Below, piece by piece: positions 1 through 64,000 of a DNA stretch of 64,000 nucleotides (position 1 is the first letter of the stretch; every line of letters starts with the position of its first letter). Both the position numbers and the translations under genes were made by a program. This stretch comes from a virus: positions 19,144 through 83,143 of the IMG/VR virus record IMGVR_UViG_3300032236_001727. One strand, given 5' to 3'. The notes beneath the pieces are model-generated. The model made no database searches and was not told the DNA's origin. It was given only the letters and a program-made list of their open reading frames with translations.

Positions 1-179
1 TCAGAATTTAGCCAATTTTCAGGGAAATAAGTATTAACTTTTATTGTCCTTGTTGTTTTATAAGCTATTATGCCTTCTTTCCTTTTCTTATTTTTTGGAA
101 ACAAACTACAATATTTTATATTGTTTACTGCTCCCAAACTCAAATACTTAATAATCCAAAATATGTTTTTGTTTTTCAT
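1..179 (-). CDS. Hypothetical protein, runs off the window edge (partial)
   Basis: ATG at 177-179 overlaps the SET gene stop (TAATG); frame stays open to position 1 (MKNKNIFWIIKYLSLG...). Confidence 0.5.
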   Translation of the reverse strand, partial: MKNKNIFWIIKYLSLGAVNNIKYCSLFPKNKKRKEGIIAYKTTRTIKVNTYFPENWLNS

Positions 180-601
180 TATTTTATATTTTTTATTGTT
201 TTAAAAGCTTCCCAGTACTGTTTTCCATAAGGACAAAATATTTCATTACCAGCATTTATATTTCTTGTAGCATATAATATTATCTGACTGTCAGCGTTTG
301 CTATTCTTGAATTGTTGCGTTTGGTTGTTTTTATAGGTCCACAACAATCATTTGCATATTTAGCATAACATTTGGATTCATAAGTATTTAAAACATATCC
401 ATTTTCTAAATCAATAGAATATAATGATTCTTCATATGGTATTTTATCTTCTTTAACTTTTCGTCCTGTGAATCTACTTATAACGTCTCCTTTCTTTATA
501 TTAATGTTAGTATAAAGACCATCTCCTATTATTTGAGACTTTTTAACTTCTAAATGTTTTTGATTTATCATTGAACTTTTATTCATATTTTCCAGACTCA
601 A
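179..601 (-). CDS. SET-domain protein (putative SAM-dependent lysine methyltransferase)
   Basis: SET motifs: GDGLYT..NIKKGD, YAKYAND (NHS-like), LYATRNINAGNEIFCPYG..YW. Confidence 0.85.
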   Translation of the reverse strand: MSLENMNKSSMINQKHLEVKKSQIIGDGLYTNINIKKGDVISRFTGRKVKEDKIPYEESLYSIDLENGYVLNTYESKCYAKYANDCCGPIKTTKRNNSRIANADSQIILYATRNINAGNEIFCPYGKQYWEAFKTIKNIK

Positions 602-965
602 TCTTTTCTCTTATCATATCAACAAACCTAATTCCGCTGGGTGTGATACCGTTTTCGTTCCACATATAATCTTGATCATGTAATCTTTGAATATTGTGGA
701 GGAATGTTTGTCCTAATTCTTGTAATGATAGAGGTAATAGAAGAAAAACATCGTCATTAGACACTGATGAATCCTCAAATTCACTATCTAATTCTTTAGA
801 TAATTTTTTATCTTCAATAAACCTTCCTATAGCACAACATTTTCCATTACTTTCATTGTAATATTCACAAGAAAATACACCAGTGCTACGTCTATTAGTA
901 TCTTCAGAATAATACTTTACAGTGTCATTGAGAAAGTCAATTTGTTTTTCTTTTATACTTTTCAT
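579..965 (-). CDS. Hypothetical phage protein (C..Y...KCCAIG, LQ.LHD motifs)
   Basis: 128-aa ORF directly downstream of a promoter motif. Confidence 0.75.
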   Translation of the reverse strand: MKSIKEKQIDFLNDTVKYYSEDTNRRSTGVFSCEYYNESNGKCCAIGRFIEDKKLSKELDSEFEDSSVSNDDVFLLLPLSLQELGQTFLHNIQRLHDQDYMWNENGITPSGIRFVDMIREKIESGKYE

Positions 966-985
966 TTTTACTTATTTTTATAATG

Positions 986-1017
986 TAAATATACGAAAAG
1001 TATTTTTAAAAGCCAAA
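986..1017 (-). promoter_or_regulatory. Bacteroidetes-type promoter motif TTTGG-N19-TATATT
   Basis: One of 12 intergenic copies with identical spacing. Confidence 0.7.
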
Positions 1018-1019
1018 TT

Positions 1020-1256
1020 TTATTGCGAAGGAGGATTTTCAGATTTTTTAGAAAAGAAAAATCCAAGTTTATCTACACAAGTTGCACCTATGCAAGAACA
1101 AACTATTAAAGTTATTGAGTTAACTACTTCTGGTGATGGGGATGTTTTTAGATAAAGTGAACTACACAAAAATATGGTTCCTATAAAAGCTATTATTCTT
1201 TTTGTAGATTGAGTACCTGACTCATCTTGTAGCATAGATTTGATAAATTCTTTCAT
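1020..1256 (-). CDS. Small two-TM membrane protein, possible holin
   Basis: Likely start MKEFIKS; two hydrophobic segments; ATATTTAT motif upstream at 1263-1270. Confidence 0.55.
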   Translation of the reverse strand: MKEFIKSMLQDESGTQSTKRIIAFIGTIFLCSSLYLKTSPSPEVVNSITLIVCSCIGATCVDKLGFFFSKKSENPPSQ

Positions 1257-1287
1257 TTTATTATAAATATTATGAAAGAGTAGCAAA

Positions 1288-1479
1288 CTATATTATATTA
1301 GCGTATTTTTGTGGGTATTCTGTAGTTCCCACATTGGGTATTTTGGTTCCATCTTTTTCTGCAGTGACCCAAAATGATAATGGATTATCACTATAAACAC
1401 TTGCTATAACACATTTATATTCATGGTTCAAAAATCTTACATTGACTTTATCACCTATGTTGTGTTTTTGATGTTTCAT
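1288..1479 (-). CDS. Hypothetical protein (SH3/KOW-like start, HNIGDKV)
   Basis: 63-aa ORF co-oriented with neighbours. Confidence 0.6.
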   Translation of the reverse strand: MKHQKHNIGDKVNVRFLNHEYKCVIASVYSDNPLSFWVTAEKDGTKIPNVGTTEYPQKYANII

Positions 1480-1507
1480 TAAATAGTGGTGTTTAGTTGT
1501 TAAAAAA

Positions 1508-1613
1508 TAAATGAGGAATTGCTTTCAGGATTGAATTAATATTTCGCGTACATTGGTAATTACTCCAACAGTTATTTTATTAACTACCAACTCAATGGTA
1601 CTATCCTCATTTA
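1508..1613 (-). ncRNA. Candidate structured ncRNA downstream of tRNA-Leu
   Basis: Perfect 10-bp terminal inverted repeat (1508-1517/1604-1613) enclosing a 10-bp inner stem (1553-1562/1581-1590) with one G-U pair on the minus strand. Confidence 0.4.
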
Positions 1614-1687
1614 ACCTTGGTGTCAATCATAGTTTGGTACCGGGAGCGGGAATCGAACCCGCACGGCCTTTTGGGCCAAGAGATTTT

Positions 1688-2370
1688 CTTACTACTATAG
1701 TTTTCACTACCACTGAACGTGTTTGTAGTCTGGACTATACCTTCACCATACTTTCGTTTAGGTGTTCCGTGTCTAGTCTCTACACCTTCTTCATTTCTGA
1801 AGCTTGGCTCGGTATTACCATTTTAAAGGCTTCACCGAATTTACGGAATTCTACTCCTTAAATTTCTCTAAGGGCACTCAAATTTTGTTTGTTCCTACCA
1901 GCATAAGTAGTTGTTTGTGAATGGCAATTAGGGCATAAAAATCTTAAATTTTCTATTCTATGGTCCCCATTGATTCCATTTATATGATCTAGATGAAGTG
2001 AAATACTCATATTATTCCATTCATTTATACCACATATAGAACACTTATATTCAATTAAACCATTTTTAATTATTTCTTTTCTTACTGAACATCTAGAAGC
2101 ATAATCTTCTATATGTGTTATACGCTTACTAATATTTTTATTTAATCCCTTTCCTGATTGGTTGGGTTTATAACAATCATATTTTAAAGCATATTTTTTG
2201 AAAGAATTAAAATGTAAATTTAATTTAGCAGCAGCTCTAGCCATAGAAGGCTCAGTGTTGCATACTTCTATAAAGTATTCTTTACTTATGCTAGTTATTT
2301 TTTTCATATCTATCAGTTTTATGTATTTACCCATAAATATGAAAAAATTTCAAAGAACTAAAACTCTCTC
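1688..2370 (-). mobile_element. Group I intron (IC3-like) in the tRNA-Leu anticodon, carrying an HNH ORF
   Basis: P1 AGACUU-GAGA-GAGUUU with U-G at the 5' splice site; P AAATTCGGTGAA, Q AATACCGAGCC, R GTAGAGACTAG, S AAGGTATAGTCC; P3 TTCCGT/ACGGAA; terminal omega-G at 1688. Confidence 0.93.
1858..2334 (-). CDS. Intron-encoded HNH homing endonuclease (start may be Met at 2307)
   Basis: CSICG...LHLDHING..GDHRIENLRFLCPNCHSQT HNH/Zn motif; N-terminal HTH-like segment. Confidence 0.92.
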   Translation of the reverse strand: MGKYIKLIDMKKITSISKEYFIEVCNTEPSMARAAAKLNLHFNSFKKYALKYDCYKPNQSGKGLNKNISKRITHIEDYASRCSVRKEIIKNGLIEYKCSICGINEWNNMSISLHLDHINGINGDHRIENLRFLCPNCHSQTTTYAGRNKQNLSALREI

Positions 2371-2447
2371 AAGTCTCTCATGTCTACCTTTTCATCACCC
2401 CGGCATAAAAAAGATGCTGCAGTCATCTTTTTCTCGTTTTCTGTGTT

Positions 2448-2741
2448 TTATTCTATCTCATAATATAAAGCATCTTCAAGTAGTTCTTCTGAGAGATGGT
2501 TTATATATTTATTAAGTTGGCTTATGAAATCATATCCTATTTCTTCTAATTCAGAAATCAAAGCTTCATAATCTGAAAACTTTTTTTCATATTGAGATAA
2601 ATTCTCATCTTCTGATACTATCCAACAAAACAAACTAAATAGTTCAATGTCGATCATGGCGTTTTCTGATGTGAAGCATCGCATAAACCCCGTGTGGTCT
2701 TTGTCAGACATTATGTGCTCGTAATTTGTTATTATAACCAT
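2448..2741 (-). CDS. Hypothetical protein
   Basis: 97-aa ORF after a promoter motif. Confidence 0.65.
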   Translation of the reverse strand: MVIITNYEHIMSDKDHTGFMRCFTSENAMIDIELFSLFCWIVSEDENLSQYEKKFSDYEALISELEEIGYDFISQLNKYINHLSEELLEDALYYEIE

Positions 2742-2762
2742 TTACTTAATTTTCTTATAGTG

Positions 2763-2794
2763 TAAATATACGAAAGATTTTTTAAAAAGCCAAA
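2763..2794 (-). promoter_or_regulatory. Promoter motif TTTGG-N19-TATATT
   Basis: Repeat of the intergenic motif. Confidence 0.7.
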
Positions 2795-2799
2795 TTTTT

Positions 2800-3411
2800 T
2801 TAATTATTTAGATGCTTATTGAAAATCTTTTTCACATCATTTATACCTAATTCAATAGATAATCGTTTATTTGGTTCTTCAAATTTTTTATCAATATCCA
2901 TTGAATCTACTATACAATAATACATTTCATTAGCATTATTTCCTAAGAAATATATTTCAGAATACTGTATGTTTTCAGATTGATATAATCGTTTTAATAA
3001 ACTATTAGGCATATCCTTTATTACTTTATATGTTTGTCCATTCTTTTGAATGTCTATAAGCATATCTACATATGGGCCATCTATTTTTATACTATTGTAT
3101 TTCTGGTATATTTCTAAATCTTCATCAATAGTAGAGGCATATAGCAGTTTTGTAAACATTTCACTACCTGGTTTGGGAATTCCTCCACCGTTTGAAGCTC
3201 TCAATATTAGCACCTTATCGGCACCCGAATCTTGTAATAGTTGTTCTATTATTCTATATATTTGAGATAAGTCTTGTAAATTGTTAGATAATTTTTCAAG
3301 ATGTTTTTTTCTTGTTTTTTCTCTAAAATGATTTATAATTTTTACAAATCCAGCTCCTCCTAAAAAATTCAATATAGCTACAATTATATTACTTACAGGG
3401 AGTATATTCAT
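2800..3411 (-). CDS. Membrane-anchored protein, possible holin (N-terminal TM plus soluble domain)
   Basis: Hydrophobic N-terminus; directly downstream of the endolysin. Confidence 0.5.
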   Translation of the reverse strand: MNILPVSNIIVAILNFLGGAGFVKIINHFREKTRKKHLEKLSNNLQDLSQIYRIIEQLLQDSGADKVLILRASNGGGIPKPGSEMFTKLLYASTIDEDLEIYQKYNSIKIDGPYVDMLIDIQKNGQTYKVIKDMPNSLLKRLYQSENIQYSEIYFLGNNANEMYYCIVDSMDIDKKFEEPNKRLSIELGINDVKKIFNKHLNN

Positions 3412-3425
3412 CTTATTTTCTCTTA

Positions 3426-3896
3426 TTACATAGGTTTAAAATACAAATCTGCTTCAGCCTTTCTTCTGCGAACAAGACCAGGAATTATTTCTTTTCCAGC
3501 ATATACCCATTTAGCAAATTGGTTTCTTATGTCTGGGTTATTTGGGTTTGTGTTTACTTCTTTAAGTAATGTGCTGTATAATAAAGACATTATTCCAAGA
3601 TTATATGCAAAACACATCAAAGCATCAAATTGATTTTGATTTATTTGAGTTTTTATCATATCTGAAACTGATTTGGCTCTTGGGGCTATGTCGGCCATAA
3701 ACAATTGTTCAGCTTGTTGTTCTGTTATAATGTCTCCTGATTTCACTTTTTGCCCATTAGGCATAATGAGAGAACCATATCCAATTGTCCATATTCCTAC
3801 AGAATCTTGATATGATTTTAATTTGTCTCCCTCAAATTCTTTAATTAAATCTATACCAGCTTTACCTATTTGTGTAATTTTTTCCATAGAAAACAT
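3426..3896 (-). CDS. Endolysin, phage lysozyme (GH24)
   Basis: IKEFEG...YQDSVGIWTIGYG (E-D-T triad), QFDALMCFAYNLG, GLVRRRKAE. Confidence 0.95.
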   Translation of the reverse strand: MFSMEKITQIGKAGIDLIKEFEGDKLKSYQDSVGIWTIGYGSLIMPNGQKVKSGDIITEQQAEQLFMADIAPRAKSVSDMIKTQINQNQFDALMCFAYNLGIMSLLYSTLLKEVNTNPNNPDIRNQFAKWVYAGKEIIPGLVRRRKAEADLYFKPM

Positions 3897-3939
3897 ATAT
3901 TATAACAATACATATGTTCCCTATTTGAAAAATACATTA

Positions 3940-4380
3940 CTACATATGCTCTATTTCATCTAAAACATAGTTAGATAATTTAGCATTTTTTAATACAGTT
4001 TCTATTATGCTTCTTGTATTCTTTTTGGATGGATTTTTAATATTATCAAAAACTAACATATTATCTTTTATATAATAATATAGTATATTTGGCTTTGATA
4101 CTATAGATTTCATTAAATCATCTATACTGCTTTTAGTTTTGATTGGGAATAAAAATCCCTGCTGTCTCTCAATCATTTTTCTTTTAGCAGGTATGGCAGG
4201 ACCAAAATGTTTTTCAATTATATCCTTTGCATTCATATGGTTTTGCATATTTGAAATATACATTCCATAATTATTTATGTCTTTAAAGGCCTCTACTATT
4301 TTTGAAATTTCATCACTTGTAATGCAGTAATCATATGTTATCTGTATTTTTTTATTATCTTCTCCTATTTGTATATCCAC
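3940..4380 (-). CDS. Hypothetical protein
   Basis: 146-aa ORF, operon-like spacing. Confidence 0.7.
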   Translation of the reverse strand: MDIQIGEDNKKIQITYDYCITSDEISKIVEAFKDINNYGMYISNMQNHMNAKDIIEKHFGPAIPAKRKMIERQQGFLFPIKTKSSIDDLMKSIVSKPNILYYYIKDNMLVFDNIKNPSKKNTRSIIETVLKNAKLSNYVLDEIEHM

Positions 4381-4391
4381 TCATATTCATT

Positions 4392-4700
4392 TTATCCAAA
4401 TTTAACAATATCTGTTCTTCGTTTATCTATTCTTTTTCCGTCTTTGTAATTTATTCCTTTTACTACATCTTGTGTAGGAATAATTTCATTGGTTTCATAA
4501 AAGTAAATAGGACCATTATATTCTTCATGATGTACATTTTTAGGGTTTGAAATATTTAATATCCTTCTTTTTCCACCAAAGCTTCTAAAATCTCGTGGAG
4601 TAACACGAGCCCATTTTTCATCAATGAAATTAACCTCTAGACATAACTGTGTAGGGAAATCATATTGTATTTTTACTGTATTGCCTCTTTTTTCAGCCAT
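4392..4700 (-). CDS. Hypothetical protein
   Basis: 102-aa ORF. Confidence 0.7.
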   Translation of the reverse strand: MAEKRGNTVKIQYDFPTQLCLEVNFIDEKWARVTPRDFRSFGGKRRILNISNPKNVHHEEYNGPIYFYETNEIIPTQDVVKGINYKDGKRIDKRRTDIVKFG

Positions 4701-4723
4701 TGTTATTAATGATTCCTTTATTT

Positions 4724-5008
4724 TTAAATGTTGTTTTGAACTTCTTTTTGAAGTTCATCCATTAATTCAGATATGTCAATATCATCGAGGGGCTTAAATC
4801 GTTTTGAATCAAACCATAGTCCTTTTATTTTTCTTTTACATACCTCACAGTAGGACTGCTCAATAAATACTTCTATGTCTACTGATAAAATAATAGGTTT
4901 ATGTTCGCAAAAGCTCATTATACCGTTCACTAAATAAACCTGTCCCTCTCTAATAACGTTCTCATAACTCTCCAAAGCCACCACCTCTTTGCCTACTTCA
5001 AATCCCAT
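4724..5008 (-). CDS. Hypothetical protein (FEVGKEVV start, CxxC)
   Basis: 94-aa ORF following a promoter motif. Confidence 0.7.
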   Translation of the reverse strand: MGFEVGKEVVALESYENVIREGQVYLVNGIMSFCEHKPIILSVDIEVFIEQSYCEVCKRKIKGLWFDSKRFKPLDDIDISELMDELQKEVQNNI

Positions 5009-5028
5009 GTTGTTTGATTTTTATAATA

Positions 5029-5060
5029 TAAAAATACGAAAAATTTTTTAAAAAGCCAAC
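5029..5060 (-). promoter_or_regulatory. Promoter motif variant (GTTGG-N19-TATTTT)
   Basis: Same spacing and CGTA context as other copies. Confidence 0.6.
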
Positions 5061-5094
5061 TATTTTCATTAAAATATTATATTTTCAATTGTTT

Positions 5095-5397
5095 TTAATA
5101 TAAGTCTTCTGAGAATAATTCGTCTGTTGAGTAATTCAGTTCACCTCCATTTTCTATATGTAATTTAGCGGCTTCCTCTCTATTCAAAAATCTATTGGCA
5201 GAGGTCAAAAAGCCTTGAACACTTTTGCCCATTTCGTGTTGTTTTTTGCCAAGTAAAGAAGCGCATTGACCGATTATATGATTATGCCTATGACCGCATA
5301 AAACCGTTCCTGAGCTGATGTTTTTCACCTTATACGGATATTCCATAGGATAATCTAAATAGTGAATAGCGGCACATAATATTTTTTCTTTAGACAT
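5095..5397 (-). CDS. Conserved hypothetical phage protein (CAAI..GHRH..QGFLTS..RF..REEA)
   Basis: 100-aa ORF with a recurring phage motif pattern. Confidence 0.75.
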   Translation of the reverse strand: MSKEKILCAAIHYLDYPMEYPYKVKNISSGTVLCGHRHNHIIGQCASLLGKKQHEMGKSVQGFLTSANRFLNREEAAKLHIENGGELNYSTDELFSEDLY

Positions 5398-5399
5398 AA

Positions 5400-5672
5400 T
5401 TAAAATTTTTTAGAAAAGTTAATAAAATAATCTTCTTCTTCAGAAGTTAATCTATCTCTACTAGAAAATATTTTTAAAAGAGCTGCAAAAAGCTCAGTAT
5501 CCATAAGAGTTGGATTTTTATAGACTGGGAGAGAAAATTCGTTTGCAAATTCTACTAAAGGATTTTCGTTATCAAAATCATCTTTTAATAAACGATACAT
5601 CTCTTTTTTCTCATAAGTAGACATTTCATAATATATGTCTTGCACACTTAAATCAATATCGAAATTTGGCAT
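5400..5672 (-). CDS. Hypothetical protein
   Basis: 90-aa ORF, tight packing. Confidence 0.65.
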   Translation of the reverse strand: MPNFDIDLSVQDIYYEMSTYEKKEMYRLLKDDFDNENPLVEFANEFSLPVYKNPTLMDTELFAALLKIFSSRDRLTSEEEDYFINFSKKF

Positions 5673-5702
5673 ATTTTTATTATTTTTAAAATGATTAAAT
5701 TC

Positions 5703-5954
5703 TTAAACAAGTTTAGTTCCTAGTAGAGTTTCTAACTTATCAACACATTTTATTCTTGTATTTTTAATAATAGGATTTTCTTTGAAAGATTTAGTTATTA
5801 TTAGACAAGTCTTTAATCTTCCAACATTTGCTTCTGATATTAAATTAACCATCTTAGTTTCAACATTTGTAAAATCTTTAGCATCTAATAGCTTTTTGAA
5901 TTCATAATGTAATTTTATCAAATCATCAACTTCTTTTCTAACTTCTTCTCTCAT
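5703..5954 (-). CDS. Hypothetical protein
   Basis: 83-aa ORF. Confidence 0.65.
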   Translation of the reverse strand: MREEVRKEVDDLIKLHYEFKKLLDAKDFTNVETKMVNLISEANVGRLKTCLIITKSFKENPIIKNTRIKCVDKLETLLGTKLV

Positions 5955-5975
5955 TGTTTTTTGTTTTAGGTCATT

Positions 5976-6215
5976 TTATAGAATTTTCCCATCATTATTA
6001 TAGACACTTACCGCTTCTTCTGCTGTGTCAAATCTATAAGAATATGACTCCCCATTATGTCTGCCTTCAACTCTGAAATATGTTTCTTCAAACTTTCCAT
6101 GTTTTGTTAGAATGGTTACTACTTGTAGTTCCTTATATCCATTACCACCGCTTGAAGATGCCAATGATTTAACTACTTCGCCTACTAGGTCACTAATTTT
6201 TACTTGATGTGTCAT
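5976..6215 (-). CDS. Hypothetical protein
   Basis: 79-aa ORF. Confidence 0.65.
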   Translation of the reverse strand: MTHQVKISDLVGEVVKSLASSSGGNGYKELQVVTILTKHGKFEETYFRVEGRHNGESYSYRFDTAEEAVSVYNNDGKIL

Positions 6216-6224
6216 ATTTTTTAT

Positions 6225-6479
6225 TTAAACTTGAGTATTTCCTATATAAAATTTGCAATTAATAAATGAAGGCTCATATTCTCTATGTTCAGCAATCATA
6301 TCCTCTATATCATAGAAAGTGCTATATGAAGCTAATTTTAGGTTATGGTTCACACATATAATTTCGGCTTCATCTCCTCTTATGGGATGTTCATAAAATT
6401 CAATAACCTGACCTAGTCTGTTTGTCATTTCTGAGTATTTTGTAGGTTTTTTAGACATTAGGTTTGAGTAATTGAGCAT
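6225..6479 (-). CDS. Hypothetical protein
   Basis: 84-aa ORF. Confidence 0.65.
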   Translation of the reverse strand: MLNYSNLMSKKPTKYSEMTNRLGQVIEFYEHPIRGDEAEIICVNHNLKLASYSTFYDIEDMIAEHREYEPSFINCKFYIGNTQV

Positions 6480-6509
6480 GTTTATTATGTTTTTTGTTAT
6501 TGGATATTA

Positions 6510-6585
6510 GGATTTAAGAAAGGATTTGAACCTTTACCTCGCGCCTTCTAGTCAGCCCTTATGCTACCGTTACACCACTTAAATC
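6510..6585 (-). tRNA. tRNA-like element with a non-pairing anticodon arm (identity undetermined)
   Basis: GATTTAAG/CTTAAATC acceptor, D-arm TGGTGTAACGGTAGCAT, T-arm AAAGG-TTCAAAT-CCTTT; anticodon region AGGGCTGACTAGAAGGCGCG forms no 5-bp stem; no CCA. Confidence 0.65.
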
Positions 6586-6599
6586 TTTTCAAATCATTA

Positions 6600-6971
6600 T
6601 TATCTCAACATTGCCTCGAGTTGTTTCTTACTTTTGCTTTTCAGAGATTCTTCTTCTTTATCAGCAATAAGACCCAGAATCTTTTTGTTGTGTTCTTTGA
6701 TTTCTTTTGCTTCTTGAGCTGCTTGTTGTTCTTCTACTTTTGTAGTGAGGATATCTAGAACCACATCAAATTTTAATTTAGATGTTTTATCCTTTTCAGA
6801 TTTTGCAACTACAAAAGATTTCTTACCAGAATTTTTGTGTTGTTCCTCAAGAGAAACAGCCAGTTCATCCAGATCAGTTATTGAGAGGTCCCAAAGTTGT
6901 TCTGTAGAAAGAGAACCTTTGGATGTTTGAAAACGAAGTTTTTGTCTACTAGCTTCTTTGAAATTTTCCAT
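6600..6971 (-). CDS. Conserved phage coiled-coil protein (KLRF.T.KG.LS.EQLWDL)
   Basis: 123-aa ORF with a helical charged C-terminus; sits beside the 703-aa gene. Confidence 0.8.
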   Translation of the reverse strand: MENFKEASRQKLRFQTSKGSLSTEQLWDLSITDLDELAVSLEEQHKNSGKKSFVVAKSEKDKTSKLKFDVVLDILTTKVEEQQAAQEAKEIKEHNKKILGLIADKEEESLKSKSKKQLEAMLR

Positions 6972-7001
6972 TTTTTGTTTGTTTTTATTGTTTAATAATA
7001 G

Positions 7002-7080
7002 TTAGCATGACAGGATTTGAACCTGTGACCTCCGCCTTGTAAATGGATGGCGGCACTCTACCAGACTGAGCTACATGCTA
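7002..7080 (-). tRNA. tRNA-Val(UAC)-like RNA with a 12-nt anticodon loop
   Basis: TAGCATG/CATGCTA acceptor, GCTC/GAGT D-stem, CCGCC/GGCGG anticodon stem around ATCCATTTACAA, ACAGG-TTCAAAT-CCTGT T-arm; no CCA. Confidence 0.8.
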
Positions 7081-7086
7081 AAGAGT

Positions 7087-17020: not shown

Positions 17021-17121
17021 ATTTATTTGCTTGCTTTCGTATAAACGCTGAGTTGTTAAAGTATTAACAGCGTGGGTATGTTAAGAATATTCTATATAAG
17101 GAAAAAAAATACATGAAATAG

Positions 17122-17853
17122 CTACTTGAGATTATTTTTTATCCATTCTTCAACTTTTTTGTTTGGGTTCTTTTTAAGTTTTTCTAAAATGTCTTCTTTA
17201 CTATATTTAGTGGGGTTTTGAGAATATATAGGGAACTTAGAAAGATCAGGATAAGGTAGTTCTAAATCATCATTATTTTTAGGAGTTCCTCCATCGTAAA
17301 ATTGATTCATAAGTAATAAACCTCTAGCTGAAAGTTCAGGTTGAAAGTAAAAATTCCATCCAAGCATATCTAGGTTATCTTCATGATAAGAACATTCTCT
17401 TCTACCACTATACCTAGCTCTTTTAAACCACATATATGCTTCTTCACTATCTGTTAATATAGCTCCACCTTTACTTAATTTAAAATGTTTATAAGGTCCA
17501 GTGAATGAAATACACATATGACTTTCAGGTTTATACATATTTGAAGTAAAACACAATGCTGAGTCCCAGACATTACTTCCTTCTAGTTGATATGCTCCTT
17601 TAAGCATTTTACCTTTAACGGGCTTAAATTTTACTTTTAATCCAGCATGAATTATTTCACATGGTACTGAAGGATATGTTCTAGCAGGGATAGTAATTGT
17701 ATCTGTTGTTATTGATTGTTTTACATTTTTTTCATAATATAAAGCTAAAAACAAAGCATTACTTTGATTATCTACTGTAATAACATATGGAGCACCTGTA
17801 TATTCGGCTAAGCGTTTTTCAAATTCTAAAGTAATATCATATACATTTTTCAT
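17122..17853 (-). CDS. DegT/DnrJ/EryC1 PLP-dependent aminotransferase (short form)
   Basis: FEKRLAEYTGA, WDSA, SFTGPYKH..GGAILTD, LGWNF. Confidence 0.85.
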   Translation of the reverse strand: MKNVYDITLEFEKRLAEYTGAPYVITVDNQSNALFLALYYEKNVKQSITTDTITIPARTYPSVPCEIIHAGLKVKFKPVKGKMLKGAYQLEGSNVWDSALCFTSNMYKPESHMCISFTGPYKHFKLSKGGAILTDSEEAYMWFKRARYSGRRECSYHEDNLDMLGWNFYFQPELSARGLLLMNQFYDGGTPKNNDDLELPYPDLSKFPIYSQNPTKYSKEDILEKLKKNPNKKVEEWIKNNLK

Positions 17854-18662
17854 ATTAGTTTATTTATTTTAAATGTTTCATTAATTGTATCTATTATGCG
17901 TTTTTCATAATCATAATAACTTAAAGCTCTTTGAAAATTATCTTCAATAGCTTGTTCTAAACTATTATAGTAATCAGCATCTAATTTATTAGATATTCTT
18001 ATAAAATCATCTACACTTTTAAATTCAATAATACCATCTTTGTTAAAAAATTCAGTAATATTTGAACAACCCCAATATATAGGAACCGTTTTTAATAGAA
18101 AACAATCCATTATTTTTTCAGTAAAATAACCACTATGTGAAGTATTTTCTATAACAGCTCCAAACATTGAATCACCAAAGATAAATTCTTTACCTTTTCG
18201 AGCATCTTCAATATTATATCTATCCCCATATGATTCATAAAAATTAGTAGGTATTTTTATTTCGTCTTTTCTAGCTAATAGTTCATGACGGAGAGAATGA
18301 CCATATGTTTTAAGTAGTTTCCCACATAAATGAGATACTTCAAATTTTTTAGTTCGTGGTTTTGAATATTGTTCTTGAGTTATCCAAGTACATCCAAACG
18401 GGAAAAAAGCAGCATTATCACAATTATTTAATACTTTATCACTCCAAGTTAATATGAGAGAAAAGTATTGTTTATTTTGAATAGCCCAATCATGTAAACC
18501 AAAATATTCATTTGGTTCTTGCATCACTAATATGTTTATAGAAGATAAATCATTCTGTGATTTAGGAATATCATCTACAAATAAAGAAAAATCTACATGG
18601 CTTAAATTATTTAAGTCTCTTGTTATTCTATCTTGGTCTAGGTGGTTTACAAAAATCTTCAT
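17850..18662 (-). CDS. Glycosyltransferase family 10 (fucosyltransferase-like)
   Basis: F..VIENT...YFTEKIMDCF...TVPIYWG motif. Confidence 0.88.
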   Translation of the reverse strand: MKIFVNHLDQDRITRDLNNLSHVDFSLFVDDIPKSQNDLSSINILVMQEPNEYFGLHDWAIQNKQYFSLILTWSDKVLNNCDNAAFFPFGCTWITQEQYSKPRTKKFEVSHLCGKLLKTYGHSLRHELLARKDEIKIPTNFYESYGDRYNIEDARKGKEFIFGDSMFGAVIENTSHSGYFTEKIMDCFLLKTVPIYWGCSNITEFFNKDGIIEFKSVDDFIRISNKLDADYYNSLEQAIEDNFQRALSYYDYEKRIIDTINETFKINKLI

Positions 18663-19672
18663 TATTTGTTTTTTACTTGTGAATTAATCCATTCAAATGT
18701 TGTTTTCAATCCTTCATATAATGGTTTGTTTGGTTCCCACCCCATTTTTTCTTTATAAAGCTTATTATCTGAGTTTCGACCTTTTACTCCGGTTGGACAT
18801 TTGTAACCATATTTGGAAATAAATTCATCACCATATAAATTTTTAATAGTAATATCCTTACCAGATAATTCTATAGCCATATTAGCTAACTGATTTATTG
18901 TGACCATTTCTTCTGATCCTATATTTACAGGTCCTAAAAATTCATCTTGTCTCATAAATCTTAATATAGCTTCTATACATTCATCTATATACAAGAATGA
19001 TCTTGTTTGTTGTCCATCTCCCCAAACTTCAATTATGTCTCCATCTTTAGATTCAGCAGCTTTTCTACACATAGCTGCTGGTGCTTTTTCTTTACCTCCA
19101 GTCCATGTTCCATAAGGACCAAATATATTATGGAATCTAGCCACACGAACATCTAATTTATAATTACGGTTAAAAGCTAAATATAGTCGTTCACTAAATA
19201 ATTTTTCCCAACCGTATTCTGAATCTGGATTAGCTGGGTATGCTGATGATTCTTCACAATTTGGGTTATTAGGATCCAATTGATTATGTTCTGGGTACAT
19301 GCAAGCTGATGAAGAATAAAATATGCGTTTTATTTGTTGCATTACTGCTTCATAAGATACATTTATATTAATTAGGGCAGAATTATGCATTACATTAGCA
19401 TCATTATTACCTGTAAAAATATACCATGCTCCTCCCATATCTGCAGCTAGTTGATATACTTCATCAAATGGAGTTAATGTACATGAAGACATTACTTGTT
19501 TTACTATTAGTGGATTTCTTAGATCTCCTATAATAAATTCATCAGCGTATGTTTTTTCATATTCGGGATGTTTAAGATCTACCCCTCTAACCCAAAATCC
19601 TTCAGATTTTAGTTTTTTTACTAAATGAGAACCAATAAAACCACCAGCACCTAATACTAAAGCATATTTCAT
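18662..19672 (-). CDS. NAD-dependent epimerase, GDP-mannose 3,5-epimerase-like
   Basis: GAGGFIG, LAADMGG, YSSSACMYP, YGWEK, GGKEKAPAAMCRK, GRNSDN. Confidence 0.9.
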   Translation of the reverse strand: MKYALVLGAGGFIGSHLVKKLKSEGFWVRGVDLKHPEYEKTYADEFIIGDLRNPLIVKQVMSSCTLTPFDEVYQLAADMGGAWYIFTGNNDANVMHNSALININVSYEAVMQQIKRIFYSSSACMYPEHNQLDPNNPNCEESSAYPANPDSEYGWEKLFSERLYLAFNRNYKLDVRVARFHNIFGPYGTWTGGKEKAPAAMCRKAAESKDGDIIEVWGDGQQTRSFLYIDECIEAILRFMRQDEFLGPVNIGSEEMVTINQLANMAIELSGKDITIKNLYGDEFISKYGYKCPTGVKGRNSDNKLYKEKMGWEPNKPLYEGLKTTFEWINSQVKNK

Positions 19673-20313
19673 ATATTATTGTATAAGTTGTTTTGTTTAA
19701 TTTGTTTTTCTAAAGTTTTGGGATGATATAAACAAAAACGCTCTTCAAAAGGCAAATAAGCATGAGATGCTATTCCTGTAAGAGTTTCATGTACTGCTCC
19801 ACCCCACTTTATGTTAGACTTGTTATGGTATATTCTACCTTGGCAATCAGGATAATTTATATATTTTTGTTCACTTAATCTCCAACCCTGTGATTGAACG
19901 TATTCAATGACATTTTTTTCATCTCCTTCTAAAGTATTAATTCTAGAAACCCATAATAGTTCTACTTGCGGATTATCTTGTAATATTGTATAAATGTTTT
20001 GAATCAAAAATTCATTAGGAATTTCATCAGCATCTATATTAAATATATGTGTTGAATCTTGGGAGCAAAGTGAATTTAATTTATTTTTCCATTCAGCAAA
20101 ATTTCCGGCAAATTCACCTTCATACCATGAAAAACTACCATCAACACAATGTGTTCTAAGATATTCTTCTACAGATTTAGAATTTTTAGATTTATCAAAC
20201 AATACAACTATTTCATCTTGTTGTCTTTTATGTTTTAAAAGATGAGTTATAAGTTTTTGTATTTCTACATATTCATCACATACAGTAATGGTGTATGATA
20301 TTTTTGTTTCCAT
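19669..20313 (-). CDS. Glycosyltransferase family 2
   Basis: ISYTITVCDE, IFNIDADE, YPD.Q.RI, W...VHE. Confidence 0.85.
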   Translation of the reverse strand: METKISYTITVCDEYVEIQKLITHLLKHKRQQDEIVVLFDKSKNSKSVEEYLRTHCVDGSFSWYEGEFAGNFAEWKNKLNSLCSQDSTHIFNIDADEIPNEFLIQNIYTILQDNPQVELLWVSRINTLEGDEKNVIEYVQSQGWRLSEQKYINYPDCQGRIYHNKSNIKWGGAVHETLTGIASHAYLPFEERFCLYHPKTLEKQIKQNNLYNNI

Positions 20314-20327
20314 TTTTTATTTTTATT

Positions 20328-20357
20328 AATATAATAAGATTTTTTTGGATTTCCAAA
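20328..20357 (-). promoter_or_regulatory. Promoter motif with a TTGGAAATCCAA palindrome, upstream of the sugar operon
   Basis: TTTGG-N19-TATATT. Confidence 0.7.
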
Positions 20358-20366
20358 TTTATTTTT

Positions 20367-20825
20367 TTAGATGGCACCATCTAACATACCAAGATATTCC
20401 AAAGCATCCATAAAATCCTTTTCATCAAATTGTTTGAGTGTGGTCATATCAGCTTTAGTTTTATAAAATTCTCCAGTTTTTCCAGGTATCGGATATTTTT
20501 TTCTATCTTCTTCTGATACTTCTACTTTTTTCACAGCAGACCATTTCCAACTAGCTGTATTTTTTCCGCTAGCATATACCATTCCTTTTTCATTGTCTAT
20601 AAAAGTAGGCATCCATATTTTACCTTCATCGTCTTCTCCCATCAAAGCTTTATATATGTCTGGGAGCATAGCAAATTGTTCTTCAAAAAATTGTTCACCT
20701 TTTTTCATTAAGGTATTAGTTTGATATCCACATCCCATACAAAAATAGTTTTTCATTTCTGGGGTTACTTGGGTTACGTAGCAGGCATCGCCTGAGCAGT
20801 TTGAGCATGTTATTAGATCTTCCAT
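20367..20825 (-). CDS. Zn-ribbon hypothetical protein
   Basis: CSNC...CMGCG. Confidence 0.75.
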   Translation of the reverse strand: MEDLITCSNCSGDACYVTQVTPEMKNYFCMGCGYQTNTLMKKGEQFFEEQFAMLPDIYKALMGEDDEGKIWMPTFIDNEKGMVYASGKNTASWKWSAVKKVEVSEEDRKKYPIPGKTGEFYKTKADMTTLKQFDEKDFMDALEYLGMLDGAI

Positions 20826-20826
20826 A

Positions 20827-21057
20827 TTATATATTGCTTAATGTGATTGAAATTTTGTATTTTATTTTTTCAGCATCTCTAACACCAAAAAAAACATCAT
20901 TACTTTCAATATTTATTATTGGAGGAGTAATTTCTATGCTAGGCATGTTTTTGAGAGCTGTTTCTATTTGTGTAACTAACATATCTGGTATGTCGGTTTC
21001 TACTTCAGTAGGTGTAAAATCTTTAGGGCTGTAGTGTGTTGCTTTGTACTTTTTCAT
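20827..21057 (-). CDS. Hypothetical protein
   Basis: 76-aa ORF. Confidence 0.6.
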   Translation of the reverse strand: MKKYKATHYSPKDFTPTEVETDIPDMLVTQIETALKNMPSIEITPPIINIESNDVFFGVRDAEKIKYKISITLSNI

Positions 21058-21096
21058 AATGTTTATTGTTTAATGTGATTAAAATTTTATATTTTT

Positions 21097-22311
21097 TTAA
21101 TTTGAAAGTGGTGCTTTTATTGTTGGGTGTGATTGATAATTACTTAGTTGTATGTCTTCTTCTATTAAACATTTACAAACAGTATTATTTTGTAAACTAT
21201 CTAAAATAGATGTTGCACTTAAAGGTCCAACCCCACATTCTCCAGATTCTGTAGGCCAAAATTCTGTGTTGATGTTTAATTTTGGAAGCTGATATGGTTC
21301 TCTACCAATTTGTTCTTTTGCTTGTTCTACATGATTAAGATATAAGTGCGTGTCACCCAAGTTTCCGATTAGTTCGTCTGGAACCATGTTTGTAATCTTT
21401 GCAAGTATCTCTAAAAGTAGGCCATAAGAAGCTATATTGAACGGAAGGCCAAGGAATGTATCGACTGAACGCTGGTTCCACATTAATGAGATTGCTCTGG
21501 TTGGAATATTCTTTTCATCTAAACATTCTTTGATTTTTTTTCTTCTAACATTCTTAAAACTTTGAACTTCTTCATAAATTAGTCTTTGTTCATTTTGAGT
21601 AAGAGTGTCCATTCTTTCTTTTTCACTCAATTCTCTTGTATAAACTTGAAACCCATAATGGCAAGGTGGCAAAACGCAAGTATCAACTTCATCTGGATTC
21701 CAAGCTGTCACTAGCATTCTACGGTCATCTGGATTTGTTTTTAACTTGGTTATGAGGTTTTGTATTTGGTCTATACTATTAAAATGTACACCACTTGTGC
21801 CGTTGTGGTTTTGATGTTTCTTAGAAACCCTACCACCCCAGTCTCTCCATTGTGCCCCGTATATCAGACCTAAATCACCCCAATTATTAGCAAACTCATC
21901 ATCAGTTTTGATTTTATTGATGAATTCTTCTTTTGAATATTCTTCAAATTCATATTCATTGTTTTCGTGGTTGTAATTTGAACTACCGTATTCTATTTTA
22001 TCTCTCTCATCTAATCCCCAATATCGTTTACAATATGATTTATAAGCATCACCATCCCAGATATGACAATCATTCTCTAAAAGATACTTTATATTTGTGT
22101 CTCCTCTTAAAAACCAAAGTAGTTCGGTTATGATACCTTTAAAGTACATCTTCTTTGTGGTAAGCAAAGGAAATCCTTCTGACATCTTATGTCTTATTTG
22201 TCTTCCGAATACTGAAGTGGTTCCAGTGCCAGTTCTGTCTTTTTTTACTGTACCGTTATCAAGAATATCTTGAAGCAGGTCTGTATATTGTTTATCTAGT
22301 TGGTTTTTCAT
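21097..22311 (-). CDS. thyA: Thymidylate synthase with two insertions
   Basis: DRTGTGT, FPLLTTKK, ELLWFLRG, LPPCH, QRSVDTFLGLPFNIASY, GDTHLY. Confidence 0.97.
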   Translation of the reverse strand: MKNQLDKQYTDLLQDILDNGTVKKDRTGTGTTSVFGRQIRHKMSEGFPLLTTKKMYFKGIITELLWFLRGDTNIKYLLENDCHIWDGDAYKSYCKRYWGLDERDKIEYGSSNYNHENNEYEFEEYSKEEFINKIKTDDEFANNWGDLGLIYGAQWRDWGGRVSKKHQNHNGTSGVHFNSIDQIQNLITKLKTNPDDRRMLVTAWNPDEVDTCVLPPCHYGFQVYTRELSEKERMDTLTQNEQRLIYEEVQSFKNVRRKKIKECLDEKNIPTRAISLMWNQRSVDTFLGLPFNIASYGLLLEILAKITNMVPDELIGNLGDTHLYLNHVEQAKEQIGREPYQLPKLNINTEFWPTESGECGVGPLSATSILDSLQNNTVCKCLIEEDIQLSNYQSHPTIKAPLSN

Positions 22312-22642
22312 CTGATAAGTATTTAAGGTGTTCTTTTCCAAATTTATCAATTATCATAACAGTTTCAGCAATATCTGTTTCTGTAAATGTTAATTCATTA
22401 TTATAGTAAGATGATTTATATAATTTACTACCATCACCATGCCTGCATTCTACGTAAGTTGTATTATCATCCCATAACAATATTCGTACAGTATATGAAC
22501 AGTTTGGAAATCTTTGTAAGATATCTTTTTTTACTAGATCTATTTGTCTTTCTATCTCTTTCATAGCATGATTTTCATCAACATAATATGGATTTTTATC
22601 TCCTGTAAAAGGATCAAATTCAGGCATTGAATTATTATTCAT
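22292..22642 (-). CDS. Hypothetical protein
   Basis: 116-aa ORF. Confidence 0.65.
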   Translation of the reverse strand: MNNNSMPEFDPFTGDKNPYYVDENHAMKEIERQIDLVKKDILQRFPNCSYTVRILLWDDNTTYVECRHGDGSKLYKSSYYNNELTFTETDIAETVMIIDKFGKEHLKYLSDEKPTR

Positions 22643-22644
22643 AA

Positions 22645-22893
22645 TTAATACATTTTAAGTGTTGGATACTCTATGATGTCTACATATTTTAACTCAGTAT
22701 TGTATTTTTCCAATAACACTTCATTAAGTAAGCTTTCTTTAGATATATTAGAATAAACTATTTCAATTGTATCACCAAAACCAGCCATACAATGTTTACT
22801 AGCTATTTTCCAACCCCACCATTTTTTTATTTGCATTTTATAAAGAGGAGTGTCTGTGCCTGGTATCTCTATGTATCTTATTTTAAGTGTCAT
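22645..22893 (-). CDS. Hypothetical protein
   Basis: 82-aa ORF. Confidence 0.65.
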   Translation of the reverse strand: MTLKIRYIEIPGTDTPLYKMQIKKWWGWKIASKHCMAGFGDTIEIVYSNISKESLLNEVLLEKYNTELKYVDIIEYPTLKMY

Positions 22894-22912
22894 ATTATGA
22901 TGATGTTGTTTT

Positions 22913-23080
22913 TTATTTATAAAGTATAGTTAACATCCAACCGTAGCTATTAGAATTTGTATGGATAGATATTATTTCAATAGGTTCATTACTAGCTATC
23001 CAACTATTAAATTGAGAAGTTAAATCATCTCCTGCTTTGTTGTTATTAGGTTCATTATCAGTTGTAAATACTTTTATCAT
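22913..23080 (-). CDS. Small hypothetical protein (55 aa, not in ORF track)
   Basis: MIKVFTTDNE...SNSYGWMLTILYK*; A-rich leader; fills the gap. Confidence 0.6.
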   Translation of the reverse strand: MIKVFTTDNEPNNNKAGDDLTSQFNSWIASNEPIEIISIHTNSNSYGWMLTILYK

Positions 23081-23086
23081 TGTTTT

Positions 23087-23203
23087 TTATTTATTTAATA
23101 AGTAATCTGTTACAATACAACTACCAACTGCTATAATAATTAAATGGATTATTTCTATAGTTAAAATGACATATAACCACATTTTAATTTTTTTCTTTTT
23201 CAT
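23087..23203 (-). CDS. Small single-TM peptide (38 aa, not in ORF track)
   Basis: MKKKKIKMWLYVILTIEIIHLIIIAVGSCIVTDYLLNK*. Confidence 0.5.
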   Translation of the reverse strand: MKKKKIKMWLYVILTIEIIHLIIIAVGSCIVTDYLLNK

Positions 23204-23207
23204 AACC

Positions 23208-23708
23208 CTAATATATTGATGTGTTTAGTTCAACAAAATTTGGCATCTTTTTATCATTTAATGATAATAAAGAAAGATAGTCTTCCCAAATTGTATTAAG
23301 ACCTTTGTTAAAAGAAAGAGCTCTATTTATTTTACTCCCCTCACCATCTTTATTATAAAAATGTTTTATAGTTTCATCATTACATTTAGTTTTAATAATC
23401 ATGTCAGGGTTAAAAATACCTAATTGCATTCCTTTTCTCAGCAAACGAAAACATAATATACCCTCAACAATAAATGGAGCTCCCATTCTCTGATATGTTA
23501 AAACATCATCCATCAACGCATACAAAGATTCATCAGCACTGTTATATTTCACATAATCATCAGATATTAATATAGGTCTACTAAGTTCATTAGCTATTTT
23601 TTTAGCAATGGTTACTTTTCCAGTTTTGGTGTATCCGCATACTACTATAGCGTTTTTATCAGAACATTGTTTTATTAATTCTGGTGTTACTAAATCAGCT
23701 GGGTTCAT
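23208..23708 (-). CDS. P-loop kinase-like protein
   Basis: IVVCGYTKTGKVT Walker A, FIVEG. Confidence 0.7.
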   Translation of the reverse strand: MNPADLVTPELIKQCSDKNAIVVCGYTKTGKVTIAKKIANELSRPILISDDYVKYNSADESLYALMDDVLTYQRMGAPFIVEGILCFRLLRKGMQLGIFNPDMIIKTKCNDETIKHFYNKDGEGSKINRALSFNKGLNTIWEDYLSLLSLNDKKMPNFVELNTSIY

Positions 23709-25047
23709 TAGTTTGTGGTATTTTAAGTTTTGGTAATTCTATCTTTTTTACACCTGGTGATGCTAATTTAGGTAGGTTAAGAGCTATATGTTTAGGAAAT
23801 TGAGGAATGTTTTTGTTTAATATTTCACCTAATTCTTCTTTCATTTTTTCATAACTAAAATTAGTTCTACTATAATATCCTTGACGTTTACCTTTTGTTT
23901 TCCAATCTTCATAGTTTTCAAATACATCTTTAAGATAATTTCCTATATAACCTGGATCAGGGCTAAACCATTGTGAACCTTCTACAAGCATATCTTTTAC
24001 TTGAGCTGATGGATGTATAGGTTTCAATTCACCAGGTATAAGTGCTGTGAATTCAGGATTTAAAAAGTCAATATGTCCCGACCAATTAGATGTTATTATA
24101 GGTTTGTTAGTAACACTAAATTCAAGTAATGGTCTTCCAAATCCTTCACCTTTAGTAAGATTAACCATAGCTTTCACTTTAGGATGATTGTATAGTTCAT
24201 TTATTTCAGAATCAGAAAATTCACCATGTATTATATATACATTAGGTAATCTTTGAGCAGAAACACTTTTACGAATCATGTCAATCTTCTTTTGTATTTC
24301 TCTTCTATCCATATATGATGCACCAGCACCACTAGTTTTCAGTATTAGAGCAGGAGTATTTAGTTTATTTTTAAATACTTCATAAAAAGCTTTAACAAGA
24401 AGACCTACATTCTTTCTATCTTCGTTAATTTCACCTTGTAACCAATGTCCACAGAACAAATAAGCAAACGATTCAGGAATATCATTTATATCATCATACA
24501 AATCAGTGTATTCAAATTCATTTTTTTCTAATGGTTTATATACATCTAAATTAACACCTTCAAATAATACTTCTATAGGTTTTTCTGTCTTGATATTTTT
24601 TAATAATTGGTGTGTTTTGTTATCTTTAACTTGATATGATGTTTTTAGAAAAACATCTTTAGAATGTTTTGAAGATACTATATTAAGATCCATTCTATTT
24701 ATACCTTCAATCCATTGAGGAGCACATACTGTGGTTTCTATTCCTGCAGTTATAAGACAATTCCATTTCCCAACAGGTTGAGCTTCAGATGGAATAGTTA
24801 TCCAAATCATTATATCAGGTTGATATGAAAGTTGAGGTTCAGGATGGATATATTCTTTAAGCCAAGTCCATTCAGGATTATCATCCAAAAACCCAGCGGG
24901 ACAATTTCCCCACCTACATGGTATGATTTTTACATCCCATTCTTCTTTTTTCAATTCTATGATTGCTTTAACTTTATCACGAGAATTAGCAGAGTATCCA
25001 CTATATATGTCTACAGGAGCATATATTACTACACGAACTTTATTCAT
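23695..25047 (-). CDS. Glycosyltransferase, GT-B (GT4-like)
   Basis: DRKNVG, TKGEGFGRPLLE, WSGHIDF. Confidence 0.88.
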   Translation of the reverse strand: MNKVRVVIYAPVDIYSGYSANSRDKVKAIIELKKEEWDVKIIPCRWGNCPAGFLDDNPEWTWLKEYIHPEPQLSYQPDIMIWITIPSEAQPVGKWNCLITAGIETTVCAPQWIEGINRMDLNIVSSKHSKDVFLKTSYQVKDNKTHQLLKNIKTEKPIEVLFEGVNLDVYKPLEKNEFEYTDLYDDINDIPESFAYLFCGHWLQGEINEDRKNVGLLVKAFYEVFKNKLNTPALILKTSGAGASYMDRREIQKKIDMIRKSVSAQRLPNVYIIHGEFSDSEINELYNHPKVKAMVNLTKGEGFGRPLLEFSVTNKPIITSNWSGHIDFLNPEFTALIPGELKPIHPSAQVKDMLVEGSQWFSPDPGYIGNYLKDVFENYEDWKTKGKRQGYYSRTNFSYEKMKEELGEILNKNIPQFPKHIALNLPKLASPGVKKIELPKLKIPQTNEPS

Positions 25048-25079
25048 TATACTTTTATTTTTTATTAATAACTAATTTT

Positions 25080-26513
25080 TTAATAGACTAGAGCATGATT
25101 TAAAACTCTAGGTTCAAGATCTGTGTCTCTAAGAAATTCATATTTTTCACGAGGTTCCCAAGTTGAAAATAATTCATCTAGACCTTCTATAATTTTTCCA
25201 GCCATTTTTTCAGATGTAAACCCTGCTTCATCTCCAGTAGCCCATTCTTTACCTTTTAAACCATTTTGTTTTCTTTTTTCTGGTCCCATATGATACAGTA
25301 CTGATATTTTGCTAGCAGCATCTTCAAAACTACATCTATCATCAAATATATAAGGTGTTGGAACAGAACCAACTAAAGATATGTTAGATGGAAATACAGG
25401 TAATGCCCATTCACCACATTCTTTAAAAGTTGCTCTATGATTAGAAGGTATCTTATCAGATGGAGTATACCATTTTCCTTCATTATCTACAAATCTCATT
25501 TGATCTTGCATTCCACCAGTAACGTTAGCTATAAATGGTGTTCCAGTTAATAGAGCTTCAGTTAATGATAATCCCCATCCTTCATTAGAAGATAATAATA
25601 TAACTCCATCAGCCATATTATATAAATAATTCATATGAATATGATCAAACTTTTGATTAGTGATGATTATATTAGAATCATTATTTGGGAAAAAATATTC
25701 TATATTTGCTGGTAGATCTGTTCCGTTATCGTCTATAGCATCAGTGTGGAGTACAAAAGCACATTTTTCAGATTGTTCTTTAGGTAAATTATCTTTAAAT
25801 ACTTTCCATGCTAATATAGTATCTTGAATACTTTTACGTCTAATGTTTCTTGAGTTAAATAATAAGACAAAATCATATTCTTTTTTTAGTATATGACTCT
25901 TAAATTTTGTAAAGTCTTCATTATTATTTTCTAGTGGGAAAAAGTTCTTATGATTTAAACCATGAGGAACATATTTTATAATCTTACTGTCTGCTTTTTT
26001 CCCTAATACTAGTTTATTAATATTAACAGTTTGTTTAGATATACCTAACAATAGATCACAACTTTCATAAAATTCTCTATTGTATGCTGGTGCTGGGTAG
26101 TCGTCCCATATTTCCAAATATACTATTGGGATACTTTTTCTTATTTCATTTTCCATTTGGAAAACCCATACAAAATATCTTGGATCAGTTATTAAGAATA
26201 TAGCATCTGGTTTTTCAAAAGCTATTAATTGTCTTAACAAATCAGGGCTACCATAACCATCTGAAGGATATAAAAAGATAGAAGCATCATTTATGTCAGC
26301 ATGCTTATTAGCATCTTGACTTATGTCTATTTTTTTCCCTTTATCAGGATGATTAATAGCTCCTGCAATACATGCATAATTGTAGCGATGAGCTGTATTT
26401 AGCACCATCTCTCTAGCAATGTGAGCAATTCCGGATGATACTCTAATATCGTCACAGATTAATAATATTTTTTTTCTTTGATTTTGAGGGACATACCCTG
26501 CTTTGTTGTTCAT
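25080..26513 (-). CDS. Glycosyltransferase, GT-B (GT4-like)
   Basis: VPHG, RNIRRK, SSNEGWGLSLTEA, TGGMQDQ. Confidence 0.88.
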   Translation of the reverse strand: MNNKAGYVPQNQRKKILLICDDIRVSSGIAHIAREMVLNTAHRYNYACIAGAINHPDKGKKIDISQDANKHADINDASIFLYPSDGYGSPDLLRQLIAFEKPDAIFLITDPRYFVWVFQMENEIRKSIPIVYLEIWDDYPAPAYNREFYESCDLLLGISKQTVNINKLVLGKKADSKIIKYVPHGLNHKNFFPLENNNEDFTKFKSHILKKEYDFVLLFNSRNIRRKSIQDTILAWKVFKDNLPKEQSEKCAFVLHTDAIDDNGTDLPANIEYFFPNNDSNIIITNQKFDHIHMNYLYNMADGVILLSSNEGWGLSLTEALLTGTPFIANVTGGMQDQMRFVDNEGKWYTPSDKIPSNHRATFKECGEWALPVFPSNISLVGSVPTPYIFDDRCSFEDAASKISVLYHMGPEKRKQNGLKGKEWATGDEAGFTSEKMAGKIIEGLDELFSTWEPREKYEFLRDTDLEPRVLNHALVY

Positions 26514-26530
26514 AGCTTTTATTTAATGAT

Positions 26531-26560
26531 AATATAACTAATTATTTTGGCAATACCAAA
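26531..26560 (-). promoter_or_regulatory. Promoter motif TTTGG-N19-TATATT
   Basis: Upstream of the GT4 pair; contains a TTTGG..CCAAA mini-palindrome. Confidence 0.7.
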
Positions 26561-26562
26561 TT

Positions 26563-26766
26563 TTATTCTTCTTTATTTGGTATACTTTTAGGTACTTGTA
26601 AATTTTGTATTCTTTTTCTAAATTCTATATCAGTATTAAAAAGATACATACAGTGTTCAGTTAATCGTTGAAGTGAGAACTTATATTTGATAGAATTAAT
26701 TTTAAATTCTTCAAATAATGTACTATCTACTTTTACAGATGTTAATTGTTGATTTTCTTTTCCCAT
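26563..26766 (-). CDS. Small possible ribbon-helix-helix protein
   Basis: Likely start MGKENQQLTSVKV (beta-strand then helices); ATATTTAT motif at 26783-26790. Confidence 0.6.
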   Translation of the reverse strand: MGKENQQLTSVKVDSTLFEEFKINSIKYKFSLQRLTEHCMYLFNTDIEFRKRIQNLQVPKSIPNKEE

Positions 26767-26812
26767 AATATTTGTTTTATATATAAATATATGTAAAAAA
26801 TAGAAAATACAA

Positions 26813-27757
26813 TTATTCACTATCAAAAGTAGCAGAACATAAGCTTTTTTTATAAAAAGGACACCATTTACAATTTTTGTTTAATACAGGTTTATGTTCT
26901 GTTTTTTTATACCCATTTTCATCAAAAGCTGTTTCTATAAAATTGTTCAAAACTTCTACAGCTTTATTTGTTTTTATTTTTCCTGAAGCGGGTTGGAATT
27001 CTTGTATGCGAGAGGTAGGGAAATCAGATTTTTCAGGTAATTTACGTTTAAGAATGAAAAAATTAATTTTAATTTTATCAATAGGAACATTAAATTGATG
27101 TGAAAAGAAATGTTTATATAATATTAATTGAAATTGTTTATTTTCATCTTTTTTATCATTATCATACCAACCACGAGTACTAGTTTTAAAATCTATAATT
27201 AAAAATTCATTAGTTGGTTCATGGTATAAAACTATATCTAAATATCCTTGGTAAATTACATTACTAAGTAAATAATGAGGATTAAGAGTAAGAGGTACTT
27301 CACAACCTACTAATACCCATCCTTTTTTACTAAAATAAGATGAACGTTTCTTTTTAAAATATTCAAGTATATTTACTCCGTCTTCATAAAATTCACTTAA
27401 TTCTGTAGAATTACTAAAGTGTTGCTTATTATTTTTATTATACTGTTCTTTATATTCATTCTGGAGAGCTTCTTTGAATATTTGTATTATATCTTCTCTG
27501 TCAGCTGCTGCTCCACTTTGTTCATAAAAAACACTTAAATAATGTTGGATAGCTTTATGAAGAGCACTTCCAAAAATAGTATGAATACTCGAAGTAAATT
27601 GTTTATACCCCTCCACATATTGTAGAGACCACTTTTTAGGACATTCATTAAACATAGACATTTGAGAATATGATATTAATTTTTGGGTACTCCAATTAAT
27701 ATCTTGTTTAGGAAAGTTCCTAATATTCTTAACGATTTGTGGAAGGGTATTACTCAA
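26813..27757 (-). CDS. PD-(D/E)XK exonuclease, Cas4/AddB-like
   Basis: SYSQ..ECP, GSALH, GYLDIV...IIDFKTS, QLILY, CKWCPF..C. Confidence 0.88.
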   Translation of the reverse strand: MSNTLPQIVKNIRNFPKQDINWSTQKLISYSQMSMFNECPKKWSLQYVEGYKQFTSSIHTIFGSALHKAIQHYLSVFYEQSGAAADREDIIQIFKEALQNEYKEQYNKNNKQHFSNSTELSEFYEDGVNILEYFKKKRSSYFSKKGWVLVGCEVPLTLNPHYLLSNVIYQGYLDIVLYHEPTNEFLIIDFKTSTRGWYDNDKKDENKQFQLILYKHFFSHQFNVPIDKIKINFFILKRKLPEKSDFPTSRIQEFQPASGKIKTNKAVEVLNNFIETAFDENGYKKTEHKPVLNKNCKWCPFYKKSLCSATFDSE

Positions 27758-27758
27758 T

Positions 27759-27977
27759 TTATTTTTTTAAAGTTGTTTTAAGCTTTTCCAAGTATAAGAT
27801 ACCATCCATCAATTCATCTTGAGCATGTGATATCCAAGCTTGAGGATGTAAATCTTCTCTATCTAAAGTAGTATTATACTTCTTTTCACCGTTTTCAGCA
27901 CGCTCAATAAATTTATTAATTATTGAGTCTACTATACTATCTGGAGTGTATTCTGTGTATATTACTTTTTTACTCAT
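27759..27977 (-). CDS. Conserved phage protein (KY.TTL.R..W..H..ELMD..LY)
   Basis: 72-aa ORF; all-alpha NTP-pyrophosphatase-like pattern. Confidence 0.7.
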   Translation of the reverse strand: MSKKVIYTEYTPDSIVDSIINKFIERAENGEKKYNTTLDREDLHPQAWISHAQDELMDGILYLEKLKTTLKK

Positions 27978-28213
27978 ATAAGATCATTTTTATATTCTTC
28001 TCTCAGATCTACAGGCAATGTAGCTTCAAGTATCTTGTTTGTTTTAGGATCATAAAATACTGGGATAGGAAGAAGTGAGTCTTCTTTTCCACCTACTATG
28101 AATTTAGATACTTTTCTGAGGAGAAATCCTTGTTGAAAAATTTTTTCACCTGATGGTGTTTCTACAGCTGTGGTAGATTTTAGGTCAATGTTTAGTTGCG
28201 GTTGTTGTTCCAT
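27974..28213 (-). CDS. Hypothetical protein
   Basis: 79-aa ORF with overlapping stop/start. Confidence 0.7.
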   Translation of the reverse strand: MEQQPQLNIDLKSTTAVETPSGEKIFQQGFLLRKVSKFIVGGKEDSLLPIPVFYDPKTNKILEATLPVDLREEYKNDLI

Positions 28214-28472
28214 TTTGTTTTGTTTTTGATTTAATGTATGGGAAATATGTTTTATTGCTTTTAGGAATTAGATCACAATATATTCTATATACTTTTTCTT
28301 TATCATCAATGTTTAATCCTTGTACATAGTCTACTAATTCAAGATAATTAGGATTCATACTTAGTAATCTATGTATCATGAATATATCAAATGTATTCCA
28401 ATCCTCTTGTTTGAATTTAGATGCTGGTGGTTTGTTTTTTATAATTTCTATAGGCCAATCAAATAGTTTCAT
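28185..28472 (-). CDS. Probable clamp loader small subunit (gp62-like)
   Basis: FMIHRLLSM pattern; translationally coupled to the RFC gene. Confidence 0.6.
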   Translation of the reverse strand: MKLFDWPIEIIKNKPPASKFKQEDWNTFDIFMIHRLLSMNPNYLELVDYVQGLNIDDKEKVYRIYCDLIPKSNKTYFPYIKSKTKQNGTTTATKH

Positions 28473-29386
28473 TTTATAATTTCTGATAGTTTAGCTAAGC
28501 AGCTTGCAATAGTTATTTCTTGATCTACTCTACTTGTTGATCTATATTTATATTCTTCAATTGTTATAATAGCTTCACCTATGTTTTTAGGTGCTATTTT
28601 ATCAACATTTTTGTATAAGAATTTATATAACTCGCTATAGTCAGATAAATTAGTATTAACTAATGTTTGTCGTATATTGTTAATGGATTTAGTTGTTGTT
28701 AATTCTTTTAATATTTGCTCCTTATAATCAATACCATCTAATGATACATTTTCATTTGGTTGTAATTTATTATTTAGAGTAGATTTTTGAGCCGCATTAA
28801 CTATAGAGCGAATATCAGGATAGTTTTGATTAATTATTATTTTTATACTTCCTGTTTCAAATTCAACTTTTTCTTTTACTAATATATCTGATAAATGTTT
28901 AGCTGTTTCTGATTTAGTGGGAGGTTTTAGATCAAATTCTTGTAATCTGCTTCTTAGTGGTTCTATTAAACGTTCGGGAAAATTTCCTGTTAATATGAAT
29001 CTAGTTTTTAAACTAAATGTTTCAATCATATTTAATAATAATACTTGAGATGCTTCTAATATATGAGTTGATTCATCTAATATTACTATCTTTAATGGTT
29101 TAAAAGTACCGGCAGCGGCAAAACCTCCCACTTTTTCTTTTATGACATCTATACTTCTATCTTCAGTAGCATTTATATAAATAAAATCACAATCAATACT
29201 GTTAACTAATATCTTAGCAAGAGTTGTTTTTCCTCTTCCAGCCTTTCCAAACAATCCAATATGGGGAATATCTTGTTTTTTAATATATTCTTCAAATTTC
29301 TGTTTTTGGACTTTATCTAGTAGTAAATCATCTAATGCTTTTGGTCTGTATTTTTCAACCCAAAGTGTATTTTCAGTATTGCTCAT
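28469..29386 (-). CDS. Clamp loader AAA+ subunit (RFC/gp44-like)
   Basis: LWVEKYRP, GKAGRGKTT, ILDES, PLRSR. Confidence 0.93.
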   Translation of the reverse strand: MSNTENTLWVEKYRPKALDDLLLDKVQKQKFEEYIKKQDIPHIGLFGKAGRGKTTLAKILVNSIDCDFIYINATEDRSIDVIKEKVGGFAAAGTFKPLKIVILDESTHILEASQVLLLNMIETFSLKTRFILTGNFPERLIEPLRSRLQEFDLKPPTKSETAKHLSDILVKEKVEFETGSIKIIINQNYPDIRSIVNAAQKSTLNNKLQPNENVSLDGIDYKEQILKELTTTKSINNIRQTLVNTNLSDYSELYKFLYKNVDKIAPKNIGEAIITIEEYKYRSTSRVDQEITIASCLAKLSEIIK

Positions 29387-29404
29387 TATTTATTTTTTTA
29401 TTGA

Positions 29405-31027
29405 TTATCCAAACATACCTTCCATTCCGCTTAGGTCAGGAGTTACATTTTTATTTTCTTCAGGGAGATCTATAATACATGCTTCTGTTAATAGTATGGT
29501 TGAAGCTACAGCTGCAGCATTTTCAAGTGCAGTACGTGTTACTTTCAATGGATCAATAATACCCGCTTCTTTCATGTTGGTTATATCATCTGTTTTCAGG
29601 TTATATCCATCCCATTTATCTCCTGCTCCTATTACTTTTCCATGTATTTGAGCATCTATGTTATCATAACCAGCATTTGTAAGAATAGTTTCAAATGGTT
29701 TACCACAGGCATCATATACTATTTGGGCGCCTATATCGTTGATTTCTAACGTATTTCTAGCGTGAAGTAATGCAGCTCCTCCACCAGGCACGATACCCTC
29801 TTCAAGTGCGGCTTTAGTAGCATTTAGCGCATCATCTACACGATCTTTCTTCTCATTCATTTCAGTTTCATTATATCCACCAACATAAATTATGGATACA
29901 CCTCCTACCATTTTAGCTAAACGTTCTTGCAATTTTTCTATTTCAAAAGGTGTTGTAGATTTTTCTACCTGTGATTGTAGTTCTCCTACTCTGTTAGCGA
30001 TATCTTCTTCTTTACCTTTACCATCAATTATAGTTGTTTGATCTTTAGTAACAGTAACAGTTGAGGCTTGACCTAACCAATCTTTGTCAAACTTTTCAAG
30101 TTTCATACCTTTATTCTTATCAAATACTTTTCCTCCTGTTAGTATAGCAATATCTTCAAGTACTAATTTTCTACGCTCACCAAAATCTGGTGCTTTAACA
30201 GCTGCTACTTTGATAACACCTCTACCTTTATTTACAATTAATGTTGCTAGAGCTTCATGTTCAATTTCTTCAGCTATAATAAGCAATGATTTGTTTGAAG
30301 TTGATATATATTCAAGTACTGGTAGGAGTTCTTTAGCTGTAGTAAATTTATGATCAGCTATTAGTATGTATGTATCTTTTAGATAACAAGTCATACTGGT
30401 ATTATCTGTGACAAAGAAATGAGATTTATATCCTCTGTCAAATTGTAAACCTTCTACAGTTTTCAGATAAGTTTCATGTGTTTTAGAATCTTCAATATGG
30501 ACAATTCCGTTATGACCTGATTTTTCTAAAGCAGTTGCTATTAGATTTCCAATTTCTACATCATTATTAGATGAAATAGCTGCTACTTGTTTTATTTGAT
30601 CTTCAGATGATATATCTTCAGCAATTTCAGTTCTTAGAGTTTCTACTATTTGTTTTACAGCTTTATCTATTCCTCTTTTTATTTCAACAGCATTTTCACC
30701 ATTGTTAAGAAATTTAAGACCAGATTTAACCATTTCACGAGCCAATAAGGTTGATGTAGTAGTTCCATCTCCTGCATGATCTGCTGTTTTAATAGAAGCT
30801 TGTTTAATAAGTTGTACTCCTAAATCTTCAATGGGATCTTGTAAAGCTACAATTCGTTTAGCTACAGATACACCATCTTTTGTAGATTGAAATACCCCAT
30901 TATTGTTATATATAACATTTCTTCCATTAGGACCTAGAGTTGTTACTACAGCATCTGTTAAGGTATCTATACCTTTCATTAGTTTTTTTCGTGCTTCAGC
31001 ACCAAATTCTACTTTTTGTGTTCTCAT
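29405..31027 (-). CDS. groL: Chaperonin GroEL
   Basis: TLGPNGRNV, TKDGVSVA, AGDGTTT, FDRGY, EGIVPGGG, GIIDP.KV. Confidence 0.97.
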   Translation of the reverse strand: MRTQKVEFGAEARKKLMKGIDTLTDAVVTTLGPNGRNVIYNNNGVFQSTKDGVSVAKRIVALQDPIEDLGVQLIKQASIKTADHAGDGTTTSTLLAREMVKSGLKFLNNGENAVEIKRGIDKAVKQIVETLRTEIAEDISSEDQIKQVAAISSNNDVEIGNLIATALEKSGHNGIVHIEDSKTHETYLKTVEGLQFDRGYKSHFFVTDNTSMTCYLKDTYILIADHKFTTAKELLPVLEYISTSNKSLLIIAEEIEHEALATLIVNKGRGVIKVAAVKAPDFGERRKLVLEDIAILTGGKVFDKNKGMKLEKFDKDWLGQASTVTVTKDQTTIIDGKGKEEDIANRVGELQSQVEKSTTPFEIEKLQERLAKMVGGVSIIYVGGYNETEMNEKKDRVDDALNATKAALEEGIVPGGGAALLHARNTLEINDIGAQIVYDACGKPFETILTNAGYDNIDAQIHGKVIGAGDKWDGYNLKTDDITNMKEAGIIDPLKVTRTALENAAAVASTILLTEACIIDLPEENKNVTPDLSGMEGMFG

Positions 31028-31045
31028 TTTTATTATTGTTTTTTA

Positions 31046-31351
31046 TTATTTTGCTTCATTTATTTTACCTAATATCTGATTTTCTGGACCTATGAAATAT
31101 TCTTCATATTCAAATTCAAATTTGGTAAATCCCATTGCTGGTAATATTACTACATCATCTGGTTTTAGATATGATGGTATAAGTTGGCCTGTTATAGTAT
31201 AACGACCTGGTCCTACAGTTACTACTTTAGCAATAATGTTTCTGTCTTTTCCCATATCAGGAATTATAATGTTTCCTTGAGTGGCCTCTTCTGGAGAGTA
31301 AGGGATAACGATAACAGCATCGTTTAGGGCTTCTAGTGTTTTGTTTGTCAT
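31046..31351 (-). CDS. groS: Co-chaperonin GroES
   Basis: GNIIIPD, VVTVGPGR; adjacent to groL. Confidence 0.9.
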   Translation of the reverse strand: MTNKTLEALNDAVIVIPYSPEEATQGNIIIPDMGKDRNIIAKVVTVGPGRYTITGQLIPSYLKPDDVVILPAMGFTKFEFEYEEYFIGPENQILGKINEAK

Positions 31352-31677
31352 ATTTGTATAGTGTTTATTAAATTATTTATTTGTGTTTCAATTTTTTTAT
31401 ATTCATCAATGTATTCTTTTATAGAAACTATTTCTGATTTTTGTATGCTGGAATGGGATTTCAGTTTGGATATACTTAGTAAAGCGGCTCCTAATGTACT
31501 ATAAAAACCTATTGTTTTTAATGTTTCTTTTCCAGATGCTTCTTTTCCTCCAAAACCACGAGTAGAAACACCTTTTTCTACAACAGTAAAATTATAAGTA
31601 TCTTTTTCAATATAGTATGGCTCTATTAAAGGGTCAACTATATTATAACTTCGAGTATTTTCTTTTATTTGTTCCAT
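31348..31677 (-). CDS. Hypothetical protein
   Basis: 109-aa ORF. Confidence 0.7.
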   Translation of the reverse strand: MEQIKENTRSYNIVDPLIEPYYIEKDTYNFTVVEKGVSTRGFGGKEASGKETLKTIGFYSTLGAALLSISKLKSHSSIQKSEIVSIKEYIDEYKKIETQINNLINTIQI

Positions 31678-31683
31678 TTGTTT

Positions 31684-32424
31684 TTATGTTGTTGCTTTTC
31701 TTATTATATAATATTGGCTTAGTATTGTACCACTAGGATATTCACTTATAAATTCTAATTTCATTAATCCTTGATCATTTATTTTCATACTACTTTTTGT
31801 TGCATCTTTATTGGCTTGTAGTATTAGTTTGAATATATTAGAATTAAAATATAGTTTTATATTATCTTTTTTTACATCACCTTTTATTTGATAAATGATT
31901 TTATTACCATGACTAGATTCATCACCAAATATTAATTCACATACAAGAACTTCTTCCATATTCTTATTTGTGGTAACTATCAAATTATCTAAATCAATAG
32001 CTCCTTGAGCCTTTATCATATTATCAATATTTTCAGACTCAAGCTCTAAATCCATATCCCATTCTGGTTCATTTACTGTACCTGTTTTAGGAATTAAAAG
32101 TGGGTCTGCTAATGGATAAACAAGTTCATAATTAGTATCTGCTATTTTAAGTTTAGATGGGATTTTATTTACTTTTTCTATATCAATAAGTAAATCTTCT
32201 TTACATATGCTTATAAGGTTAGATAGTTTTTTAGTATCAAAAATAGCTAATTCACTATCTACTACTTTAAAGTTATCACATGATACTTTTCCTATTACAT
32301 CTCGTGTTGGAGTAGTAAAATCAACAGTTATAGTGTTATTTTTGATTATCCATTTTACTGATTCATTTGACCCGCCTAGGTAATATTTTGATATCAGTTT
32401 ATTTAGTGTGAATTTATTAATCAT
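31684..32424 (-). CDS. Probable sliding clamp (gp45-like)
   Basis: 246 aa, beta-rich, located between polB and the clamp loader. Confidence 0.6.
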   Translation of the reverse strand: MINKFTLNKLISKYYLGGSNESVKWIIKNNTITVDFTTPTRDVIGKVSCDNFKVVDSELAIFDTKKLSNLISICKEDLLIDIEKVNKIPSKLKIADTNYELVYPLADPLLIPKTGTVNEPEWDMDLELESENIDNMIKAQGAIDLDNLIVTTNKNMEEVLVCELIFGDESSHGNKIIYQIKGDVKKDNIKLYFNSNIFKLILQANKDATKSSMKINDQGLMKLEFISEYPSGTILSQYYIIRKATT

Positions 32425-32435
32425 ATGCTTTTATT

Positions 32436-32465
32436 ATTATAATAAAAAATTTTACAAATACCAAA
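32436..32465 (-). promoter_or_regulatory. Promoter motif TTTGG-N19-TATAAT
   Basis: Same spacing as the other copies. Confidence 0.6.
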
Positions 32466-32470
32466 TTTTT

Positions 32471-33373
32471 TTAAAAGAAATTAAAAAATTTTTCTCTATA
32501 AGGATTAAGTTCAAGAACCCAACCTAAATCGTTATATAAATTTTCAAGCTGGTTTTTCATAATAGAGTCAAACAGTCCTTCTCGATCTATATATTTTTCA
32601 ACTATGTCTATTATTTGTGGGGGATCGTTATAACCATTCAACCCAACTACATCTATTTTATATGGATTGTTTTTTAGATAAGCTATCAACATTTTATCTC
32701 CAATATTGAATTCAGGATATTTATTTGATATTTTCCAATGTCTTATAAAATCATTACTTATTATAGCTGCTTTGGTGTTTATAGGGCATTTATTTTTTAA
32801 TTTTGAAAATAATTCACCAGATGAAGGTTTTCGTTCAATATACTCATTTAATTTTTTTAGTCCTGTTGGTTTTAACAATTTCATCCAGTCAATGCTGTTA
32901 AGTGACTTTTTAAAAACCATTATATCTTCATCTAATTCCTTTTTAGATTTACCAAATAGAATATCTTTTATTAGTTTTTCTCCAAAATTTCTAAATAATG
33001 GAGGAAAATTAGATTTCATTATATCTAAACCTTTTACATCTAATTCAGATACAGGAACTCCCTCTTTATCCACTATGTACTGTGCGTATCTTCGCTTACC
33101 AGCCCAATATAGCTTTTTAATTACATATTCAGGTTTAAGATCGAGATAATGATTTTTTGAATTAAAACATCGTAGTGCGATGGAAGATTGATATTCATTT
33201 AGTTTATCTCCTATTTCTTTTTGAAGTTTTTTTACTTCTACTATCATATCTTCATCACTTATTTCATCATAGTTTGGGAACCTTTTTCTTAAAATAGGCT
33301 CCAAACATATTATGAGTGAATCAGTATCACTACCTAAAACATGGGTGTTTATTTCTTGAGTATTAAATTTCAT
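32471..33373 (-). CDS. DNA polymerase family B, C-terminal part (motif C and thumb)
   Basis: GSDTDS, KRRYA, VKGLDIMKSNFP. Confidence 0.92.
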   Translation of the reverse strand: MKFNTQEINTHVLGSDTDSLIICLEPILRKRFPNYDEISDEDMIVEVKKLQKEIGDKLNEYQSSIALRCFNSKNHYLDLKPEYVIKKLYWAGKRRYAQYIVDKEGVPVSELDVKGLDIMKSNFPPLFRNFGEKLIKDILFGKSKKELDEDIMVFKKSLNSIDWMKLLKPTGLKKLNEYIERKPSSGELFSKLKNKCPINTKAAIISNDFIRHWKISNKYPEFNIGDKMLIAYLKNNPYKIDVVGLNGYNDPPQIIDIVEKYIDREGLFDSIMKNQLENLYNDLGWVLELNPYREKFFNFF

Positions 33374-34320
33374 ATAAGTTGAGACAAAATATCATTTATT
33401 AGGTGAAATTGATTATAATTTATTTCTATTAATTTTATATCATTCAATATACAATACTTTCTTTTAATTTCATCTCTTTTTTGTAGTTCTTCTAAATCTC
33501 CACTTCGTTGTTTAAAAAAACTACTTTTTTCAAAATGTTGTTTTCCTTGAAATTCAATTACTGTGTTTGTATCTGGTAAGTAAAAATCAAATAGTAATTT
33601 TTTTTCTGTAATTGGGTTTATACATTTTTCAAATGTTTTTTCTCTAGTATAGTTTATGCTGTTTTCTAAAAGAAAATCTTCTATTCTTTTTTCTCCTTTG
33701 GATATCTTATTATTCCCACAGCTTTCACATCCACATCCTCTATAAAAATGATTTATCATCAATTGATAGAACTCACCATGTATTGGGCATATTATTTTCA
33801 ATTTATGCTTATTAGTTCTTTCTATCTTAGGTTGATCAGGATATGTATATTTGTTGTTATGTATTTTTTTAAGTTTATTATATATATTTTCATCAGGGTT
33901 ATTAGATATACGAGTTTGAGAAATTTTATCACCTCTGCAGTTTGGGCACCCATGATTGTTCAAGTGATTGTTAGGATGAATCATAAATTCTCCATGGATT
34001 GGACATATAATAGTTGATTTAATTTTAGCCCCATTATATATAAATTTAGAATAATCATATTTTTCACCATGTATAATTTTTGCTCGTTCTATAAAATATT
34101 CTAATGGATCTTCTACACGTCCAACTCCAGCACATTTTTGACATCCGGACCCATTTACAGAATGATCCGATGGATTACAATGAAATGGACCATGTTTTCG
34201 ACATATTATTTTAATTTTAGAATTAAATCCACTATATGTCGTTTCAGAATAATCATATATATTTCCATGTTTTTTTTGTGCTCTTTCAATAAATTGTTCA
34301 GTAGTTAATTTTTTAGACAT
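33370..34320 (-). CDS. Free-standing homing endonuclease (DUF723-like Zn repeats plus a Vsr/PD-(D/E)XK-type domain)
   Basis: Three IIC..HG.F....H..G.GC..C repeats; SKGE, FDFYLP...IEFQGKQH, RDEIK. Confidence 0.88.
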   Translation of the reverse strand: MSKKLTTEQFIERAQKKHGNIYDYSETTYSGFNSKIKIICRKHGPFHCNPSDHSVNGSGCQKCAGVGRVEDPLEYFIERAKIIHGEKYDYSKFIYNGAKIKSTIICPIHGEFMIHPNNHLNNHGCPNCRGDKISQTRISNNPDENIYNKLKKIHNNKYTYPDQPKIERTNKHKLKIICPIHGEFYQLMINHFYRGCGCESCGNNKISKGEKRIEDFLLENSINYTREKTFEKCINPITEKKLLFDFYLPDTNTVIEFQGKQHFEKSSFFKQRSGDLEELQKRDEIKRKYCILNDIKLIEINYNQFHLINDILSQLI

Positions 34321-34389
34321 TTTACTTATAATTACATTATTTAATATCCATTATAAATATATGTAGTCCAAGTCCAGGTGTAATATACT

Positions 34390-36237
34390 TTATAAAAATT
34401 CTTCATTTATTATCTTATTTGCATGTTTTATTGTTTCTTGAATAGCTCGCTGGCCAAATGTAGTTACTGCTGAAGAAAGAATTTTATGGCCATCTGTAAA
34501 GCGCCAAGAATTGATGGCAAAAGCACCATAAATACTGTTAAGGGCTATTTTGAAAGAGTGTTGTTTCATGTGGAATAGTTCCCCCTTCACCTTATCTCCA
34601 TCTTTATAAGCTTTTTTCATAGCATTTTTAAACTCTTTTCTCATATTAAACCACTCAGCTAGTAATTCAGCAACTATACTAGGCTTATCTGTTGAAAAAA
34701 TCACTCCATTAGCGGATACTGTCCAATTATTTTCAATAATTGTTTCTATAAGATCTTTAATTTTTATTTTTCCAGATTTTAAGGTATATGTTCTTTTATC
34801 TAGTTTTTCTAATGTTACTATTTTTTCAGGGTCTTCTTCTCTTAGCTCTTCTAAACTATACCAACAGTTATAATTTGGGTTGTCTATAACAATCCTAGCT
34901 TTTAATGTTTCTATTCCTAAATTTAATGATCGTATGATTGAAGGATACAAACTAGCAAAGTCGGCATTTATACTCCAGTTATGTAATCCTACTTGAGGAT
35001 CTAAAAGAAATCCACCAGCATATCCTTCTTTTTTTCTAACAGATTTTAAAAATCTAGTTATGAAAGCACCTCCTTTGGTTTTAACAATAACTTGTTTATT
35101 ATCAATTTCATGTACTGTTCCCTCTATAGTAGGTGTTCCTCTTTGGTGTACTACATAATCTCCAACTTCTAATTCTCTTATAGATGGATTAACTGTTGTA
35201 GGTTTGTTAGGGGCTATAATGTTTTTTCTCTTAAGGTAAGTAAGTATAGCACCTTCATTTAATTCAGTGTTATAGTATATTGATTCATAAGGTGTATGAC
35301 ATAGATGTGATATTAGAACAGTTAGTTCAATAAATTTCAATTTATTTTCTAATGCTTCTAATATTTCAACATCTCGTATGTTATACTCTATAAATTTGTT
35401 CTTATTTTCTTTAAATAAGGCATCCAAAGAGCCATTATATTCTATTTTACCTAATTTAACATATTTGGTTCCTATATCTCCTAATTTGTATGATGTTTCC
35501 TCTTTAGTAATATACTTTTTAAATAAAAGCATAAAATCAAGACAATTAATCAAACCTATTTTTATAGGAGATTTAGAATTGTTTAGGTCTTCTGTTATTT
35601 TACCTATAGGGGATAATCTATATACTTCATCACCCATTATCTTTTTTATCCTATAATATAGATATGGCATATCAAAAAAATCACTATTCCAACCTACAAC
35701 AATAGTAGGATCTATTTCTTCCCATTTGCTTAAAAAATTTCTTATTAATGTTTTTTCATCAATACAAGAAATGATATGTTTATTTTCTATAGATATAGAC
35801 TCTATTTCTTTATTTTTATCTAGAATAAAACATATAGTTTGCTTATTATTTACATCTAGTAAAGCAATAGAAGTTATTTCAGCTTTAGCTTCTTTAATAG
35901 TGTATTCATTTAAAGCGCCTATAATTTCAATTTCTATATCTAGATAAACCAGATTATGAAATGAAGGTTTATCATCACTCTTGTAATATTGGTCTCTAAG
36001 TAGTACCAACTCTTTAGAAATATCTTTTTCATATATCGTGGGGTCATTTCTATCATATTTTCCAGTTATTGGGGAACAACGATCTCCAAACAATGTTGTA
36101 TATTCACCATATTGATCTAATTTATATAATGTTGGATTATATTTGAATTTAGAAATGTGTTTCTTATCATCACGTAAGAAGTAATGATAAGCATCTGGAT
36201 CGTTTTTGTCTCGGACATAATAAAGAGCTTGATACAT
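34390..36237 (-). CDS. DNA polymerase family B, N-terminal part (3'-5' exonuclease, motifs A and B)
   Basis: DIEIE, WNSDFFDMPY, YNIRDV, DFASLYPSII, KIALNSIYG. Confidence 0.95.
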   Translation of the reverse strand: MYQALYYVRDKNDPDAYHYFLRDDKKHISKFKYNPTLYKLDQYGEYTTLFGDRCSPITGKYDRNDPTIYEKDISKELVLLRDQYYKSDDKPSFHNLVYLDIEIEIIGALNEYTIKEAKAEITSIALLDVNNKQTICFILDKNKEIESISIENKHIISCIDEKTLIRNFLSKWEEIDPTIVVGWNSDFFDMPYLYYRIKKIMGDEVYRLSPIGKITEDLNNSKSPIKIGLINCLDFMLLFKKYITKEETSYKLGDIGTKYVKLGKIEYNGSLDALFKENKNKFIEYNIRDVEILEALENKLKFIELTVLISHLCHTPYESIYYNTELNEGAILTYLKRKNIIAPNKPTTVNPSIRELEVGDYVVHQRGTPTIEGTVHEIDNKQVIVKTKGGAFITRFLKSVRKKEGYAGGFLLDPQVGLHNWSINADFASLYPSIIRSLNLGIETLKARIVIDNPNYNCWYSLEELREEDPEKIVTLEKLDKRTYTLKSGKIKIKDLIETIIENNWTVSANGVIFSTDKPSIVAELLAEWFNMRKEFKNAMKKAYKDGDKVKGELFHMKQHSFKIALNSIYGAFAINSWRFTDGHKILSSAVTTFGQRAIQETIKHANKIINEEFL

Positions 36238-36744
36238 TTATTTGTTTGTGCAGTTTTCTATTTCTTCTTTAGTAAAGAATTGTGCTAAATTTGGTCTGAA
36301 ATAGTTTATAGATTTTAGTACTTTTTTATCTCTTTGTCTGTATACTACCCAAACATTTTCTTTTATTTGTTCAAAATAGGTAGCTTCACCTACTCTCTCA
36401 GCTTCATGTTTTGCAGTTTCAATAGCTTCTTGTTCACTACTACATGCTTTAGATAGATTAGAACGTTGTATTTCATTGTATAAATCTTGGAATCTATCTT
36501 TTAGGCCATGTTGCATAATACCATTGCATAAAACATACATTATATCTCCAAGAGCATCAGCTACTTCTATTATATCTCCATCCTCACAAGCTTCTTTATA
36601 TTCATTTAATTCTTCTAAAATAAAATTATAAATGAACATCCAGGATTTAGTATCAGGTATAGTGGGAGTATGACTATTTGATTCAGATTTACCCATGGTT
36701 TCATTAAAAATCTCTACTTCACTAATAAAAGGTATCGTTTTCAT
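36238..36744 (-). CDS. MazG-like / PRA-PH nucleotide pyrophosphohydrolase
   Basis: EELNEY...EVADALGDIMYV, SNLSK, KVLKS..Y. Confidence 0.85.
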   Translation of the reverse strand: MKTIPFISEVEIFNETMGKSESNSHTPTIPDTKSWMFIYNFILEELNEYKEACEDGDIIEVADALGDIMYVLCNGIMQHGLKDRFQDLYNEIQRSNLSKACSSEQEAIETAKHEAERVGEATYFEQIKENVWVVYRQRDKKVLKSINYFRPNLAQFFTKEEIENCTNK

Positions 36745-36755
36745 ATTTCTAGTAT

Positions 36756-37391
36756 TTAAAGGTTATGGCCGTTTTTTGAAATGGCGTGTAAAAATTCTTC
36801 TCGGATCATGTTGTTTGATTCCATAAACACACCACTAAATTTATTAGTAGTCATTGTACTTGTAGGATGTTTAATTCCTCTATTAGAACAACACATATGT
36901 TTAGAAGCAATACTAACTGCTACTGAATTACATTCTAGTTTTTCTGATAGGAATGTATGTATTTGTTGGGTTAATGATTCTTGCATTTGTGGGCGACGAG
37001 CAAACCAATCTACAACGCGGTTAAGTTTAGATAATCCTACTACTTTTTGTGAAGGGACATATGCTACTGATGCATATCCTGTAAATGGTAAATTATGATG
37101 GGCACAAAGTGATACTACAGGTATTCCTGTTTGTATAACAACCCCATCATAATTTTCTTCATTAGGAAATACAGTAATGCTAGGTCCCTCTGTTACAGAA
37201 CCTACAATAAGATCTTTTAACCAGGCTTTAGCTACACGTTTAGGAGTAGATATTGTTTGAGGATCGGCTTCATAATCAAAGCCTACTGCTTTCAAGAATT
37301 CACCATAATGTTCAGATGCTTTTTTAAGCATAAATTCAATTTCAAGAGGAGTACGAGGTTGATTTTCGTTTGCTTTTTTAAGTAATTCCAT
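36756..37391 (-). CDS. folE: GTP cyclohydrolase I
   Basis: TPKRVAK, SLCAHHNLPF, GLSKLNR, RPQMQE, HMC..RG. Confidence 0.96.
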   Translation of the reverse strand: MELLKKANENQPRTPLEIEFMLKKASEHYGEFLKAVGFDYEADPQTISTPKRVAKAWLKDLIVGSVTEGPSITVFPNEENYDGVVIQTGIPVVSLCAHHNLPFTGYASVAYVPSQKVVGLSKLNRVVDWFARRPQMQESLTQQIHTFLSEKLECNSVAVSIASKHMCCSNRGIKHPTSTMTTNKFSGVFMESNNMIREEFLHAISKNGHNL

Positions 37392-37412
37392 TTTTTATTA
37401 TTTATTGTTTAT

Positions 37413-37985
37413 TTATTTTTTTCTATCGTCATATTCTAATACACCTTTTGCTTTAGCATATTCAGATATTTCGTGTTTTCTTTTTAAATTAAAATTGTTC
37501 CATTCTTTAGTAGAAATACTTTCTGCTAAACATTCTGTATAGCAGTTTGGAGTTTCATAGATGGTTACTTTATGTATTTTTAAACCTGTCTTAGAATCTT
37601 TGTATAGAGTATTTGATAGTATTTCCATAGCTAAAAATATTTCTTTAGCAATGTTTTCTACTGATGGATTGCAATATTCATCTGCTCCATTTAGGCTCAT
37701 TAACCATAGTTTAGTTTTATATTCACAGGTAGTTTCTATTAGTTTAGAATCTTTAGGATTTAATATCATTCCATGATCTATTATATCATCTATCCATTGA
37801 CAGAACACACGTTTAATTTCTTTAAAATCAATAGCGTATCCTATTTCTTCCATACTTTCAAAAGAAAAGGTAAGTTCATATAAATAGGTATGACCATGAA
37901 TATTAAAACATTTCATAAATTCATTCATAACTCTATGACCGGAGTCAAAGTTACCTTTACGTGTTATATATTGGGTATTTTTCAT
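37413..37985 (-). CDS. queD: 6-carboxy-5,6,7,8-tetrahydropterin synthase
   Basis: FDSGHRV, C.NIHGHTY, DFKEIK, PSVENIA, YETP. Confidence 0.92.
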   Translation of the reverse strand: MKNTQYITRKGNFDSGHRVMNEFMKCFNIHGHTYLYELTFSFESMEEIGYAIDFKEIKRVFCQWIDDIIDHGMILNPKDSKLIETTCEYKTKLWLMSLNGADEYCNPSVENIAKEIFLAMEILSNTLYKDSKTGLKIHKVTIYETPNCYTECLAESISTKEWNNFNLKRKHEISEYAKAKGVLEYDDRKK

Positions 37986-37986
37986 A

Positions 37987-38232
37987 TTAATTGTTATAAA
38001 AGTTAATTACTTCTTGTTTATTCCTTACACCTGTAAAACGTTTTAATTCAGTACCACTATTTACAAGTACTACTGTTGGCACACTACGGATGTTATATTT
38101 TACAGTTAACACACTATTTTGATCAGTATCAATAAAATCTACAGGTATGTTTTGAGAAACCTGTTGCATAATTGGTTTGAAAGTTCTACATGGTGAGCAT
38201 GTATTAGAACTAAAGTAGAGGAGTTTTTTCAT
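37987..38232 (-). CDS. Thioredoxin
   Basis: CSPC, IRSVPT. Confidence 0.88.
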   Translation of the reverse strand: MKKLLYFSSNTCSPCRTFKPIMQQVSQNIPVDFIDTDQNSVLTVKYNIRSVPTVVLVNSGTELKRFTGVRNKQEVINFYNN

Positions 38233-38423
38233 ATTATAAAATCTTGTTCTTTAATTAATTCGTTTATTTTGCTTTTAAGATATTTTGTACCAGACATTCT
38301 TACAGGTTGATATTCAGACCAGTCAGAGGAAAAATAAAATTCACCATATCTAAATCCTGCAAATACTTGATTGTATGAATCTAGTACAACGTATAGTTGC
38401 TCTTTTTCTATTTTCTTTTTCAT
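38229..38423 (-). CDS. Hypothetical protein
   Basis: 64-aa ORF after a promoter motif. Confidence 0.6.
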   Translation of the reverse strand: MKKKIEKEQLYVVLDSYNQVFAGFRYGEFYFSSDWSEYQPVRMSGTKYLKSKINELIKEQDFII

Positions 38424-38429
38424 ATTGTA

Positions 38430-38459
38430 AATATAATAAGAATTTTTGAAAAAGACAAA
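38430..38459 (-). promoter_or_regulatory. Promoter motif variant TTTGT-N19-TATATT
   Basis: Same spacing as the other copies. Confidence 0.6.
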
Positions 38460-38460
38460 G

Positions 38461-38796
38461 TTATTGTTTTTCTTTAAAAATATCTTTTAAATCTACACCT
38501 ACTAACTCTGCAACTTTTTTTAGAAGTTCAATTTTTTCTTCTACTTCACATTCAGGTTGGTTATGTATTTCATCATATCTAATTGCTTTTTTAAGCAACT
38601 CTTTCATTTCAAGTACTTCTTTTTTAAGTTCTTGAAATTCTTCGTTTGATACACCTGTTGGCCATCTAAACGTATCTGGTTTTGATACAAATGGGTTATT
38701 ACCTGGAGGTATATTTGTAATTGTAGGTTGAATGTGAGGCTCTACCCATCTCCATTTTTCAGAATAATGATCGCCTACCATAGATACTACGCACAT
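38461..38796 (-). CDS. Conserved hypothetical phage protein (MCVVSMVGDHY)
   Basis: 111-aa ORF with a coiled-coil C-terminus. Confidence 0.7.
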   Translation of the reverse strand: MCVVSMVGDHYSEKWRWVEPHIQPTITNIPPGNNPFVSKPDTFRWPTGVSNEEFQELKKEVLEMKELLKKAIRYDEIHNQPECEVEEKIELLKKVAELVGVDLKDIFKEKQ

Positions 38797-38834
38797 ATTA
38801 TTTATTTAATTGTTATTTAATTGTTGTATATATA

Positions 38835-39716
38835 CTAAACATTGAGAGTCTTGTCGTAAGCACTAATATGAAGGCGTGACAAACCAATAAACTTATATTT
38901 TTTAGCCATTTCAAATACAAATTGAGTACGTTCATGAAAGTCGGCTTGTGAATCTAATCCAGGCATGCAAACTACATTCTTCAAAGGGATATTAAAAGGT
39001 TCAATAAAATCTGTAAATACTTCTTTTACATCTTCTTCAGTTGAAATTACAAACTTGAATTGATAATTTTTATGTTCCATTATACGTTTAATAGCTTCCG
39101 GAACAATTCTTTTATTATCTGCTTGTCCTGAATTTTTTAGTTTAGGTGAGCAATTAATTTGGTCTAGTATAAAAAACAATTCATCATTAATATAGATAGT
39201 ACCATTAGTTTCTATTTCGTCATATGTCGGTGTTTTGACAAATTGCTTTCCAGACTGTATATCATAATAACTTTTAATATATTCTAAAGCTTCATTATTG
39301 TCATTTAGTTTATATAAGTAGTCATGAAATTTTGTAATTGCTTCTTGATGTTTAAGCATTGTAGGCTCACCACCAGTCCAAATGATATGTATTAAGCCAC
39401 TGTTAATGTCTTCGTAAATACCTTGAGATTTCCACTCGTCAATTAAATATTGAAAAGTTTTTTCTTCACCTCTCCAAGCCCATTGTGATGTACTATCACA
39501 AGTCCAAGTAGCTTTACCTTCAAGTTCTAAATCACCTTTGAATATTTCACCATCTGCTAATTCTTTATTCTTTTTAAGTTGTCCTAAAAATTTAGCAGAC
39601 ATTCCACATTGAAGATTACATAATGCCAATCTAACAAAATAGGAAGGAACACCTGTAGATTTACCTTCACCTTGTACTGAATAAAAGTCACTTGATATTA
39701 ATAATTTATTTTCCAT
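38835..39716 (-). CDS. queE: 7-carboxy-7-deazaguanine synthase (radical SAM) with a long insertion in the Cys motif
   Basis: FYSVQGEG..TG, FVRLALCNLQC ... WTCDS, TGGEP, IETNGT, SPKL, RLH. Confidence 0.92.
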   Translation of the reverse strand: MENKLLISSDFYSVQGEGKSTGVPSYFVRLALCNLQCGMSAKFLGQLKKNKELADGEIFKGDLELEGKATWTCDSTSQWAWRGEEKTFQYLIDEWKSQGIYEDINSGLIHIIWTGGEPTMLKHQEAITKFHDYLYKLNDNNEALEYIKSYYDIQSGKQFVKTPTYDEIETNGTIYINDELFFILDQINCSPKLKNSGQADNKRIVPEAIKRIMEHKNYQFKFVISTEEDVKEVFTDFIEPFNIPLKNVVCMPGLDSQADFHERTQFVFEMAKKYKFIGLSRLHISAYDKTLNV

Positions 39717-39921
39717 TTTTCTTAGTTTTTTTAGGCTTAGGTTCAGCTATTGTTGTTTCTGTAACTACTGCTGTTTCTATAACTTGTTTTTTGTTAAAGT
39801 CTCTAATGTTTGTTTTCCATTCGTTTTTTGGACAGTATTTCCATCCTTTTACAGAAACAAATGCTTCAGCTTCTGTTTCATTTACTCTTTTGTACTCCAA
39901 CCCTTTTTTGATAGTCTTCAT
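39706..39921 (-). CDS. Small basic hypothetical protein
   Basis: 71-aa ORF (GWKYCPK.EWK). Confidence 0.65.
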   Translation of the reverse strand: MKTIKKGLEYKRVNETEAEAFVSVKGWKYCPKNEWKTNIRDFNKKQVIETAVVTETTIAEPKPKKTKKNGK

Positions 39922-39944
39922 TGTATTTTATTTTTGTTTTGTTT

Positions 39945-40430
39945 TTAAATTTTATTTATTTCAGAAGCAACATACAAAGCATTTGCATATGGGACTCCTA
40001 TTCTTTCAATTACTTTTTGTGCAGTAATAGCATCTATATCAAACATTTCCCTATGATCATTTATTCTGTTTTGATTTAGGTATTTATGAACTTCTTGTTC
40101 TAAATATCTTGAACCATAACATCTAAATTTATATACAGGTATCCAGGGTGTAGGAACACCAGTTGCTGCATTTATTTGTTTAGCTCTTTCTTCTACAGTA
40201 CTTGTTGTCATTCCTATTTTAACCATACCAGGCATTGATTGATTTACTAAAACATATACCCATTCTGGTTTACGGATAGCTCCTGAAGGATCTACAATAG
40301 GTTCATGTAAATATATTATTTCTTCCCATCCGTTTTCTTGTGGAATTCTAGTATAGTATTCCGCGTTATGGGATGAACCATCTGTTGCTTGTATGTACAT
40401 CCATGCTTCTTTAGGTTCAATATATTTCAT
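39945..40430 (-). CDS. T5orf172 / GIY-YIG-like domain protein
   Basis: WVYVL.N.SMPGMVKIGMT, TGVPTP, EQEVH, REMF. Confidence 0.85.
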   Translation of the reverse strand: MKYIEPKEAWMYIQATDGSSHNAEYYTRIPQENGWEEIIYLHEPIVDPSGAIRKPEWVYVLVNQSMPGMVKIGMTTSTVEERAKQINAATGVPTPWIPVYKFRCYGSRYLEQEVHKYLNQNRINDHREMFDIDAITAQKVIERIGVPYANALYVASEINKI

Positions 40431-40431
40431 T

Positions 40432-41280
40432 TTAAGAATGTACTTTATGTTCTGATAGTACTTCGCTTACATGCTTTACAACATCATTCCAAGAAACAAC
40501 ACCTGTTTCATCTTCATAAGTTATTGGGTCAGGAAGTCCTAGTTTAATAAATGCTTCTATTCTTTCTACTGAAGATGCTGATTTGTAATCACTATTTCCT
40601 GAAGGATATGGTTTATATGATGTACTAGTAAGTTTATATACATCATTAAATTCAAGATTCATTTGTTCACAATATTGTAGACCATGTTGAAGAATTTCAT
40701 ATTTGCCTATTTCTAAAAATGGTGTATAATATGTTACTTTTTCACTTCCCCAATTTCCTAATTTAAAAGCTTCATAATCAGCATCACGAAACTCTTGTCT
40801 ACAATCAGGATAAATTTGGTGATCACCAGCGTGGATTCCTAATGCTACAACACAATTTGTGTTATTTTTTTCAGCTATAGATAAAGCAACGGCTTGAATT
40901 ATACTACTGAATATCTTATTGCGATTAGGTACAACAGTCTCACGCATATTTTCAGCTTCATAATGTCCTTCAGGTACATCATTTCCTCCACTAACTAAAG
41001 ATGAATTTAATAAGCTTGATAGTCCATCTAATTTAATTATTTGATGTTTAATATAGAATGGATAATCAAATGTTTTACTTGATTCATCTACTTCAATATA
41101 ACCATTTAAATGTTTAACTAATTCTGTTGCTCTTTCTAGTTCTACTTTATGTTTTTGTCCATAATCAAATGAGAGGCATGTTACATCATATCCTGAAGCT
41201 AAGAGATGAAGTAAAAGAGTACTTGAGTCCATTCCTCCACTCAACGATAGTACTGCAAACTTTCTGTCTGTGTTTTCCAT
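40432..41280 (-). CDS. queC: 7-cyano-7-deazaguanine synthase
   Basis: SLSGGMDS, FDYGQKH, VPNRN, YPDCR; C-terminal Zn cysteines replaced (TSYKP..SASSVER). Confidence 0.95.
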   Translation of the reverse strand: MENTDRKFAVLSLSGGMDSSTLLLHLLASGYDVTCLSFDYGQKHKVELERATELVKHLNGYIEVDESSKTFDYPFYIKHQIIKLDGLSSLLNSSLVSGGNDVPEGHYEAENMRETVVPNRNKIFSSIIQAVALSIAEKNNTNCVVALGIHAGDHQIYPDCRQEFRDADYEAFKLGNWGSEKVTYYTPFLEIGKYEILQHGLQYCEQMNLEFNDVYKLTSTSYKPYPSGNSDYKSASSVERIEAFIKLGLPDPITYEDETGVVSWNDVVKHVSEVLSEHKVHS

Positions 41281-41290
41281 TTTTTATTGT

Positions 41291-41512
41291 TTATTGGTTA
41301 ATATATTTTTCTAAATTAAAAAAAGATTCAATTACTTGTTTTGGATATGTAAAAATTCTACCACCATTATATGCTGAATGGGGGACTATTTTTTCACTAA
41401 TAGGAGCATTGATAGATCTAGCAAAATTATACAATCTTTTTCCAGTTCCATCAGTATCCTTTTTGTTGTTTCTGTACTCATACAGAGACATAAATTCTGT
41501 TTTATTTTCCAT
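41291..41512 (-). CDS. Hypothetical protein
   Basis: 73-aa ORF. Confidence 0.65.
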   Translation of the reverse strand: MENKTEFMSLYEYRNNKKDTDGTGKRLYNFARSINAPISEKIVPHSAYNGGRIFTYPKQVIESFFNLEKYINQ

Positions 41513-41514
41513 TT

Positions 41515-42309
41515 TTAGTATTTTACAATGTTTCTAAATGCTTTTATATTATAATTTAATATACCCATATTTACTTTTTCTATAGGCATATCAAAGCAAT
41601 TATTCATATTTAATTTAGGTTTTGAATGTATTCCTAAATGATTATAATGAATTCCTTCTAGAGCAGTCATTACTGGATTAGAAGTGTCTATGGAGTGTAT
41701 ACATTCTATGTCTTTATAAAGAGAAAATTCAAAAGGACATGATGTGCCAAGCAAATGTATTCTGTGATATTTATTTATAACATTTTTATCATATAACCAA
41801 GATATAACTTGTACTCGTCCTAAAGCTTTTCTAATATCTTTATCAGGATGGAAATTAAGAGTATCATAATATGGAAGGCCATATGTAAAAGCTAAACGTT
41901 TGTATCCTAAATCTAGATATGTTTGAACACAAGTTACAGTTTCTGTCAAATTATTGGCTTGTACTATAGCTATTTTGTCTACACCTTCAGGAAATTCTAT
42001 TTGAGCCCATTCTCTAGCATTTACTATAGAGTCAGTACATTTACTCCAAACATCAGGAATAAAAAATGCGTTTGGTTTCAATTCATTTATCCAAAATAAC
42101 AAACGATCTTTATCATATGCATGACCTAATTCATGAAGAGAATTATCCATCAATATGTATCTTTCCTTTTCTTTTGATTCATAGAAGAATTTTTTATATC
42201 CTTCATTTGAATCTAATAGGTGAGGAAGGCAATAATCTCCATCTGTTTCTTCTCTTACATGATTCATGAGACATAATGGGGCTTCATGAAATACTTTTAT
42301 TTTTTTCAT
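41515..42309 (-). CDS. Putative DpdA/TGT-like guanine transglycosylase
   Basis: LMDNSLHELG, PDV, IHLLG, SIDTS echo TGT-barrel motifs; first gene of the queC operon. Confidence 0.6.
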   Translation of the reverse strand: MKKIKVFHEAPLCLMNHVREETDGDYCLPHLLDSNEGYKKFFYESKEKERYILMDNSLHELGHAYDKDRLLFWINELKPNAFFIPDVWSKCTDSIVNAREWAQIEFPEGVDKIAIVQANNLTETVTCVQTYLDLGYKRLAFTYGLPYYDTLNFHPDKDIRKALGRVQVISWLYDKNVINKYHRIHLLGTSCPFEFSLYKDIECIHSIDTSNPVMTALEGIHYNHLGIHSKPKLNMNNCFDMPIEKVNMGILNYNIKAFRNIVKY

Positions 42310-42323
42310 TAACTTTTATTTTT

Positions 42324-42353
42324 AATATACTAAAACTTTTTTAAGATTCCAAA
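42324..42353 (-). promoter_or_regulatory. Promoter motif TTTGG-N19-TATATT upstream of the deazaguanine operon
   Basis: Exact spacing match. Confidence 0.7.
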
Positions 42354-42360
42354 CTATTTT

Positions 42361-43284
42361 TTAGAAAAGTGTATTAAAATTATCATTTTTTCTTATAAGT
42401 CTTGAATCTTCTATTTCTTTTATTACTTCAGGGTCTTCTCTTATTTGTTGAACTATTTGTTCTACATCTTCCTTAGGTTGGGTGTTTGTTTTTTTATTTT
42501 GAGCAAATATAAAATTAGCAGCTATAACCAAAGATATAGCTAAAGGATCAAATACTAATATTATAGTAAGAATTAATATATTAACTATTTCATCCATTGG
42601 AATTTTAGTTAATTTTTCAAGATATTTTAGAGAGCCTAGTTCATTGGTTGTTATAGATTTTGATTTAGTATCAAATACTTGATTTTGGAGATCAAGAATT
42701 TTAGAGTCAATACTATCTAGTCTATTGTTAATATTTTCTTGTCTTGTCAATGAATTATTTAGTTGTTTTTCAAGAGATTTTCTATCAGATTCGGATGAAG
42801 TTACTACTAAATGTCCTTTTGTATCAGTATATGAAAGTTTATTATTTGCTAGTCCTGAACGTAATTCTGATGTACTTTTGCTTATGTTATTTTTTTCAAC
42901 AATATATTCATTTTTTTGTTCATTTAATGAATTTATTTTTGTTTGTATCAATTCTATTTTTAAATCAGTATTACTTAATTTATTTGATGTTTCTTGGTAA
43001 GCTGATGATAAAAATCCATACACACCTATAGAAGTAATTACCATTAATATAATACATGCTATAGTTAGATATGTTTTTAATATCTTATTAATAGAATCCC
43101 AATATTGGTATAATAATGAAGCTATAATTAATTTAGATATTTCAAGTGAAGTAGCCAATATTATTATCCCCACACCAGCTCCAGCAAATAATTTACTAAG
43201 ACCACTTACAGAATAGTATGCTGCAGATCCTGATAATGATAAAGCAGATAATGCTACTATATAAGGAAGTATTTTTTTACTCAT
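42361..43284 (-). CDS. Membrane protein with TM segments flanking a coiled coil
   Basis: SAAYYSVSGL, LEISK, TSIGVYGFLS, VFDPLAI. Confidence 0.75.
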   Translation of the reverse strand: MSKKILPYIVALSALSLSGSAAYYSVSGLSKLFAGAGVGIIILATSLEISKLIIASLLYQYWDSINKILKTYLTIACIILMVITSIGVYGFLSSAYQETSNKLSNTDLKIELIQTKINSLNEQKNEYIVEKNNISKSTSELRSGLANNKLSYTDTKGHLVVTSSESDRKSLEKQLNNSLTRQENINNRLDSIDSKILDLQNQVFDTKSKSITTNELGSLKYLEKLTKIPMDEIVNILILTIILVFDPLAISLVIAANFIFAQNKKTNTQPKEDVEQIVQQIREDPEVIKEIEDSRLIRKNDNFNTLF

Positions 43285-43285
43285 T

Positions 43286-43972
43286 TTATATATTTATGTC
43301 TTCAATTTTTGTTATAGCTGATGGGGGGATATTATTCATCGTGTAATATCCTTGTTTATAATTTGGGTCTTGATATAGTCTAATATAAGGTGTATAACTA
43401 GTATCAATTTTTAATAAGACCCAATCTCCATTTTTAGTATTAGCTTTAAATTTAGGAACTAAAAATCTAGCATCTTTTTCAGTTTTAGCTAAATATACTC
43501 TGTCAGGATGATAAGATAGTTTAGATCTTGATTTTGGAGTTAATCCTATTTTTTCTATTTTTGCCCAATTTTTTTCAGGAGCAACATGATAAAGAAATTC
43601 AGGTATTTTTTCTATGTAAATATCATATTTAGCTTCAAAATTAATAACAAGAGATTCATCAAACATAATTTTACTTTCACTCCATTTACCTTTATATTCA
43701 GGTGTATACATATAGGCCGGGAACCATCCTAAGTTATTTATAGCTTTTAATAGATCATCAACTTCTTTTTTGTTAGCTTTTTCAATGTTTATATTAAATG
43801 TATTAGCATCTTTATCAATTGTAAATATAAATTTAAATTGTTTTTTTAATAAATGAATTGTTTGATTTATGTCTGTAGTTTTTATTAGACCCTCTTCAAT
43901 ATTGAGTTTCATTTCATCTCCATAATGTTTAAATAATATATCTATTAATTTTAAATCTCTGCTATTTATCAT
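43286..43972 (-). CDS. ADP-ribosyltransferase / Tpt1(KptA)-like NAD-binding domain protein
   Basis: LYHVAP....KI...GLTPKS......PDRVYLA, LLKIDT, NIPPSAI. Confidence 0.6.
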   Translation of the reverse strand: MINSRDLKLIDILFKHYGDEMKLNIEEGLIKTTDINQTIHLLKKQFKFIFTIDKDANTFNINIEKANKKEVDDLLKAINNLGWFPAYMYTPEYKGKWSESKIMFDESLVINFEAKYDIYIEKIPEFLYHVAPEKNWAKIEKIGLTPKSRSKLSYHPDRVYLAKTEKDARFLVPKFKANTKNGDWVLLKIDTSYTPYIRLYQDPNYKQGYYTMNNIPPSAITKIEDINI

Positions 43973-43990
43973 GTTTTATATTTTAATAAG

Positions 43991-45715
43991 TTAAGCTTCG
44001 CAACTAACACATTCACTAAGACGTTGTAAATTATCTCCTCTTAATACACTTTCTGTACGAAGATAATATAATGTTTTTATTCCTGATTTCCATGCTTCTT
44101 TATGCACATTGCTTATAAATTTAGGAGAATCATTAGGATCAAAACATAAATTTAAAGATATAGCTTGATCTACATATTTTTGTCTAATGGCGTTTTGTCT
44201 AACAATTTCCATTTGGTTTATTTCTTTAAATGTAAGAAACACTTCTTTTTCTTCAGCGCTTAATATATAATCAGGTAAACCCATTACTGATCCTTTATCT
44301 CTAAGTATTTGATCCCATACACTATCGATATTATATCCTTTTTTCTGTAATATATCTTCTAGCATTTTGTTCTTTTTAATAAAAACACCTTTAGCTGTTT
44401 TTAAATTATAAACATTTGCAGGTAATGCCTCTATTGAAGGTGAAACTCCGCCTGAAATGTGAGCATTAGATACTGTTGGAGCAATAGCCATATGGTGTGT
44501 GTGTCTTAGTCCTGTGTTTTTGCACCATTCTGGTTCACCATATAGTTCGGCTTGATCTTTAGAAGCTTTTAATGCTTCAGTTTGTATAAATTCAGATATT
44601 ATTCGTGTTAATGAATTAGCTTGAATACCTACAAAAGATAAGCCTTTAGACTGTAATAGAGTATGCCATCCTAAAACACCTATTCCTATTGCTCTACCTT
44701 TTATAGCAGAACGAACAGTGTTTTCCATAAATTTCATATTCTTAGCTCTATCTATAAATTCTTGCAATACACCCTCTAAAAACCAACAAGTTAATTCAGG
44801 TAGAGACATATCATTTTCAAACTTATAATCTTTCCATTCATCCCATCTAGCTAAATTCAATGATGATAAACAACAAATAAATGAATGCAGATCATCAGAA
44901 TAAAGTGTTATTTCTGAGCATATATTTGTAAATTCTACATTTAGATTATTATTTTTATATGCTTGTGGGTTATTATTATTTACATTATCTTCATACATTA
45001 TGTAAGGCTCTCCAGTTTCTAGACGAGTCTTTAATATTTCACCCCATAATTTTGAAGCTTTAGCGTCTTTTTTCTCTAATTTATGCATAAAAGTGTCATC
45101 TATAACAACACATTGATGAAGATTCAAACATTGGCGGTTTATATCACCTTTAGGTCTACGAATACCTAAAAATTCTTCAATATCTGGGTGGTTGATGCTA
45201 AGATTAACAGATGCTGCTCCTCTACGGACAGAACCCTGATTAGTGGCTAATACTGTTGAATCATATATTTTACACCATGGAACTACACCTTCAGATACTC
45301 CATTATCTTTAATAGGTTTACCTCTACCTCTAATACGTGAAGTTCCAATTCCAACTCCACCACCTTGGGATGATAAACGCATAAGTTCTGAGTTAGCGTT
45401 TGCTATTCCTTCTATAGAATCTCCAACATTTATACCAAAACAAGAGATAGGCATCCCTCTTTCAGTTCCTAAATTAGATAATACTGGAGATGCTAAGCAT
45501 AGCCAGTTTTTTGTTAAGGCTTCATAAAAGTATGGTTGTAAGTCTTTACGTTTTAGTCTTCGTGCAGCAGCTTTACTAACACGTTTAAAAGCATCAAAAA
45601 CATTTTCGTCTGGTAATAAATAACCTTTTGAGATCATGTTTATTCCTATTTCGTCCATCCAGGTAGGGTAGTCCTTGCCTTTCACCCATTTACTTGTGTC
45701 AATTTCTGCACTCAT
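43991..45715 (-). CDS. nrdA: Ribonucleotide reductase class I alpha subunit (no ATP cone)
   Basis: SCF, GGGVG, TNICSEI, CCLSSLN, IAPT, KTLYY, C-terminal CVSC. Confidence 0.95.
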   Translation of the reverse strand: MSAEIDTSKWVKGKDYPTWMDEIGINMISKGYLLPDENVFDAFKRVSKAAARRLKRKDLQPYFYEALTKNWLCLASPVLSNLGTERGMPISCFGINVGDSIEGIANANSELMRLSSQGGGVGIGTSRIRGRGKPIKDNGVSEGVVPWCKIYDSTVLATNQGSVRRGAASVNLSINHPDIEEFLGIRRPKGDINRQCLNLHQCVVIDDTFMHKLEKKDAKASKLWGEILKTRLETGEPYIMYEDNVNNNNPQAYKNNNLNVEFTNICSEITLYSDDLHSFICCLSSLNLARWDEWKDYKFENDMSLPELTCWFLEGVLQEFIDRAKNMKFMENTVRSAIKGRAIGIGVLGWHTLLQSKGLSFVGIQANSLTRIISEFIQTEALKASKDQAELYGEPEWCKNTGLRHTHHMAIAPTVSNAHISGGVSPSIEALPANVYNLKTAKGVFIKKNKMLEDILQKKGYNIDSVWDQILRDKGSVMGLPDYILSAEEKEVFLTFKEINQMEIVRQNAIRQKYVDQAISLNLCFDPNDSPKFISNVHKEAWKSGIKTLYYLRTESVLRGDNLQRLSECVSCEA

Positions 45716-45746
45716 TTATATTTTGTTTGTTTGTATTAATAAATAT

Positions 45747-46700
45747 TTATAGATCAGACCAATCTGCAATAGATTTAGAATAAGATGTAACTCTTCCTGC
45801 AAAAAAGTCTTGCTGTTCTACACCACTAGTTAAATGTCCGAACCAATCCATTTGTTTTAGTAGATTAGGATCAACATCATTATATATAGCATTATATCCT
45901 AATTCAATCATTTTTTCATTTGCTCTAGCTTTGATGAAGTTTTTAAGTTGTTCTTTAGTTAGATTTTCAAGATTACCCATCTCAAATACTTTATCAATAA
46001 AATCATATTCCAACTTAACAGATAGTTCACAAGCTTCAATTATTTTGTCTCTTAGTTGGGGAGTATTAAGACTAGGTTGCTCTTCTAATAGAGTTCTAAA
46101 CAACCAACATCCGGCTTTTGAATGAAGACTTTCATCTCTTACAGACCATGCTACTATTTGTCCCGTGCCTTTCATTAGATTTCTCAATTGAAAACTCATA
46201 AGCACGGCAAATGATGAGAACAAATTAACTCCCTCAGTAAACGCGGAAAATATCGCTAAAGATTGTGCTTTTTCTTCAATGTTATCATATTTTACTTCAA
46301 GTAAACGTTCTATTTTACTTTTTGAAGCTTCATCTTCCATAAAAGCTTTAAAATCCTCTAGTCCTAATTCTTCATTCAAACGAGCATATGCATGAGCATG
46401 AATAGATTCAAATGAACCAAAGGTTGAAGTCATAGCTACTATTTCAGGTTTAGGAAACCACTGTGAAACTTTAGATGACCAATAATCATTTACATGAACT
46501 TCAGTTTGGGCAAAAGCTTTTAATATGTTTCCTATCAGATTTTTTTCTGAGTCGCTTAGTTTGAGTTTCCAATCATTTAGATCAGATGCAAGAGGTACTT
46601 CGCTAGGTAACCAATGTACCTGTTGTTGTTTTTCATAGAAATCAAAAGCTTGTTGATATTCAAATGGTTTGTAGTAGTGGCGTGGTGTTGTTATTGACAT
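45747..46700 (-). CDS. nrdB: Ribonucleotide reductase class I beta subunit
   Basis: ESIHAHAY, EGVNLFSSF, RDESLH, DFFAGRVTSY. Confidence 0.95.
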   Translation of the reverse strand: MSITTPRHYYKPFEYQQAFDFYEKQQQVHWLPSEVPLASDLNDWKLKLSDSEKNLIGNILKAFAQTEVHVNDYWSSKVSQWFPKPEIVAMTSTFGSFESIHAHAYARLNEELGLEDFKAFMEDEASKSKIERLLEVKYDNIEEKAQSLAIFSAFTEGVNLFSSFAVLMSFQLRNLMKGTGQIVAWSVRDESLHSKAGCWLFRTLLEEQPSLNTPQLRDKIIEACELSVKLEYDFIDKVFEMGNLENLTKEQLKNFIKARANEKMIELGYNAIYNDVDPNLLKQMDWFGHLTSGVEQQDFFAGRVTSYSKSIADWSDL

Positions 46701-46704
46701 TTTA

Positions 46705-48063
46705 TTATACGTTTAATTCAAAAAATTTATTTTTTAATGATTTTTTATCTAGTGTTTCTTTTTCTTCTTTAGCTGATTTAGAATATGTTGCTTCTTCACC
46801 TTCGGTATATTCACCTGTTATTTCAAATTCGCCGATATAAGTATTCACTAACATATTATAAGTCATACCATCAGGACCATAACGGTTTTTCATTATGTGA
46901 AATCTTCCAGTTCCATCAGTTTTATCTTCTTTTTTCCTAGATAATGATATACATACATCAGTAACCATCATTTTATCATAAGATCCAGCAGCTGAAGTTC
47001 CTTCTATAACATTTTCTTTAGCTCCAGTTCTATTTACTTGAGATACTGACCATATAGGTACTGAAAGTTCACGTGCTAAACCTTTTATACTGATGTAAAT
47101 ATCATCTATTTCTTCTTTTCTATCAGAAGTTCGTTTCTTTGTAGATAGTAAGTCTACATAGTCTATAATAATTAAATCTGGTTTGATACCTGAACTAGCT
47201 ACTTTTTTTATGTGAGCTTCTATTGTATATGGTGTGGCTCTATATGCTGGGAATTCTTTTATTATTAGGTTTCCTTTCAATTCAGATACAGTTTGTTCAA
47301 CTTCACTTCTATGTTTAGATATTTCTCTTACATCTATTTCTGTAAAGAAAGAATCATATCTTTTTCCAACATAATCTTCTCCTAATTCTAAAGTATAATG
47401 TATTACATTATATCCTAAAGAAACGGCGCATCCACCTAAAGCTACTAGAGTCCATGATTTACCACCACCAGGATTACCAAATATTAAGCCAAAATCACCG
47501 GTTCCTAATCCACCTTGAAGTAGATTATTTATTTCATCCCATGGAGTAGGAATAACCATTCTGCTGTCTTCTCTAAATCTATATTCTATGTCTTTATTAT
47601 ATTCATGACCCATATTTTTATCTTGACCCGCTTTTAAAGCATTATCTATAAGATGACGAATTGAGTCATAATCACCATTTTTCAATAGATCTACAGAGTT
47701 AAGAAGTGCTTTTTTTAATTGTTGATTTTTACAAAAATTAGAAAATTCTTCTTGTACATACTTCAAATCATCTTCAGAAGCATGATATGATTCTTTTAAT
47801 TGTTCTTTAATAGCTATTTTTAAAATTTCATTGTCTATCTTTTTTAATTCTGTTTTTAAGATTTCTATTGATACATTACAATGATATTTTTCATAGTATT
47901 CTATTATTTCTTTTATAATCCATTTTTGAGCTTGGTTATTGAAATATTCATCACTTAAAACATCATGTATGTTTACAAGAAACTCTTTATGTGTTAAAAG
48001 GGATGATATTACTTTAGTTTGAAAACCTAAACCATACTCTTCCATTGTAGAAAGTGCTGCCAT
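46705..48063 (-). CDS. Replicative DNA helicase (DnaB/gp41-like)
   Basis: GNPGGGKS, YTLEL, IIIDYVDLL, SQVNR, MKNRYG. Confidence 0.93.
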   Translation of the reverse strand: MAALSTMEEYGLGFQTKVISSLLTHKEFLVNIHDVLSDEYFNNQAQKWIIKEIIEYYEKYHCNVSIEILKTELKKIDNEILKIAIKEQLKESYHASEDDLKYVQEEFSNFCKNQQLKKALLNSVDLLKNGDYDSIRHLIDNALKAGQDKNMGHEYNKDIEYRFREDSRMVIPTPWDEINNLLQGGLGTGDFGLIFGNPGGGKSWTLVALGGCAVSLGYNVIHYTLELGEDYVGKRYDSFFTEIDVREISKHRSEVEQTVSELKGNLIIKEFPAYRATPYTIEAHIKKVASSGIKPDLIIIDYVDLLSTKKRTSDRKEEIDDIYISIKGLARELSVPIWSVSQVNRTGAKENVIEGTSAAGSYDKMMVTDVCISLSRKKEDKTDGTGRFHIMKNRYGPDGMTYNMLVNTYIGEFEITGEYTEGEEATYSKSAKEEKETLDKKSLKNKFFELNV

Positions 48064-48076
48064 TATTTATTTGTGT

Positions 48077-49099
48077 TTATTTTTTTAATTCTTGAAAAGT
48101 TTCTTTCAACCAATAATCTACATTCTTTATTATCCCTCCAATGTTATCTTCATTATACAAAACCTTAAATCTTTCAGGTATAAAATTAGGTAGTTTGGAT
48201 GATGCCATTTCATCTAATACTGCTTTTTCATGTTCATCCACCATAGGATTTGATAAATCCATAACCTTATAATGTGTTTCTAATTCACTTATACTCTGAA
48301 CTATTCTAGAATAAATTACATGATCTTTTAGTTTAGAAGCACTTATGTCATATATATCATCTAAAGTTATTTTTTTATCTGATGCTAGTTCTGGGAATAG
48401 TTTGAGTAGTTTTTTATCTCCTAATCCTTTAACTCCTCTGATTTTATCTGAATTGTCTCCAAGTAGAGTTTTATATATTATAAAGTTATGAGATGGTATT
48501 TTATATTTGTGTCTTATAGAAGTATCTGTAAGTATTTCTTTTTCTAATGGATTATATACTACTACATTTTGATTTATTAGTTGAATATAATCTTTATCTG
48601 ATGAAACTATAAATATTCTGTCGTTAGGATGTTTAATAAGTGATGTACTATAATATGCTATAATATCATCAGCTTCTACTTTGTCTAAAACAGCCATTCT
48701 AACAGGCAGTATTTTCAAATAATGTATTATTCTTACTATTTGATTTACTTTAGACTCATTTTCATCATCTTGATCTTCAAACACATCCCAATTAGTAATA
48801 CGTTGTGTTCTACCAGATTTATATTCAGGAATAAGATTTTTTCTATTATTTGAACCACCAATACCATCAAATATAATATATACTTTTGTTGGTTGTAAAT
48901 GTTTAATTAATCCTCCTAATGATCTAAAAAAACCACCCAACCCGCCAATATGATTTCCTTCAGGATTAATCATATTTAATACAGCAAAATTTCGAAAAAA
49001 TAAATTCAAGGCATCCACAAGAAGTATTCGTTCATTATCATTGTTTTCGTTTTGCTCTTGTATTCCATCAAGCAGGTTGAGTAGGTCTTTATTATTCAT
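48077..49099 (-). CDS. 5'-3' exonuclease / RNase H (T4 rnh-like)
   Basis: LLVDALN, FDG, EADDII, SSDKD, GDNSDKIRGVKGLG. Confidence 0.93.
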   Translation of the reverse strand: MNNKDLLNLLDGIQEQNENNDNERILLVDALNLFFRNFAVLNMINPEGNHIGGLGGFFRSLGGLIKHLQPTKVYIIFDGIGGSNNRKNLIPEYKSGRTQRITNWDVFEDQDDENESKVNQIVRIIHYLKILPVRMAVLDKVEADDIIAYYSTSLIKHPNDRIFIVSSDKDYIQLINQNVVVYNPLEKEILTDTSIRHKYKIPSHNFIIYKTLLGDNSDKIRGVKGLGDKKLLKLFPELASDKKITLDDIYDISASKLKDHVIYSRIVQSISELETHYKVMDLSNPMVDEHEKAVLDEMASSKLPNFIPERFKVLYNEDNIGGIIKNVDYWLKETFQELKK

Positions 49100-50199
49100 T
49101 ATTGTTCTGTTTCTGTGTCGCTTATATCAGTTATAGATAAATTTTGTGATTCTTCCCATTCTGAAGTATCTTCTACTATTTCTATTTCTCCTGGGTTGTC
49201 TGTAAACCATTCGCTAGAATGTTGTTTTTTATAATCTGTTATAGCGTATGGAGTATCTGGAATAAATCCATGAGGTGTAACTATTACTGTTGATTTAGTA
49301 GCTATTCCTTCTCCAATATGTATTTTATCTATTGCTATTTTGGTTCTTTTAGCAAATTCTACATTCTTTTTATTTTTAACTGCTTGTATTTTAGAAGTTC
49401 CACTATTTGTAACATTACCAAATGTAAATACTAATGAAGCATCCCAATACATAGTGTCACCCCCTTTATTTGTTCGTTTTGGTTGTTCCATAGGTCTTAA
49501 AGCGGGTTGAACACCAGTTTTATTAATTATAAAGAATGTGTTTGTATATGGATAATTTTCTTTACGAGATAAAGGAAATTTCTGATTTACAAAGTTACCA
49601 AATTGTGTAGCCATAGCGCCTGCATTCCACATCGGATTGTTTTTTCCCTGATCTACACTAAGTTGGCAAGGCATTGATCCTACAGAATCCCATAAAAACA
49701 ATAGGTCATACGGTAAGTTACCTTTCTTTTGCTCATCCAACAAATCGATTATAAAAGCTGCAACATCTTCAATAGTATGTAATGTACTACGGTCAACATA
49801 TATAAAAAATCCTTTATAATTCAACAGCTCTCCTGTTTCTTTATCTACTACTTCTTCAACTTGAAATCCCATTTTTTTAGCATGTTGGAAATCCCATTTC
49901 ATCTCAGTAATAATAAACACAGGCAATAATCCCATACTTTGTCCTTGTGTTGCTGTTTCTATTAACAAAGTAGTTTTTCCAGTATCAGAACCACCTCTAG
50001 CTATTGTTATATGTCCTACTGGTATTCCAGGGATAGATAAAGCATCTTTTAGAGCATCAGATATAGGTATCCATTTTTGTTCTTTAAATTTTGTAGAAGA
50101 TTCTAATCCTTTTTTATTTTTAAAACTATCAAGGTTAAAATCTTTTTTAATTTCTGAGGATGCAGCCTCCGCTAAAGAGGCACCACTCTTTCTTGCCAT
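49099..50199 (-). CDS. RecA/UvsX-like recombinase
   Basis: GGSDTGKTT Walker A, WDSVGS, KGG. Confidence 0.85.
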   Translation of the reverse strand: MARKSGASLAEAASSEIKKDFNLDSFKNKKGLESSTKFKEQKWIPISDALKDALSIPGIPVGHITIARGGSDTGKTTLLIETATQGQSMGLLPVFIITEMKWDFQHAKKMGFQVEEVVDKETGELLNYKGFFIYVDRSTLHTIEDVAAFIIDLLDEQKKGNLPYDLLFLWDSVGSMPCQLSVDQGKNNPMWNAGAMATQFGNFVNQKFPLSRKENYPYTNTFFIINKTGVQPALRPMEQPKRTNKGGDTMYWDASLVFTFGNVTNSGTSKIQAVKNKKNVEFAKRTKIAIDKIHIGEGIATKSTVIVTPHGFIPDTPYAITDYKKQHSSEWFTDNPGEIEIVEDTSEWEESQNLSITDISDTETEQ

Positions 50200-50228
50200 A
50201 TTATAAATTTTTAAAATTAATTATTTAA

Positions 50229-51053
50229 TTATTCTTCATCATCATCAAATAAACTGTCAAATTCAGTTGATTTGTTTTTCTTAGTATTATCTTTTAAAGA
50301 ATAACTAGATTTTTTAGGCTCTGGTTTTGTTTCTTTAACTTCTTCAACAGGTTCAGTTACTTTTTCTTCTGGGTTTTCAGTTTCTTCTTCCGGAGTTAGC
50401 CAATCTTGAAGAGCTTGTTTTACTTCTTCAAATGTGAATTTTTTAAATATCTGAAGTGGGTCTGGTTGTTCTTCAAGGAATTTTTTAACTTCTTCTTTAT
50501 CTTCAGATAGAACAGATGTTTTTAATGCTGGACTTATAGTTGTTTTATTATAAGAGGTTCCTGTAACTTCAGGGCCTACAGTATTAAGTTTAATGTCTCT
50601 TCCTTCAAGTATGTTTGTAAAATCACCAATATCATCATCTGCGGCTAGATTTAGAAAGTCTTGATATGTTTCTTTACCAAACTGCCATAGTTTAACTCCT
50701 TCTGATTCTTCACCACGTACAACTACAGGAACAAAAACTCTAGTTTTTGGATCTAATTTTTTAGCAAGGCGCCAATTTTCCTTATCATTGCTTTGACGTA
50801 ATTGTTTAGTAAATTCTTTGATAGGATCCTTATCACCCCAATTAGATGGAGAAGCTAATGATTTGATTTTACCCATCTCATAATAAAAAGCCATTTCTGT
50901 AAATGGAATATCTTTATTGTACTTAGAAGGTACAACTCTGACAACTTGTTTACCTATGGAAGGTTTAAAAAAAACATTTTTCTTTTCACTAGTACTAGAC
51001 CCTTTGGTCTTAGTAAGAGAGTCTAACTTACGTTTTACTTCGTTTAAATTCAT
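50229..51053 (-). CDS. Single-stranded DNA-binding protein (gp32-like)
   Basis: VRVVP, GVKLWQFGK, GRDI, acidic tail FDSLFDDDEE. Confidence 0.8.
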   Translation of the reverse strand: MNLNEVKRKLDSLTKTKGSSTSEKKNVFFKPSIGKQVVRVVPSKYNKDIPFTEMAFYYEMGKIKSLASPSNWGDKDPIKEFTKQLRQSNDKENWRLAKKLDPKTRVFVPVVVRGEESEGVKLWQFGKETYQDFLNLAADDDIGDFTNILEGRDIKLNTVGPEVTGTSYNKTTISPALKTSVLSEDKEEVKKFLEEQPDPLQIFKKFTFEEVKQALQDWLTPEEETENPEEKVTEPVEEVKETKPEPKKSSYSLKDNTKKNKSTEFDSLFDDDEE

Positions 51054-51083
51054 AAAATTTTTATTTTGATTTGTTAATAACTT

Positions 51084-51136
51084 ATTATAATAAAAAAAAT
51101 TTGGATTTCCAAATGTATTTAAAAGATATGTTTAAA
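51084..51136. repeat. Degenerate third copy of the palindromic terminator/promoter element
   Basis: ATTTGGA-TT-TCCAAAT arms and a similar A-rich/ATATGTTTAAA tail; N19 promoter spacing. Confidence 0.65.
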
Positions 51137-51545
51137 TATAAATAAAACCTTTTACATTAGGTACCATTTTTTTAATTTCTTCTTTGGTATATTTTTTAGA
51201 TAATGGAGTATATTCTATGAATAAACCACCTCCAACTTTTAAATCATTTGGTAATGATTTTATTAGTGTATCTGTTAAATCTAAACTGTTCTCAACATTC
51301 AAATTTTTTGGCAATGATTGTATTGGTGTATCTCTTAAATCTAAATAACCTCCAACCGTTAAATTATCAGGTAAGGATTCTATTGGTGTATTAGATAAAT
51401 CTAAACTACCTTTGCTGCCATCCTTGATGTATTGTTGAATCTGTTTTTGAACGGCTATAAGATGGTTCTTAGAACGTTCTTCTTTAGAACGCCTTGGGAT
51501 TAAAATGTTCTCATCTTCTAATAATATGTCGAGTAGTTTGAACAT
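51132..51545 (-). CDS. Leucine-rich-repeat protein (20-aa repeats) with a KLLDILLE leader
   Basis: LDLSNTPIESLPDNLTVGGY about three times; matching 60-nt DNA tandem repeats at about 51230-51410. Confidence 0.8.
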   Translation of the reverse strand: MFKLLDILLEDENILIPRRSKEERSKNHLIAVQKQIQQYIKDGSKGSLDLSNTPIESLPDNLTVGGYLDLRDTPIQSLPKNLNVENSLDLTDTLIKSLPNDLKVGGGLFIEYTPLSKKYTKEEIKKMVPNVKGFIYI

Positions 51546-51553
51546 TAAAAAAC

Positions 51554-51901
51554 CTATTTTTTTATTTTAGATGGATCTTTAAGTTTGACTTCTGTTCTTA
51601 TTTTAACGTCAGCACCTTTATCCAATTTTAAGGCTTCATCTTTTACTTTATTAGTTATTCCTGTAATTCCTTGCCCGTCTAAATCTACAACGATTGTATT
51701 AGGTTTAGCACCAGGTTTTATAGAAAATTTAACAGGGTAATCATGTTTTATTTCTGGGCGAGCCATTAGTTTTTCTATATTTGATTTAATATCTTCAGAT
51801 TTACTAGATGATATTATTATACGACGAAATCCTCCGGTAGCAACTAATGCTGGGCTTAGGGCTTCTTTTATTAATCTTTTAATTCTGTTATCTTGTTTCA
51901 T
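51554..51901 (-). CDS. Hypothetical protein with an IKRLIKE leader
   Basis: 115-aa ORF. Confidence 0.7.
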   Translation of the reverse strand: MKQDNRIKRLIKEALSPALVATGGFRRIIISSSKSEDIKSNIEKLMARPEIKHDYPVKFSIKPGAKPNTIVVDLDGQGITGITNKVKDEALKLDKGADVKIRTEVKLKDPSKIKK

Positions 51902-52329
51902 ATTTCTATTATTTTGTATATTTTTGTATTGAGTTGTTTTAGTCCTCCATTTTGGGTAAGTAATATACTATTTTTATAATTTTTCCAGTCTATTGGGAAT
52001 TGTCTATCAATTACACCATTATTTAAACTTTTAATAAGTTCGTTTATAGAATTAATAGTATATAAAACATTATATTCTTTCTTACGATGTACTAATATTG
52101 TATTATTGATTATGTCTTTAACATTACCGTTGTCTACATTATAGGTACAAGCGTATTCATTATTGTTTTCAATATGAAGTACAAATATTTTATTGTACAT
52201 TATACTGTATCTTGATTTTATATTTTCTAATAAAAAATCTAATTCATCTATGGGGGTAAAAGTGCAAAAAAGTTTATTAGTCATTTCTTCTAACTCTAAT
52301 TGATCATAATCGTATACTATATTATACAT
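51898..52329 (-). CDS. Conserved hypothetical protein (NKLFCTF, HRKKE.N.LYTIN)
   Basis: 143-aa ORF. Confidence 0.75.
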   Translation of the reverse strand: MYNIVYDYDQLELEEMTNKLFCTFTPIDELDFLLENIKSRYSIMYNKIFVLHIENNNEYACTYNVDNGNVKDIINNTILVHRKKEYNVLYTINSINELIKSLNNGVIDRQFPIDWKNYKNSILLTQNGGLKQLNTKIYKIIEI

Positions 52330-52339
52330 ATGTTGTTTT

Positions 52340-53599
52340 TTATTTAAAATTATAATTTACACCTTCTTTTATATTAACATTCAAATTGTATTTTTTGAAT
52401 ATATTTATTATATCATTTAATAAAAACGATTCGTTTTCATCAAAATCTAACAAAAATGAATCATAAACATACAATATTAACTTTGTATTTTTATTTCTCA
52501 ATATCTTAAACATATCCCAAATTATATTCACATTATTTACTGTTTCAAATCTTTGTAAAACATAATTTAACAATTTTGATGGATTCATATCTGTTAGCTT
52601 GCTCTTTTCAAACCTATGTTTTGAAATAGGACATTCAACATACCCAGCAACATCAAAATGTTCCCATAACTCATCAGTATAATGCTGGGTTTTCTTAAAA
52701 AATTCTAATTCTTTATATTGGGGAAATATACCTCCATATAATTGCTGGAATGTTATTTCTTTGGCTTTTTTATAATCAACTTGGTACATATCAGCAAAAG
52801 CTTGATGTACATCTGTTTGGCCAAAGTCATGTTTTATTAGGCTTGCAAGTAATGTAGGATGATATGCTTTTATATCTAATTCAATAAACTTACTATTTCT
52901 AGGGATAAAAATTTCCCTAGTATTATCATCTTTATTGAGAGCCGAGTAATTTACTCCGCCGAATCTGTTGGAGGGGCGAGTTGATGTAGTTTTAAAGTTG
53001 TATTGAGTGAAGACATATTCACCTTCAATAGGGTGAAATTTAGTTTGGAATTGTTCTGTTTGTACTCGTACTCCCATCCGTTCAATGGCGTTGAAAACCA
53101 CGGATACTCTATTGTTATAGAATTGGTTAATTGGTTCATGTATATTATGTTTTAGATCATTGTATATTTGTTCACAATATTCATAGTGTTTTACTACTGG
53201 TATGATTCTGTTTATGTCTTTTTTAGTAGAATGATGATTATAAAAATATTCGTGAGCTTTAGTAAAGACTATTTGATAATTTGATTGAAATAAAGTTATA
53301 TCGTATAAGTTTGGTAGTACTATGTAATGTAAAAATTCTTTTTTATCCCTTACATATATTTTCTTTATATCTTTAATAGCATCTATAACATCCTCTTGAT
53401 TTAACAACATAGTTTCACTATGATCAATAGATACTATATATCCTTTAGTACTATTTAATGGTCTTATGTAAATAAGAGATATGTGATTTTGAGCAGGATG
53501 GGTATTATTGTTAAAAGGGATAATTTCAATAAATACTTCTTCAAATTTATTGGACTTAAATTCATCTAATTGATTGTTTTGTTCTATTAGCCAATACAT
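52340..53599 (-). CDS. Compact family-A DNA polymerase-like protein
   Basis: T.RPSN, motif A ELDIKAYHP, motif B KEITFQQLYG, motif C LYVYDS. Confidence 0.85.
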   Translation of the reverse strand: MYWLIEQNNQLDEFKSNKFEEVFIEIIPFNNNTHPAQNHISLIYIRPLNSTKGYIVSIDHSETMLLNQEDVIDAIKDIKKIYVRDKKEFLHYIVLPNLYDITLFQSNYQIVFTKAHEYFYNHHSTKKDINRIIPVVKHYEYCEQIYNDLKHNIHEPINQFYNNRVSVVFNAIERMGVRVQTEQFQTKFHPIEGEYVFTQYNFKTTSTRPSNRFGGVNYSALNKDDNTREIFIPRNSKFIELDIKAYHPTLLASLIKHDFGQTDVHQAFADMYQVDYKKAKEITFQQLYGGIFPQYKELEFFKKTQHYTDELWEHFDVAGYVECPISKHRFEKSKLTDMNPSKLLNYVLQRFETVNNVNIIWDMFKILRNKNTKLILYVYDSFLLDFDENESFLLNDIINIFKKYNLNVNIKEGVNYNFK

Positions 53600-53617
53600 A
53601 ACCTTTTATATTTGGCG

Positions 53618-53672
53618 TAAATATAATAAAAAAGGCTTGGAAATCCAAGCCTTATTAAAAAATATATTTAAA
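53618..53672. repeat. 55-bp palindromic terminator/promoter element, copy 2
   Basis: 52/55 identical to 12369-12423; central TT replaced by AA. Confidence 0.85.
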
Positions 53673-53677
53673 TTTTT

Positions 53678-53998
53678 TTACCCTAATTCATATGAATTAC
53701 TGAAAAAGTAATAGCTCATTTCTTGTTTAAAGTATCTTTCTATTTCTTTATCAGTAGAATTTTCAGGATGGTTATAATATGATTCAGATTCTATAAATCC
53801 CTTTTCATCATCCATAAAAGCTTCAGCATCTACATCTTTATCATCAAATCTTTTTAAATAATCATACATTTTCTTAGGATCTATATGAAAAACTTCAGGA
53901 TCATGTTCATCTACAACAACATATTTGTTATATACTTGAGTAGATATTGGTTCTCCTTCGGTTAATATGCTTAATAATGATGGTATTTTAAATTTCAT
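53678..53998 (-). CDS. Acidic hypothetical protein with a LLSILTE leader
   Basis: Own ATATTTAT motif at 54025-54032; followed by the palindromic element. Confidence 0.7.
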   Translation of the reverse strand: MKFKIPSLLSILTEGEPISTQVYNKYVVVDEHDPEVFHIDPKKMYDYLKRFDDKDVDAEAFMDDEKGFIESESYYNHPENSTDKEIERYFKQEMSYYFFSNSYELG

Positions 53999-54033
53999 GT
54001 TTATTTAGTTATGATTTACTAGATATAAATATA

Positions 54034-54693
54034 TTAACTCTTTTGAAAAAATTGAGCAAAATTTAATTTTAAAAATAATGCTAATCCTTTTCGCTTTAGA
54101 CGTTGTTCGGTTAATACTACTATTTTTTGATTAATCTTATACACAGATAGCTCGTCATTTCCCGTTAAAGTCCACGTTAAACTTACAGGTATAAATAATT
54201 CCCATAACCAGCTATTACTTTGGCTACTAATTGCATTATACGTGGGAGAATCAACTTCTATCCATGTATTTTCATTTATTTTAGCTAAAAAGTATCGTGT
54301 AAAACTTCCTATATTATAATCATCTTGAGATGGTTTAGGAAAGTATGAATTAGGTACCTGTTTACTTGTATCTGTATTTATATTTATTTTTTTTATAGAT
54401 GTATATTCACTTATTAATGTATCACTATATGATCCTACATTTAATTGGGAATAGTATGATGGTATTTCTGTTACAGCTATTTGAGACGTGCTATTATTTG
54501 TTGTATTATTTGATGTTTGGTTTATTGGTTCTATTTCATCATTAGGCTTCTCATTAGGTGTTTTTCCTGTATAATAAGAACCATCATAGCTTTTCCAGTA
54601 ATATCCTGAATATGGTTTTTGGCTATTTTTATAAATAAATTGACCGCTATAAGCAAATTGATTAGTTATTATTCTGTTTTGAGGGATATACAT
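54034..54693 (-). CDS. Putative baseplate/virion protein
   Basis: Y.GYY...G.YYTGKTP, DY..G.FTRYF; end of the tail module. Confidence 0.55.
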   Translation of the reverse strand: MYIPQNRIITNQFAYSGQFIYKNSQKPYSGYYWKSYDGSYYTGKTPNEKPNDEIEPINQTSNNTTNNSTSQIAVTEIPSYYSQLNVGSYSDTLISEYTSIKKININTDTSKQVPNSYFPKPSQDDYNIGSFTRYFLAKINENTWIEVDSPTYNAISSQSNSWLWELFIPVSLTWTLTGNDELSVYKINQKIVVLTEQRLKRKGLALFLKLNFAQFFQKS

Positions 54694-54709
54694 GAGTATA
54701 AATATTTAA

Positions 54710-64000: not shown

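Follow-up and report, generated by a model that had tools for sequence, protein, structure and literature searches.

The split tRNA-Leu(UAA) gene and its intron

The window, meaning the whole 64,000-nt stretch of the IMG/VR record IMGVR_UViG_3300032236_001727 analyzed here, carries a tRNA-Leu(UAA) gene in two exons, separated by an intron that contains an HNH endonuclease ORF. The exons, the intron and the ORF all lie on the minus strand. The features are listed below from the 5' exon onward, with the evidence for each in parentheses.

2371-2404, minus strand: tRNA-Leu(UAA) 5' exon, 34 nt, comprising the acceptor, the D arm and the 5' anticodon stem up to U34 (ARAGORN on joined exons and with the intron option; sequence reading)
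1688-2370, minus strand: group I intron, 683 nt, between U34 and A35, ending in AAG with omega-G at 1688 (ARAGORN, Rfam, covariation)
2352-2378, minus strand: local GAGA-loop hairpin at the 5' splice site, earlier annotated as P1, specific to the window and possibly an alternative or competing pairing (dG -4.6 kcal/mol)
1889-2363, minus strand: HNH gene cassette with an upstream leader of ~55 nt, homologous to a free-standing cassette in locus L134 (blastn)
1858-2307, minus strand: HNH ORF, 149 codons and a stop codon counted from the conserved ATG (PF01844; phrog_10822; start shared with the closest homologue)
1876-1882, minus strand: conserved internal guide sequence TTTGAGT, after the ORF, with GAGT at 1879-1876 (aligned with the guide of ORF-less relatives; duplex energy)
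1856-1873, minus strand: P2, 7 bp with a GAAA loop, 3' strand 1862-1856, holding the ORF stop codon TAA at 1860-1858 (both-side changes in 7 of 7 pairs over 59 rows)
1691-1848, minus strand: catalytic core, P3 to P9 (covariation over 59 rows; MFE fold)
1635-1687, minus strand: tRNA-Leu(UAA) 3' exon, 53 nt, from A35 onward, with the long variable arm, the T arm, the acceptor and an encoded CCA (ARAGORN)

Both on exons joined by script and on the unjoined DNA with its intron option, ARAGORN called an 87-nt type II tRNA-Leu(taa) with the insert at positions 34-35 and the splice context gactt-intron-aaaat, and the joined exons fold without a flaw into a type II cloverleaf that includes CCA. These calls bear out the first-pass annotation, which had proposed that two tRNA halves 683 nt apart rejoin as a cloverleaf with CCA, that the insert follows U34 and that the intron ends in omega-G (G1688). 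Its expectation that a standard tRNA scan could miss the gene was also correct: default ARAGORN called no gene at the site, nor did an Rfam scan of the whole window at the gathering threshold give a match there. Such misses by default tRNA and Rfam scans mean that phage tRNA repertoires are under-counted. UUA, the codon read by this tRNA, makes up 809 of the 1,652 Leu codons (49%) in 63 long ORFs of the phage. Across the 83-kb record, all the tRNA-shaped genes that ARAGORN detects have unusual anticodon loops.

A covariance-model search with group I models, suggested earlier as a check, identified the insert: in a narrow scan, Rfam Intron_gpI (RF00028) matched 1898-1713 on the minus strand at 50.5 bits (E value of 1.4e-11), 0.5 bits above the gathering score of 50. 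A joint Rfam scan of loci L001 to L003 gave no match, whereas a narrow scan of L001 alone returned RF00028 at 56.6 bits; the misses by Rfam are therefore filter effects and not absence of the intron. The core consists of the following helices.

1848-1843/1770-1765, minus strand: P3
1839-1834/1813-1808, minus strand: P4
1830-1828/1819-1817, minus strand: P5
1807-1799/1792-1785, minus strand: P6 and P6a
1778-1774/1737-1733, minus strand: P7
1764-1761/1747-1744, minus strand: P8
1729-1725/1695-1691, minus strand: P9, enclosing two hairpins, of which the second has a GAAA loop

The P2-P9 structure model was evaluated on 59 aligned rows, comprising the window and related sequences, 47 ORF-less viral copies among them. 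It pairs 94.1% of cells compared to 29 to 42% in slid controls, with both-side changes in 35 of 52 pairs, and the observed values were reached by none of 500 shuffles; a P7 pair covaries between A-U and U-A at 43:16. The MFE fold recovers P2, P3, P4, P5, P6a and P8, and P5 is a 3-bp hairpin without a P5abc extension. As in group I introns, the conserved core helices P3 to P9 are present, including the P3/P7 pseudoknot, U at -1 can form a wobble pair with a guide G, and the last intron base is G. By its sequence the insert is of the self-splicing group I type, with guanosine-initiated splicing as the predicted reaction.

Could the split gene nevertheless be one that is never spliced, either a gene disrupted into a pseudogene or a decoy resembling a tRNA? 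The unusual anticodon loops throughout the record would fit such a reading, but the flawless cloverleaf of the exons and the retention of every conserved helix in the intron core argue against it. Moreover, the same exon-intron-ORF arrangement is kept at ~60% nucleotide identity in seven other contigs, which implies selection on the exons and the ribozyme, and we regard the decoy or pseudogene as scarcely credible.

The HNH gene and the choice of P1

The ORF at 2334-1858 (minus strand, 158 aa) matches the Pfam HNH family PF01844 (E value of 5.7e-6, 26.8 bits against a cutoff of 21.4), and its protein matches phrog_10822 at an E value of 5.9e-34. The start conserved with the closest homologue is the ATG at 2307, giving 149 aa; the in-frame upstream ATG at 2334 would give the 158-aa form. 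All 13 invariant columns of the HNH alignment (A3) are kept in the window protein, among them C89, C92, H108, N120, C125, C128 and H129 of the HNH motif and the Cys4 zinc site, and the ORF has no frameshift or internal stop, in agreement with its earlier description as intact. Searched by sequence against PDB, the protein matched no solved structure, and against NCBIfam it gave sub-threshold HNH-domain matches only. Scans for sigma-70 promoters (6 sites versus 7.4 expected) and for a 13-nt leader motif (21 matches versus 18.3 expected) gave no promoter evidence for the tRNA or HNH gene, and a terminator scan found none. The ORF has lost its own stop codon, and its last 9 to 10 codons read the guide sequence and P2; the stop now used, TAA at 1860-1858, falls inside the 3' strand of P2 (1862-1856), as had been noted before.

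Two candidates for P1 are found on either side of the ORF. The first-pass annotation took as P1 the local hairpin with a U-G splice pair and a GAGA loop, and placed the ORF between P1 and the core. The hairpin does exist (-4.6 kcal/mol) and has the U-G splice pair; it is slightly stabler than the distal alternative and would form first in transcription. If it were the working P1, the ORF would sit in a J1/2 linker of ~490 nt. The distal alternative pairs GAGT of the guide with exon ACTT, with a wobble between U34 (2371) and G1879 at the splice site, giving four exon pairs and three intron pairs (-3.7 kcal/mol). With the two energies this close, the choice between the candidates was made by conservation. 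The guide T, G, A and G are each conserved in at least 90% of the 59 rows, ORF-less and ORF-bearing relatives included, and in the alignment the distal GAGT occupies the same columns as the guide that directly precedes P2 in the ORF-less relatives. The GAGA-loop hairpin, in contrast, has no counterpart in any of the seven ORF-bearing homologues aligned, and part of its 3' strand is cassette DNA common to the window and L134, so that the hairpin arose from the insertion junction. That it serves as the working P1 is accordingly improbable in our view.

The functional P1 most likely uses the guide sequence downstream of the ORF, as judged from these alignments. Since the conserved guide comes after the ORF, the HNH ORF sits in loop L1 and not between P1 and P2, which overturns the earlier placement. 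The local hairpin could trap the 5' splice site in competition with the distal P1.

A probable intron-less allele and relatives of the HNH cassette

Run X2, a sister metagenome from the study that also supplied the source sample, contains a 3,003-nt contig (depth 43) in which 2371 is followed immediately by 1687, with exactly 683 nt skipped. The contig differs from the window at 6 positions in 230 nt upstream and at 2 positions over 51 nt of 3' exon sequence. The run is listed as "DNA?", a guess that is most likely right; the contig probably represents an intron-less allele from a phage ~97% identical to this one, whereas it would show splicing if X2 were RNA. On the DNA reading the element is polymorphic for presence and absence at one site, the pairing of intron-plus and intron-minus alleles for which the first-pass annotation had proposed a survey of related phages. 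Runs X4 and X8 yielded only the conserved core or parts of the HNH gene at 85 to 95% identity, probably from other organisms; in X8, an RNA run, these were just two short contigs on the conserved core.

The X2 contig is the sole source of the intron-less allele, and no close or syntenic relative of the phage was found in IMG/VR. An exact search of viral contigs with the 34-nt 5' exon gave no match, and the neighboring 203-aa protein as the query gave no relatives. By NrdA the nearest isolate is Flavobacterium phage immuto (60.7% identity), which has no counterpart of the split tRNA gene (best E value of 0.009). This NrdA identity is the sole basis for the Bacteroidota phage suggested earlier, and such a host is thus no more than putative.

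Among the matches listed, the closest relative of the cassette lies outside any intron. By blastn, positions 642-1107 of locus L134 match 2363-1889 of the window at 74.8% identity over 477 nt; the L134 cassette is free-standing in an unrelated phage contig, with 3 nt between it and a downstream tRNA-Leu(taa) gene that has no intron, and the rest of this 3.1-kb locus has nothing similar to the window. The two HNH proteins are sisters (SH-aLRT of 97) among the matches listed. Hence the mobility that had been inferred earlier is now supported by both the X2 contig and a free-standing cassette in an unrelated phage.

An alternative is that the element is a fixed relic with an inactive HNH protein and nothing currently mobile, whether the gene is dead or its intron continues to splice. 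The lost stop codon, with its tail of 9 to 10 residues from the guide and P2, would fit decay, as would the lack in the window's clade of a segment of ~12 residues present in most relatives. This gap is also found in L134, L135 and L139, so it is a clade trait and not decay. Intact invariant HNH and Cys4 positions, an ORF free of frameshifts and internal stops, and the coexistence of intron-plus and intron-minus alleles at ~97% flank identity in one study further oppose a relic, which we consider very improbable.

The HNH family was found in three settings: inside this intron, beside ORF-less introns and beside intron-less tRNA-Leu(UAA) genes. In a tree of 88 rows, drawn from the matches listed and with context classes assigned manually, 29 rows (22 + 4 + 3) lie beside tRNA-Leu(UAA) and 13 are intronic. 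The HNH gene occurs inside intron L1 in the window and at least 11 other viral contigs, and free-standing beside an intron-less tRNA-Leu(UAA) gene at 22 loci or more. It is free-standing beside an ORF-less copy of the intron in L143, L150, L174 and L209; an HNH homologue lies within 1.5 kb in 15 of the 47 ORF-less intron loci, a state seen in relatives and not in the window. Three further loci (L146, L160 and L164) with apparent introns of ~980 nt and 300-aa HNH relatives had no RF00028 match and were not counted as introns. The intronic state requires at least three changes on well-supported branches, which suggests that the HNH ORF was placed in L1 of this intron on at least three separate occasions. 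Between the window and L151, the ribozyme core is 89% identical and the HNH regions merely 56% identical in nucleotides. Cultured phages carry related states as well: Agrobacterium phage Atu_ph07 has an unannotated ORF-less intron of 278 nt in its tRNA-Leu(UAA) gene (L002, 1459-1820), and Aeromonas phage avDM5 and Edwardsiella phage PEi26 have a free-standing HNH gene abutting tRNA-Leu(UAA). Bench work on these states is therefore feasible.

Leu(taa) is the nearest tRNA in 28 of the 55 listed loci with a tRNA within 120 nt, compared to 41 of 435 tRNA calls. The anticodon loop is the ordinary CTTAAAA in 11 of 18 distinct intron-less tRNA-Leu genes beside a free-standing HNH gene, and with mostly ordinary loops no immunity signature is visible at the insertion site. 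Where, then, would the enzyme cut? One reading holds that the HNH gene is effectively free-standing, landed harmlessly in L1 and cuts elsewhere in the tRNA gene or its flanks, so that the intron moves by co-conversion only. The excess of free-standing over intronic rows in the tree, the leader that the cassette carries with it and the ordinary anticodon loops, which fit a target away from the insertion site, favor this reading, and trans homing by T4 MobE provides a precedent in the available text of PMC2790892. Intron and ORF are present or absent together as one unit in X2, which fits classical and trans homing alike. We nevertheless hold this reading to be unlikely: the ORF entered L1 of this particular intron at least three separate times, and the strong preference for tRNA-Leu(UAA) suggests a target in or at the gene.

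A probable composite mobile element in a phage tRNA gene

The locus is best explained as a composite selfish element, in which a complete HNH cassette was inserted in L1 of a tRNA-Leu(UAA)-family group I intron within a phage tRNA gene; we assign this a probability of about 0.78. Once the pre-tRNA is transcribed, exon ACUU would pair with the post-ORF guide GAGU to form P1 with its U-G wobble, the P2-P9 core would fold, and GTP-initiated splicing would remove the 683 nt to give tRNA-Leu(UAA). The HNH protein, made from a cassette that brought its own leader, would nick or cut the tRNA-Leu(UAA) DNA of co-infecting phages without the element, and repair from the intron-bearing copy would convert the recipient. 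In its own genome, the intron would split the target site and keep the tRNA usable. What we infer is splicing, the activity of the endonuclease, the site it targets and the direction in which events ran. A nearly identical phage that probably lacks the insert, taken together with the closest HNH relatives standing free beside uninterrupted copies of the tRNA gene, is likely to illustrate the way in which an intron of this kind acquires mobility.

Among introns of ancient origin in bacteria and plastids, that of tRNA-Leu(UAA) is the textbook case; most descriptions have it without an ORF and passed on vertically, and the window's copy is a putative member of its IC3 subgroup. The two share the CUU/intron/AAAA site, U at -1, omega-G, a homologous core and a small P5. 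The window's copy differs in residing in a phage and in carrying a 475-nt HNH cassette in L1. The insertion at U34/A35 corresponds to the class "Leu.3Ug" of Williams 2020, and the site had been correctly recognized as that of the bacterial and plastid intron. When the window's 19-nt P6/P7 core motif was scanned in viral and bacterial collections, an intron-bearing tRNA-Leu(taa) was found, among the matches listed, in 60 of 120 viral loci and in 63 of 121 motif matches from 120 bacterial loci. The window aligns throughout with the 47 ORF-less viral copies, which are 185 to 300 nt long. The arrangement is not a one-off, given at least 11 other viral contigs with the ORF in L1, and ORF-less viral copies are common.

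All three stages of the collaborative-homing model are present here for one gene: free-standing, beside an ORF-less intron and intronic. Its published cases concern protein-coding genes (psbA of cyanophages and nrd of T4-like phages) and other endonuclease families, whereas the gene invaded here encodes a tRNA. By analogy with that model, cutting at the insertion site and protection by the intron are putative in this system. Another parallel is T4 SegB (PMC2330249), a homing endonuclease whose free-standing gene lies in the tRNA cluster of T4; it cleaves inside tRNA genes and promotes the inheritance of that region. SegB likewise lodges among phage tRNA genes; however, according to the same paper it is a GIY-YIG enzyme that targets the T-loop motif of many tRNAs and has no link to an intron, whereas the window's family is HNH and associated mainly with tRNA-Leu(UAA). 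HNH enzymes encoded in phage introns are known from the sections available of PMC2790892 and PMC3428280, namely, I-HmuI (SPO1), I-TevIII (T-even nrdB intron) and I-PfoP3I. As in the window, their HNH genes lie within group I introns of phages, and the enzymes presumably nick or cut alleles that lack the intron, but their introns interrupt protein-coding genes and not a tRNA gene.

A 2014 review (PMC3984707), in its accessible part, places all phage introns then known in protein-coding genes and none in tRNA genes, for all the tRNA genes that phages carry. The window departs from that picture: here the classical intron interrupts a phage tRNA gene and holds a homing-endonuclease gene in L1. The available portions of PMC3706429, PMC3984707, 10.1101/2021.08.26.457843, PMC7824862 and PMC2790892 describe no group I intron in a phage tRNA gene, and the same holds for those of PMC11835236, PMC13096335, PMC2330249 and 10.1101/2020.01.27.920355. 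PMC12880540, to the same extent, describes none, although its 2,513 Jug-phage introns could include such entries. In the literature covered, no later description was found; the tables of Williams 2020 or Selles Vidal 2025 could hold some.

The element offers a candidate route for the horizontal spread of the tRNA-Leu(UAA) intron, with an intron-less allele segregating in the same environment if X2, whose kind is guessed, is indeed DNA. It also provides a testable natural series for the proposed path from a free-standing endonuclease to a mobile intron. More broadly, and with somewhat less than even odds in our estimation, tRNA-Leu(UAA) in phage arrays may be a widespread battleground, in which the HNH cassette repeatedly hops between a place beside the gene and L1, the intron confers immunity by sparing the tRNA gene from cutting while it stays usable, the window represents a recent fusion, one of at least three independent ones, and phages, alongside bacteria and plastids, act as a major reservoir and vehicle of the intron. 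If true, these phages would hold a still-segregating natural series of the assembly of a mobile group I intron.

The split tRNA-Leu(UAA) gene and its detection

The element described here consists of a group I intron, from the classical tRNA-Leu(UAA) family, that interrupts a phage tRNA gene and holds an HNH homing-endonuclease cassette in L1, the loop of P1. The window makes up the last 64 kb of the source record, which is linear, 83,143 bp long, 29.4% GC and ~51% complete (CheckV). The parts of the element are as follows.

2404-2371, minus strand: tRNA-Leu(UAA) 5' exon (ARAGORN on joined exons and with intron option)
2370-1688, minus strand: intron, 683 nt (ARAGORN; narrow Rfam scan)
2334-1858, minus strand: HNH ORF (Pfam HNH and phrog_10822 matches)
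1687-1635, minus strand: tRNA-Leu(UAA) 3' exon (ARAGORN on joined exons and with intron option)

The first-pass annotation held that two tRNA halves form a complete tRNA-Leu with CCA around the 683-nt insert, and ARAGORN bears this out: on both script-joined exons and native DNA (intron option), it called a tRNA-Leu(taa) of 87 nt that has a long variable arm and encodes its own CCA; in both runs, the insert falls between tRNA positions 34 and 35. As had been anticipated of a standard tRNA scan, default ARAGORN made no call at the site, and an Rfam scan of the whole window also left the tRNA gene undetected. The suggested search with group I intron models matched Rfam Intron_gpI at 1898-1713 on the minus strand in a narrow scan (50.5 bits versus a gathering score of 50; E value, 1.4e-11). 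The introns of the window and of GenBank phage LR756501 (L001) score 50 to 57 bits in narrow scans and are dropped once more than a few kilobases are searched together, because speed filters discard these tRNA introns in such larger searches. Routine annotation would overlook tRNA introns of this kind.

Across 63 long ORFs of the record, TTA makes up 809 of 1,652 Leu codons (49%); thus, a tRNA with a UAA anticodon is useful to this phage. The split gene is the only tRNA-Leu found by ARAGORN in the 83 kb of this roughly half-complete record. Judged by NrdA, the phage is closest among isolates to Flavobacterium phage vB_FspM_immuto (60.7%), which makes the proposed Bacteroidota host plausible.

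All tRNA-shaped genes that ARAGORN finds in the 83 kb have unusual anticodon loops. Two tRNA-like genes on the minus strand have good acceptor, D, and T arms and enlarged anticodon loops: one at 7002-7080 (Rfam tRNA, 57.6 bits), read by ARAGORN with a 4-base anticodon "attt" or, with introns allowed, as Val(tac) plus a 5-nt insert, and one at 6511-6584 (39.8 bits), read as Ser(aga) plus a 3-nt insert. Outside the window, at 5260-5414 of the source record (G000:C1), a 74-nt insert interrupts the "tRNA-Asn(gtt)" called with the intron option. A terminator-like 6-bp hairpin followed by a T run (2407-2429, minus strand) ends ~3 nt before the first base of the split tRNA; it was not called by the terminator scan because it holds just two G-C pairs. 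Elsewhere, a 615-amino-acid DNA polymerase ORF (34390-36237, minus strand) matches just positions 11 to 564 of an 856-position PHROG profile, and this gene may be split.

Ribozyme fold and the placement of P1

The stretch from the guide sequence, which pairs with the 5' exon in P1, to the 3' exon of the window was aligned with related sequences. Besides the window, the resulting 59 rows comprise 11 ORF-bearing copies from viral contigs and 47 distinct pre-tRNA-Leu(taa) sequences with no ORF; of the latter, 45 come from viral contigs and two, LR756501 and Atu_ph07 (L002), from GenBank. Helices P2 to P9 were drawn on the window and their pairs counted over all rows, with 3' partners slid by 1 to 3 columns and 500 shuffles as controls. 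Standard pairs fill 94.1% of 2,975 cells versus 29 to 42% in the slid controls, both sides change at 35 of 52 pairs, and none of the 500 shuffles reached the observed values on any of five measures. Covariation extends throughout P2 (7/7 pairs), P3 (6/6), and the GAAA-capped P9 hairpin (5/5), and a P7 pair switches from A-U to U-A in 16 of the 59 rows. A minimum-energy fold of the window core alone recovers P2, P3, P4, P5, P6a, and P8. GAAA loops cap L2 and the inner P9 hairpin, and P8 contains a CCUAA...UAUGG-like internal loop, which we take to resemble a tetraloop receptor.

Nine aligned rows (L015, L036, L056, L087, L099, L102, L107, L110, and L115) have the UAA anticodon, the same intron, and a short variable arm, hence a type I tRNA shape that is not leucine-like; ARAGORN named them Leu(taa) from the anticodon.

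P1 had been placed at a GAGA-loop hairpin at the 5' splice site. This local hairpin does exist (-4.6 kcal/mol), but it is unlikely to be the working P1: it has no counterpart in any of the seven aligned ORF-bearing homologues, and part of its 3' strand consists of cassette DNA. Moreover, TTTGAGT (1882-1876 of the window) falls in the same alignment columns as the guide sequence of ORF-less introns, which lies directly 5' of P2 in Agrobacterium phage Atu_ph07 and in a 735-kb uncultured phage. On these three grounds, the working P1 is most likely formed by exon ACUU and the first intron bases paired with the distal TTTGAGT, which would place the ORF in loop L1. The ORF continues across the guide sequence and P2's 5' strand and ends at a TAA (1860-1858) in the 3' strand, in agreement with the earlier reading of a stop codon inside the P2 stem.

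One HNH family in three locations

The intronic HNH ORF is intact, as first described: besides its Pfam and PHROG matches, no residue is changed at any of the 13 columns that are invariant in a 28-row family alignment, among them both CxxC pairs and the motif His, Asn, and His. A protein search of viral contigs returned at least 588 relatives, and the nearest among the best 80 of these is the free-standing HNH of viral locus L134 (69% protein identity), whose end is separated by 3 nt from the start of an intron-less tRNA-Leu(taa). Positions 642-1107 of L134 match window 2363-1889 (74.8% nucleotide identity over 477 nt), taking in a leader of ~55 nt upstream of the common ATG at window 2307; the rest of the 3.1-kb locus shows no resemblance to the window. 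This homology begins 7 nt past the 5' splice site and stops just short of the guide sequence, indicating that the whole gene cassette was put into L1 or taken out of it. The stop codon of L134 is missing from the window cassette, and the HNH tail is therefore read from P2.

Among 88 HNH rows (78 distinct) placed in a tree with IQ-TREE (quick search, LG+G4; states labelled by hand), the window is sister to L134 (SH-aLRT, 97), and the 13 intronic rows imply six parsimony changes, at least three of them on well-supported branches. A tRNA encloses the HNH or lies within 120 nt of it at 55 of the 80 best loci (of at least 588 relatives). This tRNA is Leu(taa) in 28 of the 55, while Leu(taa) represents only 41 of 435 tRNA calls in the same 80 loci. 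A protein-independent scan with a 19-nt core motif, followed by ARAGORN with the intron option, gave at least 120 viral loci: 60 with an intron-bearing tRNA-Leu(taa) (introns mostly 185 to 300 nt), 22 with other isotypes (L044 and L073 being mis-called copies of the Leu arrangement), and 38 with no tRNA called. The HNH occupies L1 at seven loci among the viral matches listed (~60% nucleotide identity to the window), and an HNH homologue lies within 1.5 kb, mostly within ~100 nt, of 15 of the 47 distinct ORF-less copies. Thus, members of one HNH family occur next to tRNA-Leu(UAA) genes that lack the intron, next to ones that carry it, and within the intron itself. Between the window and locus L151, the cores are 89% identical and the ORF regions 56% at the nucleotide and ~40% at the protein level; the histories of ribozyme and ORF are separate.

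Unannotated HNH-family ORFs also abut intron-less tRNA-Leu(taa) genes in two cultured T4-like phages, Aeromonas phage avDM5 (L334, 601-1119) and Edwardsiella phage PEi26 (L335, 508-1138). Relatives of ~265 to 300 amino acids sit in ~955- to 1,000-nt tRNA gaps at L146, L160, L164-L166, L170, L177, L181, and L186, mostly from IMG sample 3300045988, in tRNAs called Ser(cga), Lys(ctt), Leu(caa), or Pyl(cta) by ARAGORN. RF00028 was unmatched in the three loci scanned (L146, L160, and L164), and these large-gap loci could represent another intron type or ARAGORN artefacts.

A probable intron-less allele and the wider intron family

A single sequencing run, probably the source sample itself, contains this stretch in full. 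Among four sequencing runs compared with the window, X2, from the same study as the source sample and guessed to be DNA, provides a probable example of the intron-minus allele that a survey of relatives had been proposed to seek. Its contig (3,003 nt; depth, 43) aligns with 2600-2371 (6 differences in 230 nt), passes directly to 1687-1637 (2 differences in 51 nt), and is unlike the window past 1637; the 2371-to-1687 joint therefore skips exactly the 683-nt intron. If the run is DNA, as guessed, this is what an allele lacking the element should look like in a close relative; an RNA run would instead make the joint direct evidence of splicing. Both readings support the finding, as different claims.

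The same 19-nt motif, scanned over one genome per prokaryote species, gave at least 120 loci. Intron-bearing tRNA-Leu(taa) occurs at 63 of the 121 matches listed, among hosts that include Alpha- and Betaproteobacteria, Acidobacteriota, and Nitrospirota, and tRNA-Met(cat) genes occur at 17. The window intron shares its insertion site, CUU/intron/AAAA, with the classical Nostoc intron, a site named Leu.3Ug by Williams (2020 preprint), whose survey was restricted to bacterial and archaeal genomes. A 2014 review (PMC3984707) places every phage intron known at that time in protein-coding genes, and in the main texts searched we found no later description of a group I intron in a phage tRNA gene.

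Agrobacterium phage Atu_ph07 (MF403008.1; L002, 1459-1820) carries an unannotated tRNA-Leu(taa) with a 278-nt ORF-less intron, its 3' exon overlaid by a "hypothetical protein" CDS; this phage is cultured, so splicing of its intron could be tested. Pelagibacter phage HTVC120P (L003; MH598807.1, 19433-20607) has two CDS annotated "capsid protein" with the same core between them (78.8% identity over 153 nt), so the genes split by the tRNA-Leu intron family include a phage capsid gene. L250, a 5.4-kb contig binned with a Bacteroidota genome (a MAG named Arcicella sp.), holds a tRNA-Leu(taa) whose intron is 739 nt long, and this contig is possibly a phage fragment.

Overall, the element is real and well formed and probably active or recently active; it extends a known kind of intron rather than founding a new one. 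What makes it most valuable is the probable intron-less allele segregating alongside it, together with a series of endonuclease copies that are free-standing, adjacent to the intron-bearing gene, or intronic; with these, the way a mobile intron is assembled can be tested directly.
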